Positions 1-64,000 of a DNA stretch of 64,000 nt are shown piece by piece; position 1 is the first letter of the stretch; every line of letters begins with the position of its first letter. The translations under genes and the position numbers were made by a program. The notes beneath the pieces were generated by a model. It was given only the letters and a program-made list of their open reading frames with translations, made no database searches and was not told the DNA's origin. The stretch covers positions 89,397-153,396 of the forward strand of contig JAZQGN010000015.1 in NCBI GenBank assembly GCA_045540095.1, read 5' to 3'. Source of the DNA: Akkermansia sp. Its GTDB lineage: Bacteria > Verrucomicrobiota > Verrucomicrobiia > Verrucomicrobiales > Akkermansiaceae.

Positions 1-5
1 GGCTT

Positions 6-620
6 TCATATAAGTTCCTGTGCGGCTTGTGTGGGGGTTTCAGAAGCGCAGATATATGATACGACAGCTACACCTGCCGCGAGGCCGGTGGCGCGTATGG
101 CTGCAGTGCGCTCGCGGTTTAGTCCGCCGATGGCCACCACGGGCAGGCTGCTCATTCGGGCTAGTTCGGCCCAACCTTCTACGCCCATGGGCGGAGGCGC
201 GTCATCTTTCGTGATGGTGGGGAACACCGGGCCACAGCCTAGGTAATCCACAAGAGCAGTATCCACAGCCTCCATTTCTTTCGGCGTGGTAACGGTAAGC
301 CCGAGAATTTTATCCGGCCCGATGAGGGCACGTGCTTCAGGTACGGGCATATCCTGCTGGCCGATGTGGATACCATCAGCGTTAATCTCTACTGCAAGCT
401 GCACGTTGTCATTAATGATAAGGGGCACACCCACGCTGCGCAGATAGGCCTGTAGAGGTAGCACCTGAGCTTTCTGCTGTTCGTGATTAAGCTTCTCGGA
501 GCGGTATTGTACGATGGTGACGCCGCCTTCCACGGCTTGCTTTACTGTCTCTACTAGGCCAAATCGGCAGCGCTCGATTTCGTCTGTAACCAGATAGAGG
601 TGATAGTTTGCTGTGTTCAT
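6..620 (-). CDS. thiE: thiamine-phosphate synthase
   Basis: LYLVTD, GGVTIVQYR, LIIND, GIHIGQQD, DYLGCGPVFPTITK, VVAIGG motifs; start overlaps cysK stop. Confidence 0.95.
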   Translation of the reverse strand: MNTANYHLYLVTDEIERCRFGLVETVKQAVEGGVTIVQYRSEKLNHEQQKAQVLPLQAYLRSVGVPLIINDNVQLAVEINADGIHIGQQDMPVPEARALIGPDKILGLTVTTPKEMEAVDTALVDYLGCGPVFPTITKDDAPPPMGVEGWAELARMSSLPVVAIGGLNRERTAAIRATGLAAGVAVVSYICASETPTQAAQELI

Positions 621-1546
621 TATCCGAAAAGAGGGGTGGAGTAATAACGGTCTGCACTGTCGGGCAGAATCACCACGATTGTCTTTCCTGCCATCTCCGA
701 GCGTTTCGCCACTTGGGTGGCTGCATATAATGCTGCGCCGGAAGATATGCCAACGAGTACACCGTCTTTCCGGGCCAGTTCCTTCGCTGTGGTGAAGGGC
801 ACATTATTATCAACGGGGATTATCTCATCACACACGCTTATATCCAGCACCGGCGGAACGAAGTTAGCGCCTATGCCCTGAATAGCATGAGGCCCTGCCA
901 CGCCACCGCTGAGCAGAGGAGACGCCGCCGGTTCTACTCCAATGATTCTGATGGAAGGATTTTTCTCCTTGAGATATTTGCCTGTGCCGGTAATGGTGCC
1001 ACCTGTGCCGATGCCGATGACGACCGCATCTACTGCGCCCCCTGTGTCTGTCCAGATTTCGGGGCCTGTTGATGCGTAGTGTGCAGCGGCATTGGCCGGG
1101 TTTTCAAATTGTCCTGCAACGATAGCACCGGGAATTGTTTTCCGGAGTTCTTCAGCCTTCTGAAGTGAGCCAGTCATACCCTCCTGTGCCGGAGTAAGCA
1201 CGATTTCTGCGCCGTATGCTTTCAGAATATTGCGGCGCTCCACGCTCATGCTTTCCGGCATCACCATAATTACACGGTAGCCACGAGCGGCGGCTAGTGC
1301 CGCAAGGCCTATTCCGGTATTGCCGCTGGTGGGCTCAATAATTGTACCTCCGGGGCAGAGTCTTCCTGTGGCTTCCGCATCATTGATAATAGCGAGGGCT
1401 GCTCTGTCTTTAACAGAGCCAGTGGGATTCAGGTATTCAAGCTTTACAAGCAGACGTGCCTGTAACTGATGCTCGCGATTGTAATTGACCGGCTCCAGCA
1501 AAGGGGTACTGCCGATGATACTGCTGATGGAGGTGTGAATAACCAT
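620..1546 (-). CDS. cysK: cysteine synthase A (O-acetylserine sulfhydrylase)
   Basis: NPTGSVKDR (PLP lysine), PTSGNTG, GIGTGGT, GISSGAA; 308 aa. Confidence 0.95.
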   Translation of the reverse strand: MVIHTSISSIIGSTPLLEPVNYNREHQLQARLLVKLEYLNPTGSVKDRAALAIINDAEATGRLCPGGTIIEPTSGNTGIGLAALAAARGYRVIMVMPESMSVERRNILKAYGAEIVLTPAQEGMTGSLQKAEELRKTIPGAIVAGQFENPANAAAHYASTGPEIWTDTGGAVDAVVIGIGTGGTITGTGKYLKEKNPSIRIIGVEPAASPLLSGGVAGPHAIQGIGANFVPPVLDISVCDEIIPVDNNVPFTTAKELARKDGVLVGISSGAALYAATQVAKRSEMAGKTIVVILPDSADRYYSTPLFG

Positions 1547-1653
1547 GGGCTCTCGTGGATTGCTTCTTACATTTTAGCGCACTTGTCAACCCCTGACGCG
1601 TTCTGAAGCTGCGTGACACTTCGTGAATGTGGCTGAAAGGTCACAAAAAAGAG

Positions 1654-1688
1654 CTGCAATTTGTATGCAGATATGCTACAATACGTTC
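1654..1688 (+). promoter_or_regulatory. sigma70-type promoter, probably leaderless
   Basis: CTGCAA-17 nt-TACAAT-6 nt-ATG. Confidence 0.55.
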
Positions 1689-2384
1689 ATGCACATATTG
1701 GTAGTAGAGGATGACGAAGATATCGCTGAGCTGGTAGCTTTTAATTTGGAGCGTCTTGGCTGGCGCACCACGCTTGTGCATAATGGTAATGAAGGATTGG
1801 AGAAAATTACAGCGCTTAGACCGGATTTAGTCATTCTGGATATCATGCTTCCTGGTATGGATGGCCTTTCCATCTATAAGGCTATGAAAGCCAAGCGCAT
1901 GACGGCTGATATTCCTGCGCTTTTCCTTACAGCTCGTGCTCAGTTAGAAGATCGTCTTGAGGGGTTGAAGCTGGGGGCTGATGATTATATGACCAAACCA
2001 TTTAGCCCTAAGGAGCTTGTGTTGCGAGTGCGTAATATCCTTGCACGAGCAAATGCAGGAGCTGCGGCCAAACTAGTGGTGCGAAGTGGTGCGCTGATGC
2101 TGGATAAAAACACACTTCGTGCATCCGCTGGAGGTGAAGAACTGGAGCTAACCTCTGCTGAGTTTAAGCTTCTCTCGTACCTTATGGAGCGCCCCGGCAA
2201 GGTACAGGACCGCTACAAGCTGCAGAATGTTCTCTTTGGTTATGCGGATACTACACAGTCCCGCGCGCTGGATACCCATATCAAACGCCTGAGGCAGAAG
2301 CTCGGGGCCTATTCTTCCTGTATATGCACTGAGCGTGGCGTGGGGTATTATTTTGAGGCGAACGAATCTTCGCAGGCTGATTAA
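1689..2384 (+). CDS. OmpR/PhoB-family response regulator
   Basis: ILVVEDD, LDIMLPGMDG, FLTA, GADDYMTKPF, C-terminal winged helix (RALDTHIKRLRQKL, RGVGY); start moved to the ATG at 1689 behind a promoter-like element. Confidence 0.92.
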   Translation: MHILVVEDDEDIAELVAFNLERLGWRTTLVHNGNEGLEKITALRPDLVILDIMLPGMDGLSIYKAMKAKRMTADIPALFLTARAQLEDRLEGLKLGADDYMTKPFSPKELVLRVRNILARANAGAAAKLVVRSGALMLDKNTLRASAGGEELELTSAEFKLLSYLMERPGKVQDRYKLQNVLFGYADTTQSRALDTHIKRLRQKLGAYSSCICTERGVGYYFEANESSQAD

Positions 2385-2408
2385 TTTATTCTTCATATGT
2401 GATATAGC

Positions 2409-2441
2409 AAAAGGCGAAGCGCTTTCACGCTTCGCCTTTTT
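2409..2441. terminator. bidirectional intrinsic terminator between the regulator and pgk
   Basis: AAAAGGCGAAGCG-ctttca-CGCTTCGCCTTTT perfect 13-bp inverted repeat between convergent genes. Confidence 0.9.
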
Positions 2442-2464
2442 AGATTTGCTCTGTGCAAAAAGTA

Positions 2465-3664
2465 TTACTTCTCGCTCAGGGAGCCGATGCCGGGCAGAAT
2501 CTTGCCCTCAAGCAGCTCCAGAGAAGCACCACCACCAGTGGAGCAGAAGGAGAGCTTGTCAGCTACCTTGAACTTCTTGGCTGCGGTCACGGAGTCACCA
2601 CCACCAACGATGGAGATGCAATCGCTCTCAGCCAAGCACTCAGCAATAGCCTTGGTGCCCTTAGAGAAGGCGTCCAGCTCGAACACGCCCAGCGGGCCGT
2701 TCCAGAGTACAGTCTTAGCGGTCTTGATGATGGAGCACATCTCCTCGATGGCCTTGTCACCGATGTCGATGCCCATACCACCCTCGGGAACTTCGCCGCC
2801 CTCAGCCCAGGGAGCTGTGCAGAAGGTCTCAGCACCCTCTTCAAACTTGAAGGTGTAGCGGGTATCTGCGGGAAGGATGAACTTCACACCCTTAGCAGCG
2901 GCGTCAGCCAGAATCTGGTTGGCGAGATCGAGCTTATCAGCCTCAATCTTGGAAGCACCCACGTTCTTGCCCTGTGCGGCAAGGAAGGTGTTGGCCATAG
3001 CACCGCCGATGATGAAGGTCTGGCTCTTCTCCATGAGCTTGGAGAGCACCTGAATCTTATCGGAAACCTTAGCACCGCCCATGATAACAACGAAGGGCTG
3101 CTCGGGAGTCTCAAGCTTACCCTCAAGGTACTCGAGCTCGTGCTCGATGAGGAAGCCCATGGCGGACTTCTCAGCGAAGTGGGTCACGCCCTCAGTGGAG
3201 GCGTGGGCGCGGTGAGCAGAACCGAAAGCGTCGTTTACGTACAGGGTAGCGTTACCAAGAAGAGCCTTAGCGAACTCAGCGTCGTTCTTTTTCTCCTTCT
3301 TATCGAAGCGAACGTTGTCCAGCAGCATCACATCACCGTCCAGCAGAGCGGCGCGGGCAGCTGTGGCAGCCTCACCGATAGTCTCGGGAACGAAAGCAAC
3401 AGGCTTGCCCAGATGGCCGGAAAGGCACTCGGCAGCAGCCTTCAGGGAGAACTCAGCCTGATAGCCGGTACCCTCGGGGCGGCCAAGGTGAGAGCAGAGC
3501 ACCAGGCGGGCTCCCTTCTCCAGGAGGTACTTGATGGTGGGCAGAGCAGCCACGATGCGAGCATCGTTCGTGATAGCACCATCCTTCATGGGAACGTTGA
3601 AGTCCACGCGCATGAGGACTTCCTTACCGGCAACGTCGAGGTCACGTACAGTGAGTTTAGCCAT
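2465..3664 (-). CDS. pgk: phosphoglycerate kinase
   Basis: MRVDFNVP, SHLGRP, NDAFGSAHRAHAS, GGAKVSDK, WNGPLG, GGGDS, STGGGASLELLEG; strong codon bias. Confidence 0.99.
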   Translation of the reverse strand: MAKLTVRDLDVAGKEVLMRVDFNVPMKDGAITNDARIVAALPTIKYLLEKGARLVLCSHLGRPEGTGYQAEFSLKAAAECLSGHLGKPVAFVPETIGEAATAARAALLDGDVMLLDNVRFDKKEKKNDAEFAKALLGNATLYVNDAFGSAHRAHASTEGVTHFAEKSAMGFLIEHELEYLEGKLETPEQPFVVIMGGAKVSDKIQVLSKLMEKSQTFIIGGAMANTFLAAQGKNVGASKIEADKLDLANQILADAAAKGVKFILPADTRYTFKFEEGAETFCTAPWAEGGEVPEGGMGIDIGDKAIEEMCSIIKTAKTVLWNGPLGVFELDAFSKGTKAIAECLAESDCISIVGGGDSVTAAKKFKVADKLSFCSTGGGASLELLEGKILPGIGSLSEK

Positions 3665-3804
3665 ATTGTTGTTATTGGTTAGAAGTTTTTTCAGAGCTTA
3701 CTGCTCCGCGTGGTTATTTTACAACGTATTTCTTTGCAGCGCAAGGCTAAAAATTTGGAATGACGATTTTCTTTCACCTCGCTTGTATTTTTACGTGCTG
3801 TTTA

Positions 3805-4803
3805 TTATTGCGCTGACTTGTCGAGAAAACGCTTAACAAGCTTACGGTCCGGGCTGGCCATGGGAGTGGAAGCAAGCTCGGAGAGGGGAATGAGGCGTTC
3901 GTTGTTCATGGGCGCTGCAACGTCTGCCTTGTGTAGATGGCGGGTGACCTTGTAACGGGTCACGTTGTACTTCTGGTCACACATATGAGGGAGGGCGGAA
4001 ACTTCATTCTGTTCGCGGCGGGGGAGGCGGTACATCCCCTCGTGCCGTTTACCACCGGGTTGTTTTTCCATAAGGAGGCCATGTTCTGACAGGTACCAGA
4101 TATCCCAGTGTTCTATTAAGGTTACCTCTTTTTTAGGAAGTTTGATGGGAAGTTTTTCCGGCTGAGTGGCGGTGCAAAAATCGCGTATGGGGCAGAGAAG
4201 ACAAGTGGGCTGAGTGGTGGTACAAAGGGTTTGCCCGAGCTCCATGATGGCGGAATTATAGGCTCGCGGGTTGGTGGAGTGTACGAGTTGCGCTGCCAGT
4301 TCCCAGTGTTTTCTGCGGCCTGCCGGGCTGTCAATGGGGGTGGCGTCGTTGAATACTCGGGCGAATACTCTGCTCACGTTCGCGTCCACTAATGGTGCAG
4401 GGCGGTTGTATGCAAAGCTCAGCAGGGCTCCCGTAGTGTAATCTCCTATTCCGGGCAGTGCGCGGATGTTTTCCTCATTCTGCGGGAAAACTCCATCATG
4501 CTTCTCACAAATGGCTATGGCTGTAGCACGCAATGAGCGTACGCGGCGGTAATAACCGAGCCCCTCCCATGAGCGCAAGGCTGTTTCCTCATCCGATTGT
4601 GCGAGATGAGCCGGCGTGGGAAACTGATTCATCCAAGGCTCATATCTTGCCAGCACAGTCGGGATAGTCGTCTGTTGCAGCATGACTTCACTCACCAGAA
4701 TAGCCCACGGGTCTGTGGTGCGCCGCCATGGATAATCCCGTCCGTGAGCGAGAAACCAATCCACCAGAGCCTGAGAGAAATCCTTGTAATGCTCTACCTT
4801 CAT
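3805..4803 (-). CDS. mutY: A/G-specific adenine glycosylase
   Basis: ILVSEVMLQQT, WEGLGYYRR, LPGIGDYT, VDANVSRV, MELGQTLC..P.CLLCPIRDFC Fe-S motif. Confidence 0.93.
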   Translation of the reverse strand: MKVEHYKDFSQALVDWFLAHGRDYPWRRTTDPWAILVSEVMLQQTTIPTVLARYEPWMNQFPTPAHLAQSDEETALRSWEGLGYYRRVRSLRATAIAICEKHDGVFPQNEENIRALPGIGDYTTGALLSFAYNRPAPLVDANVSRVFARVFNDATPIDSPAGRRKHWELAAQLVHSTNPRAYNSAIMELGQTLCTTTQPTCLLCPIRDFCTATQPEKLPIKLPKKEVTLIEHWDIWYLSEHGLLMEKQPGGKRHEGMYRLPRREQNEVSALPHMCDQKYNVTRYKVTRHLHKADVAAPMNNERLIPLSELASTPMASPDRKLVKRFLDKSAQ

Positions 4804-4805
4804 GA

Positions 4806-6659
4806 TTAGGTGGGCGTGTGTGTCTCTGTGGTGTAGATCGAGATATCTGCATCACGAGTACCGAGAAGCTTCTGGGCACGCATGAGTGCCTTTCTGGTGG
4901 AGATGTTCGGGTTCTTCGGCTCGTAAATGAAGATATTGCTTTCCCCTTTACTGCGGTCACAGTCCGCCTGCAGCACATCCAGTACACCGCTTTTGCGCAG
5001 AACTCGGAACACTTGTCGCCCTGCGCCGGATACAATCAGGTGACGGCCTTTCTCTCGCGTGAACTTAATGAGTTCTTCCAGTGCGCAGACGGAAGTGGCA
5101 TCCAGATTACGGGCATTCCTCATGCGAAGAACGATGACGGCCAAGGATGGGTCTTCTGCAATACGGGATACCTGTTTACGGAAGAGATCAGCAGCACCGA
5201 AAAAGAGGTCACCTTCCACGTGGACGATAGAAATCTGTGGCAGGCGGCTGACCTGACTACTCACCTCCATGAGAGTGCCTTCCTTGTCAAAGGTATATTC
5301 CACAAGCTCCGGCTTGGCGGCTTTGCGCAGGAAGAGGGAAACGGAGATAACAACGCCCACGAAAATGGCGATGTGCAGAGGCAGTAGAAGTGAGGCAATG
5401 AATGTGATAAGTAGTACTACGGCATCACCTCTTGTAGAGCGGAAGCATATGCGCAGCAGCTTTCTGTCGTACAGTGATACAGCATTAGCCAGCACGAGTG
5501 CGGCTAGCACGCTGTGAGGTATGCAGGAAATGATGGGGAAACTGGCCAGTACAAAGGTAATACCCAGGCAAAGCAGACCACAAATAACGCCGGAGAAACG
5601 CGTGGCTGCGCCGGCCGTATAGTTCAGCATGGAGCGGGTAAGAGAAGCAGAGCAGGGAAGTGAGGTCGTGAAGGCAGAGCCGATGTTGGCCATACCCACA
5701 GCAAAGGTGTCCTGATTAAGATTGACCGGTTCACCGGTTTTGGCTGAAAGAGTCTTACTCATGACGGTCTGTTCAAGCGTGGAGAGGAACGCTATACCGA
5801 TAACAACGGGGAATAGTTCTGCCAGATGCCCGGAGATGGACCATACAGAGGGTGGTGTGCACGTGAGGTCACTCATGGTGAAGTCCTTTAGCATGCGGAC
5901 ATCCGCGAAGTAACCACCTGCCCATGGCTGGCTTAGTACCCAGTTCAGAACACTCATGGTCAACAGAATAACAGCAAAGGTGGGAAGGAACTTGAAATGC
6001 TTCTTGAGTGGTATGAACATCAAGAATGACAATGTGCCGAGAGCTATCGGCTGCCACTGTACTTTATCAAGATTATTGATAATGGCCGAGCTCATGGTGA
6101 AGAATGAGCTGCCGGCGTTCACGTCATTAATCCCCATCACGTATCTCAGCTGAGAGGCGATAATGAGAGTCGCAGCGCCTGTGATATAGCCCACCAGAAC
6201 GCTTCGGCTCACAAATTGGAGCATTTCTGTGGCCTTTACAAAGGCTCCAATGACGCATACCAAGCCCGCCAAGAATACGATTAGCGGTACGAAAATGGCT
6301 GGCTGGCTCTGTATGGCCGGAGAAGACGCAAGAAAGAAGCTGGCCAACATGAACGCGGTAGCATTACTGGGGCCACTGACAGTAAGGCTACAGCGCGTGA
6401 AAAGAGGTGCTATGAATGTGCCTACTGTGGCGGCCATGATGCCATAAATACTATCCAGCCCGGCCATAGCTGCGAAAGCCATACCTTGGGGCAATCCCAC
6501 CAGCGCAACATCCAGCGCAGCCTTGGTATCACGCCCCGCTTTGGAAAGGTTGTATCCGCTGATGGCATGCCGTGCGGGGAAAAAATCAATCATTCCCTGT
6601 GCTAGATAGATACACAGCCCTTTCCAAGCGAGTCTGATACGATGTGCCAAAGCTCCCAT
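4806..6659 (-). CDS. SulP-family anion transporter with C-terminal STAS domain
   Basis: LPQGMAFA, SGPS, multiple TM segments, NQDTFAVGMANI, STAS (VEGDLFFGAA, LDATS). Confidence 0.9.
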   Translation of the reverse strand: MGALAHRIRLAWKGLCIYLAQGMIDFFPARHAISGYNLSKAGRDTKAALDVALVGLPQGMAFAAMAGLDSIYGIMAATVGTFIAPLFTRCSLTVSGPSNATAFMLASFFLASSPAIQSQPAIFVPLIVFLAGLVCVIGAFVKATEMLQFVSRSVLVGYITGAATLIIASQLRYVMGINDVNAGSSFFTMSSAIINNLDKVQWQPIALGTLSFLMFIPLKKHFKFLPTFAVILLTMSVLNWVLSQPWAGGYFADVRMLKDFTMSDLTCTPPSVWSISGHLAELFPVVIGIAFLSTLEQTVMSKTLSAKTGEPVNLNQDTFAVGMANIGSAFTTSLPCSASLTRSMLNYTAGAATRFSGVICGLLCLGITFVLASFPIISCIPHSVLAALVLANAVSLYDRKLLRICFRSTRGDAVVLLITFIASLLLPLHIAIFVGVVISVSLFLRKAAKPELVEYTFDKEGTLMEVSSQVSRLPQISIVHVEGDLFFGAADLFRKQVSRIAEDPSLAVIVLRMRNARNLDATSVCALEELIKFTREKGRHLIVSGAGRQVFRVLRKSGVLDVLQADCDRSKGESNIFIYEPKNPNISTRKALMRAQKLLGTRDADISIYTTETHTPT

Positions 6660-6668
6660 ACAATTCTT

Positions 6669-6697
6669 ATTCTAGCACAGTGAATGTTATTCTGCAA
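6669..6697 (-). promoter_or_regulatory. sigma70-type promoter of SulP (and possibly mutY)
   Basis: TTGCAG-17 nt-TAGAAT-9 nt-ATG on the minus strand. Confidence 0.6.
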
Positions 6698-6703
6698 GTT
6701 GAA

Positions 6704-9313
6704 TTATTCTGCGCTTGTGGGCTGAGGTTCAGAAATGCTATTCAGGAGTTCCTGAGCTCGTTCCTGATTCTTATGGGCTGAGGCGTTGTCCTGCTCGCGG
6801 CGTACTATATCAGCCAGCAGTACAGTGGCTTGCTCCAGCCACATCCTAGCGTCCTGATTCTTGCCGAGAGTGATGGCATGAGACGCTGATTCTATCAGTG
6901 CATCGGTGTAGAGTGTTTTAAGGCGAGGATTTGCTGGGGAGTCCTGTAGTAACTGCCGAACAATGCTGCGGTATTTTTCGAGTTCCTCTGTAACGCGAGC
7001 ACTACGGTGTTCGTTTGATGCGCACGCAATGGCCCGACCGCGGTGTGCGCCGGCCATAATCATGGAATATTCCACATTACCGGGGGCTGTGGTAAGCAGG
7101 CGTTCCGTTTTCTGCATGACAGTGTTACAGTACGCTTCAGCTTGGTTGTAAAAATGGCGGCGTAGCATGATTTCAATCATGTATGACATGGCGCGGCACT
7201 GCTGAAACAGATAATCAGTGTTATTAGAATCTAGAGATTCCAGTTCCTCAGAAAGCTCGATACTTTGCTTAAAGGCAATCATGGCGTTTTCATCATGCTC
7301 ATGGCGCTGCGTATCATCAGTAGCCGCTGTGCTCATGAGCATATGCATCAGTCCACGTGCATATGTCTCGGCTGCGAGCCCAGCCTTGAATGACAAGCGG
7401 TGCGGATGAGTGGCTGCCAAGGAGGTGTATATATCATGTGCCTCATGAAGAAGAAGATTTGCGGCATTAAAATCTGCCGCATCCATCAGAACATTTGCCT
7501 GACTGATGAGTGCCTGAGCCAATCCCATGCGGGCGTTTTCATGCCGTGGGTATTTGGCAATGAGCTCGCGGAACATGCGAACCATGCTATCGATGGTTTT
7601 GCTGTTCATGGAAAGATTACCTGAGATGACAGCAAAGCGTGCGGAGTAATCCATGGCTTTCCCGAGTTCGCAGCGGTAATCCGGATTGTCTGGCGATTGA
7701 TCGCAGAGAGAACGCAATACATTAAGAGCTTGGCTCACGAGTACGCGCGCCTGCTCATTCATGTTTCTCCTTCTCCCTACCTCTGCTCGCAATAACCACG
7801 TGCGCGCCAGCTCAAAGCGGTAGCGCTGGTCATCAGGGTAGGTATCATGAAGAGATTGCAAAAGTTTTGTGGCATTTCGATATGCGTCCGTGGCTGCTGC
7901 CAGCTCGCCTTGCTGTACATGTACGGACCCCAGGTTTTTCCATGCAATTGCCAGTGCTCGCTGAAGAGTTTCATCCTGAGCGATGGGGAGGCTTTCCATG
8001 GAATTAAGATAGTTCTTAAGATTATTGCCCAGCTGTTGTTGTAAAGCAGTAGAGCCAGGGATGTCAGCAAGTTCATCATTGAAGTCATAGAGCATGCCTT
8101 CCGTGAACGTGAGGCTGTTGTTATAAATTTTCATGGCCTGCTCCTTTTCCTTAAGTGCCCATATGCTCAGAGCTGCCAGCGTAACGACGATGGCTACACT
8201 GGTGGTCATGAGGATACGCATACGGCGCATCAGACCGGATGGCGGAGGTATGATGCCGCTCTCCATACTGTCACGCCAAGCGGCGGCACTCTTCCAGCGC
8301 TCAGATGGTTCTAAGGAAAGAGCTCGATCTATTGCCTGCAAGAAATGGCGGCTGTAGAACTCTTCCAAGTAGGGACGCCCTGCAAGCGGTTTATACGGGT
8401 CCGGGGACGCGAGTACGCGCATGTCTGCTTTCGGGGGGAGCAGGCGGGTGACAAGATAATAGAAGGTGGCGCCTAGCGCATATATATCCGTCTGAGGGCC
8501 TATGGCTGCGCTCATTTGGGCATCCGTCCGGGCGGTGCTTTGTTCAGGAGCGCAGAAATCCGGTGTATAGATGTTGGTATATATCTTACCTTCTTGGTGC
8601 TGACGGGCGGAGCCGAAGTCCAGTAGAATGGGGCGGCCTTCAGTATTCACAAGAATGTTTTCCGGTTTTATGTCTCGGTGTACGATTCCGTGCTGCTCCA
8701 TGTATTCCAGCGTATAGAGCAGAGAGCGCAGCAGCTGCTTATTTTTGCGGGCTTCCATGGCTTGGCGAGTCTTGTCCAGCGTAGGCTGCTCAGGAAGTTC
8801 CAGTGATTTACCTTCCACATACGGCATCACATAATAAGCCGTGCCGTTTTCTTCAAAGCCGGAAATAATGGGCACAATGCCCGGATGTTCCAGCCCCATG
8901 AGCACCACGACTTCTTCCATGAACTCTGCCATGGTGGCTTTGAAGCGCTCATCCGTCTCAGGGGATATGCTGCTCACGAAGGTGCTTCCGGGCACACGCA
9001 TAGCCAGATTCGCCGGAATATGCTCCTTGATTACCACGATGGAGCCTTGAGTGCAGTGGCGTGCGCGGTAGGTAATGCCAAATCCACCCTGACCGAGTTT
9101 GGATATAATGATATACTCGCCTACTTGCGTTTCCGGCGGTAGGGGGGCTCGCTGGTTGTTTGTATCCGGCTGAGCTGGCTCGTGCTCGGGAGCGGATTCA
9201 ACAATCTCCTCCGGTAAAGTGAGCTGGGGGGGAACCGGTTTGGGTACACCGGGGGGGACAATTGGAGGAGGTGGCGCGCCATGAGGCGCTGAGTTGAGAG
9301 GTGGCTGTTTCAT
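6704..9313 (-). CDS. Hanks-type Ser/Thr protein kinase with a TM helix and TPR-like C-terminal region
   Basis: Pro-rich N-terminus; GQGGFGITY, VVIKE, HRDIKPEN, DFG, APEQ, DIYALG; hydrophobic ILMTTSVAIVVTLAALSIWAL; helical repeats afterwards. Confidence 0.92.
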   Translation of the reverse strand: MKQPPLNSAPHGAPPPPIVPPGVPKPVPPQLTLPEEIVESAPEHEPAQPDTNNQRAPLPPETQVGEYIIISKLGQGGFGITYRARHCTQGSIVVIKEHIPANLAMRVPGSTFVSSISPETDERFKATMAEFMEEVVVLMGLEHPGIVPIISGFEENGTAYYVMPYVEGKSLELPEQPTLDKTRQAMEARKNKQLLRSLLYTLEYMEQHGIVHRDIKPENILVNTEGRPILLDFGSARQHQEGKIYTNIYTPDFCAPEQSTARTDAQMSAAIGPQTDIYALGATFYYLVTRLLPPKADMRVLASPDPYKPLAGRPYLEEFYSRHFLQAIDRALSLEPSERWKSAAAWRDSMESGIIPPPSGLMRRMRILMTTSVAIVVTLAALSIWALKEKEQAMKIYNNSLTFTEGMLYDFNDELADIPGSTALQQQLGNNLKNYLNSMESLPIAQDETLQRALAIAWKNLGSVHVQQGELAAATDAYRNATKLLQSLHDTYPDDQRYRFELARTWLLRAEVGRRRNMNEQARVLVSQALNVLRSLCDQSPDNPDYRCELGKAMDYSARFAVISGNLSMNSKTIDSMVRMFRELIAKYPRHENARMGLAQALISQANVLMDAADFNAANLLLHEAHDIYTSLAATHPHRLSFKAGLAAETYARGLMHMLMSTAATDDTQRHEHDENAMIAFKQSIELSEELESLDSNNTDYLFQQCRAMSYMIEIMLRRHFYNQAEAYCNTVMQKTERLLTTAPGNVEYSMIMAGAHRGRAIACASNEHRSARVTEELEKYRSIVRQLLQDSPANPRLKTLYTDALIESASHAITLGKNQDARMWLEQATVLLADIVRREQDNASAHKNQERAQELLNSISEPQPTSAE

Positions 9314-11443
9314 TCAGAGAGATTTTCGCAGTTTAAGTGTGCTGCTTTCCTGGGAGGTGAGGAACTTGATTCTATCCAGCGGAAGATGCGGCAGAACGAT
9401 GAGAGGATTAAATTGGGGTTGATTGTAGGTCAGAGTAAGTCTAGCCTCCTGCTCATTGCAGCGTAACTGGATCTCGACTTGGGTATCCGGTGTGAAAACG
9501 TTAAGTATAGCGATAAGAGCCGCTTGCAATTCTGTAATACTATCGGGAGCCGCAAAAACGCTTTCTAATTTTTCCTGTAGTGTTTTTACAAATGCCGCAG
9601 GCTCTCCTGCTGCAAAGGTCGTGTGATAATTGATGGCCCACTTTCCCCGGTATTCAAGAGACAGCATGGTGATATCGCTGTTCTGTTCCATATTGCCGGT
9701 AAATTGCTGGAGCGAAGCACGCACCCCGCGTATTGTATCAGCCACGGTGCTTGTTTCCCGTTTAAGAGCCTCTTGAAGACGAGCCGCACCAAAGGGGGTA
9801 TAATCTGAATCTACGGCGTTTATTACGCCCTGTGTATAGAGGAAGAGTCTGTCTCCAGGCTGCAGTGTGAAGCGACACTCATTATAAGCAGCGCCTGAAT
9901 ACGCGCCTAATACAGCACCGGAATGCATGGAGAGCATCTCATAGTTAGCCCCAACATGGCAAAGCAGTGCTTGGGGGGTACCGGCATTCACATAGCGAAG
10001 GTCTCCTGTGGTGATATTGAGACGCCCATAAAAGAGAGAAAGCTTCATATCAGCTCCCTCACGGCAAAGGATTTTATTAGTACCGGTAACAAGCTCTCGC
10101 GGAGTTGCTCCAGTATTTGCAAGTTCGCGGATGATGGAGATGGCGCGCATCATGAACAACGCCGCAGGGATACCGGAGTCAGACACATCACCCAGCAGGA
10201 AACAGATGTGTTTATCATCCGGCATGAAAAAGTCATAAAAATCACCACCTACCATCTGAGCTTGGAGGCATGAGGCGTATATATCAAAGTCCGTTCTGTC
10301 CGGGAAGGCGGGAAACTTACTAGGAAGCACAGTATGTTGGATGGCCGCGGCGAGATGCAGCTCTTTCATGAGATGCTCGCGCTTCTGGTCCGCATATGAC
10401 TGAAGAGAATCCACCATTGCATTTATGCCAGTGGAAAGTCTCGTAAACTCCGGAGTGCTTTTTTCCTCAATTCTTTCTTCCGTATATCCTTCAGTTATAC
10501 GGCGAAGTCCGTTATTGATGCGCCGCAAGCCACGCAGCACGTAGACGCGTAGCAGTAACCACACAACCACGAACATGAGCAGGAACAAGCCCATATTGCT
10601 CAACAGCATATAGCGCAGAGATTTGAAGCTCACCTTGCTGATTTCCTGCCACGGCATAAAGGAGACAAGCCTGATGCCATTCTCCTCAATGGCATATGTA
10701 GCATAGCTCACGCCTCCCGAGCTTACCTCGCCTACAGAGTTCAGCGGCAGAGAGAGAAGGGTGGATGTGGGGAGATTCAGAGCTCCGCGGTTCAGTAGCT
10801 GGCCATCACGGAAGGCGATGACATGCTCACTCGCTCCCCGCATGATCTGCTCAATCAGAGAGTCATACCCGATGGCTTCACGTACAGACTGCTCATGCTG
10901 AACTGCAAAGCCCAGCTGGAGTACGCCGGGCGCATCCGGGCGTGTCACTCCGGCGTATTGCAGAAGTTTGCCGTCCAATGCACTGTTTCTGGGGCGCTGC
11001 ACTAATTCGTGCCCCGGCTCATTGATACAGGCAAGAAAGTAGCGGCTCTGTTCATGGTCACCCAATCTAAAGCCAACGACATTTTTCGGGACACCAGCAA
11101 TGATGGTGCCCTCTTCGTTACTGATGCAAAGCTGAGTGGCGCCAAGCTCATTGCATAAGCCCTGCATGAGTTCATAGTTCTCAATGATAGCCGGATTTTG
11201 GCTAATGATTCTGGCCGCAGCTCGAGTTCGTTCAAGCGTGCTGCGGTCATTAATCTGCTCCACATGGCGCATGTTATTCTGTGTGAAGCGAATCAGCAAC
11301 ATAAGGTCATGGAGACGATTGCTCATCAGAGCCTTCGCTCGAGATTCAGCTTGCTGCTGGAACTGGAGGAATGACAGCAGGCCAGCCACGGCAAAAGCCG
11401 AACATATCAGCACCAGCAGCCATGTGAGAAACTTCCTTTGCAT
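9314..11443 (-). CDS. membrane sensor with extracytoplasmic Cache-like domain, HAMP and a degenerate PP2C/SpoIIE phosphatase domain
   Basis: two TM segments, HAMP-like (LRRINNGLRRITEG..PEFTRLSTGINAM), LAAAIQ, VGGDFYDF, GDVSDSG, LFLYTQG, NSDITML; start moved to MQRKFL at 11443. Confidence 0.88.
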   Translation of the reverse strand: MQRKFLTWLLVLICSAFAVAGLLSFLQFQQQAESRAKALMSNRLHDLMLLIRFTQNNMRHVEQINDRSTLERTRAAARIISQNPAIIENYELMQGLCNELGATQLCISNEEGTIIAGVPKNVVGFRLGDHEQSRYFLACINEPGHELVQRPRNSALDGKLLQYAGVTRPDAPGVLQLGFAVQHEQSVREAIGYDSLIEQIMRGASEHVIAFRDGQLLNRGALNLPTSTLLSLPLNSVGEVSSGGVSYATYAIEENGIRLVSFMPWQEISKVSFKSLRYMLLSNMGLFLLMFVVVWLLLRVYVLRGLRRINNGLRRITEGYTEERIEEKSTPEFTRLSTGINAMVDSLQSYADQKREHLMKELHLAAAIQHTVLPSKFPAFPDRTDFDIYASCLQAQMVGGDFYDFFMPDDKHICFLLGDVSDSGIPAALFMMRAISIIRELANTGATPRELVTGTNKILCREGADMKLSLFYGRLNITTGDLRYVNAGTPQALLCHVGANYEMLSMHSGAVLGAYSGAAYNECRFTLQPGDRLFLYTQGVINAVDSDYTPFGAARLQEALKRETSTVADTIRGVRASLQQFTGNMEQNSDITMLSLEYRGKWAINYHTTFAAGEPAAFVKTLQEKLESVFAAPDSITELQAALIAILNVFTPDTQVEIQLRCNEQEARLTLTYNQPQFNPLIVLPHLPLDRIKFLTSQESSTLKLRKSL

Positions 11444-11600
11444 GTATTCCCGCTTTTTCTCCGAGTATATTACCATGATTTGAGGAGAAATGCAAGCATA
11501 GAATTACACACCACTAAACTCTTGCCATTTAAAAAAACGAAGTCGGAAATCTTTTAAACTAACCAAAGGTGATAATCATCCATAGAGGTCAGGGGATGAA

Positions 11601-11634
11601 AAGGGGGAAGAACGGTAATAAGTTCTTCCCCCTT
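11601..11634 (-). terminator. intrinsic terminator after GH16
   Basis: AAGGGGGAAGAAC-8 nt-GTTCTTCCCCCTT 13-bp stem followed by T residues on the minus strand. Confidence 0.8.
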
Positions 11635-11659
11635 GTGGATGCGATGAAATATAAAGGCA

Positions 11660-12592
11660 TTATGGCCTGCGGCGACGTGCTGCCAGGCCAGCCAAAGCTA
11701 ACAGACTCAATGTAGCTGTAGTAGGCTCTGGTACATTGGTGGGGGTGGAGTAGACACGCACATAGTCAATCGTCATGGCAACTCCGTCACCAATGTCACC
11801 GATATTACCTACCCAACCTCCACCTAACTGCATGTCCAGCAAGAGGTAATAGGGGTTGTTGTCCTTGTTGAAAGGCCAATTGGGATTGCCCTCCTGTGCT
11901 TGGAGGGTGAGGGTGCTCCTACCATCCATATAGAATGTAACGGCCTCCGGAGTCCACTCTACACCATACGTATGGAATGCCGCCTTATCTTCCTGAGTCA
12001 TGAAGTATGCGGTGCTGGTGCCATTTGCGCCTACGGTTGAATTAGAAACGGCATTACCCCATTGATTATTATAATGCACTGTCTGGTAAATGATGCCGTC
12101 CCAGTTCAAATGCTCCATAATATCGATTTCTCCCGTCTGGGGCCAAGGACCAGCGGTAGGCATCATCCAAATCGCAGGCCAAGCGCCCTGTGCGCAGTCG
12201 AACTTGGCACGAACCTCCACATATCCGTATTGGAAAGTGAAGGTCTTGTCTGTAAAGATACCGCCGCAGGCATAGGTATCATTAGCGCCTGTTGGGTCAT
12301 TTTGGCTGGTATAGTCGCCATACTTACCCCACAAGGAAACAGTGCCATCCCCGTTTACTGTCACTAAGGATTCATCTCGGGACTGATAGCGAGACCAATC
12401 CACGGTCCAGTTCACATACTCAAACCTATTCCATTTAGTGGTATCCAAGCGCGTGCCGGAAAAATCATCATTGAACACCATCGTCCACTCCGGGTGAGTA
12501 GATTGCCAGCCTGTATAATCATCAGCCTGTGCAGTAGATACAGTGGCAGGCGAAGCTGCCGCTAACAGTAAGCCGTATAAATGCTTTTTCAT
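11660..12592 (-). CDS. GH16 glycoside hydrolase with signal peptide and PEP-CTERM sorting signal
   Basis: MKKHLYGLLLAAA signal; F.DDFSG, YGYVEVRAK, GAWPAIWMMP, GEIDIMEH catalytic motif, FHTYGVEW, IDYVRVY; C-terminal VPEP-TM-RRRR. Confidence 0.93.
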   Translation of the reverse strand: MKKHLYGLLLAAASPATVSTAQADDYTGWQSTHPEWTMVFNDDFSGTRLDTTKWNRFEYVNWTVDWSRYQSRDESLVTVNGDGTVSLWGKYGDYTSQNDPTGANDTYACGGIFTDKTFTFQYGYVEVRAKFDCAQGAWPAIWMMPTAGPWPQTGEIDIMEHLNWDGIIYQTVHYNNQWGNAVSNSTVGANGTSTAYFMTQEDKAAFHTYGVEWTPEAVTFYMDGRSTLTLQAQEGNPNWPFNKDNNPYYLLLDMQLGGGWVGNIGDIGDGVAMTIDYVRVYSTPTNVPEPTTATLSLLALAGLAARRRRP

Positions 12593-12770
12593 AAGTGATG
12601 CGCTTGTATGTGGTATGGAGAGAGGGAGAAAAGACTCCAAAAAGAGTTCTTGTAATCTCATCTCAGATTATGCCATAATACCCGTACGGATGATTCCGTC
12701 AAGGTAAAAGAGAGCAAGCTGACGAGCTTTTGCGAAGAGTTAAGGGTCAATAGAAAGATAAATTGATGAT

Positions 12771-13421
12771 TTATTTCTCTATGGGCAACTTACTCAGGGC
12801 CTCCTGAATGGAGGGTGGGCAGTTATAACGGGCAGATTTAAGAGCGTCTTCGCTGATATATGCTCCTGCTTTCCCAAGCAAGGGGATGAGCTCAACTGCA
12901 TTCTGAACGGCTTGTGAATCTGGTGTGTCCACCGCTTCGAATACAAGTTCATCGCGGTCTACCATGGCGTCTGGTATGAAGTCTGCACATGTTCCTTGCC
13001 GCAATAGTTCTAGGGCCTTTTCCATAGCTCCGCTTTCCGGCCCTGCAAGAGGATCAGTAGCGGCGAGGACGGCCTCTTCTAGTACTGTGCGCATGTGGTC
13101 ACGATAAGCAGCACGGAAAAATATTACCACGATGGGCACTAGCACCATCAGAAACGGCACGGCGAAAAGCACGATCATGGCTGCACCACTAGGCATATAC
13201 CCCTCCTCACGGGGAGTCACAGAAAAGGCCGCCACTCCGTACAGCAGGACACACAGCCAGCAAAGGGATATTACCTGCATCACCGAACGGCGTGGCCAAT
13301 AGAGAAGGACTGACGTTCCAACAGCTCCCCAGAGAGCAGGTTGCATGGGAGCTTCCATGCCGGAATACCAGCCGAGTGCGAAAAACAATGCAGCTGATGC
13401 GAAAATGAAAATGGATTTCAT
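12771..13421 (-). CDS. hypothetical membrane protein (about 4 TM plus soluble tail)
   Basis: 216-aa ORF directly after panB; four hydrophobic segments; start taken at MKSIFIF. Confidence 0.65.
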   Translation of the reverse strand: MKSIFIFASAALFFALGWYSGMEAPMQPALWGAVGTSVLLYWPRRSVMQVISLCWLCVLLYGVAAFSVTPREEGYMPSGAAMIVLFAVPFLMVLVPIVVIFFRAAYRDHMRTVLEEAVLAATDPLAGPESGAMEKALELLRQGTCADFIPDAMVDRDELVFEAVDTPDSQAVQNAVELIPLLGKAGAYISEDALKSARYNCPPSIQEALSKLPIEK

Positions 13422-13461
13422 GTCAATCCTCCGACGTTTGCCACGGGGCAGCTGTTGAATA

Positions 13462-14226
13462 TCAGATAGGCTTCTGAACCTCAGCAATGTATTCTTTCAC
13501 AGAACGTGTGATTTCGGTGGCTATATCCGCCTTGGGGCGAGCAAATGACGGGATGAACCACGGATATGCACCCACCAAGTCATGGAATACAGCAACCTCA
13601 CCATCACAAGTGCCTCGGCCCGCGCCGATGCCGATAGTGATGATGGGACATGCTTCAGTAATCGCCTTGGCTACAGCATGCTTGGTACACTCGATAACCA
13701 CGGAGAATGCGCCGGCACGTACCACCGCCTCCATATCACGCATGATAGCAGCCGCTTCCTCGTCCGTCTTGCCATGCATGCGGTAGCCACCTTCTTCCTT
13801 CACTTTCTGGGGCAGGAGTCCGATATGGCCCTGCACGGGAATCCCCGCTTGGGTAATGGCACGAATTTGCGCTTCCATGGCTTCGCCACCTTCAAGCTTT
13901 ACAGCATCAGCGCCCACCGCCATGAGAGCGCGTGCCGTTTCTAGAGCTTGTTCCGGGGTGTTGTATGTATTGATAGGCATGTCAGCCACTACCACAGCAT
14001 TTTTTGCAGCACGGGCCACAGCCTCTACATGGTGAAGCATATGCGCGAGGGTTACGTGGGTGGTGTCCGGGTAGCCGAGCATAACCATACCGAGCGAATC
14101 ACCCACAAGAATCATATCCACTCCAGCCTCATCCACGAGGCGGGCAGTGGGGTAATCATAAGCTGTCAGTTCAGAAACAGGCACATTACCCTTACGGGCG
14201 ATGATTGCGGCGATTTTGCTGTTCAT
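13462..14226 (-). CDS. panB: 3-methyl-2-oxobutanoate hydroxymethyltransferase
   Basis: LTAYD, ILVGDSLGM, VADMP, AVKLEGG, GHIGLLPQ, IGIGAG. Confidence 0.96.
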   Translation of the reverse strand: MNSKIAAIIARKGNVPVSELTAYDYPTARLVDEAGVDMILVGDSLGMVMLGYPDTTHVTLAHMLHHVEAVARAAKNAVVVADMPINTYNTPEQALETARALMAVGADAVKLEGGEAMEAQIRAITQAGIPVQGHIGLLPQKVKEEGGYRMHGKTDEEAAAIMRDMEAVVRAGAFSVVIECTKHAVAKAITEACPIITIGIGAGRGTCDGEVAVFHDLVGAYPWFIPSFARPKADIATEITRSVKEYIAEVQKPI

Positions 14227-14236
14227 GGCTATTCAA

Positions 14237-14737
14237 TTACAAATCAAAAGGAACGACCTGCGGCCTCTCGGCGGGCAGGGCAGCAAGAAGTTCACTCACC
14301 GTAAGAGGTTGTCCGGGAAGGCGCAGTTGCGGGTCTATATCACAAAGAGGTCTCAGAACAAACTCGCGTATGTGTGCGCGGGGATGCGGGAGTGTCAGCT
14401 CAGGCGTATTCATTATGGTTTCGCCGTGATAAATCACATCCACATCACAGGTGCGGGGTGCGCCGTACTCGCCGGTACGTTCACGGCCAAGCTCATTTTC
14501 AATTTTCTGGCAGAGAGAAAGGAGCGCTTCTGGCTCCATATCCGTGCTTACCTCTACACAGGCATTCAGAAACAGGGGGGAGCCTTCCGGGCAGCCGACC
14601 GGCTCCGTTTCATATAATTGGGAAAGGCGGAGGCTGCCGAAGACGTCGGCCAGGTAATCACAAGCTCGTTCCAACGTGGCTAATCTATCTCCCACGTTGG
14701 AACCAAGAGCTATACAGGCTTTGACAGGTTCAGTCAT
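14237..14737 (-). CDS. folK: 2-amino-4-hydroxy-6-hydroxymethyldihydropteridine diphosphokinase
   Basis: IALGSNVGDR, YETEPVG, FLNA, PRTCDVD, LTLPHPR, RxFVLxPL; start overlaps dapB stop. Confidence 0.93.
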   Translation of the reverse strand: MTEPVKACIALGSNVGDRLATLERACDYLADVFGSLRLSQLYETEPVGCPEGSPLFLNACVEVSTDMEPEALLSLCQKIENELGRERTGEYGAPRTCDVDVIYHGETIMNTPELTLPHPRAHIREFVLRPLCDIDPQLRLPGQPLTVSELLAALPAERPQVVPFDL

Positions 14738-15461
14738 TGAAACCCAGCACATCCTGCATGGTGTAGAGACCGGCGGGCTTATCGGCCAGCCAGAGAGCGG
14801 CGCGAACGGCGCCACTGGCAAAAGTCATACGGCTGGACGCCTTGTGCGTGAGTTCCACGCGCTCGCCATCCGTAGCATACATGACGGTGTGATCACCTAC
14901 TACGTCACCACCACGCATGGAGTGCATACCAATCTGGGCTTGCGGGCGGGCTCCCACGAGACCATTGCGACCGTGCATCACGTCCTTTTCGTAGTCTAAA
15001 CCGGTAACATCACATACCACTTCAGCCAGAGTGCGAGCGGTCCCGCTGGGAGCATCCAGCTTGTGATGGTGGTGCATCTCGATAATTTCAATATCGTAAT
15101 CCTTCAGGATGGCGGTAGCCTTACGAGTGAGCCAGAAGAGGGTGTTTACGCCCACGGAATAGTTGCTGGCGAATACGATAGGAATCTGCTTAGCTGCCTC
15201 AGAGATAGCAGCTTTTTCCTCTGCTGTATGACCGGTGGTGCCGATAACGAGGGGCTTGCCCTGTGCTACGGCTGTAGCCAACAGTTCGGGGGTGAAGCCG
15301 TGGAAGGAGAAGTCAATGGCAATTTCTGCCTGCTGCATGGCAGCTGTGATATCCTGACCTACATCATGTGTGGAGGCCAGTTCCGCGCCGGACGTCAACT
15401 CTACAGCCTGCTTCACAGCCTGTCCCATGCGGCCAGAAATGCCCGTAACGAGAATTTTCAT
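14730..15461 (-). CDS. dapB: 4-hydroxy-tetrahydrodipicolinate reductase
   Basis: GISGRMG, VIGTTG, ASNYSVG, EMHHHHKLDAPSGTA, RGGDVVGDH, FASGA. Confidence 0.97.
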   Translation of the reverse strand: MKILVTGISGRMGQAVKQAVELTSGAELASTHDVGQDITAAMQQAEIAIDFSFHGFTPELLATAVAQGKPLVIGTTGHTAEEKAAISEAAKQIPIVFASNYSVGVNTLFWLTRKATAILKDYDIEIIEMHHHHKLDAPSGTARTLAEVVCDVTGLDYEKDVMHGRNGLVGARPQAQIGMHSMRGGDVVGDHTVMYATDGERVELTHKASSRMTFASGAVRAALWLADKPAGLYTMQDVLGFND

Positions 15462-15469
15462 ATGATTAT

Positions 15470-16351
15470 TTACAGGAGGTTGTAGCTTTTGAGAAGGTCT
15501 GCAAGTATACCATGCTTCTCCTCTGCCAGAGACACGAGAGGCATGCGGATTTCCCAGCTCATATCACCACGAAGGGCCATAGCAGCCTTAATCGGAACGG
15601 GATTGCCATCCAGACTCATCAGCCCCTTCATCAAGGGATAATACTTTTTCTGTAGCTTTAGAGCCTTTTTGCCGTCACCGGAAAGCGCGCTATCTACCAG
15701 AGCTTTCATCTCAGCGGGAGCTACGTTGGAGGTAACAGATACGAGCCCCACAGCACCACAGGAGATGAAAGGCACGGTCAGACCGTCATCGCCGCTAAGA
15801 ACTGCAAAATCCTCAGGAAGAGCCTGTACAAGCTGGTTCACTCGCTCCACACTGCCACCGGCTTCCTTAATAGCTACAATGTTCGGACAATCCTTTGCCA
15901 GTCTTGCCACGGTATTTACAGCAATTTCAATACCGCTACGACCGGGAATGCTGTACAGCATGATGGGCAGGGAGGTGGCATCTGCCACGGCTTTGAAGTG
16001 GCGGTAGACGCCTTCCTGACTGGGCTTGTTGTAGTAGGGGCACACCTGAAGGGTGCCGTCTGCGCCCATAGCCTCCGCTTCCTTTGTCATTTCAATGGCT
16101 TCATCAGTGCTGTTGGAACCGGTGCCGGCAATAACCTGACAGCGCCCTGCAGCAAACTGAACTGCAAGTCGAATGACTTCCATATGCTCACTGTGACTGA
16201 GGGTGGGACTTTCACCGGTGGTACCAACCGGCACGATGCCGTCCACACCACCGGCAATCTGAGCCTCAATCAGAGCCTTCAGCGCGTCGGTGTCAACTTT
16301 ATTATCCTTGAAAGGGGTGACAATAGCTGTGTAAAGTCCGTGGTACTTCAT
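15470..16351 (-). CDS. dapA: 4-hydroxy-tetrahydrodipicolinate synthase
   Basis: AIVTPF, GTTGESPTL, GTGSNST, PYYNKP, LYSIPGR, AIKEA, LSGDD, NPVPIK. Confidence 0.97.
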   Translation of the reverse strand: MKYHGLYTAIVTPFKDNKVDTDALKALIEAQIAGGVDGIVPVGTTGESPTLSHSEHMEVIRLAVQFAAGRCQVIAGTGSNSTDEAIEMTKEAEAMGADGTLQVCPYYNKPSQEGVYRHFKAVADATSLPIMLYSIPGRSGIEIAVNTVARLAKDCPNIVAIKEAGGSVERVNQLVQALPEDFAVLSGDDGLTVPFISCGAVGLVSVTSNVAPAEMKALVDSALSGDGKKALKLQKKYYPLMKGLMSLDGNPVPIKAAMALRGDMSWEIRMPLVSLAEEKHGILADLLKSYNLL

Positions 16352-16427
16352 AATATCTCGCCGTCATTATAGCACAATCTGCCTAAAAGTCACGCTTTTT
16401 TGCTGCGAAAGTATAGCTAAATGCAGA

Positions 16428-16458
16428 GCCCCCTGCAGAGAATAGCTCTGCAGGGGGC
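16428..16458. terminator. strong hairpin after the large exported protein gene (terminator or stabiliser)
   Basis: GCCCCCTGCAGAG-aatag-CTCTGCAGGGGGC 13-bp stem; the A-tract lies on the wrong side for a classical minus-strand terminator. Confidence 0.5.
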
Positions 16459-16484
16459 AAAAAAGGCGTTTTCTGAATAAGTAA

Positions 16485-18668
16485 TTAGATATTCAGTTTC
16501 ACGCGGATGCGAGTGGTTGCTGCGCCGTTCGATGTCGTTGAAGTGATATCAATGCGCTTCACATAAATCGCGACATTCTCCAGAGCCTGGGCTACTTCGG
16601 CAACCTCTTCTGCACGGCGGAGCTCAGCAGAACGAGCGGGACGAGGTGACACATATTCATCTTCTGCGATATAGCTGCGACGTCCCTTAACTCTTCTTGC
16701 GTTTGTCCGTGCGGGACCCGCCGGTGCCTGAGGAGCTGCTGCTTCACGCATGGCATTAGCTGCGCCGCGTGTAGCAGAGGCAAGCGCACGCATATTCAGA
16801 GTTGCCACTGCACCACAGAAATCCATTGTACCAGTGGCAGAGGAAGCAACATTTGCATTATAGGCAGAGGAGGTTCCCATAGTGAAAGCCGTGTCGCTCA
16901 CGGTAATATTCGGCACAAAATCTGTGGAGAACCAGGGCAAAGCCACGCTATATGAGGATGTGTTTCCCCTTGCGGAAGGTACGATGGGAAGCATGCGAAC
17001 CACTGAGGGGTCACTACCCAACTTGGTGGCAACATTACCGGCTACAGTGAGAAGTTGCTCCCATCCTTGGCTCAGCTTGCTGCGATCCGTCACGCCGGCA
17101 TAGAAGCTGATTCGTGGGAAGGCATGAGTATTACCGGGCTTGCCACCTAAAACAGAGGGGAAACTGCCTGCGTTATCAATAGTGAAGGCATAGCTATTCC
17201 CCAGTCCGCTGCAGATAGTTTCGCCAGCTCCAATAAGGTCTTTCAGGTCCGGCAGGAACTCTCTGGCCTGAGCAAGCTTCCGGTTTGCTGTAGCTTGTCT
17301 ATGCTGAGGCATGGTCGCTATAAAGCCGTCAACTAAGTTAACTGCAGAATCAAGAAGCTGCATAGTAGTGGGCATATTGGGCATTGTCCACGGAGAACTT
17401 TCACAGTAGAACACGGTCTCAGGACGGTCCGGAAGAGAAGTGAGAGCCAATCTGCCGGGGCTGTATTGGACGGCAGAATTATTAGTCGTGACCTGAATCT
17501 CCACAGCTGAATCATTATACCAGACAAGTGCGATATCACTGGCACTTCCCTTGTTTTTGCTCAGGGTTGAGACTGCATTTGTAATCGTCCTTGCCCCTGC
17601 GGCTGCGGCGGACATCGTTTCCTGATTTGCTCCGGGCGTTCTGGAAAGTTCAGAATAGATGCCGGATATAAGATTGCCCATTCCCAACCAAGGTTGCATC
17701 TGTATTCTGTTCAGAGTAGAGCTGATGCCGGGAGCGGCATAGGAAAGCAGGATGGGAGAGTTCTGAAGATATGCATCTGCGGCAGAAAGCTTGTTCGTAC
17801 TGAGAATGGATTGAGCAGGAGAATCCGCAAGTTGTATATCTTCGGCTTTTTCGCATATGACGGCTACGAGATCTGCGCCTACCTGTTTAACCATCACATA
17901 GATGGTACGGCCATCAATTGCCTCTCTTAATGCCGTCTGAATCTCATTGTTATTTCCGGAGGCTCGGATAAACTCATCAGCGGGAATGGTCAATTTGATA
18001 CCGTCAAAACCATTAGCCGAGTAAACCTCGCGCGTATCATTCGGATTACCCTCGCCTATATTGTCCGTAAGTGCGCCAAGAAGGAGCTCTTTCCACTGAG
18101 CAGGAGTTGCAGAGGTTCCATTTGTGGAGACAACAGCATACATCGGGGGCAACTTAACAGAGCTTGCCCCATTCACGGCTGATGCCAATACTTGGCGAAC
18201 ATATGCCTCAGTGAGATTTTTAATAACCGGCCCGGCGGGAGATGCTGCAGACCTTTCCCATTGAGAGAAGAACTTCATACAGTCTTTTATACCGTCAGCT
18301 TGCTCAATAGCAGCGTATGAATATATATCACCTACACATGCTAACGAAGCTCCTAAGCCCTTGCCAAAAGCAATGCTGATGCCATCCACAGAATCCAAAC
18401 CGGGAGGAATCTGTCCGGCACTACCGGTCATGGCTGCTATAGCAACAAGGCCGGGACCAACATGATTAAGCGTCATAACCATCTCCACATCTGCCGGAAT
18501 ATAGGCGAGAGCAGGGTAAGCAGCGGCTCTCTGGCTAATAGAAGCAGTTGCTGCGTTTCCTGTCGCGACCATGGAAGAATAAACATGGGCGGAAGTCTCT
18601 TGGGACACCTGTGCATAGATGGGTGCCGCAGTTGCGGCTAACATCATGAGTGTTGTACGAATATTCAT
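16485..18668 (-). CDS. large exported hypothetical protein (727 aa)
   Basis: long ORF, signal peptide MNIRTTLMMLAATAAPIYA, own promoter (TTTACA-16-TATAAT); no catalytic motif recognised. Confidence 0.8.
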   Translation of the reverse strand: MNIRTTLMMLAATAAPIYAQVSQETSAHVYSSMVATGNAATASISQRAAAYPALAYIPADVEMVMTLNHVGPGLVAIAAMTGSAGQIPPGLDSVDGISIAFGKGLGASLACVGDIYSYAAIEQADGIKDCMKFFSQWERSAASPAGPVIKNLTEAYVRQVLASAVNGASSVKLPPMYAVVSTNGTSATPAQWKELLLGALTDNIGEGNPNDTREVYSANGFDGIKLTIPADEFIRASGNNNEIQTALREAIDGRTIYVMVKQVGADLVAVICEKAEDIQLADSPAQSILSTNKLSAADAYLQNSPILLSYAAPGISSTLNRIQMQPWLGMGNLISGIYSELSRTPGANQETMSAAAAGARTITNAVSTLSKNKGSASDIALVWYNDSAVEIQVTTNNSAVQYSPGRLALTSLPDRPETVFYCESSPWTMPNMPTTMQLLDSAVNLVDGFIATMPQHRQATANRKLAQAREFLPDLKDLIGAGETICSGLGNSYAFTIDNAGSFPSVLGGKPGNTHAFPRISFYAGVTDRSKLSQGWEQLLTVAGNVATKLGSDPSVVRMLPIVPSARGNTSSYSVALPWFSTDFVPNITVSDTAFTMGTSSAYNANVASSATGTMDFCGAVATLNMRALASATRGAANAMREAAAPQAPAGPARTNARRVKGRRSYIAEDEYVSPRPARSAELRRAEEVAEVAQALENVAIYVKRIDITSTTSNGAATTRIRVKLNI

Positions 18669-18727
18669 ATGTACCATCATTATAAAATTTAATTACAATC
18701 TGTAAAGCTAAATTTAGATAAGCTGAC

Positions 18728-18758
18728 AAAAAAGAGGGCTCCCAAAATGGAAGCCCTC
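18728..18758 (-). terminator. intrinsic terminator after adk
   Basis: GAGGGCT.CC stem-loop followed by T6 on the minus strand. Confidence 0.75.
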
Positions 18759-18786
18759 GTTATTAATAGTTTGTGAAATGCTGGTA

Positions 18787-19440
18787 TTACTTTTCGCAGT
18801 AGGTGCGCACAGCAGCAGCGATGCGAGCGGATACATCCTCAGGCTCGCCTTCCTCCACCACGTCAATCTGAACCACCTTATCCTGAGCGCGGTAGTGCTC
18901 TACCACAGGAACAGTAAGGGTTTCATAATCTTTGCGGCGCTTAGCAAAAGCCTCGGGGTTGTCATCGGTTCGCACAATCATGGCACCACCACACTTGGGG
19001 CAAACTTCCTCACCATTACGGGTGGTCTCGCCGCAGGCGGGGCATGCCTTGCGCTTAAGCATGCGAGCCTCGATAAGTTCGGCAGATACGTTCAGGTAAA
19101 TCACGATATCAACACCAAGGCCCATAGCGGTCAGGTTGGCGTCCAGAGTCTCGGCCTGAGCAACGGTGCGGGGATAGCCGTCCAAGAGGCAGCCGCAGTC
19201 CTTATTCTCACCCAGCCACTTGGCTACGATGCCGTTCACCACCTCATCGGGTACGAACATGGCAGCATCCATGTACTTCTTAGCTTCCAGACCCAGCTCA
19301 GAGCCAGCAGCAATCTCAGCGCGCAGCAGAGCGCCGGTGCTCAGCGGCTTGAGGCCGTAGGTCTCGGAAAGGAAGTTAGACTGCGTGCCTTTACCGGAAG
19401 CCGGGGCACCCACAAGTACGAATCTCTTGAGCGTTTTCAT
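18787..19440 (-). CDS. adk: adenylate kinase with Zn-binding LID
   Basis: GAPASGKGTQ, STGALLR, LLDGYPRT, LID CPAC..CPKC, RTDD. Confidence 0.96.
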   Translation of the reverse strand: MKTLKRFVLVGAPASGKGTQSNFLSETYGLKPLSTGALLRAEIAAGSELGLEAKKYMDAAMFVPDEVVNGIVAKWLGENKDCGCLLDGYPRTVAQAETLDANLTAMGLGVDIVIYLNVSAELIEARMLKRKACPACGETTRNGEEVCPKCGGAMIVRTDDNPEAFAKRRKDYETLTVPVVEHYRAQDKVVQIDVVEEGEPEDVSARIAAAVRTYCEK

Positions 19441-19556
19441 ATTTATGTAAGATTGAGCTCGCCTCCGTTTTCAGCAGGCGTCATTGGCATTATGCCTTAT
19501 TTTGTCAGAAATGCAAGCACATAATTCACGATGGCGTAGCAAATACCTTTCAGACA

Positions 19557-19904
19557 TCAGCTTCCACTACCATTATTCAGCATGGTAGCGGCCATGATAT
19601 TACCGCTTCGTGCAGCAATGCGCAGTGCTGCTATTGCCTTCTCAGAGTCCTTTGTAATGATGGTACCCTGAATGAGGCACATTGCTAGCACAAAGAGCGC
19701 CACATGGTCGCCACTCTGTGCTGCGGCTTCTAGGTTTGCGAGATCCTCGCGAGTCTTTACCTGAGCAAAATAAACACGAGCAAGCTGATTCTGTGCCTCG
19801 GCATGGCCGGCAAAGGAAGCGTTGCGAAGATGCTCGGCACCTTCAGTTGCCTTGCCGGCCTTAAATGCGGCGGCTCCAAGTTGATATTCCTTGTCAGCGT
19901 CCAT
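19557..19904 (-). CDS. small Sel1-like repeat protein
   Basis: GHAEAQNQLA, GDHVALFVLA, GNIMAATML repeats; start overlaps GH20 stop. Confidence 0.7.
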   Translation of the reverse strand: MDADKEYQLGAAAFKAGKATEGAEHLRNASFAGHAEAQNQLARVYFAQVKTREDLANLEAAAQSGDHVALFVLAMCLIQGTIITKDSEKAIAALRIAARSGNIMAATMLNNGSGS

Positions 19905-22213
19905 TATTTCTGAGGCTCGGAAAACTCTACTCGAAGGCTGTAAACCTTGCCATTGAAGCTCTCACCGAGCGTCTGCAGGGGAAGGATGAAGGTAGAGCGC
20001 AGGCCATTAGTGCGGTTCTTCCAGCCATTTTCGCGGTCGAGATAGTTCATGAGGGTAAGCGTACCGATTTCCTGACCATCCACAAGGAGCTTGGTATTCT
20101 GCGGCTGGCCAATGAGTTCAATCTTAATGCGCTTACCGACGGGCAGACAACCACCGAAGGAGAACTCCATGGTATCACTGCGGCGGAAACCCATCGTACC
20201 GTCCTTCATGACTGCAATGAGCTGGCCTTCCGGGCCACTGAGCAGCACCTGTTCTGTCCCCTCGGGGGCGGCAGTGAGTTCAATCTCAGCTGTAAGATGA
20301 TAATTCGGGCCGGCTGCAGCCTCATTCAGCTGCATGGGCAGGGCGGAGGGTGTCACGCATACGGGAGCATCACCGGCGCGTACATTCTGGGGATTCAGGC
20401 CGGGGGCTTCACCAACCTTAGCCGCAAGTGCGCGGTGTTGTTCAAAGGTGCCGGGGTTATGCTCAGTGCCCCACATGCGCTGGCTGAGCACATCTGTGGA
20501 ATGGCGGAATATCTCCCAGATGTCATACATGCCATAACCGGAGTGTCTCAGGTCCGTTATGTCGTTCCAGATGGCATAAGTGGCACCAATGAGGTTTGGG
20601 TGACCAGCAGGAATGTGGTAATTGCCCACATAGTTGGGACGCCAGTTATTGTATACCCAGCGGTGGTTCCTATCCATGCGGTAATAGTTAGCAAAGGGAA
20701 CGATGTAGAGATGGCCATCATTGGTATTAATGAGCTTGTAGCCGGCGTTCATAGCCTCTACGGGATTCTGCCACTGACTGCTCCAGAGGTTCATTTCCAC
20801 GCCCTCGGCAATAACGGGTGTTTTACCGGGCTTGTGAGTAAGACTTCCCCAAACACGCGGAGTGTAGCCACGGCCAAGCACATAGCGGAGGAGGCCATCA
20901 CAATACTTTCTGTAAGACTCGGCATCACCATAGAACTCATCAGCGCCCACGTGAATCACGCAGTCTTCCAGAACGGGGCGTTCCAATTCAGCGTCCGGCA
21001 GCAGGTATTCATCCAGCACCTCACCCACAAACTTGAGCGTTTCAGGATTGGCGGCATCAATATGATCACTGCGGCGGCCGGGATTGCCCATCGGGCCCTG
21101 ATAAATGAGGTCCGGGCGAACACGGGTGAAGGAAAGAGCGTGACCGGGGGTATCAAACTCAGGTACGATATTGACGCCGCGTACGCGAGCATAATCAATG
21201 AGCTCGCGGAACTCTCGCTTGGTGTAGAATACGTCCTGTGCGGTAAGCGGCACGCCGTTTTCACCCACCATGCGGCTTTCCAGACGGAATGCGGTGTAAG
21301 CCTCAGTGAGCGGGTCGCGACCATCCTTCACGTACTCTTCAAGGAAGATGTAGTTATTGTTGATGACGATGTGAAGGTCATTCATCTTATACCACGCCAT
21401 GGTATCGATGACCTTGCGGAGGTCATCAAGAGTGTAGGGGGTACGGGCAGCGTCAAAAAGTACACCGCGCACGCGGTAACGGGGTTCATCCCAAGCACGG
21501 CCGCAAGGAATGCGGTTTTCGCTCAACTTGAGTATCTGCAGCACAGTGCGAGAGCCCCACATTAACCCTTTAGCTGAGCGAGCGCTGATGGTCACCACGC
21601 CCTCCTGAGCCTCCATTCCATAAGCTTCATCACTGACTTCACCGGAGATACGGGAATCAATCACGAAGTTAATGGAGGAGGCTTCATTGGGGGCATTGGC
21701 AACTTGCACCTCGGCTCCGGTGATGGCGGCCAAATCAGCCACAATGATATCACGAAGCTCCGCTGCTTCGGGAGCAATGTATACCTTCACCGTATCACCT
21801 ACGGCAAAAGAACCGGTGCCGCCGTTCCACTGGAGCAGAGAGGGAATGACCTGTGGCTTAGCATTGCCTGCTGTGCAGCCATCGTCGGCCACGCCACGGG
21901 GGGATACGCGCACAGGATAATCACGGCTGAACGCTTCCTCTCCATTCTTCCTTACGCGGAAGTTGATGATGACGGGAGTATCACTCAAAACATCAGAGGC
22001 GAACAGGCAATCTCCACTCTGGGAAATAATGCCCTCATAGTCCGCACCAAGGAACTCTACGGTAGCACCGTCAGCGGTGGGAATAGGCATGAACTCGCCG
22101 CTCTTTATTGAGGCGGGAACGCTGAGGCTGTCAGCAATTTGTCTGGCGGTCTGTGCCATCAAGGGGGAAACAGTCATGGCTGCCAACATCAAAAGGATGG
22201 ATCTCTTAGTCAT
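19904..22213 (-). CDS. GH20 beta-N-acetylhexosaminidase, secreted
   Basis: signal peptide; DEAY..I, DEPRYRVRGVLFDAAR, WYKMN, VPEFDTPGH, HVGADE catalytic pair, INTND. Confidence 0.92.
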   Translation of the reverse strand: MTKRSILLMLAAMTVSPLMAQTARQIADSLSVPASIKSGEFMPIPTADGATVEFLGADYEGIISQSGDCLFASDVLSDTPVIINFRVRKNGEEAFSRDYPVRVSPRGVADDGCTAGNAKPQVIPSLLQWNGGTGSFAVGDTVKVYIAPEAAELRDIIVADLAAITGAEVQVANAPNEASSINFVIDSRISGEVSDEAYGMEAQEGVVTISARSAKGLMWGSRTVLQILKLSENRIPCGRAWDEPRYRVRGVLFDAARTPYTLDDLRKVIDTMAWYKMNDLHIVINNNYIFLEEYVKDGRDPLTEAYTAFRLESRMVGENGVPLTAQDVFYTKREFRELIDYARVRGVNIVPEFDTPGHALSFTRVRPDLIYQGPMGNPGRRSDHIDAANPETLKFVGEVLDEYLLPDAELERPVLEDCVIHVGADEFYGDAESYRKYCDGLLRYVLGRGYTPRVWGSLTHKPGKTPVIAEGVEMNLWSSQWQNPVEAMNAGYKLINTNDGHLYIVPFANYYRMDRNHRWVYNNWRPNYVGNYHIPAGHPNLIGATYAIWNDITDLRHSGYGMYDIWEIFRHSTDVLSQRMWGTEHNPGTFEQHRALAAKVGEAPGLNPQNVRAGDAPVCVTPSALPMQLNEAAAGPNYHLTAEIELTAAPEGTEQVLLSGPEGQLIAVMKDGTMGFRRSDTMEFSFGGCLPVGKRIKIELIGQPQNTKLLVDGQEIGTLTLMNYLDRENGWKNRTNGLRSTFILPLQTLGESFNGKVYSLRVEFSEPQK

Positions 22214-22261
22214 GGTTATTCGTTATTATATTAATTTGCCGGAGCTTGTCCAGCAAGAAAT

Positions 22262-23038
22262 TTAGGGTGTCACATTTATCCAAGGCAGGCGATATGCCGC
22301 CGGTGCGCAGTGTAAGTTGGTACCCAATTGCAATTCATCTAACGTCTGCTGCATAGCTAAACGAGCCTTATCGGGCGTATTACAATCTTGGCTTATATGG
22401 GCAAGAACAATATGCTGCAAGTCCGGATGTGCAATCTGGCGCACGAACTCGCCGGCCTGCTCGTTAGAAAGGTGCCCAAAGTTGCTCTCAATACGCTCTA
22501 TGAGATGCATAGGGCGCCCTGAGTTATACAGCATAGCGTGGTCATAGTTGGACTCAAGATAGAGTGCATGCACACCCTGCATAAGGCTATCCATGCCGCG
22601 CATAATTCTCCCTGTATCAGTAATGTAACCAAGCTTCACGCCATCGCATTCGAAGAGGTAGCCCACTGGGTCTGTGGCATCGTGACTTACCTGAAACGGC
22701 GTTACTTGAAAAGCACCAATCTGCACACGGCTGCCCGGTTCTATGTAGGAAAAGGTAGCCGAGGGTGCCACGGGTCTCAAATCCTGCCCGAGATAACGCG
22801 TGCAGTAAATATGAAGGCTATCCTTTTTGGAAAGCACACCCAGCCCACAGGTGTGGTCCGTATGCTCATGTGTAAAGAGCAGACCGGAAAGCTGGCGAAC
22901 ACAGAGCCCGCATTCTTCCAGACCCCTGCGAATGCGTGTGGCGCTGATGCCTGCATCCACTAATAAATGGGTGCCACCGCCTGAGATGACGGTGGCATTC
23001 CCTTTACTACTACTAGCTAGAGTAGATATGCGAATCAT
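22262..23038 (-). CDS. MBL-fold metallohydrolase (YycJ/WalJ-like)
   Basis: LASSSKGNA, LVDAG, THEHTDH, SHDA, ESNYD, GHLSN, LAHISQDCN. Confidence 0.88.
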   Translation of the reverse strand: MIRISTLASSSKGNATVISGGGTHLLVDAGISATRIRRGLEECGLCVRQLSGLLFTHEHTDHTCGLGVLSKKDSLHIYCTRYLGQDLRPVAPSATFSYIEPGSRVQIGAFQVTPFQVSHDATDPVGYLFECDGVKLGYITDTGRIMRGMDSLMQGVHALYLESNYDHAMLYNSGRPMHLIERIESNFGHLSNEQAGEFVRQIAHPDLQHIVLAHISQDCNTPDKARLAMQQTLDELQLGTNLHCAPAAYRLPWINVTP

Positions 23039-24561
23039 TACTCCTGCTCAGATGTTTGCTCAGAATTGCCCGGAAGTTGCGCGGCGTCAAAATTAGGCTG
23101 AATATCAGCTTGGTCAAGCACATCAAGAGGCTTGCCATAGTAACGACCGGTCTGGGCTCGGAGGAAGGCCGTCACGTTCTCTACCTGTGACTCACTAGCT
23201 GTGGTGCGGGTCTGCGTATCAAACATGATACGCACAGCGTCTTCAAGCTTGCTAACGGTACCGGTGTGGAAGTACGGAGCCGTGAGCGCGATGTTGCGAA
23301 GGTTCGGCACGCGGAACATATCACGGTGCTCTTCTTTACGCGTGAAGTCCTGAAGACCGTGGGCTCCTTCCGTATACCCCTCAGCATGTGCCCGCAAGTC
23401 AGCATGCGTGTTAATGAACTCAAAGCTCTGACCACCGAGCGTCGGGCCGCCATGGCAAGTAGCGCAACCGTAATTCAGGAAGGTGTGCATACCTTCTACC
23501 TGCTGCTCAGTCATGGCCGTGGCATCACCGGTAAGATAGCGGTCAAAGTCTGAATCCGGCGTGACAAGGGTGCGCTCGAAGGCCGCAATGGCATTCGTGA
23601 TGGTTTCCGCTGTAATACCAGCTTCACCATATACAAGGGGGAAGAGAATACGATACTCTGGGTCATCCTTCAGCTTAGCTGCGATTTCATTCCAGTCTTC
23701 AGGTTTGCTGTAACCCATTTCCACAGGATTCAGGGGAGGACCACCTGCCTGTTCCTGAAGATCGGCTGCTCGTCCATCCCAGAACTGGCGGATATTACCC
23801 GCTGCATTGTACACGGTGGGCGCATTCACACCACCAAGCTGAGGCTTACCATCCGGGCCGGGAACACCCTCGGACTTGGGCAGATTATCCGTGCCTCCAC
23901 GGGTGAGGTCATGACAGCTGGCACAGGATACCTGATTAGTCGTGGAGAGGCGGGGGTCATGGAAAAGTCTGCGGCCCAGATACACCTTTGCCCATGCCTG
24001 CTGCATTGCCTCAGGGGTACGGGCCGCTGCATCCGCCGGGATACCCCAAGCTTGCGCCACAAACTCGGCCTCTGACATATGAGCAGGGCGAATGGGGGAG
24101 AACGTGCGACGAATTGCGGCATCCTCAGAATAGTAGTGACGCAGCAATGTTACATCATCCATGGTAAGGCCGGAGCCAAGATGTACAGCCGTGTAAAGAG
24201 CTGGGGGCATACTGCGAGTGCGCAGCACTTGGTCCATCTTGCGGAAATCTACATCGCTATGGCGGATAGAGCCATCAGGAGTCATGACGAAGGCTCGCTG
24301 AGCCCCCTGAATGTCACGCTTTACCTGCCCAAGAGAAAGCAGATTCGAAAGGCCATTAAACTGAGGGTTAGCTCCGTGGCAGGCAGCACACTTACTCTGC
24401 ATGATGACGTTTGCCACAGCCTCGGCCTGCTCCGGAGTAGTGGGCACAGGCAGATTGCTTTTCTTTGTTGCAGGACTGATGATAACAGAAAACACACCGG
24501 CTGTCAGAATGGTGACTGTAGCAGCCGAGATGCCAAAAAGATAAGGGGTTATTTTACTCAT
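23038..24561 (-). CDS. triheme cytochrome c peroxidase (YhjA/quinol peroxidase type)
   Basis: N-terminal TM; three CxxCH (CAACH, CASCH, CATCH); NAPTVYN, QFWDGRA, NPVEM, VPNLRNIALTAPYFHTG. Confidence 0.9.
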   Translation of the reverse strand: MSKITPYLFGISAATVTILTAGVFSVIISPATKKSNLPVPTTPEQAEAVANVIMQSKCAACHGANPQFNGLSNLLSLGQVKRDIQGAQRAFVMTPDGSIRHSDVDFRKMDQVLRTRSMPPALYTAVHLGSGLTMDDVTLLRHYYSEDAAIRRTFSPIRPAHMSEAEFVAQAWGIPADAAARTPEAMQQAWAKVYLGRRLFHDPRLSTTNQVSCASCHDLTRGGTDNLPKSEGVPGPDGKPQLGGVNAPTVYNAAGNIRQFWDGRAADLQEQAGGPPLNPVEMGYSKPEDWNEIAAKLKDDPEYRILFPLVYGEAGITAETITNAIAAFERTLVTPDSDFDRYLTGDATAMTEQQVEGMHTFLNYGCATCHGGPTLGGQSFEFINTHADLRAHAEGYTEGAHGLQDFTRKEEHRDMFRVPNLRNIALTAPYFHTGTVSKLEDAVRIMFDTQTRTTASESQVENVTAFLRAQTGRYYGKPLDVLDQADIQPNFDAAQLPGNSEQTSEQE

Positions 24562-24627
24562 GAAATCAGATGGAGAAAGTTCTTATGTGGATATTTTAGC
24601 ATGTTTTGTTGTGATTGCAAGAAGAAA

Positions 24628-25590
24628 TCACTTGCTGTCTGAACCACGTTCCGCTCGCTCCCTGCGAAGTTTTTCGAGCAATCGTTCAGGAGATGCGAAG
24701 TCTCGGTTCAGCGATGCCATTGCGCCGGCTCTGGCATCAGGGTGGAGGCAGTGCTGAATAAGAAGCAGGTTATCAAGCCGAATAGCCTCGATGTCGTCGA
24801 GCGTATCAGCCGTTAGTGTTCGTTGATAGATACGTTCTCGCAGAAGATCAGCCAAGGCAACTTGCAGTGTCTGTCTACGAGCGTTGGAGACGGAGGGCAG
24901 GGATTTAATGAGTAACGTGATGGCGTCTTCTGCTTGCAATCTGCTGGCCTGCGTTAGTGTATGACTTGCCAATTCAATGTCGCGAATTTCAGCATGGACA
25001 CCGGTTTCATCCGTCGGGTCTAAAGCTGCAATTTCCTCTCTAAGGGCCGCCATGTTGTCCCGGAACGCAGAGGGGATATTTTGGTAGAAACTCATGAGTA
25101 TAGCTGCGCGTTGAGCTCCTAGTGAAGAATCCGCTTGTTTCAGGATAGCGGCATTTTCATGGGCTTGCCTCAGTGGGGTGATAACTGCTTCCCTCGTGTT
25201 TCTACCTCCGGCGATTCCTCCTAAAAGTATGCCATCCGGCGAAATGGCAATCAATGAAGGAAACATCGTAATGTTATATCTTACCATCAAATCGCGATTC
25301 TGTGACAAGGTGTCAGCAGGTATTCGGGACGTATCTTTGGGTAAATCAATCTCTAGTAAAACGAAGCGCTCAGTTGCAAAATTCAGAAACTCCGCAGTGT
25401 CCAGCACCTCGCGGCGTAAAATTGCACACCAGCCACACCAGTCTGAGCCGGTAAAAAACACCAAGATGTTCTTATCTTCTGCCAGAGCCCTCTCCCTAGC
25501 CGCTGCATAATCCATATTCCATTCTGCAGCCGCCATAACTGGAGCTACTAGACAACTTGTCGCTGCGAACAGGGAGAAAAGTTTATTCAT
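24628..25590 (-). CDS. exported thioredoxin-family protein with helical C-terminal extension
   Basis: signal peptide; FFTGSDWCGWC; FP cis-Pro loop; start at MNKLFSL behind TTGCAC-17-CAAGAT-6-ATG. Confidence 0.85.
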   Translation of the reverse strand: MNKLFSLFAATSCLVAPVMAAAEWNMDYAAARERALAEDKNILVFFTGSDWCGWCAILRREVLDTAEFLNFATERFVLLEIDLPKDTSRIPADTLSQNRDLMVRYNITMFPSLIAISPDGILLGGIAGGRNTREAVITPLRQAHENAAILKQADSSLGAQRAAILMSFYQNIPSAFRDNMAALREEIAALDPTDETGVHAEIRDIELASHTLTQASRLQAEDAITLLIKSLPSVSNARRQTLQVALADLLRERIYQRTLTADTLDDIEAIRLDNLLLIQHCLHPDARAGAMASLNRDFASPERLLEKLRRERAERGSDSK

Positions 25591-25626
25591 GCCTTTATCT
25601 TGCGATAAATTAACAGGATGTGCAAG

Positions 25627-25663
25627 AAAAAAGAACCGCTGCGGACACATCCGCAGCGGTTCT
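25627..25663 (-). terminator. intrinsic terminator after fucO
   Basis: AGAACCGCTGCGGA-caca-TCCGCAGCGGTTCT 14-bp stem with T6 tail on the minus strand. Confidence 0.9.
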
Positions 25664-25687
25664 GAAAACAAAACAGTGTTATCCTAA

Positions 25688-26848
25688 TCAACCATTGTAG
25701 GCAGTCTTGTAAACCTGCAGCACCTCTTCCCAAGTGCAGGGACGGGGATTGCCACCGGTGCAGACGTCAGCCATTGCGGCGTCAGTCAGGGCCTCAAGGT
25801 CCTCTTCCTTCACGCCGATTTCGGCCAGAGTCTGAGGAATCTTCACATCCACAGAGAGCTTCTTAACAGCCTCGATGGCAGCCTTGCGGTATTCGTCTTG
25901 GCTCATGGAATCTACACCCTGTACACCCATTACTCGAGCAATCTCGCGGAACTTCTCACCGGTGTAGGGGGCATTGTACTCCATCACATAGGGAAGGAGG
26001 ACGGCATTTGCCACGCCGTGAGGTGTGTTGTAGAAGGCACTCAGAGGATGAGCCATACCGTGCACAACGCCAAGGCCTACGTTAGAGAAAGCCATGCCGG
26101 TCATATACTGACCCAAGGCCATACCTTCACGGCCATCAGGATCATTCACTACAGCCTTGCGGAGGCTCTTGGCGATAAGCTCGATAGCCTTCAGGTTCAG
26201 GGTGTCAGCAAGCTCCCAGGCAGCCAGAGTGGTATAACCTTCAATAGCGTGAGTGAGGGCGTCCATACCTGTAGCAGCGGTAAGACCGGCAGGCATAGAG
26301 GACATCATATCAGGATCAACCACGGCAACCACGGGGATATCGTGAGGGTCAACGCACACGAACTTGCGGCGCTTAGCCTCATCAGTGATAACGTAATTGA
26401 TAGTTGTCTCAGCAGCGGTGCCGGCTGTGGTAGCTACTGCAATCACGGGTACGCACTTGTTCTTGGTGGGAGCAAGCCCCTCCAGAGATACAACATCAGC
26501 GAACTCGGGGTTGTTAATGATAATGCCGATGGCTTTGGCCGTATCCTGTGGGGAACCACCGCCAATGGCAATCATGTAGTCAGCACCGGCTGCCTTAAAG
26601 GCCTCTACGCCGGCCTCTACTACAGCCACACTGGGGTTGGCCTTTACCTTGTCGTAAATCTCGTAGGCACAACCTGCAGCCTCAAGGAGGGATGTCACTT
26701 TGGCCACTACGCCGAAGCGTACCAGATCAGCATCCGTTACCACAAGAGCCTTGGCAAAACCGCGGTTTTTCACCTCAGTCACAATCTCTTTAATGGCACC
26801 ATGACCATGATAACTTGTCTCATTCAGAATAAATCGTTTTGCGGACAT
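25688..26848 (-). CDS. fucO: lactaldehyde reductase (iron-containing alcohol dehydrogenase)
   Basis: RFILNETSYHG, GGGSPQDTAKAIGII, TTAGTAAE, GMDALTHAIEGY, GLGVVHGMAHPL, HGVANA, DVCTGGNPR. Confidence 0.93.
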   Translation of the reverse strand: MSAKRFILNETSYHGHGAIKEIVTEVKNRGFAKALVVTDADLVRFGVVAKVTSLLEAAGCAYEIYDKVKANPSVAVVEAGVEAFKAAGADYMIAIGGGSPQDTAKAIGIIINNPEFADVVSLEGLAPTKNKCVPVIAVATTAGTAAETTINYVITDEAKRRKFVCVDPHDIPVVAVVDPDMMSSMPAGLTAATGMDALTHAIEGYTTLAAWELADTLNLKAIELIAKSLRKAVVNDPDGREGMALGQYMTGMAFSNVGLGVVHGMAHPLSAFYNTPHGVANAVLLPYVMEYNAPYTGEKFREIARVMGVQGVDSMSQDEYRKAAIEAVKKLSVDVKIPQTLAEIGVKEEDLEALTDAAMADVCTGGNPRPCTWEEVLQVYKTAYNG

Positions 26849-26854
26849 GATTAC

Positions 26855-26883
26855 AATCTACCCTAATTTTAAACGCTTGGCAA
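26855..26883 (-). promoter_or_regulatory. sigma70-type promoter of fucO, probably leaderless
   Basis: TTGCCA-17-TAGATT-6-ATG. Confidence 0.6.
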
Positions 26884-27025
26884 GCATCTTTCCACGTCTT
26901 GAGAAAAAAATACGACTCTGACGTAAATTCGTATGGACAAAAAGTCCGCAAAAAGGTAACATAAACAGCGAAAAAAGGCCTCAATAAGCCGCACGTCTTC
27001 CAAAATCTTTTACTACGATACGATT

Positions 27026-27661
27026 ATGTTTAAAGGATACGCTTCTCGCCAGAAACCCGCTTCTCCTACAGCTGCGCCGACTAATGATTTTGCCGATATT
27101 CCGAGTGATTGGACGGCCCCGACTTCTACCCCCGAGGTAGCTACTCAGGGTGGATACTTCGGTGGTAGCGCAGTAGAGACTCCTGCCGCACCCTTTGGAA
27201 CTGAGGCTTCCGTTACCAATACGTCTGTAGCTTCCCGTAACGTGCTTAATTCTGACGTTTCCGTGGTGGGTATTCTCCGTTTTACGGACGACCTGCTTGT
27301 GGACGGCTCCGTGGTGGGTGAAATCACTTCCGATGGTGAGTTGACCGTTGGCTCCAACGCCACCATTCAGGCTGGTGACCAGACTAAGGTTGCTGTTCGT
27401 ACCCGCAGCGCCATCATCCATGGTCATGTGACCGGTGATGTCGTGGTGACTGACCGCGTGGAGCTTTCTGCTACCGCAGAGCTGGTGGGTGATGTGACAG
27501 CTTCTAAGATTTCCATTCAGGAGGGTGCTGTATTCATCGGCCACTGTATGGTAGGTGTTGCCACCGGTAATGCAGCTCCTTCCGCGGCTTCTTCCGTGAT
27601 GCCCAAGAAGGCCAAGACAGCTAAGGCTCCTGCCAGCAGTGACAATAATCTTCTCGGCTAA
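27026..27661 (+). CDS. bactofilin (polymer-forming cytoskeletal protein)
   Basis: NVLNSDVSVVGILRFTDDLLVDGSVVGEI..LTVG..A..HGHVTGDV..VEL..AELVGDV..ISIQEGAVFIGHC beta-helix; low-complexity termini. Confidence 0.9.
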   Translation: MFKGYASRQKPASPTAAPTNDFADIPSDWTAPTSTPEVATQGGYFGGSAVETPAAPFGTEASVTNTSVASRNVLNSDVSVVGILRFTDDLLVDGSVVGEITSDGELTVGSNATIQAGDQTKVAVRTRSAIIHGHVTGDVVVTDRVELSATAELVGDVTASKISIQEGAVFIGHCMVGVATGNAAPSAASSVMPKKAKTAKAPASSDNNLLG

Positions 27662-27678
27662 GCCGAATGTAAATTACT

Positions 27679-28329
27679 ATGCCCGGGTACAGAACAGAGC
27701 CGCTGAATGTGCCTGTAGTATCCGGGCTTTTACCTGAGAGTGAGCGCAACCGACGTGTTGCGCTCACCTCGTTTGTATCTCGTCCGGAAAAGCCACAGGT
27801 CCCTAAGCGCGAGGTTGTATGCTACGAGTGTGGGATGGCCTCTCAGGTGCCGATGGCCGCACTCTCTGCGAACTGTATCCACTGTCACGCTCACTTGAAG
27901 ATGACGGATGTGGATTTGAAACCCGGTGCACAACGCTTGACCGTGCGGACTCTGGGTAACGTAACGGTGCTGCCAGATGCCGTGCTTTCTCAGCTTTCCA
28001 TTGTATGCAATAATTGCACACTTAATGGGCGAGGTTCCGGCGCGTACCGCTGCAGCGGAACTTTGCGAGTGAGCTGCAACAATAGAATAGAGGGCTCAGT
28101 ACAGGCAAAGCGCATGTTGGTAGATAAAGCCACGGATGTTGTTCTTGCGCAGGGAGTGACGACTGATGAGCTTGTAGTGCACGGACGTTTGACCGGGAGA
28201 ATTGTAGCGAAGAAGAGTATCGTGATTCACCGGGGCGGAGAGTTATATGGTGATTGCTATTCCCCTATTCTCAGAGTGGAAGAAGGCGGCATCCATCGTG
28301 GTCAATGGCATAATGTAACTCCGGAATAA
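27679..28329 (+). CDS. bactofilin-like protein with N-terminal Zn ribbon
   Basis: CYECG..CIHCH followed by beta-helix repeats ending VHGRLTGRI..IHRGGELYGD..LRVEEGGIHRG. Confidence 0.82.
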   Translation: MPGYRTEPLNVPVVSGLLPESERNRRVALTSFVSRPEKPQVPKREVVCYECGMASQVPMAALSANCIHCHAHLKMTDVDLKPGAQRLTVRTLGNVTVLPDAVLSQLSIVCNNCTLNGRGSGAYRCSGTLRVSCNNRIEGSVQAKRMLVDKATDVVLAQGVTTDELVVHGRLTGRIVAKKSIVIHRGGELYGDCYSPILRVEEGGIHRGQWHNVTPE

Positions 28330-28355
28330 GAAGCTTATATCTCCGAATCAAGGCC

Positions 28356-30794
28356 GTGAATATTCACATAACCGGAGCCTCGCAGAATAATCTGCGCCAC
28401 GTTAATCTTACCTTGCCTTCCGGTAAGATTATAGCGCTGATGGGACCAAGCGGGTCCGGCAAGAGCACGCTGGCTCACGATACACTTTTTGCTGAATCCC
28501 GTCGGCGCTTTCTGGATTGCCTTTCCACAGGAGCCCGTAGGCTTCTTGCGCGCCCGGAAAAGCCTAGAGTAGATGCTATAGATGGACTGCCTCCCGCACT
28601 TTGTTTGGAGCAGCATATGCCCTCCGGTCATCATCGCGCTGTGCTCGGCTCCATTACTGAAACGCTGGATTATCTCCGTATCATTTATGCGGCTATCGGC
28701 ATTCCTCATGACCCTGCCACCGGTGAAATGCTTACCCGCTTGAGTCCGGATGAGATTACATCGACCTTATGTTCATTGCCGGAAGGTACTCGGCTTACGC
28801 TCCTCGCACCTCTTTCCCCTGCTTTCGGTAGAGAGCCGCAGAGTGACATTCTTCAACTGAGGAAGCTAGGATATTTACGAGTTCGTGTTGCGGGGCAAAT
28901 TCGAGATTTGGAGGAACTCGAATCCAATCCTCCACGTGAGGGGGATGTGTGCGAGCTTGTGGTGGACCGTATCATCATACGCGCTGGAGGTGAAGCCCGT
29001 GTGGCGGATTCCGTACAAGTGGCATTGAGGCTGTGGCCGGATGAACTTCGCGCTCTCATTCAGCAAAAGGGAGACGAGCCGCGGCTAAGCTGTTTCCATA
29101 CGCGTTACCGGAATGCTGATACGGGCTTTACTCTGCCGGATTTAACTCCGGGATTTTTCTCACATTATTCGCCCCGAGGCTTTTGTACTGAATGCGAGGG
29201 TTCAGGTATGAAAGAGAAGTCTAACGGGGAGTCTATCGTATGCCCTGCATGCAAAGGAATGCGTTTGAACCCGGTAGCTCTTGCTGTCACCTTGCTTTTC
29301 GGCGAGAAAGAGATTAATCTGGGAGATTTTTGTTCTCTCACCGTACAAAAGAATCGAGATATGCTGTCGGAGCTAAGCATACCTCCGGTGTTTCAAGAAG
29401 CCCTTCAAACAGCAGTGCATGAATTACAGCGCCGCCTGGATTGCCTGATTGAGCTTGGACTGGGGTACCTCTCACTCTCTCGCTCAGCGTCCACGCTTTC
29501 AGGCGGAGAGCTGCAACGTGCCAGACTCGCCGGGCAGATAGGAGGAGGTCTCTCCGGCGTTCTTTATATTCTGGATGAACCAACTATTGGTCTGCACCCT
29601 ACAGAAACTGCAAAGCTCATTACAGCGCTCAAACGCTTGCGTGATAAAGGCAATACTATCCTCGTGGTGGAACATGACCCGCAACTGCTGGCTGAAGCGG
29701 ATTGGCTAGTGGAAATGGGGCCGGGAAGCGGTCCGGAGGGCGGAGCTGTGCTTGCAGAAGGCACATATATGGACTTCTTGTCAAATGTGAGCTCTCCTAC
29801 TTCCGCATGGCTATCCGGTCGGAAACAATTTTCTGAGGCAAGCGCCTTGGATGTTCAGGCTAGCAAGTGGGCGGAACTTCGCCACGCTAAGGCTCGCAAT
29901 CTGAAAGATGTTACACTGCGCTTTCCTTTGGGGGCATTTACTTGCCTGAGTGGCCCCGGAGGTTCTGGCAAGAGTACACTTGTACATGAATGTCTGCTGC
30001 CTGCGATGAAAGCCGGCAAAGTAAAGGGGGCGGAGGGGCTGGCCAGAGCAGTTCTGCTGGATCAGAGCCCTCTTGGTGCGTCACCGAGGTCAACCCCTGC
30101 AACAGCTACAGGACTGCTGGACGCCCTGCGTCCGTTATATGCAGCACTCCCTCTTTCTCGCCAAAGGGGGTACACCGCCGCACGATTCTCACTGAACGCT
30201 CGTGGCGGTCGCTGTGAGCGCTGCGGAGGCAGCGGCCGCCTGCAGGTGGATATGAATTTCCTTGCTGACCTGTACACTCCTTGTGATGCTTGCCATGGTT
30301 CACGTTATAATAGGGAGACTCTCGAGGTAACTTGGCGGGGTAAATCTATTGCCCAGGCTCTGGCTCAAACTGTGGACGAAGCTCTAGAATTCTTTGCACC
30401 AATTCCCTCAGCCGCGGCCATTCTGCAAGCTATGCATGATATTGGGCTCGGTTACATGCCTCTGGATCGCGCTGTGACTACTCTTTCTGGCGGTGAGGCG
30501 CAGCGTGTGAAGATTGCTACATATCTAGCGAAAGCCGCCCCTAAACGTGGGCGTAGAGATGGCGAGAAACTCCTTTTTGTGCTGGATGAACCCTCCACCG
30601 GATTACACTTCCGCGAGGTTGACATGTTGTTACGGGCTCTATACCGTCTGCGCACGGCCGGACATACCGTGCTGTGCATTGAGCACCACCAGGGAATCCT
30701 ATCTTGTGCAGATTATCTTATTGAACTAGGCCCCGGAGCCGGAGATGATGGCGGGCAGATTGTCTATGCCGGCACACCAAAGGCCGCGACATGA
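28356..30794 (+). CDS. uvrA: excinuclease ABC subunit A-like ATPase lacking the insertion domain
   Basis: GASQNNL, GPSGSGKST, LSGGELQR, ILDEPTIGLH, second NBD (GPGGSGKST, LSGGEAQR, LDEPSTGLH), Zn finger CERC..CDAC; 812 aa. Confidence 0.88.
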   Translation: MNIHITGASQNNLRHVNLTLPSGKIIALMGPSGSGKSTLAHDTLFAESRRRFLDCLSTGARRLLARPEKPRVDAIDGLPPALCLEQHMPSGHHRAVLGSITETLDYLRIIYAAIGIPHDPATGEMLTRLSPDEITSTLCSLPEGTRLTLLAPLSPAFGREPQSDILQLRKLGYLRVRVAGQIRDLEELESNPPREGDVCELVVDRIIIRAGGEARVADSVQVALRLWPDELRALIQQKGDEPRLSCFHTRYRNADTGFTLPDLTPGFFSHYSPRGFCTECEGSGMKEKSNGESIVCPACKGMRLNPVALAVTLLFGEKEINLGDFCSLTVQKNRDMLSELSIPPVFQEALQTAVHELQRRLDCLIELGLGYLSLSRSASTLSGGELQRARLAGQIGGGLSGVLYILDEPTIGLHPTETAKLITALKRLRDKGNTILVVEHDPQLLAEADWLVEMGPGSGPEGGAVLAEGTYMDFLSNVSSPTSAWLSGRKQFSEASALDVQASKWAELRHAKARNLKDVTLRFPLGAFTCLSGPGGSGKSTLVHECLLPAMKAGKVKGAEGLARAVLLDQSPLGASPRSTPATATGLLDALRPLYAALPLSRQRGYTAARFSLNARGGRCERCGGSGRLQVDMNFLADLYTPCDACHGSRYNRETLEVTWRGKSIAQALAQTVDEALEFFAPIPSAAAILQAMHDIGLGYMPLDRAVTTLSGGEAQRVKIATYLAKAAPKRGRRDGEKLLFVLDEPSTGLHFREVDMLLRALYRLRTAGHTVLCIEHHQGILSCADYLIELGPGAGDDGGQIVYAGTPKAAT

Positions 30795-30839
30795 CGCCTT
30801 AAAACGCGTAGTGCCGTGACAATGTACGAACGGGTTCAT

Positions 30840-31766
30840 TTACTGCCGACGAAGCCGCAGGATATGAACCGGGCCTTGTGTGGCCTGAACGGGGAACTTT
30901 ACATTACCCGGGAATACAAGATAGTGCTGTCCGCTGCGCGGCAGGCTGAACGTAGCAAACTTGCGTACATCATCTCGTGTGGTGGGAAGGGGCATTGTTT
31001 CCAGTATGGTGCCGTCTGCTGTCACTAATTGTACCATTATTTCCGCGTCTACGCGAGGCTGCACGTCCACCATCAATCTCTGCATGTCGGGTGGCAGACC
31101 ATTTTCTGCATACCAGGCCGCAGCGAGTTTGCGGTAGCGTTCCGTGACATCTTCTGCTGTGATGCGGTTGCTGCGCATATTACCCACGGGGAAAATTCGG
31201 CGCCCCTGTGGGCATTGGGCGACTATCCTCTGCCACGGATGACTCGCATCAAGCATGCCGATATTTTCCATCACCCACGGAGTATTAAAGTCCTTTTCGT
31301 TGAACTCTATCATTTGCCACTCTCCATCCAGCCATACCTCCGGCCATGTATGATTACCTTGTATGTGGTTCCAAGTAGGGATACCTACAGCTCGCGCCGG
31401 TATCCCCACCGAACGGAAGGCGCATACCATGAGTATGGTCTGCCCGGTGCATGAGATTTTTTTCTCCTCAAGTGCTTCCAGCGCATTCATATCCTGCTTG
31501 CGGCGTTCTGCAGAATAGTATGTACCGGTCAACTCCGTCATATGAGATGCGATATGGAGAACTGCCTCTCTTGCGGAATTACAGTGCTGCACAGCCGGCT
31601 GAAAAATGGCACCAACCGGTCCGCGCCAGTCACAGGCCTCCTCACTAAGCACGCGGTCTGGCTCCAGATAATTCGTGCGAATGTCCGCAGGAATCTCCAT
31701 CTGCCACTCAGCAAGAGCGGGACAGACGATTGCAACGAAGGTTAAAAGTGCGACGAGGGGCTTCAT
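30840..31766 (-). CDS. exported transglutaminase-like protein
   Basis: signal peptide; SCTGQTI..AFRSVGIPAR, NHTWPEV; start overlaps miaB stop (ATGA). Confidence 0.8.
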   Translation of the reverse strand: MKPLVALLTFVAIVCPALAEWQMEIPADIRTNYLEPDRVLSEEACDWRGPVGAIFQPAVQHCNSAREAVLHIASHMTELTGTYYSAERRKQDMNALEALEEKKISCTGQTILMVCAFRSVGIPARAVGIPTWNHIQGNHTWPEVWLDGEWQMIEFNEKDFNTPWVMENIGMLDASHPWQRIVAQCPQGRRIFPVGNMRSNRITAEDVTERYRKLAAAWYAENGLPPDMQRLMVDVQPRVDAEIMVQLVTADGTILETMPLPTTRDDVRKFATFSLPRSGQHYLVFPGNVKFPVQATQGPVHILRLRRQ

Positions 31767-33124
31767 TTCTGTACAGAACCGTAAAGCGTAAACCCGGTAC
31801 ATTCATCAATCCGGACGGGAACAATGCTGCCAACTTCAGCTGTGCCGCCATCAATGATAACGGGCTTGTTCTGAGATGTGCGTCCTTGAAGACGCTCCGG
31901 ATTGTTCTTACTGGGACCTTCCACCAGAATGGTCTGCTGAGAACCCACCAAGGCCATGTTGCGCGCGGTGGCGATGCGGTTCACACACTCCAGCAGGTCA
32001 TGGTTTCGTTCTTCCTTCACACGCAGGCAAATTTGCTCAGCCATAGCGGCAGCAGGTGTATCCCGACGCGGGGAATACTGGAATATAAAGGCATTGTCAA
32101 ACTGAATGCGCTCCACTGCAGCTTTTGTCTGCAGATAGTCCTCATCCGTCTCTCCGGGGAATCCGACAATGATATCCGTCGTGATGGCAAGGTCAGGGCG
32201 TGCCTCTCGCATGGCCTCACAAAGCTGAAGATATTTTTCATTCTTGTAGGGGCGCAGCATGAGTTTGAGAATACGATCACTACCACTCTGCATAGGGAAG
32301 TGAATGTGGCTGCAGAGTTTAGGAAGATAGGTGTAAGCATTCACCAAATCCTGACGGAATCCTATGGGATGGGGGGAGGTGAAGCGAATACGCTCCAATC
32401 CATCAATCTCGTGCAGTGCTTCCAGCAGGCGGACAAAGGCGCCGCTGCCATTCACTACAGGCTCATCCTTACCGTAACGGTTCACAATCTGCCCCAGCAG
32501 GGTGATTTCCTTCACACCACGGGCCACAAGCTCACGGGCTTCCACCAGAATATCTTCCTGAGGGCGGCTGCATTCACTGCCGCGAGTGCTAGGAACAATG
32601 CAGTACGAGCACTTCATATCACAGCCCTGCATAATGGAAACGAAGGCTGTACAGTTACCGGCAGGGGGCAGGTGGTCCTTAATGGCATTTTGGAAACCAT
32701 CTTCATGGTCCACCGCGCAGATGTGAGCGCCACGGCGGAACGGTTCTGTGATATTCTGCCCCAAGCGGCTGCGCAACAGGCGATTGCAATGTTTGTACAC
32801 ATTATGATACTGGCGAGTGCCACACACCAAATCAAGACGGGGTAAATCACGGAAAAGGCTGCGCTGACGGCTCTGACACATGCAGCCCATAAATCCATAC
32901 ACAACCCAAGGCTTCGCGGTGGGACGGGAACAGAGTAACCCCATCTTCCCCAAAGCCTTAAGCTCTGCCTTTTCACGCACAGAGCAGGTGTTGATAAGGA
33001 TGACATCAGCCTCAGCTTCATCCTTCGTTATCTCATAACCACCTGCCAGAAACATGCTCAGCACCTGTTCGCTGTCACGTTCGTTCATCTGGCAACCATA
33101 AGTCTTTATCAGTACACTCGGCAT
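31763..33124 (-). CDS. miaB: tRNA-i6A37 methylthiotransferase
   Basis: TYGCQMN, NTCSVRE, GCMCQ, radical-SAM GCDMKCSYC, RFTSPHP, TTDIIVGFPGET, TRAM domain. Confidence 0.95.
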   Translation of the reverse strand: MPSVLIKTYGCQMNERDSEQVLSMFLAGGYEITKDEAEADVILINTCSVREKAELKALGKMGLLCSRPTAKPWVVYGFMGCMCQSRQRSLFRDLPRLDLVCGTRQYHNVYKHCNRLLRSRLGQNITEPFRRGAHICAVDHEDGFQNAIKDHLPPAGNCTAFVSIMQGCDMKCSYCIVPSTRGSECSRPQEDILVEARELVARGVKEITLLGQIVNRYGKDEPVVNGSGAFVRLLEALHEIDGLERIRFTSPHPIGFRQDLVNAYTYLPKLCSHIHFPMQSGSDRILKLMLRPYKNEKYLQLCEAMREARPDLAITTDIIVGFPGETDEDYLQTKAAVERIQFDNAFIFQYSPRRDTPAAAMAEQICLRVKEERNHDLLECVNRIATARNMALVGSQQTILVEGPSKNNPERLQGRTSQNKPVIIDGGTAEVGSIVPVRIDECTGFTLYGSVQK

Positions 33125-33344
33125 TGTTTCAGTTTCGTGTTACTAGTTACGCGTTGCGCGCGTGAGTCTAGCAGCTCCGTGCCCATTTTGCAAGTCTTTT
33201 TACCTCATTAGCTATATTGTGTACTTTATGAATGTGTACGTGTACCTAAGGAATGAATATACAAGTGTAGCATCGGTATAAATCATGTCTCGGAAAGGCC
33301 TTGCCACATGAATACATATATGATAGTTTGTGAGCGTCTACTTC

Positions 33345-34163
33345 ATGTACGTTTTTCAACTGCTTTTCATCCTCTTTCTAGTGTTCATTCCTGCGGGCCT
33401 ATGCTCACCGGGAGTGCAGAAGAGGTATGAACCTATCAGTTTGAATTATTTAGTAACGCCACCACTGCCGTCCGCTCCGCTCGTTCAATATCGCGATCCC
33501 AATGTTGCTATGGTGCGACGTTCTCGCGAACCTGTTCTCATCGATATCAATCCATCTTGGAACTTGACGGAGGCGCAGGCTAACCTCTTGCACAGCCTTC
33601 CCCGGCGGGTTGAACAAGACGGGCGCGTTCGCTTTATTTATCCGGAAGATGAGGAATCCATCTCTGAGCCTATGCCGGATGGTACCGTCTTTACTAGCCA
33701 ACAGCTCCGCCGCATACGCCGCGCTAGGAGAGCCGCCCGAGATGTGGCTATGTGGCATGCACGAAGAGCGGCAGAAGCATATAACCGAGCGCATTCGGAA
33801 ACGCTCTCCGCCATGGAGAAGAAAGGGCTACATATTATCATCCGCCTTGGTGAACAAAAAGGATACCTGATGCTTGGAAATCGGCAACTTCGGGCGTTCA
33901 GAATATGCAGTGGAAAAAGCGCTACTCCCACGCCAACCGGGCATTTTCATGTACTGGAAAAGCACAGAGAACACAGGTCTAATCTGTACAATAATGCCTC
34001 AATGCCGTTCTTCTTGCGCCTGACCTTTGATGGCGTAGGCCTCCACCAAGGCAGAGTTCGCTCCCGGCCGTCATCTCATGGTTGCATCCGCCTCACAATG
34101 AATGATGCAAGATATCTCTTTGAACATTGCGATATCGGCACGGCTGTATTCGTGGAGAATTAA
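33345..34163 (+). CDS. L,D-transpeptidase (YkuD) family protein
   Basis: N-terminal hydrophobic segment; TPTGHF, ASMPFFLRL, GVGLHQG, SHGCIRL; alternative GTG start at 33330. Confidence 0.88.
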   Translation: MYVFQLLFILFLVFIPAGLCSPGVQKRYEPISLNYLVTPPLPSAPLVQYRDPNVAMVRRSREPVLIDINPSWNLTEAQANLLHSLPRRVEQDGRVRFIYPEDEESISEPMPDGTVFTSQQLRRIRRARRAARDVAMWHARRAAEAYNRAHSETLSAMEKKGLHIIIRLGEQKGYLMLGNRQLRAFRICSGKSATPTPTGHFHVLEKHREHRSNLYNNASMPFFLRLTFDGVGLHQGRVRSRPSSHGCIRLTMNDARYLFEHCDIGTAVFVEN

Positions 34164-34181
34164 GCACCTTAGTAAAGGCGC

Positions 34182-34838
34182 TTAATTCTCGTATAGCGTG
34201 GGGTCCGGAACCCCGGCGGCACTAAATGAGGCGCGGCGTTCACGGCATGTGGCACATTGGCCACAGTGCCTCTCCCGGCCACAATAACAAGAATAAGTGT
34301 GGAAAAAATCGACTCCGAGCGAGGCACCAATTGCTGTGATTTCTTCTTTGCTATTTGCAATGAAGGGACGCAAAATCTGAAGATTGACGTATGTTCCCAG
34401 AGAAATAGCGGAGGACATGGCAGCCATGAAATCTTCCCGGCAGTCCGGATAAAGAGCATGGTCTCCCCCATGCGCAGCAATAACTATACCTTCAGCGCCA
34501 TTGCTCTCTGCAATACCTGCGGCTATAGCAAGGAAAATTCCATTACGGAAGGGCACAACCGTTTGTTTCAGATTCTCCTCAGCATAATCTGCTGAGGGTA
34601 TCGCATCCGCGCCGCTAAGAAGAGCGCTGCGAAGGTGCGTTGAGATGCTGCGCAGATTAATTTCATGATAGGCTACCCCGAGCTTCTCAGCTTGGTAGCG
34701 GGCACAAGCTAGCTCTTTTGCCCCATGATTACTGCCGTAATCAAAAGAGAGGGCGCACACAACCTCATGGTGGTGGTGCGCCCAGTAAAGTGCGGTGGTG
34801 GAATCCAGCCCGCCGGAGAGCAGAACTGCTACTTTCAT
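34182..34838 (-). CDS. queC: 7-cyano-7-deazaguanine synthase
   Basis: LLSGGLDST, VPFRN, YPDCR, SCY, CGQCATC. Confidence 0.95.
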   Translation of the reverse strand: MKVAVLLSGGLDSTTALYWAHHHHEVVCALSFDYGSNHGAKELACARYQAEKLGVAYHEINLRSISTHLRSALLSGADAIPSADYAEENLKQTVVPFRNGIFLAIAAGIAESNGAEGIVIAAHGGDHALYPDCREDFMAAMSSAISLGTYVNLQILRPFIANSKEEITAIGASLGVDFFHTYSCYCGRERHCGQCATCRERRASFSAAGVPDPTLYEN

Positions 34839-35248
34839 GCGGGACGATTTTCCGGCTGATGCTCGGCTGTGCAGGTAAGTTGAATGCCGCCACGTGCTCC
34901 GAACTTACCCTCCACCTTCATCCATGCAGGGGCTACAGCAGCCACAAGGTCATCCAGAATACGGTTGACTACCTGTTCATTGAAAGCTGCATAGTTACGG
35001 AAGGAAACAAGATAATACTTCAGACTCTTGGTTTCCACAACTTTTTCTGCAGGAGTATAAGTAATGGTGAGCTCGCAACTGTCCGGCTGTCCGGTTACGG
35101 GGCAAAGTGAAGAGAACTCATATGTGGTAAGAGTTACCACGTATGGACGCTGCGGACTACGGTTAGGGAAAGCTTCAAGCTTAGCCTCCTCCGGAGTGCG
35201 GAAGAACTCGCTGTGCTTGCCGAGCAGAGAAAGATCCTTGTTATCCAT
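34835..35248 (-). CDS. queF: preQ0 reductase (unimodular QueF)
   Basis: EFSSLCPVTGQPD, ETKSLKYY QueF motif, RGGI. Confidence 0.93.
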   Translation of the reverse strand: MDNKDLSLLGKHSEFFRTPEEAKLEAFPNRSPQRPYVVTLTTYEFSSLCPVTGQPDSCELTITYTPAEKVVETKSLKYYLVSFRNYAAFNEQVVNRILDDLVAAVAPAWMKVEGKFGARGGIQLTCTAEHQPENRPA

Positions 35249-35254
35249 GATATT

Positions 35255-36670
35255 TTATGCCTTGGTGAGTTTATAGCCATCCTTGCCATCCTTCATGGCC
35301 CAGCCAAGTTCGGCAAGCTTGCCGCGGAGGGCGTCAGCCGTGGCCCAATCTTTAGCCAAACGAGCGGCCCAGCGCTCATCTGCTATAGCCTTAATGTCCT
35401 CAGGAACTTCAATATCGGCATCCGGATCCGGGAGCTGCAGACCAAGGGCTTCCATAATGAAGCGGAAAGCACTCCATACTGCCGTAGCGGCAGCAGCATC
35501 CAGCTCAGAGGGCTTAATGCCCTTCATTGCGCTGAATACATGCCCGAGGGCTTCAGGCCCATTCAAATCGTCCTCAAGGCTATCCCATGCGGGCTGGAAC
35601 GCGCCAAGATCAGGAGCCTTCTTGACGAGGTCACGATAGGTAGGCTCCTTAGCGCCGCTGGCCTTGGCAAGCTCCTTATCGAAACGGCCAAGCTTGTTGA
35701 GGGCGCTAGTGGCATCCTTCATGCCGGAAAGGGTAAAGTTCAGAGGGCGGCGATAATAAGCACCTGCCAGCACATAGCGAAGAGCAGCCGGGGTGTAACC
35801 CATTTCCTGAAGCTGATCCAGAGTGTACATATTACCGAGACTCTTGCTCATCTTGGCGCCATCCACCAGAAGGTGGGTTACATGGAACCAATGGCGCGCA
35901 AACTCACCACCGCAGGCACAGCGGCTCTGAGCTATCTCATTCTCGTGATGGGGAAACACGAGGTCTACACCACCGGAGTGCAAGTCAAAGGTGTCTCCCA
36001 GGTACTTATGGCTCATGGCAGAGCATTCGAGGTGCCAGCCAGGGCGTCCCTCGCCCCAGGGGGAGGACCAGAAGTTAGGGCCGTCCTCAGGGCGGCGAGC
36101 TTTCCACAGCACGAAGTCAGCTACGCTATCCTTTTCGTACTCATCCGTATCAGCACGAGTGTTAGCTGTCTTGCCGAGGTCCAGTTCCTGACGGTCGAGA
36201 TGTGCCAAGCGACCGTACTCGGAGTATGAAGAGATGCGGAAGTATACAGAGCCGTCATCGCTCTGGTAGGCATGATTACCCTCCATAAGCTTCTGAACGA
36301 TGTCAAGCTGCTCCTTGATATGGCCAACGGCACTGGGCTCAACGTGCGGAGCAAGGCAGTTCAGCGCCTTGCAGTCATCATGGAACTTGGCAGTCCATTT
36401 GGCCGTATACTCGCCCAGAGGCATCCCCTGAGCCTGAGAATTGCGGATGGTCTTGTCGTCCACATCCGTCAGGTTACGCACATGCTTGGTGCGCAGGCCA
36501 CCAAGCTCCACTACGCGGCGGAAAACATCCTGCACCACGAAGGTTCGGAAATTACCGATATGAGCAGCTGCATACACGGTCGGGCCGCAACAGTAGAAGC
36601 GCAGCTGCTTGCCGTCCTCTGCCTGCACGGGCTTCATCGCCCCCGACTGTGTATCATAAAGGTTTAACAT
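35255..36670 (-). CDS. cysS: cysteine--tRNA ligase
   Basis: YCCGPTVY, HIGN, GRPGWHLECSAM, HSGGVDLVFPHHENE, KMSKS; start at MLNLYDT behind TTGACA-17-CATAAT. Confidence 0.98.
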   Translation of the reverse strand: MLNLYDTQSGAMKPVQAEDGKQLRFYCCGPTVYAAAHIGNFRTFVVQDVFRRVVELGGLRTKHVRNLTDVDDKTIRNSQAQGMPLGEYTAKWTAKFHDDCKALNCLAPHVEPSAVGHIKEQLDIVQKLMEGNHAYQSDDGSVYFRISSYSEYGRLAHLDRQELDLGKTANTRADTDEYEKDSVADFVLWKARRPEDGPNFWSSPWGEGRPGWHLECSAMSHKYLGDTFDLHSGGVDLVFPHHENEIAQSRCACGGEFARHWFHVTHLLVDGAKMSKSLGNMYTLDQLQEMGYTPAALRYVLAGAYYRRPLNFTLSGMKDATSALNKLGRFDKELAKASGAKEPTYRDLVKKAPDLGAFQPAWDSLEDDLNGPEALGHVFSAMKGIKPSELDAAAATAVWSAFRFIMEALGLQLPDPDADIEVPEDIKAIADERWAARLAKDWATADALRGKLAELGWAMKDGKDGYKLTKA

Positions 36671-36800
36671 AACGCACAGTATTATGCCCGCGCGTGCGAG
36701 CTCTGTCAAGTCTACACGGCGTCAGCAGCTCGCAAATGCTCTTTATATATGCACAGCTTTATGCTTTACGGACAGGCGGAAGTCTGCTATTATACGCTCC

Positions 36801-37910
36801 ATGCGGAGAGTTCTGGCCATATTCACAGCTATTCTTACAAGCGGATGCTCTTATTCCACGCCAGGATTCTACACAAGTAACAGTGGGCACGTGATACCTA
36901 ATTCCGGTAGCCATACACCGGAATTAGGGGATAAGGGCGCGATAATGGCATATGCACTGGGCTGCATTGAACAAGTAAGCCCCGAAATTCAGTACCGTTA
37001 TACCGGAAGCGGTGACGCTTTTGAACACGCAAGAAGCGTGGCGGAACAGCTTATGAGAGAAGGTTCTGTTGTGTTTTTCTCGATAACAACAAGAAATAAT
37101 GAGGTGAGCCTTACTCCTATCTACGCTGATAATGTTCTAATGCTGAAGGCGCATGAAGTTCCTCAAATGCGCGCCATGCTGAATGATGATCAGAAGCGAG
37201 CACTTTCCATAGCAGAGGACCTTGTACGTTCTGTCTGTGCCCGGTATAGCTCTGATTACGACCGCGCACTTGCTCTGCATGACCATCTCGTGCAGACCTG
37301 TCAGTATAAAATTGAGCTTCACGGCAAGGATACAGCAAATGCCACCGCTCACCTTTTGCTGACAAGGAAAGGTGTATGTGATTCCTACACGCGAACCTAT
37401 GGACTTCTTCTGAGTATGGCAGGTATTCAGAATATTTTTGTAGCTGGCACCTCACAAAACGGAGAAAATCACTGCTGGAACTTGGTGTTACTAGATAAGC
37501 GTTGGGTTCATGTGGACTGTACGTACAGTGACCCTATGCCGGATGAACCCGGTCGCATTCTTCATTCGCACTTCGCATTACCGGATAAGCTGATAGAACG
37601 GGATCACTGCTGGGACCGTCGTATCTATCCGGCGGCAGTCTCTCCAGAACTGTACTATCCGTACCGTTATGCCTCGTTCCGGAGTGTGTACGACCTTCTT
37701 GTATGGAGCAGGCACAAGAAAGATGGTACTTATGTCACCGCCTATGTGGAAGAATTGGTCTCAGTAGGCATGAGTTCCGAAAGGGTTAATCATCTTTTAA
37801 GTAATGCTTATCGAAGATTGGGCACGCCGGTTATCCAGACCTATGCTCTGGATGAACACTTACCAGGGATAATCATCTTCAAATGTGGTACCCCTGAACC
37901 CGTAAGATGA
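36801..37910 (+). CDS. transglutaminase-like lipoprotein
   Basis: lipobox-like LTSGC; GVCDSY, NHCWN, HVDCTYSD give an intact Cys-His-Asp triad; promoter TTTACG-17-TATTAT-7-ATG. Confidence 0.82.
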   Translation: MRRVLAIFTAILTSGCSYSTPGFYTSNSGHVIPNSGSHTPELGDKGAIMAYALGCIEQVSPEIQYRYTGSGDAFEHARSVAEQLMREGSVVFFSITTRNNEVSLTPIYADNVLMLKAHEVPQMRAMLNDDQKRALSIAEDLVRSVCARYSSDYDRALALHDHLVQTCQYKIELHGKDTANATAHLLLTRKGVCDSYTRTYGLLLSMAGIQNIFVAGTSQNGENHCWNLVLLDKRWVHVDCTYSDPMPDEPGRILHSHFALPDKLIERDHCWDRRIYPAAVSPELYYPYRYASFRSVYDLLVWSRHKKDGTYVTAYVEELVSVGMSSERVNHLLSNAYRRLGTPVIQTYALDEHLPGIIIFKCGTPEPVR

Positions 37911-37959
37911 TGATTTTAGGCTTGCAAAATAGATGGTTTTATGGACAATAGGCTCAGTC

Positions 37960-40407
37960 ATGACTGAGCATTCTCCGGAAATACTCGCGCCTGCCGGCAA
38001 TTGGGATTGTGTACGTGCCGCTGTGGCAAATGGGGCACATGCTGTTTATTTCGGGTTAGATCAGTTCAATGCCCGCATGAGGGCGGACAATTTCACCAGA
38101 GAAGACCTTCGTTCTCTGGTGCCTTTTCTCCATGAGTGCGGAGTAAGGGCCTATGTGACGATGAATGTTCTCATCTTTCCGGCAGAGATGGAAGAAGCGC
38201 TCAGTTATGTGGACGCGCTTGATGGAGCTGGAGTGGATGGTGTAATTGTGCAGGACCTAGGTCTGGCTTCTCTTATCAGCAAATATCGGCGCGAAGGGCG
38301 CTGGAAAATTGAGCTGCACATTTCCACTCAGATGACTGTAAGCAGTCCTGAAGCCGTGCGTTGGGTGGATGACGCGTTTGATCCGCAGCAAATCGTTCTC
38401 TCTCGAGAGTTGTCACTCAAGGAAATTGAGGCCTGTTCGAAGGCTACGAGTAAGCCCATTGAGGTATTTTGCCATGGCGCACTGTGTGTAGCTTATTCCG
38501 GTCAGTGCCTTACCAGCGAGAGCCTTGGGCAACGCAGTGCCAATCGTGGAGAATGCGCTCAGGCCTGTCGTATGCCATACCGCCTTGAAGTGGACGGGCG
38601 CTTGCGCGACCTTGGTGAGCGCCGCTATATTTTCTCACCGCAAGACCTTTGCGCTCTGGACCGAGTACCGGAGCTCCTTGCTGCCGGCGTTCGTAGCTTT
38701 AAGATAGAAGGCCGCTTAAAGAGTCCGGAATATGTAGCGGCTACTACGCGGGCATATCGCCGTGCATTAGATGCCGCACTGGCTGGACACGCGGTGCCAA
38801 AGAATCAGAAAACAGCTGATTTATACGCCATGCAGATGTCTTTCTCCCGTGGCTTCTCTTTTGGCTGGCTTGATGGTACAGACCATCCGCTTCTTACACA
38901 CGGGCGTTTCGGAAAGAAGAGGGGCGCTCTCGCAGGGCGGATTATACGAGCCGGAGATGGATGGGTGGAGCTGGAAGGTGTTCCTGCTATGCCCATAGCC
39001 CCCGGAGATGGATTCGTGATAGACGCAGGGCAGGATAGAAATGAAGAGCAGGGTGGGCGCATCTGGAAGGTGCAGGGGACGCGCCTGTTCTTCCACGGTA
39101 AAGGCAGCCATATAGACTGGCGCTATGTTCGACCCGGCAACCTGTTATGGAAAACAGCTGACCCCGCGCTGGATAAGTTCCTGCATGGCACATGGTGTAA
39201 CTTTGCGAGAAAGGTGGAAGCTCCGGCACGGCAGCTTGCCATTCACTTCACTGGACGTATGGGGGGAGAACTGAGGGCGGAATGCCTCGGCATAAGTGTG
39301 GGTAGTGGACAGCCTCTTGAACCCGCTGAAAAACGCCCATTGACGAGGGAGGTTATTGAGGCGCAGTTCTCGCGCTTAGGTGGCACAGGGTACAGCCTTG
39401 GCTCTTGTACATACGAGCTGGAGGATGGTCTCATGCTGCCTCTGAGCATTCTGAACCGCATGCGCCGTGAGCTAGTGGAGGCGCTGCCCACTGCAAACGA
39501 TGCAAGAGTCTCCCGAGTGCCCTTTGTTTGGCCCGGTTGGAAGGAGGATTTTGCTCCCATTAAAGCCACAGATAAATACCGCTTATCTGTCCTTTGCCGT
39601 GAAGCCAAGCAGGCATATGCTGCGGCTGCAGCCGGCGTGAAGCGAGTCTATCTTGATTTTAAAGATATGCGCCAACTTGCTCCGGTAGCCGAAAAGATTC
39701 GTACAGACTATCCCGGAACAGCCGTTTGGGTTGCTACGCTCCGCATCATGAAACCTCGTGAGAATGGGTACTTTAAGTTCATTCATGCGGCACAGCCGGA
39801 CGGTGTTCTGGTGCGAAACCATGGCGCAGCTCTTTACTTTAAGGAGAAGGGAATCCCCATGGTGGCAGACTTCTCTCTGAATGCCGCTAATCCGGAAAGT
39901 GTGAAAGTCCTTCGTGGGTATGGTATGCGCAGCGTCACCATATCATACGACTTGAATGCTCAGCAGCTTGCTGACCTGCTGCGTAGCTGCTGCGGCCCGG
40001 AACTGGAACTCACTCTCCATCAGCATATGCCCATGTTCCATACGGAGCACTGTGTATACTGCACCTTCCTGTCACAAGGCCATAGCTTCAAGGATTGCGG
40101 TCAACCTTGTGAACACCACAGAGTGCGTGTGATGGACCGCACCTATGCTATGCACTACCTGCGCAGCGATGAAGGCTGCCGCAATACCCTTTTTAATGGT
40201 CAGGCTCAATCAGCCGCACGCTATGTGGCAGGCATGCGCCGCATGGGGCTTACACGCTTCCGCCTCGAACTGTTGGAAGAAACTCCGGAGCAGACAGTGG
40301 CTCTCATCTCTGCTTACAGGCAGCTCATGCGTAACCAAATTACTCCGGAGCAACTGCTTGAACAGGTGGACGCTTTGGATCGAATCGGCGTAACAGAATC
40401 AAAGTAA
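37960..40407 (+). CDS. peptidase U32-family Fe-S protein, long RlhA-like form (RNA hydroxylase)
   Basis: EILAPAG, GAHAVYFG, HISTQ, LSRELS, HGALCVAYSGQC, NRGECAQACR, FKIEGRLK; DUF3656-like middle; second degenerate U32 domain. Confidence 0.85.
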   Translation: MTEHSPEILAPAGNWDCVRAAVANGAHAVYFGLDQFNARMRADNFTREDLRSLVPFLHECGVRAYVTMNVLIFPAEMEEALSYVDALDGAGVDGVIVQDLGLASLISKYRREGRWKIELHISTQMTVSSPEAVRWVDDAFDPQQIVLSRELSLKEIEACSKATSKPIEVFCHGALCVAYSGQCLTSESLGQRSANRGECAQACRMPYRLEVDGRLRDLGERRYIFSPQDLCALDRVPELLAAGVRSFKIEGRLKSPEYVAATTRAYRRALDAALAGHAVPKNQKTADLYAMQMSFSRGFSFGWLDGTDHPLLTHGRFGKKRGALAGRIIRAGDGWVELEGVPAMPIAPGDGFVIDAGQDRNEEQGGRIWKVQGTRLFFHGKGSHIDWRYVRPGNLLWKTADPALDKFLHGTWCNFARKVEAPARQLAIHFTGRMGGELRAECLGISVGSGQPLEPAEKRPLTREVIEAQFSRLGGTGYSLGSCTYELEDGLMLPLSILNRMRRELVEALPTANDARVSRVPFVWPGWKEDFAPIKATDKYRLSVLCREAKQAYAAAAAGVKRVYLDFKDMRQLAPVAEKIRTDYPGTAVWVATLRIMKPRENGYFKFIHAAQPDGVLVRNHGAALYFKEKGIPMVADFSLNAANPESVKVLRGYGMRSVTISYDLNAQQLADLLRSCCGPELELTLHQHMPMFHTEHCVYCTFLSQGHSFKDCGQPCEHHRVRVMDRTYAMHYLRSDEGCRNTLFNGQAQSAARYVAGMRRMGLTRFRLELLEETPEQTVALISAYRQLMRNQITPEQLLEQVDALDRIGVTESK

Positions 40408-40418
40408 ATTATCAACAT

Positions 40419-41702
40419 ATGGAATTACCGGTAAAAAATCATAAACGAGGGCTTTGGACTCTCAGCCCGCTGCTCGTCTTTTTCCTTATCTATGTGATTA
40501 CTTCCGTCATAGCGGGAGATTTCTATAAGATGCCCGTCACTGTGGCTTTCATGGCGGCATCCGCGTGGTCTTTTGTTGTATCCAAGCCTGCACGACTGAG
40601 CTTGAGAATAGAGCGTTTCTCTAAAGGCGCGGCAAATACCAACATCATGATGATGGTCTGGATTTTCATTCTCGCCGGTGCTTTCGCCGGGGCTGCTAAA
40701 TTCATTGGATCTGTAGATTCGACTGTGAACTTGACTCTTTCGGTACTGCCGCCGAACATGATTCCAGCCGGCATTTTCATAGCTGCCTGTCTTATCTCTC
40801 TTTCCATTGGTACTTCCGTTGGTACAATTGTGGCGCTCATGCCTGTTGCGGCCGGTGTGGCTGCCAGCAGCGGTCTTCCGTTACCTCTCATGGCCGGCAT
40901 CGTTGTCGGCGGCGCATTCTTTGGTGATAACCTTTCCTTTATTTCTGACACAACTATCGCGGCTACTCGTACCCAGGGGTGTCTCATGAAAGATAAGTTC
41001 CGTGCTAATTTCAAAATTGTCATTCCTGCGGCGCTACTGGTTCTGGGTATCTATATAGTTCTTGGCTGGCAGTATGCTGCCCCTGTAGAGGTCGAAGCTA
41101 TTGCATGGTCTCGCGTTATTCCGTATCTTCTTGTTCTCATTACTGCTCTGTGCGGTGTGAATGTAATGTTGGTCCTGATTTTAGGCATCATCTCCACCGG
41201 GATTCTTTCTCTCTGCTCTGGCGAGTTAGGCTTACTTGAATGGGCCAGTGCTATGGGAAAAGGAATGACGGATATGGGGGAACTCATTATCGTGACACTT
41301 TTGGCCGGCGGAATGCTTGAGCTCATTCGCTATAACGGTGGTCTACAATACGTTATCCGCCTTCTTTCTTCCCGGGTCCGAACCAAACGTGGCGCTGAGT
41401 TTACCATTTCTGCTGCTGTAGCTATCTCTAATCTCTGCACGGCGAACAATACAATTGCTATCGTAACAGTAGGTGACATTTCCCGCAGAATATCGGAATG
41501 CTTCGGAATTGCTCCTCAGCGCGCAGCTAGCCTGCTGGATACAACTTCCTGCGTCATACAAGGGCTCATTCCTTACGGGGCTCAGCTCCTGATGGGAGCA
41601 TCTCTTGCTGCTATCAGCGCCCTTGATATCATTCCTTATCTTTACTACAATTTCGCTCTAGCGATTTCTTGCCTTCTGTTCATTCTCTTTAAACGAGGCT
41701 GA
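40419..41702 (+). CDS. NhaC-family antiporter/transporter
   Basis: about 12 TM; ISLSIGTSVGTI, GGAFFGDNLSFISDTTI, ANNTIAI. Confidence 0.88.
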   Translation: MELPVKNHKRGLWTLSPLLVFFLIYVITSVIAGDFYKMPVTVAFMAASAWSFVVSKPARLSLRIERFSKGAANTNIMMMVWIFILAGAFAGAAKFIGSVDSTVNLTLSVLPPNMIPAGIFIAACLISLSIGTSVGTIVALMPVAAGVAASSGLPLPLMAGIVVGGAFFGDNLSFISDTTIAATRTQGCLMKDKFRANFKIVIPAALLVLGIYIVLGWQYAAPVEVEAIAWSRVIPYLLVLITALCGVNVMLVLILGIISTGILSLCSGELGLLEWASAMGKGMTDMGELIIVTLLAGGMLELIRYNGGLQYVIRLLSSRVRTKRGAEFTISAAVAISNLCTANNTIAIVTVGDISRRISECFGIAPQRAASLLDTTSCVIQGLIPYGAQLLMGASLAAISALDIIPYLYYNFALAISCLLFILFKRG

Positions 41703-41719
41703 AATAGTATTCTGAATAG

Positions 41720-41762
41720 AAAGAGTCTCCGTCCACTGGGATGTGAACGGAGACTCTGATTT
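41720..41762. terminator. bidirectional terminator between NhaC and the His-rich lipoprotein gene
   Basis: AGAGTCTCCGT...ACGGAGACTCT inverted repeat between convergent genes. Confidence 0.7.
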
Positions 41763-41779
41763 AATCGACTGTGTTAATC

Positions 41780-41962
41780 TTATCTATGGCGGCCATGACG
41801 CGGCGCATGGTAGTGCCCATGTCCACCCGGATGGTACATGCCGTGACCGGGATTGCTGTAACGTGGATGTCCCCCGCGATGATGATGATGGTGATAATAG
41901 CAGGAGCTCAGGCTCATAAGGCCTGCAATGGCGATGAATGCGACGATGAGTTTCTTGTTCAT
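41780..41962 (-). CDS. small His/Gly-rich lipoprotein (60 aa)
   Basis: MNKKLIVAFIAIAGLMSLSS-C lipobox; mature CYYHHHHHRGGH..HGRHR; fills an otherwise empty gap; A-rich initiation region. Confidence 0.8.
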   Translation of the reverse strand: MNKKLIVAFIAIAGLMSLSSCYYHHHHHRGGHPRYSNPGHGMYHPGGHGHYHAPRHGRHR

Positions 41963-42116
41963 GGTGTATTGTCGTGTTTGCGTTACTATAAAATAGCAAC
42001 TGGTTAATAACTGATAATTGTTTAACATATAAAACTGTCCACGTCAAGTAAAAAAATGACTTTAAGTCAAAAAAAATGCCAGTCTTATACAGACCGGCGA
42101 AGAGAAAGGAGCCAGC

Positions 42117-43169
42117 TTACTCACGAGGGCGCTCTCTAAGAGGCACGGCGTGGAACGGCTGCGGCTTAGGGCCATCATACCTAGGATTCATGGAAGCGAT
42201 ATGTTCGTTACTGATGGTAAAGGAGAATGTGCCACCTTCAGCAGTCCCGTTAGCGTCCAGAATATGGTCAAATACGCAGATAGGATTATTACCCTGAGTC
42301 TCCGGCGCCACGAAGATGCCTATTGCCATAGAGGGACGGCGCAGGCCTTCGCGATTTTCAATTTTGTATGTGATGGTATTCACTCCTCTCTTAAGACCAC
42401 CGGAAATGACATCTGCACGGCGTTCATCATCAAACTCATGGAGAGATACACCGTTAATCGTCATTTCAATCACGCGCCCGGGGCAATCCACAAACACCTT
42501 GCCGATAAGAGCAGGGGATGAGCATGCAGGAGGGGTGGGAGGTATACGGTCGTACGGCTGGAATCCATCCTGTTCTTTCAGAAGCTCTATATCCCGTGCA
42601 TGCAAGCGCTGCCGTACTTCGGGTAAACGGCTGAGATTAAAAAGGCGTGTCTGGTCCAGTTTCCATCTTCCACCTTCATACACAAACTCAAGCACAAAAG
42701 CATTTTCTTCCGCTCGGCCTTCACCCAGCTGGACACGGCCCACATAGGTGCAAGCCATTGTATAGCCGTTACACCCCTGAAGAGTTCCCACGTAAGCAAA
42801 ATTTTCAAGCTTAGGCGCATCCTGAGCTTGGCGGAAGAAGTCGCGGGGAAAATTACCTCTCTGAGAAACGATGAGGTTACGTACCTTCATCTGCCTAGAG
42901 TTGGAAGTGGTGGAACGCCATGCTTGTTCATTGCCGCGAGCAATGCTGATACGCCACGTATTATAAACGGTTTCAGCGGTGCTGCGGGCTCGTGCCTGAT
43001 CCGGTACAATAAAACGATTAGCGGATGGCGCAGATGACGGCTGCGCGGGCCCGGCCTGCTGAGCAGCGCGGCGGCGCATCTCAGCTTCGATGGCTGCCGG
43101 GGTTGCAGCCTGCACGACATGGCTCACCAAGGCACCCGCGAGAACTAATGACGAAAAAAATGCTCTCAT
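42117..43169 (-). CDS. exported hypothetical protein
   Basis: signal peptide MRAFFSSLVLAGALVSHVVQA; 350-aa ORF; promoter TTGCCA-17-TAGTCT. Confidence 0.78.
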   Translation of the reverse strand: MRAFFSSLVLAGALVSHVVQAATPAAIEAEMRRRAAQQAGPAQPSSAPSANRFIVPDQARARSTAETVYNTWRISIARGNEQAWRSTTSNSRQMKVRNLIVSQRGNFPRDFFRQAQDAPKLENFAYVGTLQGCNGYTMACTYVGRVQLGEGRAEENAFVLEFVYEGGRWKLDQTRLFNLSRLPEVRQRLHARDIELLKEQDGFQPYDRIPPTPPACSSPALIGKVFVDCPGRVIEMTINGVSLHEFDDERRADVISGGLKRGVNTITYKIENREGLRRPSMAIGIFVAPETQGNNPICVFDHILDANGTAEGGTFSFTISNEHIASMNPRYDGPKPQPFHAVPLRERPRE

Positions 43170-43233
43170 AACTTCTTACAGACTACTACAGGCTTGCCTT
43201 TTTGGCAAGAAAATAGCATACTATTGGCACGTT

Positions 43234-44118
43234 ATGACGCCCTTTTCAGATAGTGGAGATAATGAAGAGCATTCCGCCAGTCGCAAGCTGCTGTTGGAAC
43301 GCCCATCATTTGTGTGGAAGCGCTTTGCTGATGGAGCTGAGCTGCGCGTCTGGATGTTTGCCCCTCCCGGACACACCGCCTCTGCCTTCATGCCGGCTGT
43401 CATGTTCTTCCATGGCGGCATGTGGGCCGTTGATTTCGGAGAGGAGTTCATTTCATGGGCTTTGCATCTTTCGGCCCGTGGAATCGTCTGCCTCATACCC
43501 GAATACCGTACACACGCCTGCTATGATGTCTCAGCTAATGATATCATTCAGGACGGGTTGGATGCTTGGCGCTGGATACATCATAACGCCAATGGACTGG
43601 GAATAGACCAATATTCTATTACTTTGGCTGGCGCTGATGCTGGTGGTCTGATGGCACTGAACGCGGCCATGCAACCCATGCTGCAGACTCGCCGCTGGTG
43701 GAAGATGGGCAGTAAGGATGAACTTCCCCTGCAGCCCGCATGTGTGGCCATATTCCGAGGCATTTTAGATGTTCATGCTCCGGAAGCTCGCCTACTGAAT
43801 ATTAAAGTAGAGGTGACAAATCCGGATTCTATTAATCCTTGTGCTCTGCTGCGCCGCTATTTGCCGCCGCTATTCTGTGCGCATGGCCTTGTAGACCCAC
43901 TTCAGGACTATGCCATGCGAGAATGGTTCTGCGATGAGTGGAAGTCTCTTGGTAATGAGGCTGAACTCGTGCTATGCCCAGACGGAGACCACACTCTGGC
44001 ACAGTTTTCCGTGAATCCGACCGTGTTCGAGCTCATTCTGCTGGCGTGGGAAAACTTCATGGCGGCGCAGGGAATCTGGCCTGCCAGTGCTGTGGAAGAG
44101 AGTGCGCTCATGAGCTGA
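43234..44118 (+). CDS. alpha/beta hydrolase of HSL/HGGG type with an atypical nucleophile
   Basis: FFHGGMW, PEYR, IQDGLDAWRWI, LAGADAGG, PPLFCAHGLVDP, PDGDH. Confidence 0.82.
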   Translation: MTPFSDSGDNEEHSASRKLLLERPSFVWKRFADGAELRVWMFAPPGHTASAFMPAVMFFHGGMWAVDFGEEFISWALHLSARGIVCLIPEYRTHACYDVSANDIIQDGLDAWRWIHHNANGLGIDQYSITLAGADAGGLMALNAAMQPMLQTRRWWKMGSKDELPLQPACVAIFRGILDVHAPEARLLNIKVEVTNPDSINPCALLRRYLPPLFCAHGLVDPLQDYAMREWFCDEWKSLGNEAELVLCPDGDHTLAQFSVNPTVFELILLAWENFMAAQGIWPASAVEESALMS

Positions 44119-44235
44119 GTTAAAATTAGACTCATGTCCTTGGCCTCAGAACATATACGGTACAAATTTTGCTTGATATGGTATGCAGAACATACGCTTG
44201 ACTTTCTGTGCCATTCCTGTCATTATAGGGTTGAG

Positions 44236-44763
44236 ATGAAAAACCGTTTGTTCATACTACTTTTGGGTGCCTGTATTCTGACTGTTAGCCCTGTCACGGC
44301 AGACACAAACTCTGCTGACGCTGCTACCGAGGAAAGCGCTTCAGCTACCCCCTCTAATCCGCGCTCAGAACGTCGTGAAGCGATGAACTGGCTGAAAGAT
44401 CATATGCAGATGCGCAAGCGTATTCTGACCGCACTCAAGAAAATCAAAAACGAGAGAACCGCAGAGAGAGGTCTTCGGGCTATTACAGCCATTTGCCGCC
44501 CGGACAATTCCGGTTCTCAAACCGCTCTGGGTGAAGTGGGTGAAGCACCCGGCATGCCGGAAACAGAAGCCATGAAGGCACTTCTGGAACGAAATCGCAA
44601 TCAGATTCGACGCAGCGACCGCGCTATCCAAGACGAGCTGGACAGAATTACCGAGCTGGGCCTCGAAAATGATGAACTTTTCTCAATGGTGCGTGAAGTA
44701 ATCGGGCAGACGAGTGTTCCGGAGGAGGAAGAAGAATCTTCCTCAGAGGATAGTGATATGTAA
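44236..44763 (+). CDS. exported helical hypothetical protein
   Basis: signal MKNRLFILLLGACILTVSPVTA; acidic tail; promoter TTGACT-17-CATTAT-9-ATG. Confidence 0.75.
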   Translation: MKNRLFILLLGACILTVSPVTADTNSADAATEESASATPSNPRSERREAMNWLKDHMQMRKRILTALKKIKNERTAERGLRAITAICRPDNSGSQTALGEVGEAPGMPETEAMKALLERNRNQIRRSDRAIQDELDRITELGLENDELFSMVREVIGQTSVPEEEEESSSEDSDM

Positions 44764-44795
44764 GTGTCCTCTGCAGCTAAACAAGGCCCCCTTCC

Positions 44796-45914
44796 ATGAT
44801 ATACTGGGATAATAATGCCACCACACCTCTGGCACCGGAGGTGCTGGAGGCCATGCTTCCGTACCTGAAAGACCGCTTCTTCAATCCGTCTGCGGCATAC
44901 GGCCCGGCTCGGGCTATACGTAAGGATATAGAAACAGCCCGTGAGCAGGTAGCCTCTCTTTTGGGAGCCCACCCTGATGAAATTATTTTCACGAGTGGAG
45001 GTACGGAAGCCACGAATGCGGCATTAGCCCCGTACTCTAATGTTCTCACGCTGGCCACTGACCACCCAGCGACCCTGCGCACAGCGCGCGGTGAGGCCGC
45101 TCCGGTACTATCCAATGGCGTGGCCGATATCCCGGAGTGGAAGGAGGCTCTGACAGGGAGAGACGCCGTCAGTTTTGCTTGGGCAAATCATGAAACAGGC
45201 GTGATACAGCCGGTCCGCACACTCTGCTCAACAGCGGCTAATGCTGGAGCTCGTGTTCATGTGGATGTTGTACAGGCGATAGGCAAAATTCCCATGAACA
45301 TACACGAGTACGCTATTGATTACGCTTCAGCCGCAGCGCACAAGTTGCATGGTCCCAAGGGGGTAGGCTGCTTGTATGTTCGCCGTGGGATAGAGTTTCC
45401 GCCATATATAACAGGCGGAGCTCAGGAATCATACCGCCGCGCAGGTACCGAAAATGTGGCAGGTATCATTGGCTTCGGTAAAGCTGCGGAACTCGCAGTG
45501 GCTGCAGCAGAGCGTTATGCCGCGCTTGCTGATTTGAGAGCTCTTTTCCTGAGCGCTCTTGATGAAGCTAGCATCAGCTATGTGGTGAATGGAGCAGGGG
45601 CCGCTAGGCTTCCTCATGTGCTGAATATGCGTGTGCCTGGGTGTAGCGCAGAATCACTCTCCCTCCTTTTGGAACCCGCCGGGCTTTTGTGCGCTAACGG
45701 CTCTGCCTGTACTAGTTCGGAGCCACATCCCAGCCATGTGCTCAAAGCCATGGGCTTGGGCGATTCTCAGATACGGGAAAGTTTGCGCTTCTCTCTGAAT
45801 CGTTTCACCACGGAGGAGGAGACGAAGGAGGCTGCACGCATCTTCATTTCAGCGGTGAAGAAGATACGTTCCGTACAATCTACCAATACCGGGCCCGTGA
45901 TGGTCTACCGCTGA
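44796..45914 (+). CDS. group I cysteine desulfurase (IscS/NifS-like)
   Basis: YWDNNATTP, FTSGGTEATN, ANHETG, HVDVVQ, AHKLHGPKG, RAGTEN, GSAC catalytic Cys. Confidence 0.93.
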   Translation: MIYWDNNATTPLAPEVLEAMLPYLKDRFFNPSAAYGPARAIRKDIETAREQVASLLGAHPDEIIFTSGGTEATNAALAPYSNVLTLATDHPATLRTARGEAAPVLSNGVADIPEWKEALTGRDAVSFAWANHETGVIQPVRTLCSTAANAGARVHVDVVQAIGKIPMNIHEYAIDYASAAAHKLHGPKGVGCLYVRRGIEFPPYITGGAQESYRRAGTENVAGIIGFGKAAELAVAAAERYAALADLRALFLSALDEASISYVVNGAGAARLPHVLNMRVPGCSAESLSLLLEPAGLLCANGSACTSSEPHPSHVLKAMGLGDSQIRESLRFSLNRFTTEEETKEAARIFISAVKKIRSVQSTNTGPVMVYR

Positions 45915-45939
45915 TACAATCACATTTATACACCTCATT

Positions 45940-47985
45940 ATGCCGGAGGAATTGCTGCCAAAACTCCTGCGTAAACAATCACTGCGGGCCCCGTTTCTCT
46001 TGCCGCTCGCTGGTGTAACGGGGTGTCTGCTGGACGGGCAATGGCTGATACTGAGCCTTGCCACTATAGTAGCGGCGTCACTCCTGAAGTTGTGGCGTAT
46101 ACTAGCCTGCACATTACTTTGCATGGCTATTGTATGCGTCCAGTGTAAATTAGCGGAAAGGAATAAAGAACAGTTGGATGATTTTCTGGATAAGAACTCT
46201 CACGTTGTTCTGGAAGGGACTGTCGAACGCACATTATCCAGAGGCTGCATTCTAAATACCGGTTACTTGGGGGTGAGAGTTGTGCTGCGTGGCGATACGG
46301 AATGGCGCACAGGCGAACGTGTGCGCGTGCTAGCTGAGCCACAGCCGCCGCGCCCGGCTCCGGCTGTGGGAATGTTTGACACGGAGAGCTGGATGCGAAG
46401 CCAAGGACTGGCCGCAAACCTCCGACAGTTATCCGGCGAAAGTCTTGGTTTTCCTTTCTCTCGATATGTAATTCTTGGTTATGCGGAAAGAATTCGAAAC
46501 GCTCTAACAGAAAGGCTCATGCCTCCGGGAACTGAGGGAGATATCCGGCGGCAAGTGCTGTGTTCTCTGGCTCTGGGCGATAAGCAGAAGGCGGAGGATG
46601 ATACGCTGGATATATTCAAGCGTGGCGGGTGCCTGCATGCCTTTGCGGTAAGCGGCATGCATGTGGGAATAGTGAGCGGCATGCTGTTCGGATTAGCTTA
46701 TTTACTGAGGCTTCCCGTGCGACTTCGTTCGGTGCTGATACTGATTATTACCGGTATATACGTATTAATAACCGGCTTGGCCGTACCGGCTCTGCGAGCC
46801 TATCTCATGATAGCTCTTGTTATGCTGGGAATGGGCCTGAGGCGGCCTGTGAGTATGGCAAATATATGGAGTTTTTCAGCGCTTCTGATACTGATGATAA
46901 CTCCGTGGCAGATATACAGTGCAGGCTTTGTTCTTTCTTTTGCTGTATATGCAGGTATTGGGCTCGGTGTTTTCTTCTGTATGAAAGTGCCGGGCTGGTT
47001 CGGCCCGAATGATTACGTGCCACCTCTGCTCTATAATCGCTGGCATACTTTTATACGCCGAGCAGATTTAGCACTGCGGGGTACCGTCATCGTGTCTCTC
47101 TCAGCATGGCTGGTATCAGCCCCGATAACCATGGGCTTCTTTCACACCATCACACCATACAGTTTCCTGACGAATATCGCGATTTCACCTCTCCTTCCGA
47201 TTGTAATGGGCTGTGGGCTTCTGTCCGCCTTACTGGGTGGCGTTCCTTTGCTGGGTGCGTTTCTGCAGTGGTCTGCTCTAAAGAGTAGTGCAATACTGGT
47301 AGCGGTTGTTGGCTTTTTTGCGGATTTGCCAATGTCCTATCTGAGCACGACGCCGCCCGTACAGCCACATGAGGCCTATGTATGTAATCTAGGCTACGGT
47401 AATAGTTTTGCTGTATTAGGCAATCCGGGCATTGTCGTGAATGCAGGCAATCTTAATGCTGCTCGTTTTACTGTAGAGCCCTTACTGTTTTACAGTGGCT
47501 GTCATCCCGCTGTTCTTATCGAAACCACATCCGACAATTCAAATCGTGGTGGCACTCCGCTCCTCTCGGCAAAATACCCTAGCATGCATGTTATTTCGGC
47601 TGACTCGCTGAACAATAGACAGTATATTAATACATCCGTCGGTTCGTACACCATATATCCATCACCCCCGGCGCTTTCACGCACCTATTCGCGCAATGAA
47701 GCCCCGGTCATTACTTGGCAGCAACCAAGCGGCACCCGAGTACTTTACATAGGGAGTGCTCCTTCTATTATTCTTGAATCTCTCACAGAGGATGAACTCC
47801 GGGCGGATATTATCGTATTAGGCTACAATGCAGAGCATCCCTCAGATATCAGAGAGTTACATGAGATAACGGGGGCAGGACTCTTTGTGCTCCTACCGGA
47901 GGTGCCGGATGATATTGCCTTAGAAGAGCTTCCGGGTATAGAGATTATGAAATTTGAGGAAAGCTCTACTCTGATACGCTTCTGA
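45940..47985 (+). CDS. comEC: ComEC/Rec2 competence channel
   Basis: OB-like region, LALGDK, HAFAVSGMHVG, PALRAYLM, GFVLSF, many TM segments; degenerate C-terminal MBL-like region. Confidence 0.88.
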   Translation: MPEELLPKLLRKQSLRAPFLLPLAGVTGCLLDGQWLILSLATIVAASLLKLWRILACTLLCMAIVCVQCKLAERNKEQLDDFLDKNSHVVLEGTVERTLSRGCILNTGYLGVRVVLRGDTEWRTGERVRVLAEPQPPRPAPAVGMFDTESWMRSQGLAANLRQLSGESLGFPFSRYVILGYAERIRNALTERLMPPGTEGDIRRQVLCSLALGDKQKAEDDTLDIFKRGGCLHAFAVSGMHVGIVSGMLFGLAYLLRLPVRLRSVLILIITGIYVLITGLAVPALRAYLMIALVMLGMGLRRPVSMANIWSFSALLILMITPWQIYSAGFVLSFAVYAGIGLGVFFCMKVPGWFGPNDYVPPLLYNRWHTFIRRADLALRGTVIVSLSAWLVSAPITMGFFHTITPYSFLTNIAISPLLPIVMGCGLLSALLGGVPLLGAFLQWSALKSSAILVAVVGFFADLPMSYLSTTPPVQPHEAYVCNLGYGNSFAVLGNPGIVVNAGNLNAARFTVEPLLFYSGCHPAVLIETTSDNSNRGGTPLLSAKYPSMHVISADSLNNRQYINTSVGSYTIYPSPPALSRTYSRNEAPVITWQQPSGTRVLYIGSAPSIILESLTEDELRADIIVLGYNAEHPSDIRELHEITGAGLFVLLPEVPDDIALEELPGIEIMKFEESSTLIRF

Positions 47986-47986
47986 T

Positions 47987-48685
47987 TTAGCGGCCAAGAA
48001 GCCCGCGCACCAAGCGCTGAAGTTCAGAGCGCAGAGCCGCAGACCCATAACAAATGGGATCCGTCTTGGAGACCAAATCAATGACCCGTCCGATTGCTTT
48101 CTCGCTGACCTCTGCAGTGTTAAGTTCAGATGTACGTTCCTGCACATACTGCTGGACTTCCAGAGAGGGCGGGGGTAACATACTTTCGCTCCTCAGCAGC
48201 GACAGGATACGGTCTGTCAGCTTCGCTACTTCAGGTGCAGCAGCATCAGCACTAGGCATATTGTTCACCTGTCCAAGAATTACGCCTAGAGATTGGCAGC
48301 TTTCATAAAGCCCAAGCGCGAGCTCCAGATATGCATCCCCTGGATGGATGGGTGTGATTTCTTCCGGCTCTGCTTCCGTGCTTACATTCGCAGAGGGCGC
48401 CTCTACAGCCGGAGAGGGTTCCTCTACAACTTGCAATGGCTCTTCTACAGCCAGGGCCGAATCATCTGCTTCCAGACGGATATCTACGGAACCGGTCTCT
48501 GGCTCGCTATCGCGTTGAGTGATTTGCTCCTCAGTCACAACACTAGCCTCCGCTGATTCATTCGTCTCAGATTCGACAGCCTGAGCAGTTTCTGAGGCTG
48601 CGACGTTGGAAGCCTGAGCAGTTTCATCCGCATATGATAATGAAACAAACAGAGAAAGACTCAGTAATAGAAAATCAATTTTCAT
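47987..48685 (-). CDS. exported hypothetical protein with Glu/Ala/Ser-rich linker
   Basis: signal MKIDFLLLSLSLFVSLSYA; acidic low-complexity region; helical C-terminal domain. Confidence 0.75.
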   Translation of the reverse strand: MKIDFLLLSLSLFVSLSYADETAQASNVAASETAQAVESETNESAEASVVTEEQITQRDSEPETGSVDIRLEADDSALAVEEPLQVVEEPSPAVEAPSANVSTEAEPEEITPIHPGDAYLELALGLYESCQSLGVILGQVNNMPSADAAAPEVAKLTDRILSLLRSESMLPPPSLEVQQYVQERTSELNTAEVSEKAIGRVIDLVSKTDPICYGSAALRSELQRLVRGLLGR

Positions 48686-48704
48686 GATTATAGAAGGTAT
48701 ATAC

Positions 48705-49703
48705 TCATTCGGAAACAGATGGACTAAGACAGCCTGGACAGTTCCTGACGAAGTGGCCGGGGGTAATTTCTATCATCTCAGGAATTCTGTCCGTGAGACA
48801 AAGTTTGGGATTACCTACAAGATTGCGAGGCCTAAAAGCACAAGCTGTAATAGGCTGGCGAAGCGTGGGCGGCAGGCCAGGAATTGTCTGTAAGCGGCGG
48901 CCTTTCTCATGCATGGCTGGTATAGATGCGATGAGTGAGCGGGTATAGGCATGTCGAGGGTGGGTGAGCAGATCCTCAGTCGGGGCGCTTTCCACAATGC
49001 TTCCGGCATACATCACCTGAATACGGTGAGCATATTCGCGCACCACGCCTAAATCATGAGTGATGAGGATAACCGCTGTGCCGAGTTCCTCCTGACGCGC
49101 GCGCAGTAAATCCAAGACCTGCTTCTGGACTGTGACATCAAGGGCAGTGGTGGGTTCATCCGCTATGAGGAACTGCGGGCGGGTAATCAGCGCCATAGCA
49201 ATCATTACACGCTGGCGCATACCACCGGAGAACTCGTGAGGATAAGCCCGAGCACGCTCTGCAGGGTTGGGTATGCCTGTACGTGCAAGTTCTTCAATAG
49301 CAAGTGCCAGAGCTTCTTTACGCTTCATGCCCCGGTGGATAATCAAAGGTTCTGCCACTTGCTCACCTATCGTCATGCAAGGATTCAGGCTTGTCATGGG
49401 GTCCTGAAAAATCATAGAAATACGGTTTCCCCTGAGAGATGAAAGCTCTTTTTCCTTCATTTTCAACAGATTTTTACCTTCAAATACTGCTGTAGCGCTT
49501 TCCGATATATGCGCAGGCGGGCGGGGAAGCAGCCCCATCAACGCAGAGCACGTCACGGATTTTCCTGAGCCACTTTCACCCACGATGCCCAGAGTCTCGC
49601 CCTTTTTGAGGGAAAAGCTCACATCGTTCACGGCATAATTCACCCCGGCGCGAGTACGGAACTCCACGCTCAGGTTGTTGACGCTCAGTATCGGTTCGCT
49701 CAT
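48705..49703 (-). CDS. oligopeptide/dipeptide ABC transporter ATPase (OppD/DppD-like)
   Basis: GIVGESGSGKS, IFQDPMTSLNP, YPHEFSGGMRQR, IADEPTTALD, ITHDL, HAYTRSLI. Confidence 0.92.
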   Translation of the reverse strand: MSEPILSVNNLSVEFRTRAGVNYAVNDVSFSLKKGETLGIVGESGSGKSVTCSALMGLLPRPPAHISESATAVFEGKNLLKMKEKELSSLRGNRISMIFQDPMTSLNPCMTIGEQVAEPLIIHRGMKRKEALALAIEELARTGIPNPAERARAYPHEFSGGMRQRVMIAMALITRPQFLIADEPTTALDVTVQKQVLDLLRARQEELGTAVILITHDLGVVREYAHRIQVMYAGSIVESAPTEDLLTHPRHAYTRSLIASIPAMHEKGRRLQTIPGLPPTLRQPITACAFRPRNLVGNPKLCLTDRIPEMIEITPGHFVRNCPGCLSPSVSE

Positions 49704-49772
49704 CGTTCTGTGATTCATTATACATCACAAGCAGCCTATACGTCAAGACTGCTGTGCGTAATGAGAATATCG

Positions 49773-49805
49773 AAAAAATCCCCCGACAGAATATTCTGCG
49801 GGGGA
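49773..49805 (-). terminator. intrinsic terminator after the DAHP synthase gene
   Basis: TCCCCCG.CAGAAT/ATTCTG.CGGGGGA stem with T6 on the minus strand. Confidence 0.75.
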
Positions 49806-49831
49806 CTGAGATTTTTCAGTAGTGAATGTGC

Positions 49832-50896
49832 TTATTTGTTTCTGCGGCGGGCACGCACACCTTCAGCGAGAGTGTCCAGTATGGAAAGCGTGCCATCCCA
49901 GTCCACGCAAGCATCAGTAATGCTCACGCCATACTGCAGGGGAGACTGGCCATCGCACTTCTGGTTACCGCTGTTGATGTTACTCTCAATCATAACGGCG
50001 CCTATATGGTCATCACCTGCTGCAAGCTGAGCCGCTACAGCTTCAGCCACGATGTGCTGATTCTGCCAATTCTTGCGGCTATTGCCATGAGAGCAGTCAA
50101 TCATGATTCGGTTGCTGATACCGGCTTTCTGCTGGATTTCCCAAGCCGCCGCCACGTCCTCTGCGGAGTAATTGGGGCCGCTGGTAGAACCTCGCAGAAT
50201 GATATGGCAGCTGTCATTACCACTGGTGGAAACGATAGCACTCACACCTTGCTTGGTAACAGAAAGGAAGCAGTGAGGATGAGCAGAGGAAACGATGCCG
50301 TCCACAGCAATCTGCACACAGCCGGTCGTGCCATTCTTGAAGCCGATGGGCATGGAAAGACCACTTGCCAGCTCACGGTGTACTTGGCTTTCAGTTGTGC
50401 GGGCACCAATAGCACCCCAAGCAATCAAATCACTGATATACTGAGGAGTAATTACATCCAGAAACTCCGTAGCTGCGGGGACACCCATTTCCGCCAAGCG
50501 GAGCAGCAAACCACGGGACATACGAAGCCCACTGTTGATGTTATAGCTGCCGTCCATGAACGGGTCATTAATCAGGCCCTTCCAACCTACCGTAGTACGC
50601 GGCTTTTCAAAATACACACGCATGATAAGCAGAAGCTCATCGCTGTATTTCTCACGGGCTGCGGCAAGACGACCGGCATAGTCAATGGCAGCAACGGTGT
50701 CATGGATGGAGCAGGGCCCCACCATGACAGCCAGGCGGTCGTCTTCTTTCTTCAGAATGCGGCGGAACTCTTGGCGAGCATCATATACCACCTTGCTGGC
50801 GTCATGGCTCGCAGGAAAGTCCTGCATGAGAATGGCAGGGGAGATTAACGGGCGAATGTCCGTTACGCGTACGTCGTCTGTGATGAATGGATTCAT
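49832..50896 (-). CDS. aroG: class I-alpha DAHP synthase (AroG/F/H type)
   Basis: GPCSIHD, RVYFEKPRTTVGWKG, IGARTTESQVHR, GFKNGT, IDCSHGNS, YGVSITDAC; feedback specificity not determinable, so aroG versus aroF/aroH is nominal. Confidence 0.93.
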   Translation of the reverse strand: MNPFITDDVRVTDIRPLISPAILMQDFPASHDASKVVYDARQEFRRILKKEDDRLAVMVGPCSIHDTVAAIDYAGRLAAAREKYSDELLLIMRVYFEKPRTTVGWKGLINDPFMDGSYNINSGLRMSRGLLLRLAEMGVPAATEFLDVITPQYISDLIAWGAIGARTTESQVHRELASGLSMPIGFKNGTTGCVQIAVDGIVSSAHPHCFLSVTKQGVSAIVSTSGNDSCHIILRGSTSGPNYSAEDVAAAWEIQQKAGISNRIMIDCSHGNSRKNWQNQHIVAEAVAAQLAAGDDHIGAVMIESNINSGNQKCDGQSPLQYGVSITDACVDWDGTLSILDTLAEGVRARRRNK

Positions 50897-50930
50897 TATT
50901 TGCCTTTGAAACAATTAGGCGAGGAATATA

Positions 50931-51587
50931 TCAGCGCTTCTTCCAGGAGTAGATATTATCTTCCTGAGCGTCTGCTTCCTCTTCAGAAGCTGCTGCGGCG
51001 GCAGCAGGAGAAGCACTGGGCTTACCGGCGCTATCAGCGCCCAAAGAGTACACAAGGCAGATTTTGTTGCGAACCTTTTTGCCAGTGAAGGGATCAATCG
51101 TACCGATTTCCTCATCATCGCACATGATGATGTAGTAGGGGTTACCCCAAGGATCATAGAGACCAAGAGAACCGGAGGTGGGGTCAACATACAGGCCATC
51201 AGCCTTCTTATCCTGCTCGTCAGAACGGAGGTAAGTCTGGCGATTGGTATTCAGGCGGTCATCACCTTCCTCACGGTTGGTAAGGATAGCAACAAGGCCT
51301 GCGTCATTACCATCAGTAGTAGAGATAGCAACCTGATAATTGTTATCCTCACCCACTTCGCACATATCTGTCTGATAAGGCAGTGAGCCGTAATCCTGCT
51401 GGAACTGAGTTACACCCTGAACGATGTCAAGACAGGTCTTGCGAGCGGCAGTTTCATTAGCTGAGTTAATCTGCCCCATAACAACGGGGTAAGAAATGCC
51501 GGCGAGTGTTGCCAGAATTGCAATCACAACGAGGAGCTCTATCAGAGTAAAGCCCTTTTTAAACTGAGAGGTGAGAGTCATTTTCAT
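50931..51587 (-). CDS. type IV prepilin / pseudopilin-like protein
   Basis: KKG|FTLIELLVVIAILATLAGI cleavage and methylation site; FQQDYGSLP; LYDPWGNPY. Confidence 0.9.
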   Translation of the reverse strand: MKMTLTSQFKKGFTLIELLVVIAILATLAGISYPVVMGQINSANETAARKTCLDIVQGVTQFQQDYGSLPYQTDMCEVGEDNNYQVAISTTDGNDAGLVAILTNREEGDDRLNTNRQTYLRSDEQDKKADGLYVDPTSGSLGLYDPWGNPYYIIMCDDEEIGTIDPFTGKKVRNKICLVYSLGADSAGKPSASPAAAAAASEEEADAQEDNIYSWKKR

Positions 51588-51632
51588 ACGTGAGGCATTC
51601 TAGCATACTGCCCCTTGGCAGCGCAAGCAAAA

Positions 51633-52472
51633 TCAACCGCGGTGGCGTAACAAACCGAATTTAGGGGAGAAAAGCCAAGCTAGCAAGAAGATACAACCTA
51701 GTACAACGATGATGGTGGCACCAAGATGCCAGCCAAGCGGGTACGACAGGAAAAAGGCCAGCACAGAGCCACCGGCTCCAATAAGCCCTCCTCCCCAGAA
51801 CATGAGCGAAGCCCTATCCGTAAGCTGATACATGGTGGCAGCCGGAGCCACCATCAACCCGAGCGTCAGGAACGCACCGACTGCTTGCAGTGATGACACC
51901 AGCACGAGTATGATAAGCGTAAAAATTCCATAGCTGAACGCTCGCGTGGGAATCCCTATGGAGGCCGCAGCTCTCATATCAAAAAGATAAATGAGCAGGG
52001 GACGGTACAGCACTGTAATGCTCAGCACAGCTAGCGCACCGGTGCCCCAAGCAATCCATAAATCAGCATCACCCATGCTCATGATATTGCCGAAAAGCCA
52101 GTCATCCACCTTTTGCTGCAAGCCAAGACGTATGAGAATGATGTAGCCGAGAGCAAAAGCAGTGGTGTGCAGAATGGAGAGAGCGGTATCGTGGTCAGCA
52201 CGGCCTGTACGGGAGATGAAGAGAGAGCCAAGCCCCACGATGAGCCCCGCTATCACTGCGCCGATGAGAATACTCAGCTGCATCAGTCCAAAGAACAGAA
52301 TAGCCAATGCTATGCCCGGTAACAGCGCGCAGGAGATAGTGCCAATCTGCAGGGAGGAACGGCGCAACACCACAAGGGCACTCACGAAGCCGTTGGAAAA
52401 ACCTACAACGGCGCATGCCCAGAGGCTGCGCTGCGCGATGGGTTCTCCCAGAAAGCGGATAAAATCATTCAT
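51633..52472 (-). CDS. Zn/Mn ABC transporter permease (ABC-3)
   Basis: ALVVLRR, ALLPGIALA, WLFGNIM, D..AASIGI, LQAVGAFL, APAATM. Confidence 0.9.
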   Translation of the reverse strand: MNDFIRFLGEPIAQRSLWACAVVGFSNGFVSALVVLRRSSLQIGTISCALLPGIALAILFFGLMQLSILIGAVIAGLIVGLGSLFISRTGRADHDTALSILHTTAFALGYIILIRLGLQQKVDDWLFGNIMSMGDADLWIAWGTGALAVLSITVLYRPLLIYLFDMRAAASIGIPTRAFSYGIFTLIILVLVSSLQAVGAFLTLGLMVAPAATMYQLTDRASLMFWGGGLIGAGGSVLAFFLSYPLGWHLGATIIVVLGCIFLLAWLFSPKFGLLRHRG

Positions 52473-53248
52473 ACAGAAGTCGTGATATGGCGTTTTCCAA
52501 ATGCAGTGAAGAGGTGCTCATCCGTCAGTACGTCTGCCGTGGTACCAAAGGCGATGGTACTGCGGTTGAGAAGCAGGCTTAGGTCAAAAATGCGGGGAGC
52601 AGTGCTCAAATCATGGTGAGATGCAATGACGAGTCGTCCTTCCTCTGACAAAGAACGGAGCAGACGGGCCAGAGACTCCGTGCCGGGCACGTCTAAGCCG
52701 GTAAAGGGTTCATCAAGCAGCAGAATGTGAGCCTCTTGGGCAAGCGCGCGAGCTAAAAAGGCGCGCTGCTGCTGCCCTCCGGAGAGCGCACCTATCTGGC
52801 GTTTTTGTAAGTCCTGAAGCTCCAGTGATTCCAACGCCCTGTCCACGATTTCATGGTCATGACGCCGCAAACTCTTCCAAATACCTGTGGCAGGATAACG
52901 CCCCATTTCCACGAGTTCGCGCACGGTGATGGGGAAGCGCCAGTCCACTTCCGTACGCTGGGGCATATAGGCTATCTCTTGCCGAGCGTTATAGAGAGGT
53001 GCATCATTCCAGAGAATGCTCCCACTGCATGGCTGTATCAGTCCGGCCAGAAGATTCAGCAAAGTGGATTTACCTGCACCATTCGGACCAATGAGAGCCA
53101 GCGAATGCCCACAAGAAGCGCTGAAGGAAATGGAACTCAGAGCTGTTACTTCGCCATAGCGAGCGCAAAGTTGACGAGCAGAAAGAGTGTGACCACCATG
53201 GTGATGATGGCCTCCACCCCAACAGATATGGTCATGTTCTTCTACCAT
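52469..53248 (-). CDS. Zn/Mn ABC transporter ATPase with His-rich N-terminus
   Basis: GPNGAGKST, YMPQR.EVDWRFPITV, LSGGQQQR, LDEPFTG, SHHDL. Confidence 0.93.
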   Translation of the reverse strand: MVEEHDHICWGGGHHHHGGHTLSARQLCARYGEVTALSSISFSASCGHSLALIGPNGAGKSTLLNLLAGLIQPCSGSILWNDAPLYNARQEIAYMPQRTEVDWRFPITVRELVEMGRYPATGIWKSLRRHDHEIVDRALESLELQDLQKRQIGALSGGQQQRAFLARALAQEAHILLLDEPFTGLDVPGTESLARLLRSLSEEGRLVIASHHDLSTAPRIFDLSLLLNRSTIAFGTTADVLTDEHLFTAFGKRHITTSV

Positions 53249-53661
53249 GTAAAGACAAAAACATCATGCATTTCTCCCTCAGCCCAGCATGTTTCACTGC
53301 GGGCCTCTTTGCCGATGGGTTCCAGCGTTATCGTAAAAGCCTGTGCACCGGTAGAAGCCTCCGGCCAACAAACTTCAGCCTCCAGCTCAATGGTATTTTC
53401 CACGGGTAATTGCAGCAGCAGCTCTTGCGGGCTGAGCTCAGGGGACGAAAGTTCCGCAAGAGTCTTGCCCTGATTGCGGAGCGTGATACGCTGAGGCGTG
53501 CCACTGAAGCGCAGTGTGGCGTATACAGACTGAAGCGTCTCTTGGACATCTTGCTCAGTAGGCTGAGCCTCTCGTGATGGCGGCGCTGTCAGCCACAGCA
53601 GGGGTAAGCCGGCTGCGACAATGCCGACGGCGGTCAGAGACACTTTCTGTACAGGATTCAT
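53242..53661 (-). CDS. hypothetical membrane-anchored protein inside the metal ABC operon
   Basis: overlaps both neighbours; N-terminal hydrophobic helix; beta-rich remainder. Confidence 0.75.
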   Translation of the reverse strand: MNPVQKVSLTAVGIVAAGLPLLWLTAPPSREAQPTEQDVQETLQSVYATLRFSGTPQRITLRNQGKTLAELSSPELSPQELLLQLPVENTIELEAEVCWPEASTGAQAFTITLEPIGKEARSETCWAEGEMHDVFVFTW

Positions 53662-54515
53662 TCTCCCAGATATTCACAGATGGTATTCAGATTATACAGG
53701 AACATAGCCTCGTAGCCGGGTGCTTCGGCATAGATGCCGTCCATCACCAGAGGTGCAGTGGGAATACCGAGTTGATCAGCAATAACTTGCAGCATGCGGG
53801 GGCTTGCATTCACTTCTGTGAAGATGCAGCGGGCATTGCGGGCGCGCAAGTCAGCCAGCAGCGTGGCAAGCGTCGCGGGGTCGCCCTCGCTCTCGCGGGC
53901 AATACCCTGAATGGCGATGGGCTTCAGATTGAATGCAGCACAGAAGTGACACATGGCAGCATGCCCGGTCACAAGACAGCGATTAGCCTGAGGTATGCGG
54001 CTGAGTCTGAGGCGCGCTGTGCGGGTAAGGGCGTCCATGGAGGCTGCATAGCGTGAGCGATTTGCTGTATAAACAGCAGCGTTAGCCGCATCAGCTTGCA
54101 CAAGGGCTGCGAGTAAAGTACGGGAGGCTCGCTTCATATTCTCCGGTGTATTCCACCAGTGAGGGTCAGCAAAACGTGTACCCGGCACGCGTACATTCGG
54201 AACCTCAGCACCAAGCTCCAAGACAAATGTATCATCGGAAAGGCTTTCCCTCAGGTCTGCCAAGTATGGTTCTACCCCCTTGCCACAGGCAAGCAGCAGA
54301 CGCGCACCCGATGCTTGTGCCAGACTTGCGGCACTAGGTGTAAAGGCATGCAAATCGCCATTGGCGGGAAATAAGTCCACCACTTCTACATGCTCACCGC
54401 CCAGTTTTGCTGCCATTTCACTCAGCAGCGGATGCAGACTGGCGATCTTTAACGGTGCACCCTGAACAAGGGTTATGCCCAGTACCATCATCAGCATGCA
54501 AAAAATCTTCTTCAT
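53658..54515 (-). CDS. Zn/Mn ABC substrate-binding protein (cluster A-I)
   Basis: signal peptide; DLHAF, DPHWW, TGHAA, DG ligands; start at MKKIF. Confidence 0.92.
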   Translation of the reverse strand: MKKIFCMLMMVLGITLVQGAPLKIASLHPLLSEMAAKLGGEHVEVVDLFPANGDLHAFTPSAASLAQASGARLLLACGKGVEPYLADLRESLSDDTFVLELGAEVPNVRVPGTRFADPHWWNTPENMKRASRTLLAALVQADAANAAVYTANRSRYAASMDALTRTARLRLSRIPQANRCLVTGHAAMCHFCAAFNLKPIAIQGIARESEGDPATLATLLADLRARNARCIFTEVNASPRMLQVIADQLGIPTAPLVMDGIYAEAPGYEAMFLYNLNTICEYLGE

Positions 54516-54522
54516 GCGCAGC

Positions 54523-54551
54523 ATTATAGCCACGCACACACTCCGCGTCAA
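54523..54551 (-). promoter_or_regulatory. near-consensus sigma70 promoter of the metal ABC operon, probably leaderless
   Basis: TTGACG-17-TATAAT-7-ATG. Confidence 0.75.
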
Positions 54552-54586
54552 TCCCCTATAAAGTCAATGGGCGAATTAGTTGTGTC

Positions 54587-55894
54587 TTACTTTTGCTTTC
54601 GCAATCTGGCGGGAAGTATGTGAAGATTCTCGCGGTATTTAGCGATAGTGCGCCTTGCGACGGTGATACCCTCTTCAGCCAGCATTACCTCAATAGCAGC
54701 ATCGCTTAGGGGCTGAGCGGGGTTTTCATTAGCGATGAGGGAACGTATCCTAGCCTGAACACCACCAGCAGAAGCTCCTGCGGCGGAGTCTGATTCCAGT
54801 GCAGCACTGAAGAAGCTCCGCAACTCATAGACACCATGCGCGCACTTGATGTACTTGCCTCGCACAGCTCGGGAAACAGTGGAAACACTAATTCCTGCAT
54901 CATTCGCTATGCTTTCCATACGAATGGGGGCAAGAGCGGAGGGACCATGACGAAGGAAATCTTTCTGGCGCTTCACAATAGCTTGGGCCACGAGCAAAAT
55001 AGTGTGCTGGCGTTCAGCTATAGCTCGGATGAACTCGCGGCCTTCACGGAAACAGCGGGAAAGATAGCTACGAAGCTCTGCATTTTCCATCTGCTCAGCC
55101 ATCATCTCACGATACTCTGAGGATATTCCCAGCCGGGGTACATCCTCACCAGTGAGCTCCACGGTGTACTCATCCCCGTCCTGTAACACCTCAACATCCG
55201 GGGTAATGATACCAAGCTCCGCACGCGAGAAACCGCTACCCGGGTCAGGATTAAGGCGGGCAATGTGGCGAGCTGCAAGTATAATAGCCTCTTCTTCCAC
55301 ATCCAGAGCGGCGGCGGCCTGGGCATAACGATGCTGCACTAAATCAATCCAATGATTCTGGAGTAGTTTCATTGGGAGTCCCGCAGCCTCACCTTTACGC
55401 CGCAGCTGAAGCATGAGACTTTCCCGTAAATCCACAGCACCCACACCGGCAGGCTCTAAATCCTGCACAGCCAGAAGTGCCTTGCGGAAGGCGGAATCCG
55501 TTAAGCCAAGTTCTTTCGCTACATGTTCAGGCGCCTCCGCGAAGAATCCGTGATGATTCAAATACGGAATAATAGAAAGAGCCGCATTTTCAATTCCGGA
55601 AGGAAGCGCACTGCTGCGGATTTGTTCTTCCAAATGCTCAGCCAGCGTGGGTTGATTCGTTAAGTTTTCCATGAAGCGTTGATGCCGCAACGTACCTTCA
55701 TGATTAAGAAGTTGAGGGGGTAAATCTTGTTTAGGGGGAGGCAGTTCTTCGAGCACGGGATTCGAGGATAAGGCCTGGGCGGTGAGTTCAGCCAGCTCAG
55801 CCGTAGTAGCCTGCAGGGTGCGCATGAACATTTGCATCGCGGCGTTTGCCACCATGCCTTGCTGCATTCCCTGTGCCATTCCGGCGCTGCTCAT
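54587..55894 (-). CDS. rpoN: RNA polymerase sigma-54 factor
   Basis: SSNPVLE, LEPAGVGA.DLRESL, HTH VSTVSRAVRGKY, LSD, RpoN box ARRTIAKYRE. Confidence 0.95.
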   Translation of the reverse strand: MSSAGMAQGMQQGMVANAAMQMFMRTLQATTAELAELTAQALSSNPVLEELPPPKQDLPPQLLNHEGTLRHQRFMENLTNQPTLAEHLEEQIRSSALPSGIENAALSIIPYLNHHGFFAEAPEHVAKELGLTDSAFRKALLAVQDLEPAGVGAVDLRESLMLQLRRKGEAAGLPMKLLQNHWIDLVQHRYAQAAAALDVEEEAIILAARHIARLNPDPGSGFSRAELGIITPDVEVLQDGDEYTVELTGEDVPRLGISSEYREMMAEQMENAELRSYLSRCFREGREFIRAIAERQHTILLVAQAIVKRQKDFLRHGPSALAPIRMESIANDAGISVSTVSRAVRGKYIKCAHGVYELRSFFSAALESDSAAGASAGGVQARIRSLIANENPAQPLSDAAIEVMLAEEGITVARRTIAKYRENLHILPARLRKQK

Positions 55895-55969
55895 GCGCTT
55901 GTCTTAGCAAATTTTATCGGCATTGACAAGAGTAAAGAACGTATGCGCCGCGGCGTAACATCCCGCAGG

Positions 55970-57625
55970 TCAATCATTCTGCAGGAGGTCCATGGCATGA
56001 GCACGGGCATTTTCACCGCCGGTACCAAGCATGCGCATGAGTTCTTCCACGCGAGCCTCACCGGTCACCTTATTGAGGCGAGAAACGGTTCGCTCACCAC
56101 TTTGCACCTTGGAAATGAGATAGTGGTGGTTTGCCAACGCTGCTACTTGGGGGAAGTGGGTGATGGAGATAACCTGATGATCAGTACCCAGTTCACGCAT
56201 CTTGCAGCCCACGGCACGGGCTATTTCACCACCTACATTAGCGTCAATTTCGTCAAAGACAAGCAGGGGCGTATCATCCCGGCTTGCCAGCGCACTCTTC
56301 AGCGCGAGCATCACACGGGCTAGCTCACCGCTGGACGCTATAAGGCGAAGTGCTTTAAGGGGTTCGCCGGGGTTCGGCCCGAAGAGAAAATCCGTTTCTT
56401 CCGCACCATTCGGCCCGGGTTCAGCAAGAGGCTGAAGACTTACCTCAAAGAGCGACTGCCTGAAGCCCAACTGGCGGGCATGATGCAGGAAGAGCTCGGC
56501 TAAACGGGGAGCCGCCTTTTGGCGGGTAGCGGTCAACGCTGCTGCTGCCGTCTTCAGCTCTTCTAGGCAGGCTTTTTCTGCAGCTGCCAACTCCACTAGT
56601 TTTTCTTCCCTGTTTTCAATGGCACTAAGCTTTTCTCTACATTCCTCCAGATGAGCCTGAATAGCTTCAAAATCTGCTCCATATTTACGCTTCAACGTAT
56701 CAAGGGTAGAAATACGCTCTTCAAGTCTTGCCAGCTCTGCGGGGTCTCCACTAAGGCCATCCGCATAATCCTGCAAGTTCGCGGCTACGTCCTCTAGTTC
56801 CTCTACGATAGCGGGCAGAGGGGTAAGCCAGGGCGCCACTGCAGCATCAAGGCGCTCCAGTTCGCGTGCATTACGCACCAGCTGGCGCAGGCGGGGCAGC
56901 AAAGCATCATCCGCACCGTCTATCATATGAGCCATGGGCAGGGCTGTATCACGCAAGCGGCCGGCATTGCGGGCGCGTTTCCAGTTGTTTTCCAACTCGG
57001 CAGCTTCCTCCGCTGTGAATGAGGCGTTTTCTATTTCTTGCATCTGGTGACGGAGGAAATCCAGCTCACGTTCATTGGCCATTTCACTGTCTAATAGCTC
57101 TTTGTATGCGTGGCGAGCATCCAGCCATGCCCGGTATGCAGTGTGATACAGCTTCAGCGTGCTCTCGTTTTCAGAAAAGGCATCCAGCAAATCAAGCTGG
57201 CGCTCCTGCGAGGTGAGGGAACGGTGAGCCTCAGGATGGTGCATATCCACTAAGCCGCCGCCGATACGGCGCAAAAGGTTCAGCGTGACTGGCGTATTAT
57301 TAATAAATTGCTTATTCCCGCTGGCTGTAATAACACGGCGAATGACAAGCATACCCTCTTCACAGGGTGGCACCCCGGCTTCCTCCAGAATAAGATCTGT
57401 CTGCAGAGTGTTAGAAAGATGGAAAACGGCCTCTATGCTACACTGTGTTTCACCGCTGCGGATACGGCCTTTATCAGCGCGCTCACCGAGCACCAGCGAT
57501 ATGCCGCCCATGATGACGGATTTGCCTGCACCGGTTTCACCGGTAATGGAAAGGAAGCCGGATTCAGGCTCCCAAGTGAGTTCATCCACGAGGGCCAGAT
57601 TGCGTATCTTTAACAGTGAGAGCAT
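55970..57625 (-). CDS. recN: DNA repair protein RecN
   Basis: LKIRNLAL, ITGETGAGKS, coiled coil, NPGEPL, FDEIDANVGG, ITHFPQVAA. Confidence 0.96.
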   Translation of the reverse strand: MLSLLKIRNLALVDELTWEPESGFLSITGETGAGKSVIMGGISLVLGERADKGRIRSGETQCSIEAVFHLSNTLQTDLILEEAGVPPCEEGMLVIRRVITASGNKQFINNTPVTLNLLRRIGGGLVDMHHPEAHRSLTSQERQLDLLDAFSENESTLKLYHTAYRAWLDARHAYKELLDSEMANERELDFLRHQMQEIENASFTAEEAAELENNWKRARNAGRLRDTALPMAHMIDGADDALLPRLRQLVRNARELERLDAAVAPWLTPLPAIVEELEDVAANLQDYADGLSGDPAELARLEERISTLDTLKRKYGADFEAIQAHLEECREKLSAIENREEKLVELAAAEKACLEELKTAAAALTATRQKAAPRLAELFLHHARQLGFRQSLFEVSLQPLAEPGPNGAEETDFLFGPNPGEPLKALRLIASSGELARVMLALKSALASRDDTPLLVFDEIDANVGGEIARAVGCKMRELGTDHQVISITHFPQVAALANHHYLISKVQSGERTVSRLNKVTGEARVEELMRMLGTGGENARAHAMDLLQND

Positions 57626-57688
57626 ATTTTGCTTTGCGTTTGCGGGCGTATTATGGCATAATGTGGCCGCGAATTAAATAAAAATCTG

Positions 57689-58465
57689 ATGATGAAGATA
57701 CTTTTTCTGGGCAGCGGAACGTCTACGGGGGTGCCAGTTATAGGCTGTGAGTGTGCAGTATGCCGCTCCGAAAATCCTCGCAACAAGCGGCTCCGCGCCT
57801 CGGTACTCGTGAAATCCGAGTCCACCACCATCCTTGTGGACTCTTGCCCGGATTTACGCCAACAAGCTCTCCGCCATAATATTACAGCTATTGATGCCGT
57901 TATTTATACGCATGAACACCTGGACCATACCACCGGATTCGATGACATGCGAGCCTTCTGCTGGCGCCGCACTGACCGCCTGCCGCTGTACGCCGGAACG
58001 GGCTGCCTTGCTCACCTGCGCCGCATGTTTGCATGGGCCTTCTCGGAAAAGAATACCTATCAGGGCTACATCCGCCCGGACGCGCATGACCACGCCGGAA
58101 AGCTTTTTGTGGTGGGTGATATCGAAATTACCCCCGTACCAGTACTGCATGCCACAGTAGAAACATACGGCTATGTTTTCCGCCACGCCGGACGTTCTTT
58201 TGGCTACGTTCCGGACATTAAGGAACTGCCTGCCGCCTCCCGCCCATTACTAGAAGGGCTTGATTTGCTCGCCATGGACGGCCTCACCACCCAGGAGCAC
58301 CATACCCACCTTTCTGTAGCAGATAATGTGGCGCTCATGCAAGAGCTTGCCCCGAAGCAAGGGCTACTTACTCACTGTGGCCACAAGGTGGATTATGAGG
58401 AAACATGCCGCAGACTTCCGTCTTTCATGGCCTCAGCATACGATGGTCTGGAGATAGAAATCTGA
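57689..58465 (+). CDS. MBL-fold metallohydrolase (PhnP-like)
   Basis: FLGSGTSTGVP.IGC.C.VC, LVDSCPDLRQQ, THEHLDH, THLS, LTHCGH. Confidence 0.9.
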   Translation: MMKILFLGSGTSTGVPVIGCECAVCRSENPRNKRLRASVLVKSESTTILVDSCPDLRQQALRHNITAIDAVIYTHEHLDHTTGFDDMRAFCWRRTDRLPLYAGTGCLAHLRRMFAWAFSEKNTYQGYIRPDAHDHAGKLFVVGDIEITPVPVLHATVETYGYVFRHAGRSFGYVPDIKELPAASRPLLEGLDLLAMDGLTTQEHHTHLSVADNVALMQELAPKQGLLTHCGHKVDYEETCRRLPSFMASAYDGLEIEI

Positions 58466-58504
58466 GATATATTTAGCAGAAACTCACAGCTAACTTTTCT
58501 TAAT

Positions 58505-58541
58505 AAAAAGCCCCACAGCTCATCACTGCGGGGCTCTTTTT
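58505..58541. terminator. bidirectional terminator
   Basis: A5-GCCCC.CAG-loop-CTG.GGGGC-T-rich between convergent genes. Confidence 0.8.
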
Positions 58542-58565
58542 CGTTATAATGAGATTTTAAGGGGA

Positions 58566-59690
58566 TTAATAAACGTCCTTCTGGTAGCGCTTAGCCTTCT
58601 TCATGTCAGCCAGATAGGCTGCAGCTTCTTCCTCGCTGCGGCCACCCTTGGTGGCAATGATGTTCAGCAGAGCCTTCTCCACGTCCTTGGCCATGCGGTT
58701 AGCATCGCCGCACATATAAACAGCGGCACCCTTTTCAAGCCACTCCCAGATTTCGTCAGCAGCCTGCTCCATAAGGTTCTGCACGTAAATCTTGTATTCT
58801 TGGTCACGGCTCCATGCCACGGAGAGCTTCAGCTTACCGCTTTCAACGAGCGGGGCAAGCTCATCCTCATAGCAGCTGTCGGTGGCCTTATAGGGGTTAC
58901 CGAAGAAGAGCCACATAGGACCAGTAGCGCCATCAGCCACTCGCTGCTGCCAGAAGGCACGGAAGGGGGCGATACCGGTGCCGGGGCCAACCATGATGAT
59001 GGGCGTATTGCCATCCTCAGGCAGACGGAAGTTCTTGTTGCTGTGCACGAAAACACGAACTTTGTCACCGGCAGAGATGCGGTCTGCCATATAGGTGGAG
59101 CACACACCGCCACGCTGGCGGTCACCGGTCTTGTAACGCACGGCACCCACGCAGAGAGACACCTGGCCGGGTACGGCATCAGGGCTGCTGGCAATGGAAT
59201 ACAGGCGCGGAGCCATCTTGCCGAGAATGCCTACAAATGCAGCAGCATCAGAGAAGGTCGCTTTCATCTCCGGGTCCTGAGCAACGTCCAGGAGATCTCT
59301 CCCCCAGCAGTAATCCTTCAGCGCATCCTTGTCCTCAAGAATAGCAGCCAGCTTGTCGCTGCCGGCCACAGCGTTCCACTTATTGAGAACGGCTTTCTTC
59401 AAGTTTGTGATATCGTAAGAAGTAGTGAGCGCCTCTTTCAATGTAGCAGTACCACAGGGCGTGGGTACCTCAGCGGCGGCGTCCAGCCCAAGCTCAGCGA
59501 TAAGAGCGTCCACCAGAGCAGAGTCGTTGCAGGGCAGAACACCCAGAGCGTCACCAGTGACGTAGGTCATCCCGGAGCCTTCCAAGCTGTAATCTACATG
59601 GATGGTTTCCTTTGCACTACCGGGTTTTGTTACGGGGCGAACACCCACCACAGTGGCGGGGAACGGATTCTTCATGCTGTATGGTTCCAT
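58566..59690 (-). CDS. FAD/NADPH-binding reductase, CysJ/CPR C-terminal type, without a flavodoxin domain
   Basis: KETIHV, GDALGV.P.N, RLYSIASS, GGVCSTY, GPGTGIAPFR, FGN, WSRD, YMCGD, RYQKDVY. Confidence 0.9.
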   Translation of the reverse strand: MEPYSMKNPFPATVVGVRPVTKPGSAKETIHVDYSLEGSGMTYVTGDALGVLPCNDSALVDALIAELGLDAAAEVPTPCGTATLKEALTTSYDITNLKKAVLNKWNAVAGSDKLAAILEDKDALKDYCWGRDLLDVAQDPEMKATFSDAAAFVGILGKMAPRLYSIASSPDAVPGQVSLCVGAVRYKTGDRQRGGVCSTYMADRISAGDKVRVFVHSNKNFRLPEDGNTPIIMVGPGTGIAPFRAFWQQRVADGATGPMWLFFGNPYKATDSCYEDELAPLVESGKLKLSVAWSRDQEYKIYVQNLMEQAADEIWEWLEKGAAVYMCGDANRMAKDVEKALLNIIATKGGRSEEEAAAYLADMKKAKRYQKDVY

Positions 59691-59723
59691 AGTGTTATTG
59701 TGTGTTGAAATGTGAGTAAAAAG

Positions 59724-61625
59724 TTATTGTATTGCTTTAAGCCTGCGAGCCTGAAGGAGCGTGGGTGCCAAAATCTTACGCACGGCGTGGCAGAGTTCGA
59801 TATCCTGCTCAGCTGCGGCAATAGAGCGCCCGGCCAACTCAGAATGCTCGTATGCATTCAATTCCGTGGCAAGGCAGTTTTTCAGCGCATTCACGCGGGC
59901 TGAGATGAACATATCCAGAGCCTCTCCCACCTTGCGCTTCCATGTATCAAGACGGTCTGAAATATCCTTGCGGCCGGAACGGCGCCAATCCGGTGTCGTT
60001 TCATTATAACTGCAATTGCGGTTAATCATCCCCATGAATGCTGTTTCTTTCAGCTCACCCAGCTGCACAGGGCTGCAATCCAAAGGTACGTCCTTCCATG
60101 CATTGAGAATCGCCTTCACATAATCCGTGCGGATTTCCTCCACACTCCGGCGCTCCAGCGTATTGGCGCAAGATTCAAGAATTTCCTTCTCTAGCTCGGT
60201 AAGCTCGCAGATTTTTGCGGGAGCAAGGATGTGTGTCTCTTGCTCAGCAAGGAGGTCGCCCAAATCATTCTCCACTTTCACGCGCAGGCGGTTAAGCTCC
60301 TGAGCGGGCAGGGAACTCTTCTTCCACTCCATGGGGAAGTAGTTCTCGGAAACAAGTTCAAAGTCCAGAATGGCATCCAGCCTAGTATTGAGCGTCTGGC
60401 GAGCGCGGTCTGCAAGGTATCCGCAGCGCATACGGCCCTCGTGCAGGTTATTGCTCTCCACAGCCTCACGCAGGCGAGCGGAATCCATCAGTTTACGGAT
60501 GGCCGCCTGAATAGCGTGAATATGGGAGATATGCTCCTGACTCTTGCGGATGAAATCCTTCAGGCGGTCATCAATGCGCTCCAGCGTTTTCAGGAGATAG
60601 TCTGAGGAATTACGGCGCAGCGTGGCACTTGGGTTGCGGAGGTCGGACAGAATCTCATCTACCAGCTCGTTAAGGTGCGGATCTCTCTGGAACTGGGTAG
60701 AAGTACCATCCGCAGCGGGTGCATCAGGGCGGAACGCGTTTTCCTGCTGCCACCAAGCAAGGCCGGCATTCACCCAGCTGCCGGGAATAACCTTGCGGAT
60801 GAAGTCGCTGAGCTGCTTCTGGGTATTGTACTGCTGCTTTTCCTGTTGGAGCTGCTGTTCTTCAGGAGTAAGCCAGTGCTGAGCCTCGATGCGGTTCTGC
60901 ACCACACGAATGGGCCGCTGAGAGCGCTCCATTGCTGTACGAAGGTATTCGCGTGTATCTGGAGTAAGGGCGGCAAAGGAGCTCTGAACCAGCAGGAAGT
61001 AGTCCGCATTCTCATTCATCCACTCATGCAGCTTCTCATCATGCCAGTTAGAGGTCAGTCCGTCCATGCCAGGCATATCCACGATACCGATTCCGGCCTG
61101 CAAAAGCTTAGCTTTAGGCTCCACAAGAAAAATAGCAGCACAGCCCGCACTCGTATGCCCCTGAGCCCAAGCATCCAGATTAGCTTGGCTCAGATTCCGG
61201 CGCTCAATGGATACTTTCTCGTCAAAATCATCCGGGGCCACCTTGCGAAGATAGTCAATAACAAGCTCGAACAACTCCTGCTCGCCCAGAGAACCGGCTG
61301 CTAGGGGCGAGAAAAGCTCCATGCGCTCGGTGCCGTCATCACTAGCCAGAATGACCATGGGAAGGCGCGTTGTCTCGATACCAAGCTTTGTAGCACAAAG
61401 TCCCCTGTGAGCAAGACAATTAGTCAGGGTTGATTTACCGCTCTTTACAGAGCCGATAGTGGCCATGAGCAGAAGGTTAGAACGAAAACGCGCAAGGCTG
61501 CGCTGAATCTCCCTGCTGCTGCGAGCGGTAAGATGCCGAAGATCGGGCGAAGCTTTTACAAGGCCATCAAGCTTGGCGGAGAACTCTTTCGCCTCTTGAC
61601 AGATTTTGTCCAGTTGTACATCCAT
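59724..61625 (-). CDS. dynamin-like GTPase
   Basis: G1 GSVKSGKST, G2 ETT, G3 DMPG, G4-like NRIE; helical N- and C-terminal regions; start at MDVQLD behind TTGCGG-17-TATAAT-7-ATG. Confidence 0.82.
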   Translation of the reverse strand: MDVQLDKICQEAKEFSAKLDGLVKASPDLRHLTARSSREIQRSLARFRSNLLLMATIGSVKSGKSTLTNCLAHRGLCATKLGIETTRLPMVILASDDGTERMELFSPLAAGSLGEQELFELVIDYLRKVAPDDFDEKVSIERRNLSQANLDAWAQGHTSAGCAAIFLVEPKAKLLQAGIGIVDMPGMDGLTSNWHDEKLHEWMNENADYFLLVQSSFAALTPDTREYLRTAMERSQRPIRVVQNRIEAQHWLTPEEQQLQQEKQQYNTQKQLSDFIRKVIPGSWVNAGLAWWQQENAFRPDAPAADGTSTQFQRDPHLNELVDEILSDLRNPSATLRRNSSDYLLKTLERIDDRLKDFIRKSQEHISHIHAIQAAIRKLMDSARLREAVESNNLHEGRMRCGYLADRARQTLNTRLDAILDFELVSENYFPMEWKKSSLPAQELNRLRVKVENDLGDLLAEQETHILAPAKICELTELEKEILESCANTLERRSVEEIRTDYVKAILNAWKDVPLDCSPVQLGELKETAFMGMINRNCSYNETTPDWRRSGRKDISDRLDTWKRKVGEALDMFISARVNALKNCLATELNAYEHSELAGRSIAAAEQDIELCHAVRKILAPTLLQARRLKAIQ

Positions 61626-61702
61626 CACCCTTATTATATGCTCTCTTGCGCTCTGCCGCAAGCAAAAACCACGTTATCATACGTAGTTTACTAAAGAAAG
61701 CT

Positions 61703-63550
61703 TCAACTTTCATTAAGCATACGATTAAGCTCAGCTACAAGAGAAAGATCTTCCGGGCTAACATTGCCACTGCTGATGCGAGCCTTAATAACATCTATAC
61801 GAGCCCGGACGGCCTCACGCGCTACATGGGAACATGCCTGCTGAACGGCAGTATGAGCGTCTGCTAGTTCACGAGGTTCATTGCTGATTTTCCGGATGGC
61901 AGCCTCTTGCTCCGGTGGCAATCCGGCAGTAAAACGCCCCCATGCCTGAGAATCCCCCGGAACAGGCAAGACTTCCAGCATTCGCTGAAGAATAGGGCCA
62001 CCAGCCAACATAGCAATGGGCTCTTGCAGCTCTTCAATGTGCTCGATGAGCGCATGCTGCACATCCGCATTCACAGCAGCAAGGCTGATGAGATCTCGCA
62101 TAGCGGGATGGAGGCGAATAGGACGCACCCGAACCGGTGGCGCAGTAGGAGCATGTTCATTACCCGGCATGTAGGCGTCTTCCTCCTCACTGTACTCAGG
62201 AATATCTTCACGCTCAGAACGCGAGCTGTGAGGGCTTTCCTTGCGCGAACGAATGATTTCCTCTACGGTGAGGCGGAGGTCTTCCAATCCGGTATTAAGA
62301 CGGCTAGCGAGATCCGTCACCGCCACGCCTCGGCGAATGGTATCCGTAATTTCCGAGGCCAAATCTGCCATTCGTGGGATGAGTGCGGCGCGGGCATTGG
62401 CGTCACCCTGCGCGGCACGCATTTCAATGCCGGCACGTACTTCCAGATATGGCCGGGCTTCCTCGATAGCTTGGCGAAGTGCATCCGCCCCCTGCGAGCG
62501 AATGAGTGAATCCGGGTCCTCTCCGGGAGGGAGGGTGGCCATGTATACCTCCAGTCCTGCTGCAGCAAGCTTGCGGAATGTCTTCTCACTAGCCTTGATA
62601 CCAGCGTTATCTCCATCGTAACAAAGGATAGCACGCTTGGCATATTTACGCAGCATGGCGGCATGTTCATCCGTGAATGCCGTACCTAGGCCAGCCACGG
62701 CATTACGGATATCAGCCTTCTCATGGCAGGCAATAACATCCAGCTGGCCTTCACAGACCACCACGGTCATGCCGGCTTTCCCGATAGGACCGGTAGCTTT
62801 CCAGAGGCCGAACAGGAGCTCGCCCTTGCGGAAGGCTACAGTCTCAGCTGTATTCACATACTTGCGTGGGTCTTGTCCTTCCGCCATAATACGCCCGGAG
62901 AACCCCACAACTTCGCCTCGCACGTTGTGAATGGGGAACATAAGCCGATCGCGGAAAACAGGATATGTACCGCGCGGGCTAGTGCCGAGCAGGTAGGCTT
63001 CCGTCAGAATACGGGGGTCTACATTAGAAGCTCCGGCCAGTTGCTGCAGGGGCCGGAAATCAGGTGGGGCCCAGCCGAGCTGCCATGCTTTGGCTATCTC
63101 GATATTAAACTCTCGCTGCTTCAGGTAGGCGCGTACATGGTCAGCCTCTTTGCTGCGGCAAAGCTGGCGGTGGTAGTATTCCGCGGCGAGGGTATTCACC
63201 TCCACCACCCGGCTCCGAAGCCAACGGCGACGAGCCATTTCCGGGTTCTCTTCCTCCTCGACCACGGGTATTCCGTAAATATCCGCCACACGCCGCAGGG
63301 CGGTCGGGTAATCGAGGTTCTCAAACATCATGATAAACTTCACCGCGTCGCCTCCCACGCCACAGCCAAAACACTTAAATGTTTGACGTGCCGGATTCAC
63401 GCTGAAGGATGGAGTCTTCTCATTGTGGAAGGGGCAGCATGCCTTCCACGCATTACCAGCACGCCGAAGCTGAATGTAGCGCCCTACAATGTCCACCACA
63501 TCGGCGGCATCCTTAATTCGCGCTACACACTCCTCGGTAATTCGCGACAT
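61703..63550 (-). CDS. dnaG: DNA primase
   Basis: CPFHNEKTPSF, FKCFGCG, FRDRLMFPI, PRKYVN, TOPRIM EGQLDV, CYDGDNAG. Confidence 0.98.
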   Translation of the reverse strand: MSRITEECVARIKDAADVVDIVGRYIQLRRAGNAWKACCPFHNEKTPSFSVNPARQTFKCFGCGVGGDAVKFIMMFENLDYPTALRRVADIYGIPVVEEEENPEMARRRWLRSRVVEVNTLAAEYYHRQLCRSKEADHVRAYLKQREFNIEIAKAWQLGWAPPDFRPLQQLAGASNVDPRILTEAYLLGTSPRGTYPVFRDRLMFPIHNVRGEVVGFSGRIMAEGQDPRKYVNTAETVAFRKGELLFGLWKATGPIGKAGMTVVVCEGQLDVIACHEKADIRNAVAGLGTAFTDEHAAMLRKYAKRAILCYDGDNAGIKASEKTFRKLAAAGLEVYMATLPPGEDPDSLIRSQGADALRQAIEEARPYLEVRAGIEMRAAQGDANARAALIPRMADLASEITDTIRRGVAVTDLASRLNTGLEDLRLTVEEIIRSRKESPHSSRSEREDIPEYSEEEDAYMPGNEHAPTAPPVRVRPIRLHPAMRDLISLAAVNADVQHALIEHIEELQEPIAMLAGGPILQRMLEVLPVPGDSQAWGRFTAGLPPEQEAAIRKISNEPRELADAHTAVQQACSHVAREAVRARIDVIKARISSGNVSPEDLSLVAELNRMLNES

Positions 63551-63558
63551 ACAAAAAT

Positions 63559-63999
63559 TCAGCTGATAAGAGCCAGTAAATGCTGAACAAAGCTGGGATA
63601 GGACGTATTGATATTCGCGCAGTTCAGCAGAGTAGTCTCACCGGTGGCATTTAAGCCGGCCATAAGGAACCCCATAGCAATGCGGTGGTCATGATAACTG
63701 TCCATTACAGCACCATGAAGAGGAGCCCCGCCGGTGATGACCATACCGTCCTCAAACTCTTCCACCACAGCTCCCATTGCGCGGAGGTTGTTGACGGTGG
63801 TAGATATGCGGTCGCTTTCCTTCACACGCAGCTCAGCCGCATTGCGAATAGAAGTGTTACCTTCAGCGAAGGCAGCGGCCACGGCAAGCACGGGAATTTC
63901 ATCAATGAGATTCGGTATTTCACTCTTCTGGATTTCCGTGCCAACAAGTCGTGTAGCTGTACGGACTGTGATATCACCAAACGGCTCGCCATTCTCCTG
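63559..63999 (-). CDS. aroA: EPSP synthase, 3' part (truncated by the window edge)
   Basis: reading frame open to the edge: [39 protein letters not shown]. Confidence 0.95.
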
Positions 64000-64000
64000 A

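What the first reader, a model, noticed from the sequence alone, without database searches (positions are those of the whole stretch)
6704..11443. Candidate two-receptor signalling system: PP2C pseudophosphatase sensor abutting an intact membrane Ser/Thr kinase
The TM-Cache-TM-HAMP-SpoIIE protein keeps GGDFYD but departs from RsbU/SpoIIE PP2C consensus at three sites. DVSG(H/K)G is DVSDSG (10172-10189). The metal-binding TDG is TQG (CAG at 9830-9832, two base changes from an Asp codon, so not a single-base error). The terminal DD is SD (9674-9679). Loss of the motif-8 Asp should cripple Mn/Mg catalysis. Its TGA (9314-9316) directly abuts the ATG of a kinase with all core motifs intact plus a TM helix and extracytoplasmic TPR-like repeats. 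Inference: the dead phosphatase is a ligand-controlled allosteric partner or scaffold for the kinase rather than its eraser. I do not know of such a module being described in this lineage.
Basis: partly seen in the sequence, partly recalled or inferred. Interest (0 to 1): 0.72.

Follow-up and report, generated by a model that had tools for sequence, protein, structure and literature searches.

The report
Dead phosphatase receptor paired with kinase
In a group of gut Akkermansia-type bacteria, a membrane sensor whose phosphatase domain has lost its catalytic metal site always sits directly in front of an intact membrane protein kinase, so it probably works as a non-enzymatic partner of that kinase.

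Summary
The upstream gene encodes TM, a dCache-like periplasmic domain, TM, HAMP, a coiled coil and a SpoIIE-type PP2C domain.

Mapped onto the solved SiaA-PP2C structure, two of the three ligands of metal M1 are gone (Q549, S600). The M2 ligands (D412, D430) remain. This is the pattern of the known PPM pseudophosphatases TAB1 and PHLPP2.

The loss is not strain decay:
- 0 of 106 clade members keep all four Asp, whereas 14 of 14 outgroup proteins and 136 of 150 library representatives do.
- The domain is under strong purifying selection (dN/dS about 0.04).

The Hanks kinase is immediately downstream in 12 of 12 clade loci with unrelated flanks, mostly with overlapping or abutting stop and start codons. 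Its catalytic residues are invariant in 121 of 121 orthologues. Intact relatives instead carry an intact RsbW-like domain and/or STAS neighbours, and only one of 81 has even a weak kinase-like neighbour.

Best reading: a partner-switching sensor, dead in both enzymatic domains, rewired as a ligand-controlled non-catalytic partner of a receptor kinase. Physical interaction and direction of control are untested. This is a new variant of a known kind (E. coli RssB, Chlamydia CT589, TAB1).

The parts
9314..11443 (-). Gene for the sensor pseudophosphatase. 709 aa from M12; the open frame extends to an ATG at 11476, giving 720 aa. The 720-aa numbering is used throughout.
   Evidence: ORF list. Homologues are called at 709-715 aa. 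Metatranscriptome contigs from three runs end at 11439-11452.
11360..11428 (-). TM helix 1 (aa 17-39), with basic residues on the N-terminal (cytoplasmic) side.
   Evidence: Read from the sequence. The AF2 model has a continuous helix over aa 2-93.
10619..11359 (-). Periplasmic double-PDC / dCache-like sensor domain (aa 40-286). It carries the conserved motif QYAGVxRxDxPGxxQLG (aa 173-189).
   Evidence: AF2 secondary structure. Foldseek hits to the DctB sensor 3BY9 (E 3e-7) and to McpB models. R179 and G184 are invariant even in the outgroups. No Pfam Cache hit.
10544..10618 (-). TM helix 2 (aa 287-311).
   Evidence: Read from the sequence. The AF2 model has a helix over aa 276-328.
10328..10543 (-). 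HAMP domain (aa 312-359) and helical linker (aa 360-383) leading into the PP2C domain.
   Evidence: Pfam HAMP at aa 312-359. AF2 helix over aa 342-383. dN/dS 0.015.
9647..10327 (-). SpoIIE-type PP2C-like domain (aa 384-610). The M2 ligands are kept (D412, D430). The M1/M3 ligands are replaced (Q549 at 9830-9832; S600 at 9677-9679). Motif 2 reads DVSDSG (10172-10189).
   Evidence: Pfam. Alignment to SiaA 6K4E combined with that paper's residue list. Clade statistics. Foldseek TM 0.8 to SiaA and RssB PP2C domains.
9317..9646 (-). Relic of an RsbW-type HATPase_c_2 domain (aa 611-720). It lacks the N-box, the G1 box and about 20 residues covering the G2 box / ATP lid.
   Evidence: hhalign against the fused HATPase_c_2 domains of relatives: probability 97.4%, E 1.2e-11, all 112 columns aligned. 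The top Foldseek hit is 3KE6, the RsbU plus RsbW domains of Rv1364c, over 350 columns. Clade-specific conserved residues (E638, P644, C673, E675, N690-P691) are listed.
9311..9316 (-). Gene junction TGAATG: the stop of the pseudophosphatase abuts the start of the kinase.
   Evidence: Read. Eight of nine junctions read show overlap or abutment: ATGA overlap in L001, L082, L083 and L086; TGATG in L089; TAAATG in L084; a 1-nt overlap in L090.
6704..9313 (-). Gene for the Hanks-type Ser/Thr receptor kinase (869 aa).
   Evidence: ORF list; Pfam Pkinase 120 bits.
8249..9133 (-). Cytoplasmic kinase domain (aa 61-355). Motifs: GQGGFG, K96, E134, HRD (212-214), N219, DFG (232-234), APE (255-257).
   Evidence: All catalytic positions are invariant in 121/121 orthologues. 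AF2 pLDDT is 81-96 across the domain, mostly above 88. The best structural match is PpkA 5HNV, TM 0.82, 31% identity.
8156..8218 (-). Single TM helix of the kinase (aa 366-386), with RRMR on the cytoplasmic side.
   Evidence: Sequence (printout). AF2 long helix over aa 359-415.
6734..8128 (-). Extracytoplasmic all-helical TPR-like solenoid (aa 396-860; about 20 helices).
   Evidence: Pfam TPR_14, TPR_11, TPR_19 and TPR_Slam. In the AF2 model pLDDT is 69-83 in the first 50 residues and mostly above 95 from aa 450.

Best explanation
This is a conserved two-gene, two-receptor module of Akkermansia-type bacteria.

Gene 1 descends from a membrane sensor of the partner-switching kind: dCache-like domain, HAMP, coiled-coil linker, RsbU/SpoIIE-type PP2C, and a fused RsbW-type kinase domain. 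In this clade both enzymatic domains are dead. The PP2C domain has lost the M1 (and M3) metal ligands and keeps only the M2 site. The RsbW-like domain has lost its ATP-binding boxes and lid. The usual STAS substrate gene is absent from the locus.

Gene 2, translationally coupled to gene 1, is a fully intact Hanks-type Ser/Thr kinase with one TM helix and a periplasmic TPR solenoid.

Most likely mechanism (inferred): the pseudophosphatase still passes a periplasmic ligand signal through HAMP and the linker into the conserved alpha1/alpha2 switch region of its dimeric PP2C-like domain. It uses that conformational change to bind and gate, or scaffold, the cytoplasmic domain of the co-expressed kinase. 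It does not dephosphorylate anything.

Shown here: the loss of catalytic residues, purifying selection, strict linkage, intact kinase motifs, and transcription in vivo.

Inferred: physical contact, ligand control, and the direction of regulation (activation or inhibition).
For: 1. Active-site mapping. The alignment to SiaA chain 6K4E, with the residue list from PMC7647112, gives SiaA D457/D474/D600/D653 = window D412/D430/Q549/S600. So M1 loses two of three ligands and M2 is kept. TAB1 and PHLPP2, which are experimentally inactive, are likewise M2-only (PMC12002173).

2. Clade-wide pattern. 0/106 clade members keep all four Asp, against 14/14 outgroup proteins. Position 549 is E/Q/D/H/N/A/S/R/G. 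Position 600 takes 14 different residues, including Arg and Lys. Other positions invariant in the outgroup (K434, H500, P503, E553) are also relaxed. Among 150 representatives at 50% identity, the 9 full-length clade representatives are all degenerate, and 136 of the remainder are DDDD.

3. Not a decaying gene. dN/dS is 0.04 for the PP2C-like domain and 0.07 for the relic domain, against 0.02 for the kinase domain. The PP2C-like domain is among the best conserved parts of the protein (mean identity 0.55). The switch-helix residues G435, P437, A439, L440, M442 and M443 are invariant or nearly so.

4. Linkage. The kinase is immediately downstream in 12/12 clade loci, with PP2C identity to the window running from 93% down to 33% and with unrelated flanking genes. 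Starting instead from the most divergent kinase listed, the same partner is found upstream. Of 81 non-clade loci, none has a strong kinase match nearby (one weak 40-bit hit, L026).

5. Ancestry. Intact relatives carry a fused HATPase_c_2 domain and/or adjacent STAS genes. The window's C-terminus is a relic of that domain.

6. Kinase integrity. All catalytic residues are invariant in 121/121 orthologues.

7. Expression. Contigs from three gut metatranscriptomes cover both genes, and one spans the junction.

8. Plausibility of signal transfer. Coiled-coil linkers from HAMP and other sensor domains drive the switch helices of PPM dimers. The pseudophosphatase domain of E. coli RssB uses the same region for regulated protein binding (PMC12143880).
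Against: There is no direct evidence that the two proteins bind each other. A complex prediction could not be run.

A minority of clade members keep acidic residues at both 549 and 600. One example is P0082, with D412/D430/E549/E600. Residual activity in some lineages cannot be excluded.

The retained M2 site and the invariant D415 and D601 show that the cleft still matters. That could mean phospho-ligand binding rather than allostery.

Conserved adjacency proves a shared function, not a mechanism. dS between the two compared strains is near saturation (0.5-1.6), so the dN/dS values are approximate.
Confidence: 0.5

Rival explanations
1. The PP2C-like protein is mainly a substrate or docking platform of the kinase. 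The kinase phosphorylates it. The output then goes through the conserved RsbW-like relic, which binds a sigma factor, a STAS protein or another partner encoded elsewhere.
For: The relic domain has its own clade-specific conserved residues (E638, P644, C673, E675, Y684, N690-P691, K718, L720) and dN/dS 0.07, so it does something. RsbW-type domains bind sigma factors and STAS proteins in intact relatives. Adjacency fits a kinase-substrate pair equally well.
Against: No STAS or sigma gene lies within 4-8 kb of the pair in any of the 12 clade loci. The window has no stand-alone anti-sigma-antagonist STAS gene; its only STAS domain is the C-terminus of the SulP transporter at 4806-6659. This reading leaves the sensor domain, HAMP and linker, which are the most constrained parts (dN/dS 0.015-0.06), without a role unless ligand binding gates accessibility.
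Confidence: 0.2
2. The dead PP2C domain is a phospho-Thr/Ser reader or substrate trap. With its remaining M2 metal it binds the phosphorylated kinase, or phosphorylated kinase substrates, and shields them from real phosphatases.
For: The M2 ligands D412 (105/106) and D430 (92/106), plus D415, G435 and D601 (all 106/106), stay conserved although M1 is lost. TAB1 also keeps a metal at M2 (PMC12002173). The kinase activation loop carries an invariant T250.
Against: Fourteen clade members lack even D430 (A, S, E or G), so metal-assisted phosphate binding cannot be universal. No phospho-binding has been shown for any SpoIIE-type pseudophosphatase that I could find.
Confidence: 0.15
3. It is still an active phosphatase, the kinase's eraser, using a non-canonical set of ligands.
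For: The fold is complete (Pfam 127 bits, profile positions 1-191 of 192). Gln and Ser can in principle coordinate metals. Public annotation calls the protein 'SpoIIE family protein phosphatase' or 'PP2C family protein-serine/threonine phosphatase'. PP2C genes next to Hanks kinase genes are normally the cognate erasers.
Against: Positions 549 and 600 are hypervariable within the clade and include Arg, Lys, Ala and Gly. No alternative ligand is conserved there, and 0/106 members have the full set. PPM catalysis needs two to three metals, and the M2-only proteins TAB1 and PHLPP2 are inactive.
Confidence: 0.05
4. The two genes are only neighbours, riding in one operon without a shared pathway.
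For: Nothing specific. In the closest relatives the operon also carries unrelated SulP and MutY-like genes.
Against: Adjacency holds in 12/12 loci while every flank changes. Stop and start overlap or abut in 8 of 9 junctions read. The pairing is exclusive to the degenerate clade.
Confidence: 0.05

Closest known systems
Chlamydia trachomatis CT589 (paralogue of RsbU / CT588)
   Same: It is from the PVC superphylum. [quoted passage not shown]
   Different: CT589 is numbered next to the active RsbU (CT588), not next to a Hanks kinase (adjacency inferred from the locus numbers only). No RsbW-like relic is reported. Its function is unknown. Orthology with the Akkermansia clade was not tested here.
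E. coli RssB (response regulator with a PPM pseudophosphatase domain, adaptor for sigma-S)
   Same: It has a SpoIIE/RsbU-type PP2C fold without catalysis. Its alpha1/alpha2 switch region and its linker to an N-terminal sensor domain are used for regulated protein binding (PMC12143880). P. aeruginosa RssB is among the best structural matches of the window protein.
   Different: It is cytoplasmic, with a receiver-domain input. Its partner is a sigma factor and ClpXP, not a kinase. It has no membrane sensor and no RsbW relic.
TAB1 (and PHLPP2), eukaryotic PPM pseudophosphatases
   Same: They have the PPM fold with only the M2 site left and the M1/M3 ligands lost (PMC12002173). From established knowledge, TAB1 binds and activates protein kinases (TAK1, p38alpha), which is the mode of action proposed here.
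   Different: They are eukaryotic and soluble, and are no closer to the window protein than the shared PPM fold. This is an analogy of mechanism only.
Canonical partner-switching sensors (HAMP-PP2C-HATPase_c_2 fusions with a STAS neighbour; M. tuberculosis Rv1364c)
   Same: They share the ancestry and the domain order. Rv1364c (RsbU plus RsbW domains, 3KE6) is the top hit by both sequence and structure. P0119 / L088 shows the intact version of the same architecture with a STAS gene upstream.
   Different: Those proteins have all four Asp, intact ATP-binding boxes and a STAS substrate. The window protein has none of these, and has a Hanks kinase partner instead.
Hanks kinase / PP2C eraser pairs (PknB-PstP, PrkC-PrpC, PpkA-PppA)
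   Same: A membrane Hanks kinase is encoded next to a PPM-fold protein. PpkA is the best structural match of the kinase domain.
   Different: In those pairs the phosphatase is an active, small PP2C of the PstP/PrpC type. Here the partner is a large SpoIIE-type sensor with a destroyed M1 site.

Membership tests
PPM / SpoIIE-type PP2C domain (PF07228) | Sequence and fold homology over the whole domain | tested here: met
   Pfam 127.6 bits, profile positions 1-191 of 192. Foldseek TM 0.8 to the SiaA and RssB PP2C domains.
PPM / SpoIIE-type PP2C domain (PF07228), as an active phosphatase | Four conserved Asp forming the binuclear M1/M2 site (SiaA D457, D474, D600, D653) | tested here: not met
   The window has D412, D430, Q549 and S600. 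0/106 clade members have all four.
PPM / SpoIIE-type PP2C domain (PF07228), as an active phosphatase | Metal-dependent phosphatase activity | not testable with these tools
   Needs purified protein, with pNPP or phosphoprotein assays with and without Mn2+.
Partner-switching module (RsbU-RsbV-RsbW type) | STAS-domain substrate encoded with the phosphatase | tested here: not met
   No stand-alone STAS gene in 12 clade loci or in the window. Such genes are present next to many intact relatives.
Partner-switching module (RsbU-RsbV-RsbW type) | RsbW-type kinase with N-box, G1 and G2 ATP-binding motifs | tested here: not met
   The domain is homologous (hhalign 97.4%, E 1e-11), but the N-box and G1 residues are replaced and about 20 residues around G2 and the lid are deleted. 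No Pfam HATPase_c_2 hit.
Hanks-type Ser/Thr protein kinase | Gly-loop, VAIK Lys, alphaC Glu, HRD, catalytic Asn, DFG, APE | tested here: met
   All are present and invariant in 121/121 orthologues. Pkinase 120 bits. PpkA and PknB are the structural matches.
Hanks kinase with cognate PP2C eraser (PknB/PstP-like pair) | Adjacent PPM protein is catalytically competent | tested here: not met
   The M1 ligands are lost throughout the clade.
dCache (double PDC) extracytoplasmic sensor | Two stacked PAS-like alpha/beta modules on a long N-terminal helix between two TM helices | tested here: inconclusive
   The AF2 secondary structure and Foldseek hits to DctB 3BY9 (E 3e-7) and to McpB models fit. No Pfam Cache family matched at E <= 0.1.
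Pseudophosphatase acting as kinase regulator (TAB1-like mode) | Direct binding to, and modulation of, a protein kinase | not testable with these tools
   Only genetic linkage is shown.

The most novel reading that the evidence does not exclude
A partner-switching sensor that has lost both of its enzymatic activities (pseudo-PP2C plus pseudo-RsbW) has been rewired in Akkermansiaceae into the ligand-binding, allosteric subunit of a heteromeric receptor with a Hanks-type TPR kinase. It would be a bacterial counterpart of TAB1-TAK1, or of pseudoenzyme/enzyme receptor pairs. Two different periplasmic domains (dCache-like and TPR) would feed one kinase output.
Probability: 0.4. Interest if true: 0.72.

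Novelty: new variant of a known kind. Interest (0 to 1): 0.6.

Why it matters
Bacterial Ser/Thr kinase signalling is usually drawn as kinase plus eraser phosphatase. Here the adjacent 'phosphatase' is dead across a whole clade yet strongly conserved. Databases name it 'SpoIIE family protein phosphatase', which is probably wrong as a functional label.

If the dead sensor gates the kinase, it would be a clear bacterial case of a pseudophosphatase regulating a protein kinase. It would also be an example of a partner-switching module being recycled into a Hanks-kinase pathway.

More than 100 sequence-diverse orthologue pairs exist. That makes the system well suited to co-evolution analysis and to a simple revertant experiment.

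The organisms are gut Akkermansia-type bacteria, mostly from ruminants. I found no evidence that A. muciniphila itself carries the pair.

Tried and rejected
- **Genome-collection scan.** The conserved peptides GGDFYD and GIPAALFMM are generic to SpoIIE-type proteins.
- **Complex model.** I tried a model of the cytoplasmic parts through a read-through of the in-frame TGA. No paired alignment can be submitted with these tools.
- **Promoter and terminator scan of 3600-12000.** Counts were at the shuffle expectation, so it says nothing about operon limits.
- **Rfam on the whole window.** No hit.
- **Literature searches** for an Akkermansia kinase/SpoIIE study, and for a bacterial pseudophosphatase with a Hanks kinase. 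Nothing specific turned up.
- **BLASTP of the C-terminal 115 aa against P0119 and P0120.** Not significant. Homology appeared only with profile-profile comparison.
- **SulP-STAS transporter downstream as part of the module.** Rejected, because it follows the kinase only in the closest relatives.
- **Strain-specific decay or sequencing error.** Rejected.
Full report
**Observation**

Two minus-strand ORFs fill the region. One runs 9314-11476 (720 aa). The other runs 6704-9313 (869 aa).
- GAT GTG TCT GAC TCC GGT (DVSDSG) at 10189-10172.
- CAG (Gln549) at 9832-9830.
- AGC GAT (Ser600-Asp601) at 9679-9674.
- TGA at 9316-9314, directly followed by the kinase ATG at 9313-9311.

Homologues are called at 709-715 aa. 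Metatranscriptome contigs from three runs end at 11439-11452.

Pfam finds a full-length SpoIIE domain (127.6 bits, aa 420-609) and HAMP (aa 312-359) in the first protein. In the second it finds Pkinase (120 bits) plus several TPR families.

**Anatomy of the first protein**

An AlphaFold2 model built on 82 homologues has mean pLDDT 84. It shows the following order:
- a TM helix;
- a roughly 245-aa periplasmic alpha/beta domain;
- a second TM helix running into HAMP;
- a long helical linker (aa 342-383);
- the PP2C fold (aa 384-610);
- a further alpha/beta domain (aa 611-720).

In Foldseek against the PDB the best match is 3KE6, the RsbU plus RsbW domains of M. tuberculosis Rv1364c, over 350 columns. 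Next come the PP2C domains of P. aeruginosa RssB and SiaA (TM about 0.8). The periplasmic part matches the DctB double-PDC sensor (3BY9, E 3e-7) and McpB models. No Pfam Cache model matched, so 'Cache' rests on fold only.

A profile of that domain from 105 clade members (101 after filtering) aligns over all 112 columns with a profile of 61 HATPase_c_2 / RsbW-like domains, most of them fused to the PP2C in relatives (hhalign probability 97.4%, E 1.2e-11). Within that alignment the N-box Glu and Asn and the G1 'D.G' box are replaced, and about 20 residues around the G2 box and lid are missing. It is a relic of an RsbW-type kinase.

**Which residues are lost**

The phmmer alignment to SiaA-PP2C (6K4E chain; 23-residue tag plus residues 386-663) places query Q549 on chain position 238 and S600 on chain position 291. 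These correspond to SiaA D600 and D653. The structure paper lists D457, D474, G477, D600, G601 and D653 as the conserved active-site residues. M1 and M2 are each bound by three residues, C475 contributes a carbonyl to M2, and D600 also holds M3 (PMC7647112).

| SiaA residue | Window residue |
|---|---|
| D457 | D412 |
| D474 | D430 |
| C475 (carbonyl) | V431 |
| G477 | D433 |
| D600 | Q549 |
| G601 | G550 |
| D653 | S600 |

I assign D600 and D653 to M1, with D474 as the bridging ligand. That assignment rests on general PPM knowledge (PP2Calpha D60/D239/D282) and on the paper's statement that C475 belongs to M2. The paper passage does not give the split residue by residue.

So M1 has lost two of three ligands, M3 has lost its ligand, and the M2 site is intact. 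That is exactly the state of TAB1 and PHLPP2, which have no activity (PMC12002173).

The Gly-to-Asp change in DVSDSG is not diagnostic. Relatives with all four Asp also have DVSDKG.

**Clade-wide, not strain decay**

The search of 5.8 billion proteins returned about 105 cluster representatives of 702-723 aa, at 93% down to 33% identity. Where named, they come from MAGs labelled Akkermansia sp. or Akkermansiaceae. Beyond them lie proteins of about 615 aa or about 740 aa from Planctomycetia, Lentisphaerae and others.

Within the clade:
- No member (0/106) keeps all four Asp. In the outgroup 14/14 do.
- Position 549 is E29, Q24, D14, H10, N7, A7, S6, R5, G4.
- Position 600 takes 14 different residues, including Arg and Lys.
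- D430 is lost in 14 members.

Other positions invariant in the outgroup (K434, H500, P503, E553) are relaxed too. In an exhaustive HMMER search of 1.84 billion representatives, the 9 full-length clade representatives are all degenerate. Of the remaining listed proteins, 136 are D-D-D-D.

The gene is nevertheless under strong purifying selection. Comparing the window with L089 gives these dN/dS values (dS is 0.5-1.6, so they are approximate):

| Region | dN/dS |
|---|---|
| Whole pseudophosphatase gene | 0.05 |
| HAMP plus linker | 0.015 |
| PP2C-like domain | 0.04 |
| RsbW-like relic | 0.07 |
| Kinase domain | 0.02 |

The PP2C-like domain is among the best conserved parts across the clade (mean identity 0.55). 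The switch-helix motif GIPAALFMM, D415 and D601 are invariant or nearly so.

A few members have Glu or Asp at both 549 and 600, for example P0082. Residual activity in some lineages cannot be excluded.

**Linkage to the kinase**

Exact look-ups of nine pseudophosphatase homologues (93, 69, 51, 48, 45, 43, 42, 40 and 33% identity), one genome-scan locus, and a reverse look-up from the most divergent listed kinase all show the same picture. A Pkinase-TM-TPR gene lies immediately downstream of the SpoIIE-like gene, while the flanking genes differ from locus to locus. With the window that is 12 of 12.

I read nine junctions directly (window, L001, L081-L084, L086, L089; L090). Eight abut or overlap (TGAATG, ATGA, TGATG, TAAATG), and L081 has a 14-nt gap. 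The kinase start in L085 is uncertain.

Of 81 other SpoIIE-type loci, none has a strong kinase match nearby (one weak 40-bit hit, L026). About 30 of them carry a fused HATPase_c_2 domain, and many have a roughly 100-aa STAS gene beside them. P0119 / L088 is the clean example: STAS, then SpoIIE plus HATPase_c_2.

No stand-alone STAS gene, second PP2C or second kinase is found in the 64-kb window. The SulP-STAS transporter and the MutY-like gene downstream of the kinase travel with the pair only in the closest relatives.

**The kinase**

Every catalytic position is invariant in 121/121 orthologues: GxGGFG, K96, E134, HRD, K216, N219, DFG, APE, D276 and R339.

The AF2 model (pLDDT 88) shows four parts:
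- a disordered Pro-rich N-terminus (aa 1-55);
- the kinase domain;
- one long TM helix;
- a solenoid of about 20 helices, with pLDDT mostly above 95 from aa 450.

The best structural match of the kinase domain is PpkA (5HNV, TM 0.82, 31% identity), followed by PknB, PknA and PknI.

**Expression**

Contigs from three gut metatranscriptome runs cover both genes at low depth. One contig (9290-9523) crosses the junction. This is consistent with co-transcription, though DNA carry-over cannot be ruled out. The DNA runs that hold the sequence are sheep and other gut metagenomes.

**Interpretation**

The ancestor was a membrane partner-switching sensor: dCache-like domain, HAMP, linker, PP2C and RsbW, acting on a STAS protein. 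In this clade three things happened. The PP2C lost M1 and M3. The RsbW domain lost its ATP site. The STAS neighbour is gone, and a Hanks receptor kinase is fixed downstream.

Coiled-coil linkers from HAMP and other sensor domains are known to drive the alpha1/alpha2 switch of PPM dimers. The pseudophosphatase domain of E. coli RssB uses that same region for regulated protein binding (PMC12143880).

The sensor, HAMP, linker and switch helices are the most constrained parts here. I therefore think the signal path into the PP2C-like domain is retained, and that its output is now binding or gating of the kinase. I put this at about 0.5.

The rivals, in order of likelihood:
- the pseudophosphatase is a kinase substrate or platform, with output through the relic domain (0.2);
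- it is a phospho-reader or substrate trap using the M2 site (0.15);
- it retains activity (0.05);
- the adjacency is coincidental (0.05).

**Comparison and novelty**

Dead PPM domains that work by binding are known in bacteria (E. coli RssB) and in eukaryotes (TAB1, PHLPP2). A membrane-spanning RsbU paralogue without metal ligands is recorded in Chlamydia (CT589; PMC4552016).

What I did not find described is this combination: a dCache-HAMP sensor dead in both enzymatic domains, strictly coupled to a Hanks kinase across a whole clade.

That makes it a new variant of a known kind. The pseudophosphatase call and the linkage are robust. The mechanism remains an inference.

Noticed in passing
window 11439-11476: The open frame starts at an ATG at 11476 (720 aa). 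Homologues start at the equivalent of M12 (11443). Metatranscriptome contigs from three runs end at 11439, 11452 and 11452. This suggests a transcript start only about 10 nt upstream of the M12 ATG, i.e. a very short leader.
   Followed up: partly
window 3805-6659 (minus strand): A SulP-family transporter with a C-terminal STAS domain (4806-6659) and a MutY-like HhH-GPD glycosylase (3805-4803) follow the kinase with gaps of 44 and 2 nt. They accompany the pair only in the closest relatives (L081, L089), so they are not part of the conserved module.
   Followed up: yes
window 9134-9313 (kinase aa 1-60): The N-terminus of the kinase is Pro-rich and disordered (pLDDT < 50). It evolves much faster (dN/dS 0.31) than the kinase domain (0.02). 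It could be a docking or phosphorylation region.
   Followed up: partly
window 10910-10960 (aa 173-189 of the sensor): The periplasmic motif QYAGVxRxDxPGxxQLG, with invariant R179 and G184, is conserved even in outgroup sensors at about 30% identity from other phyla. This suggests a shared ligand pocket. The ligand is unknown.
   Followed up: no
window 11660-12661 (minus strand): The upstream neighbour is a GH16 glycoside hydrolase whose C-terminus looks like a PEP-CTERM sorting tail (…PEPTTATLSLLALAGLAARRRRP). The GH16 family comes from the Pfam annotation of the orthologous gene in L089. The tail is my reading of the sequence and was not checked with any tool.
   Followed up: no
P0261 (606 aa, from the representative search): Another SpoIIE-type protein outside the Akkermansia clade has a degenerate active site ('DNIRQAG' at the seven positions checked). 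It may be an independent pseudophosphatase. Its gene context could not be looked up.
   Followed up: no
L026 10429-12564: Among 81 non-clade SpoIIE loci, this is the only one with a weak kinase-like hit (39.9 bits). The hit lies downstream of a 957-aa SpoIIE-HATPase_c_2 protein in an Atopobiaceae MAG. It was not examined further.
   Followed up: no
window 1-64000: No Rfam family reaches its gathering score anywhere in the window.
   Followed up: yes
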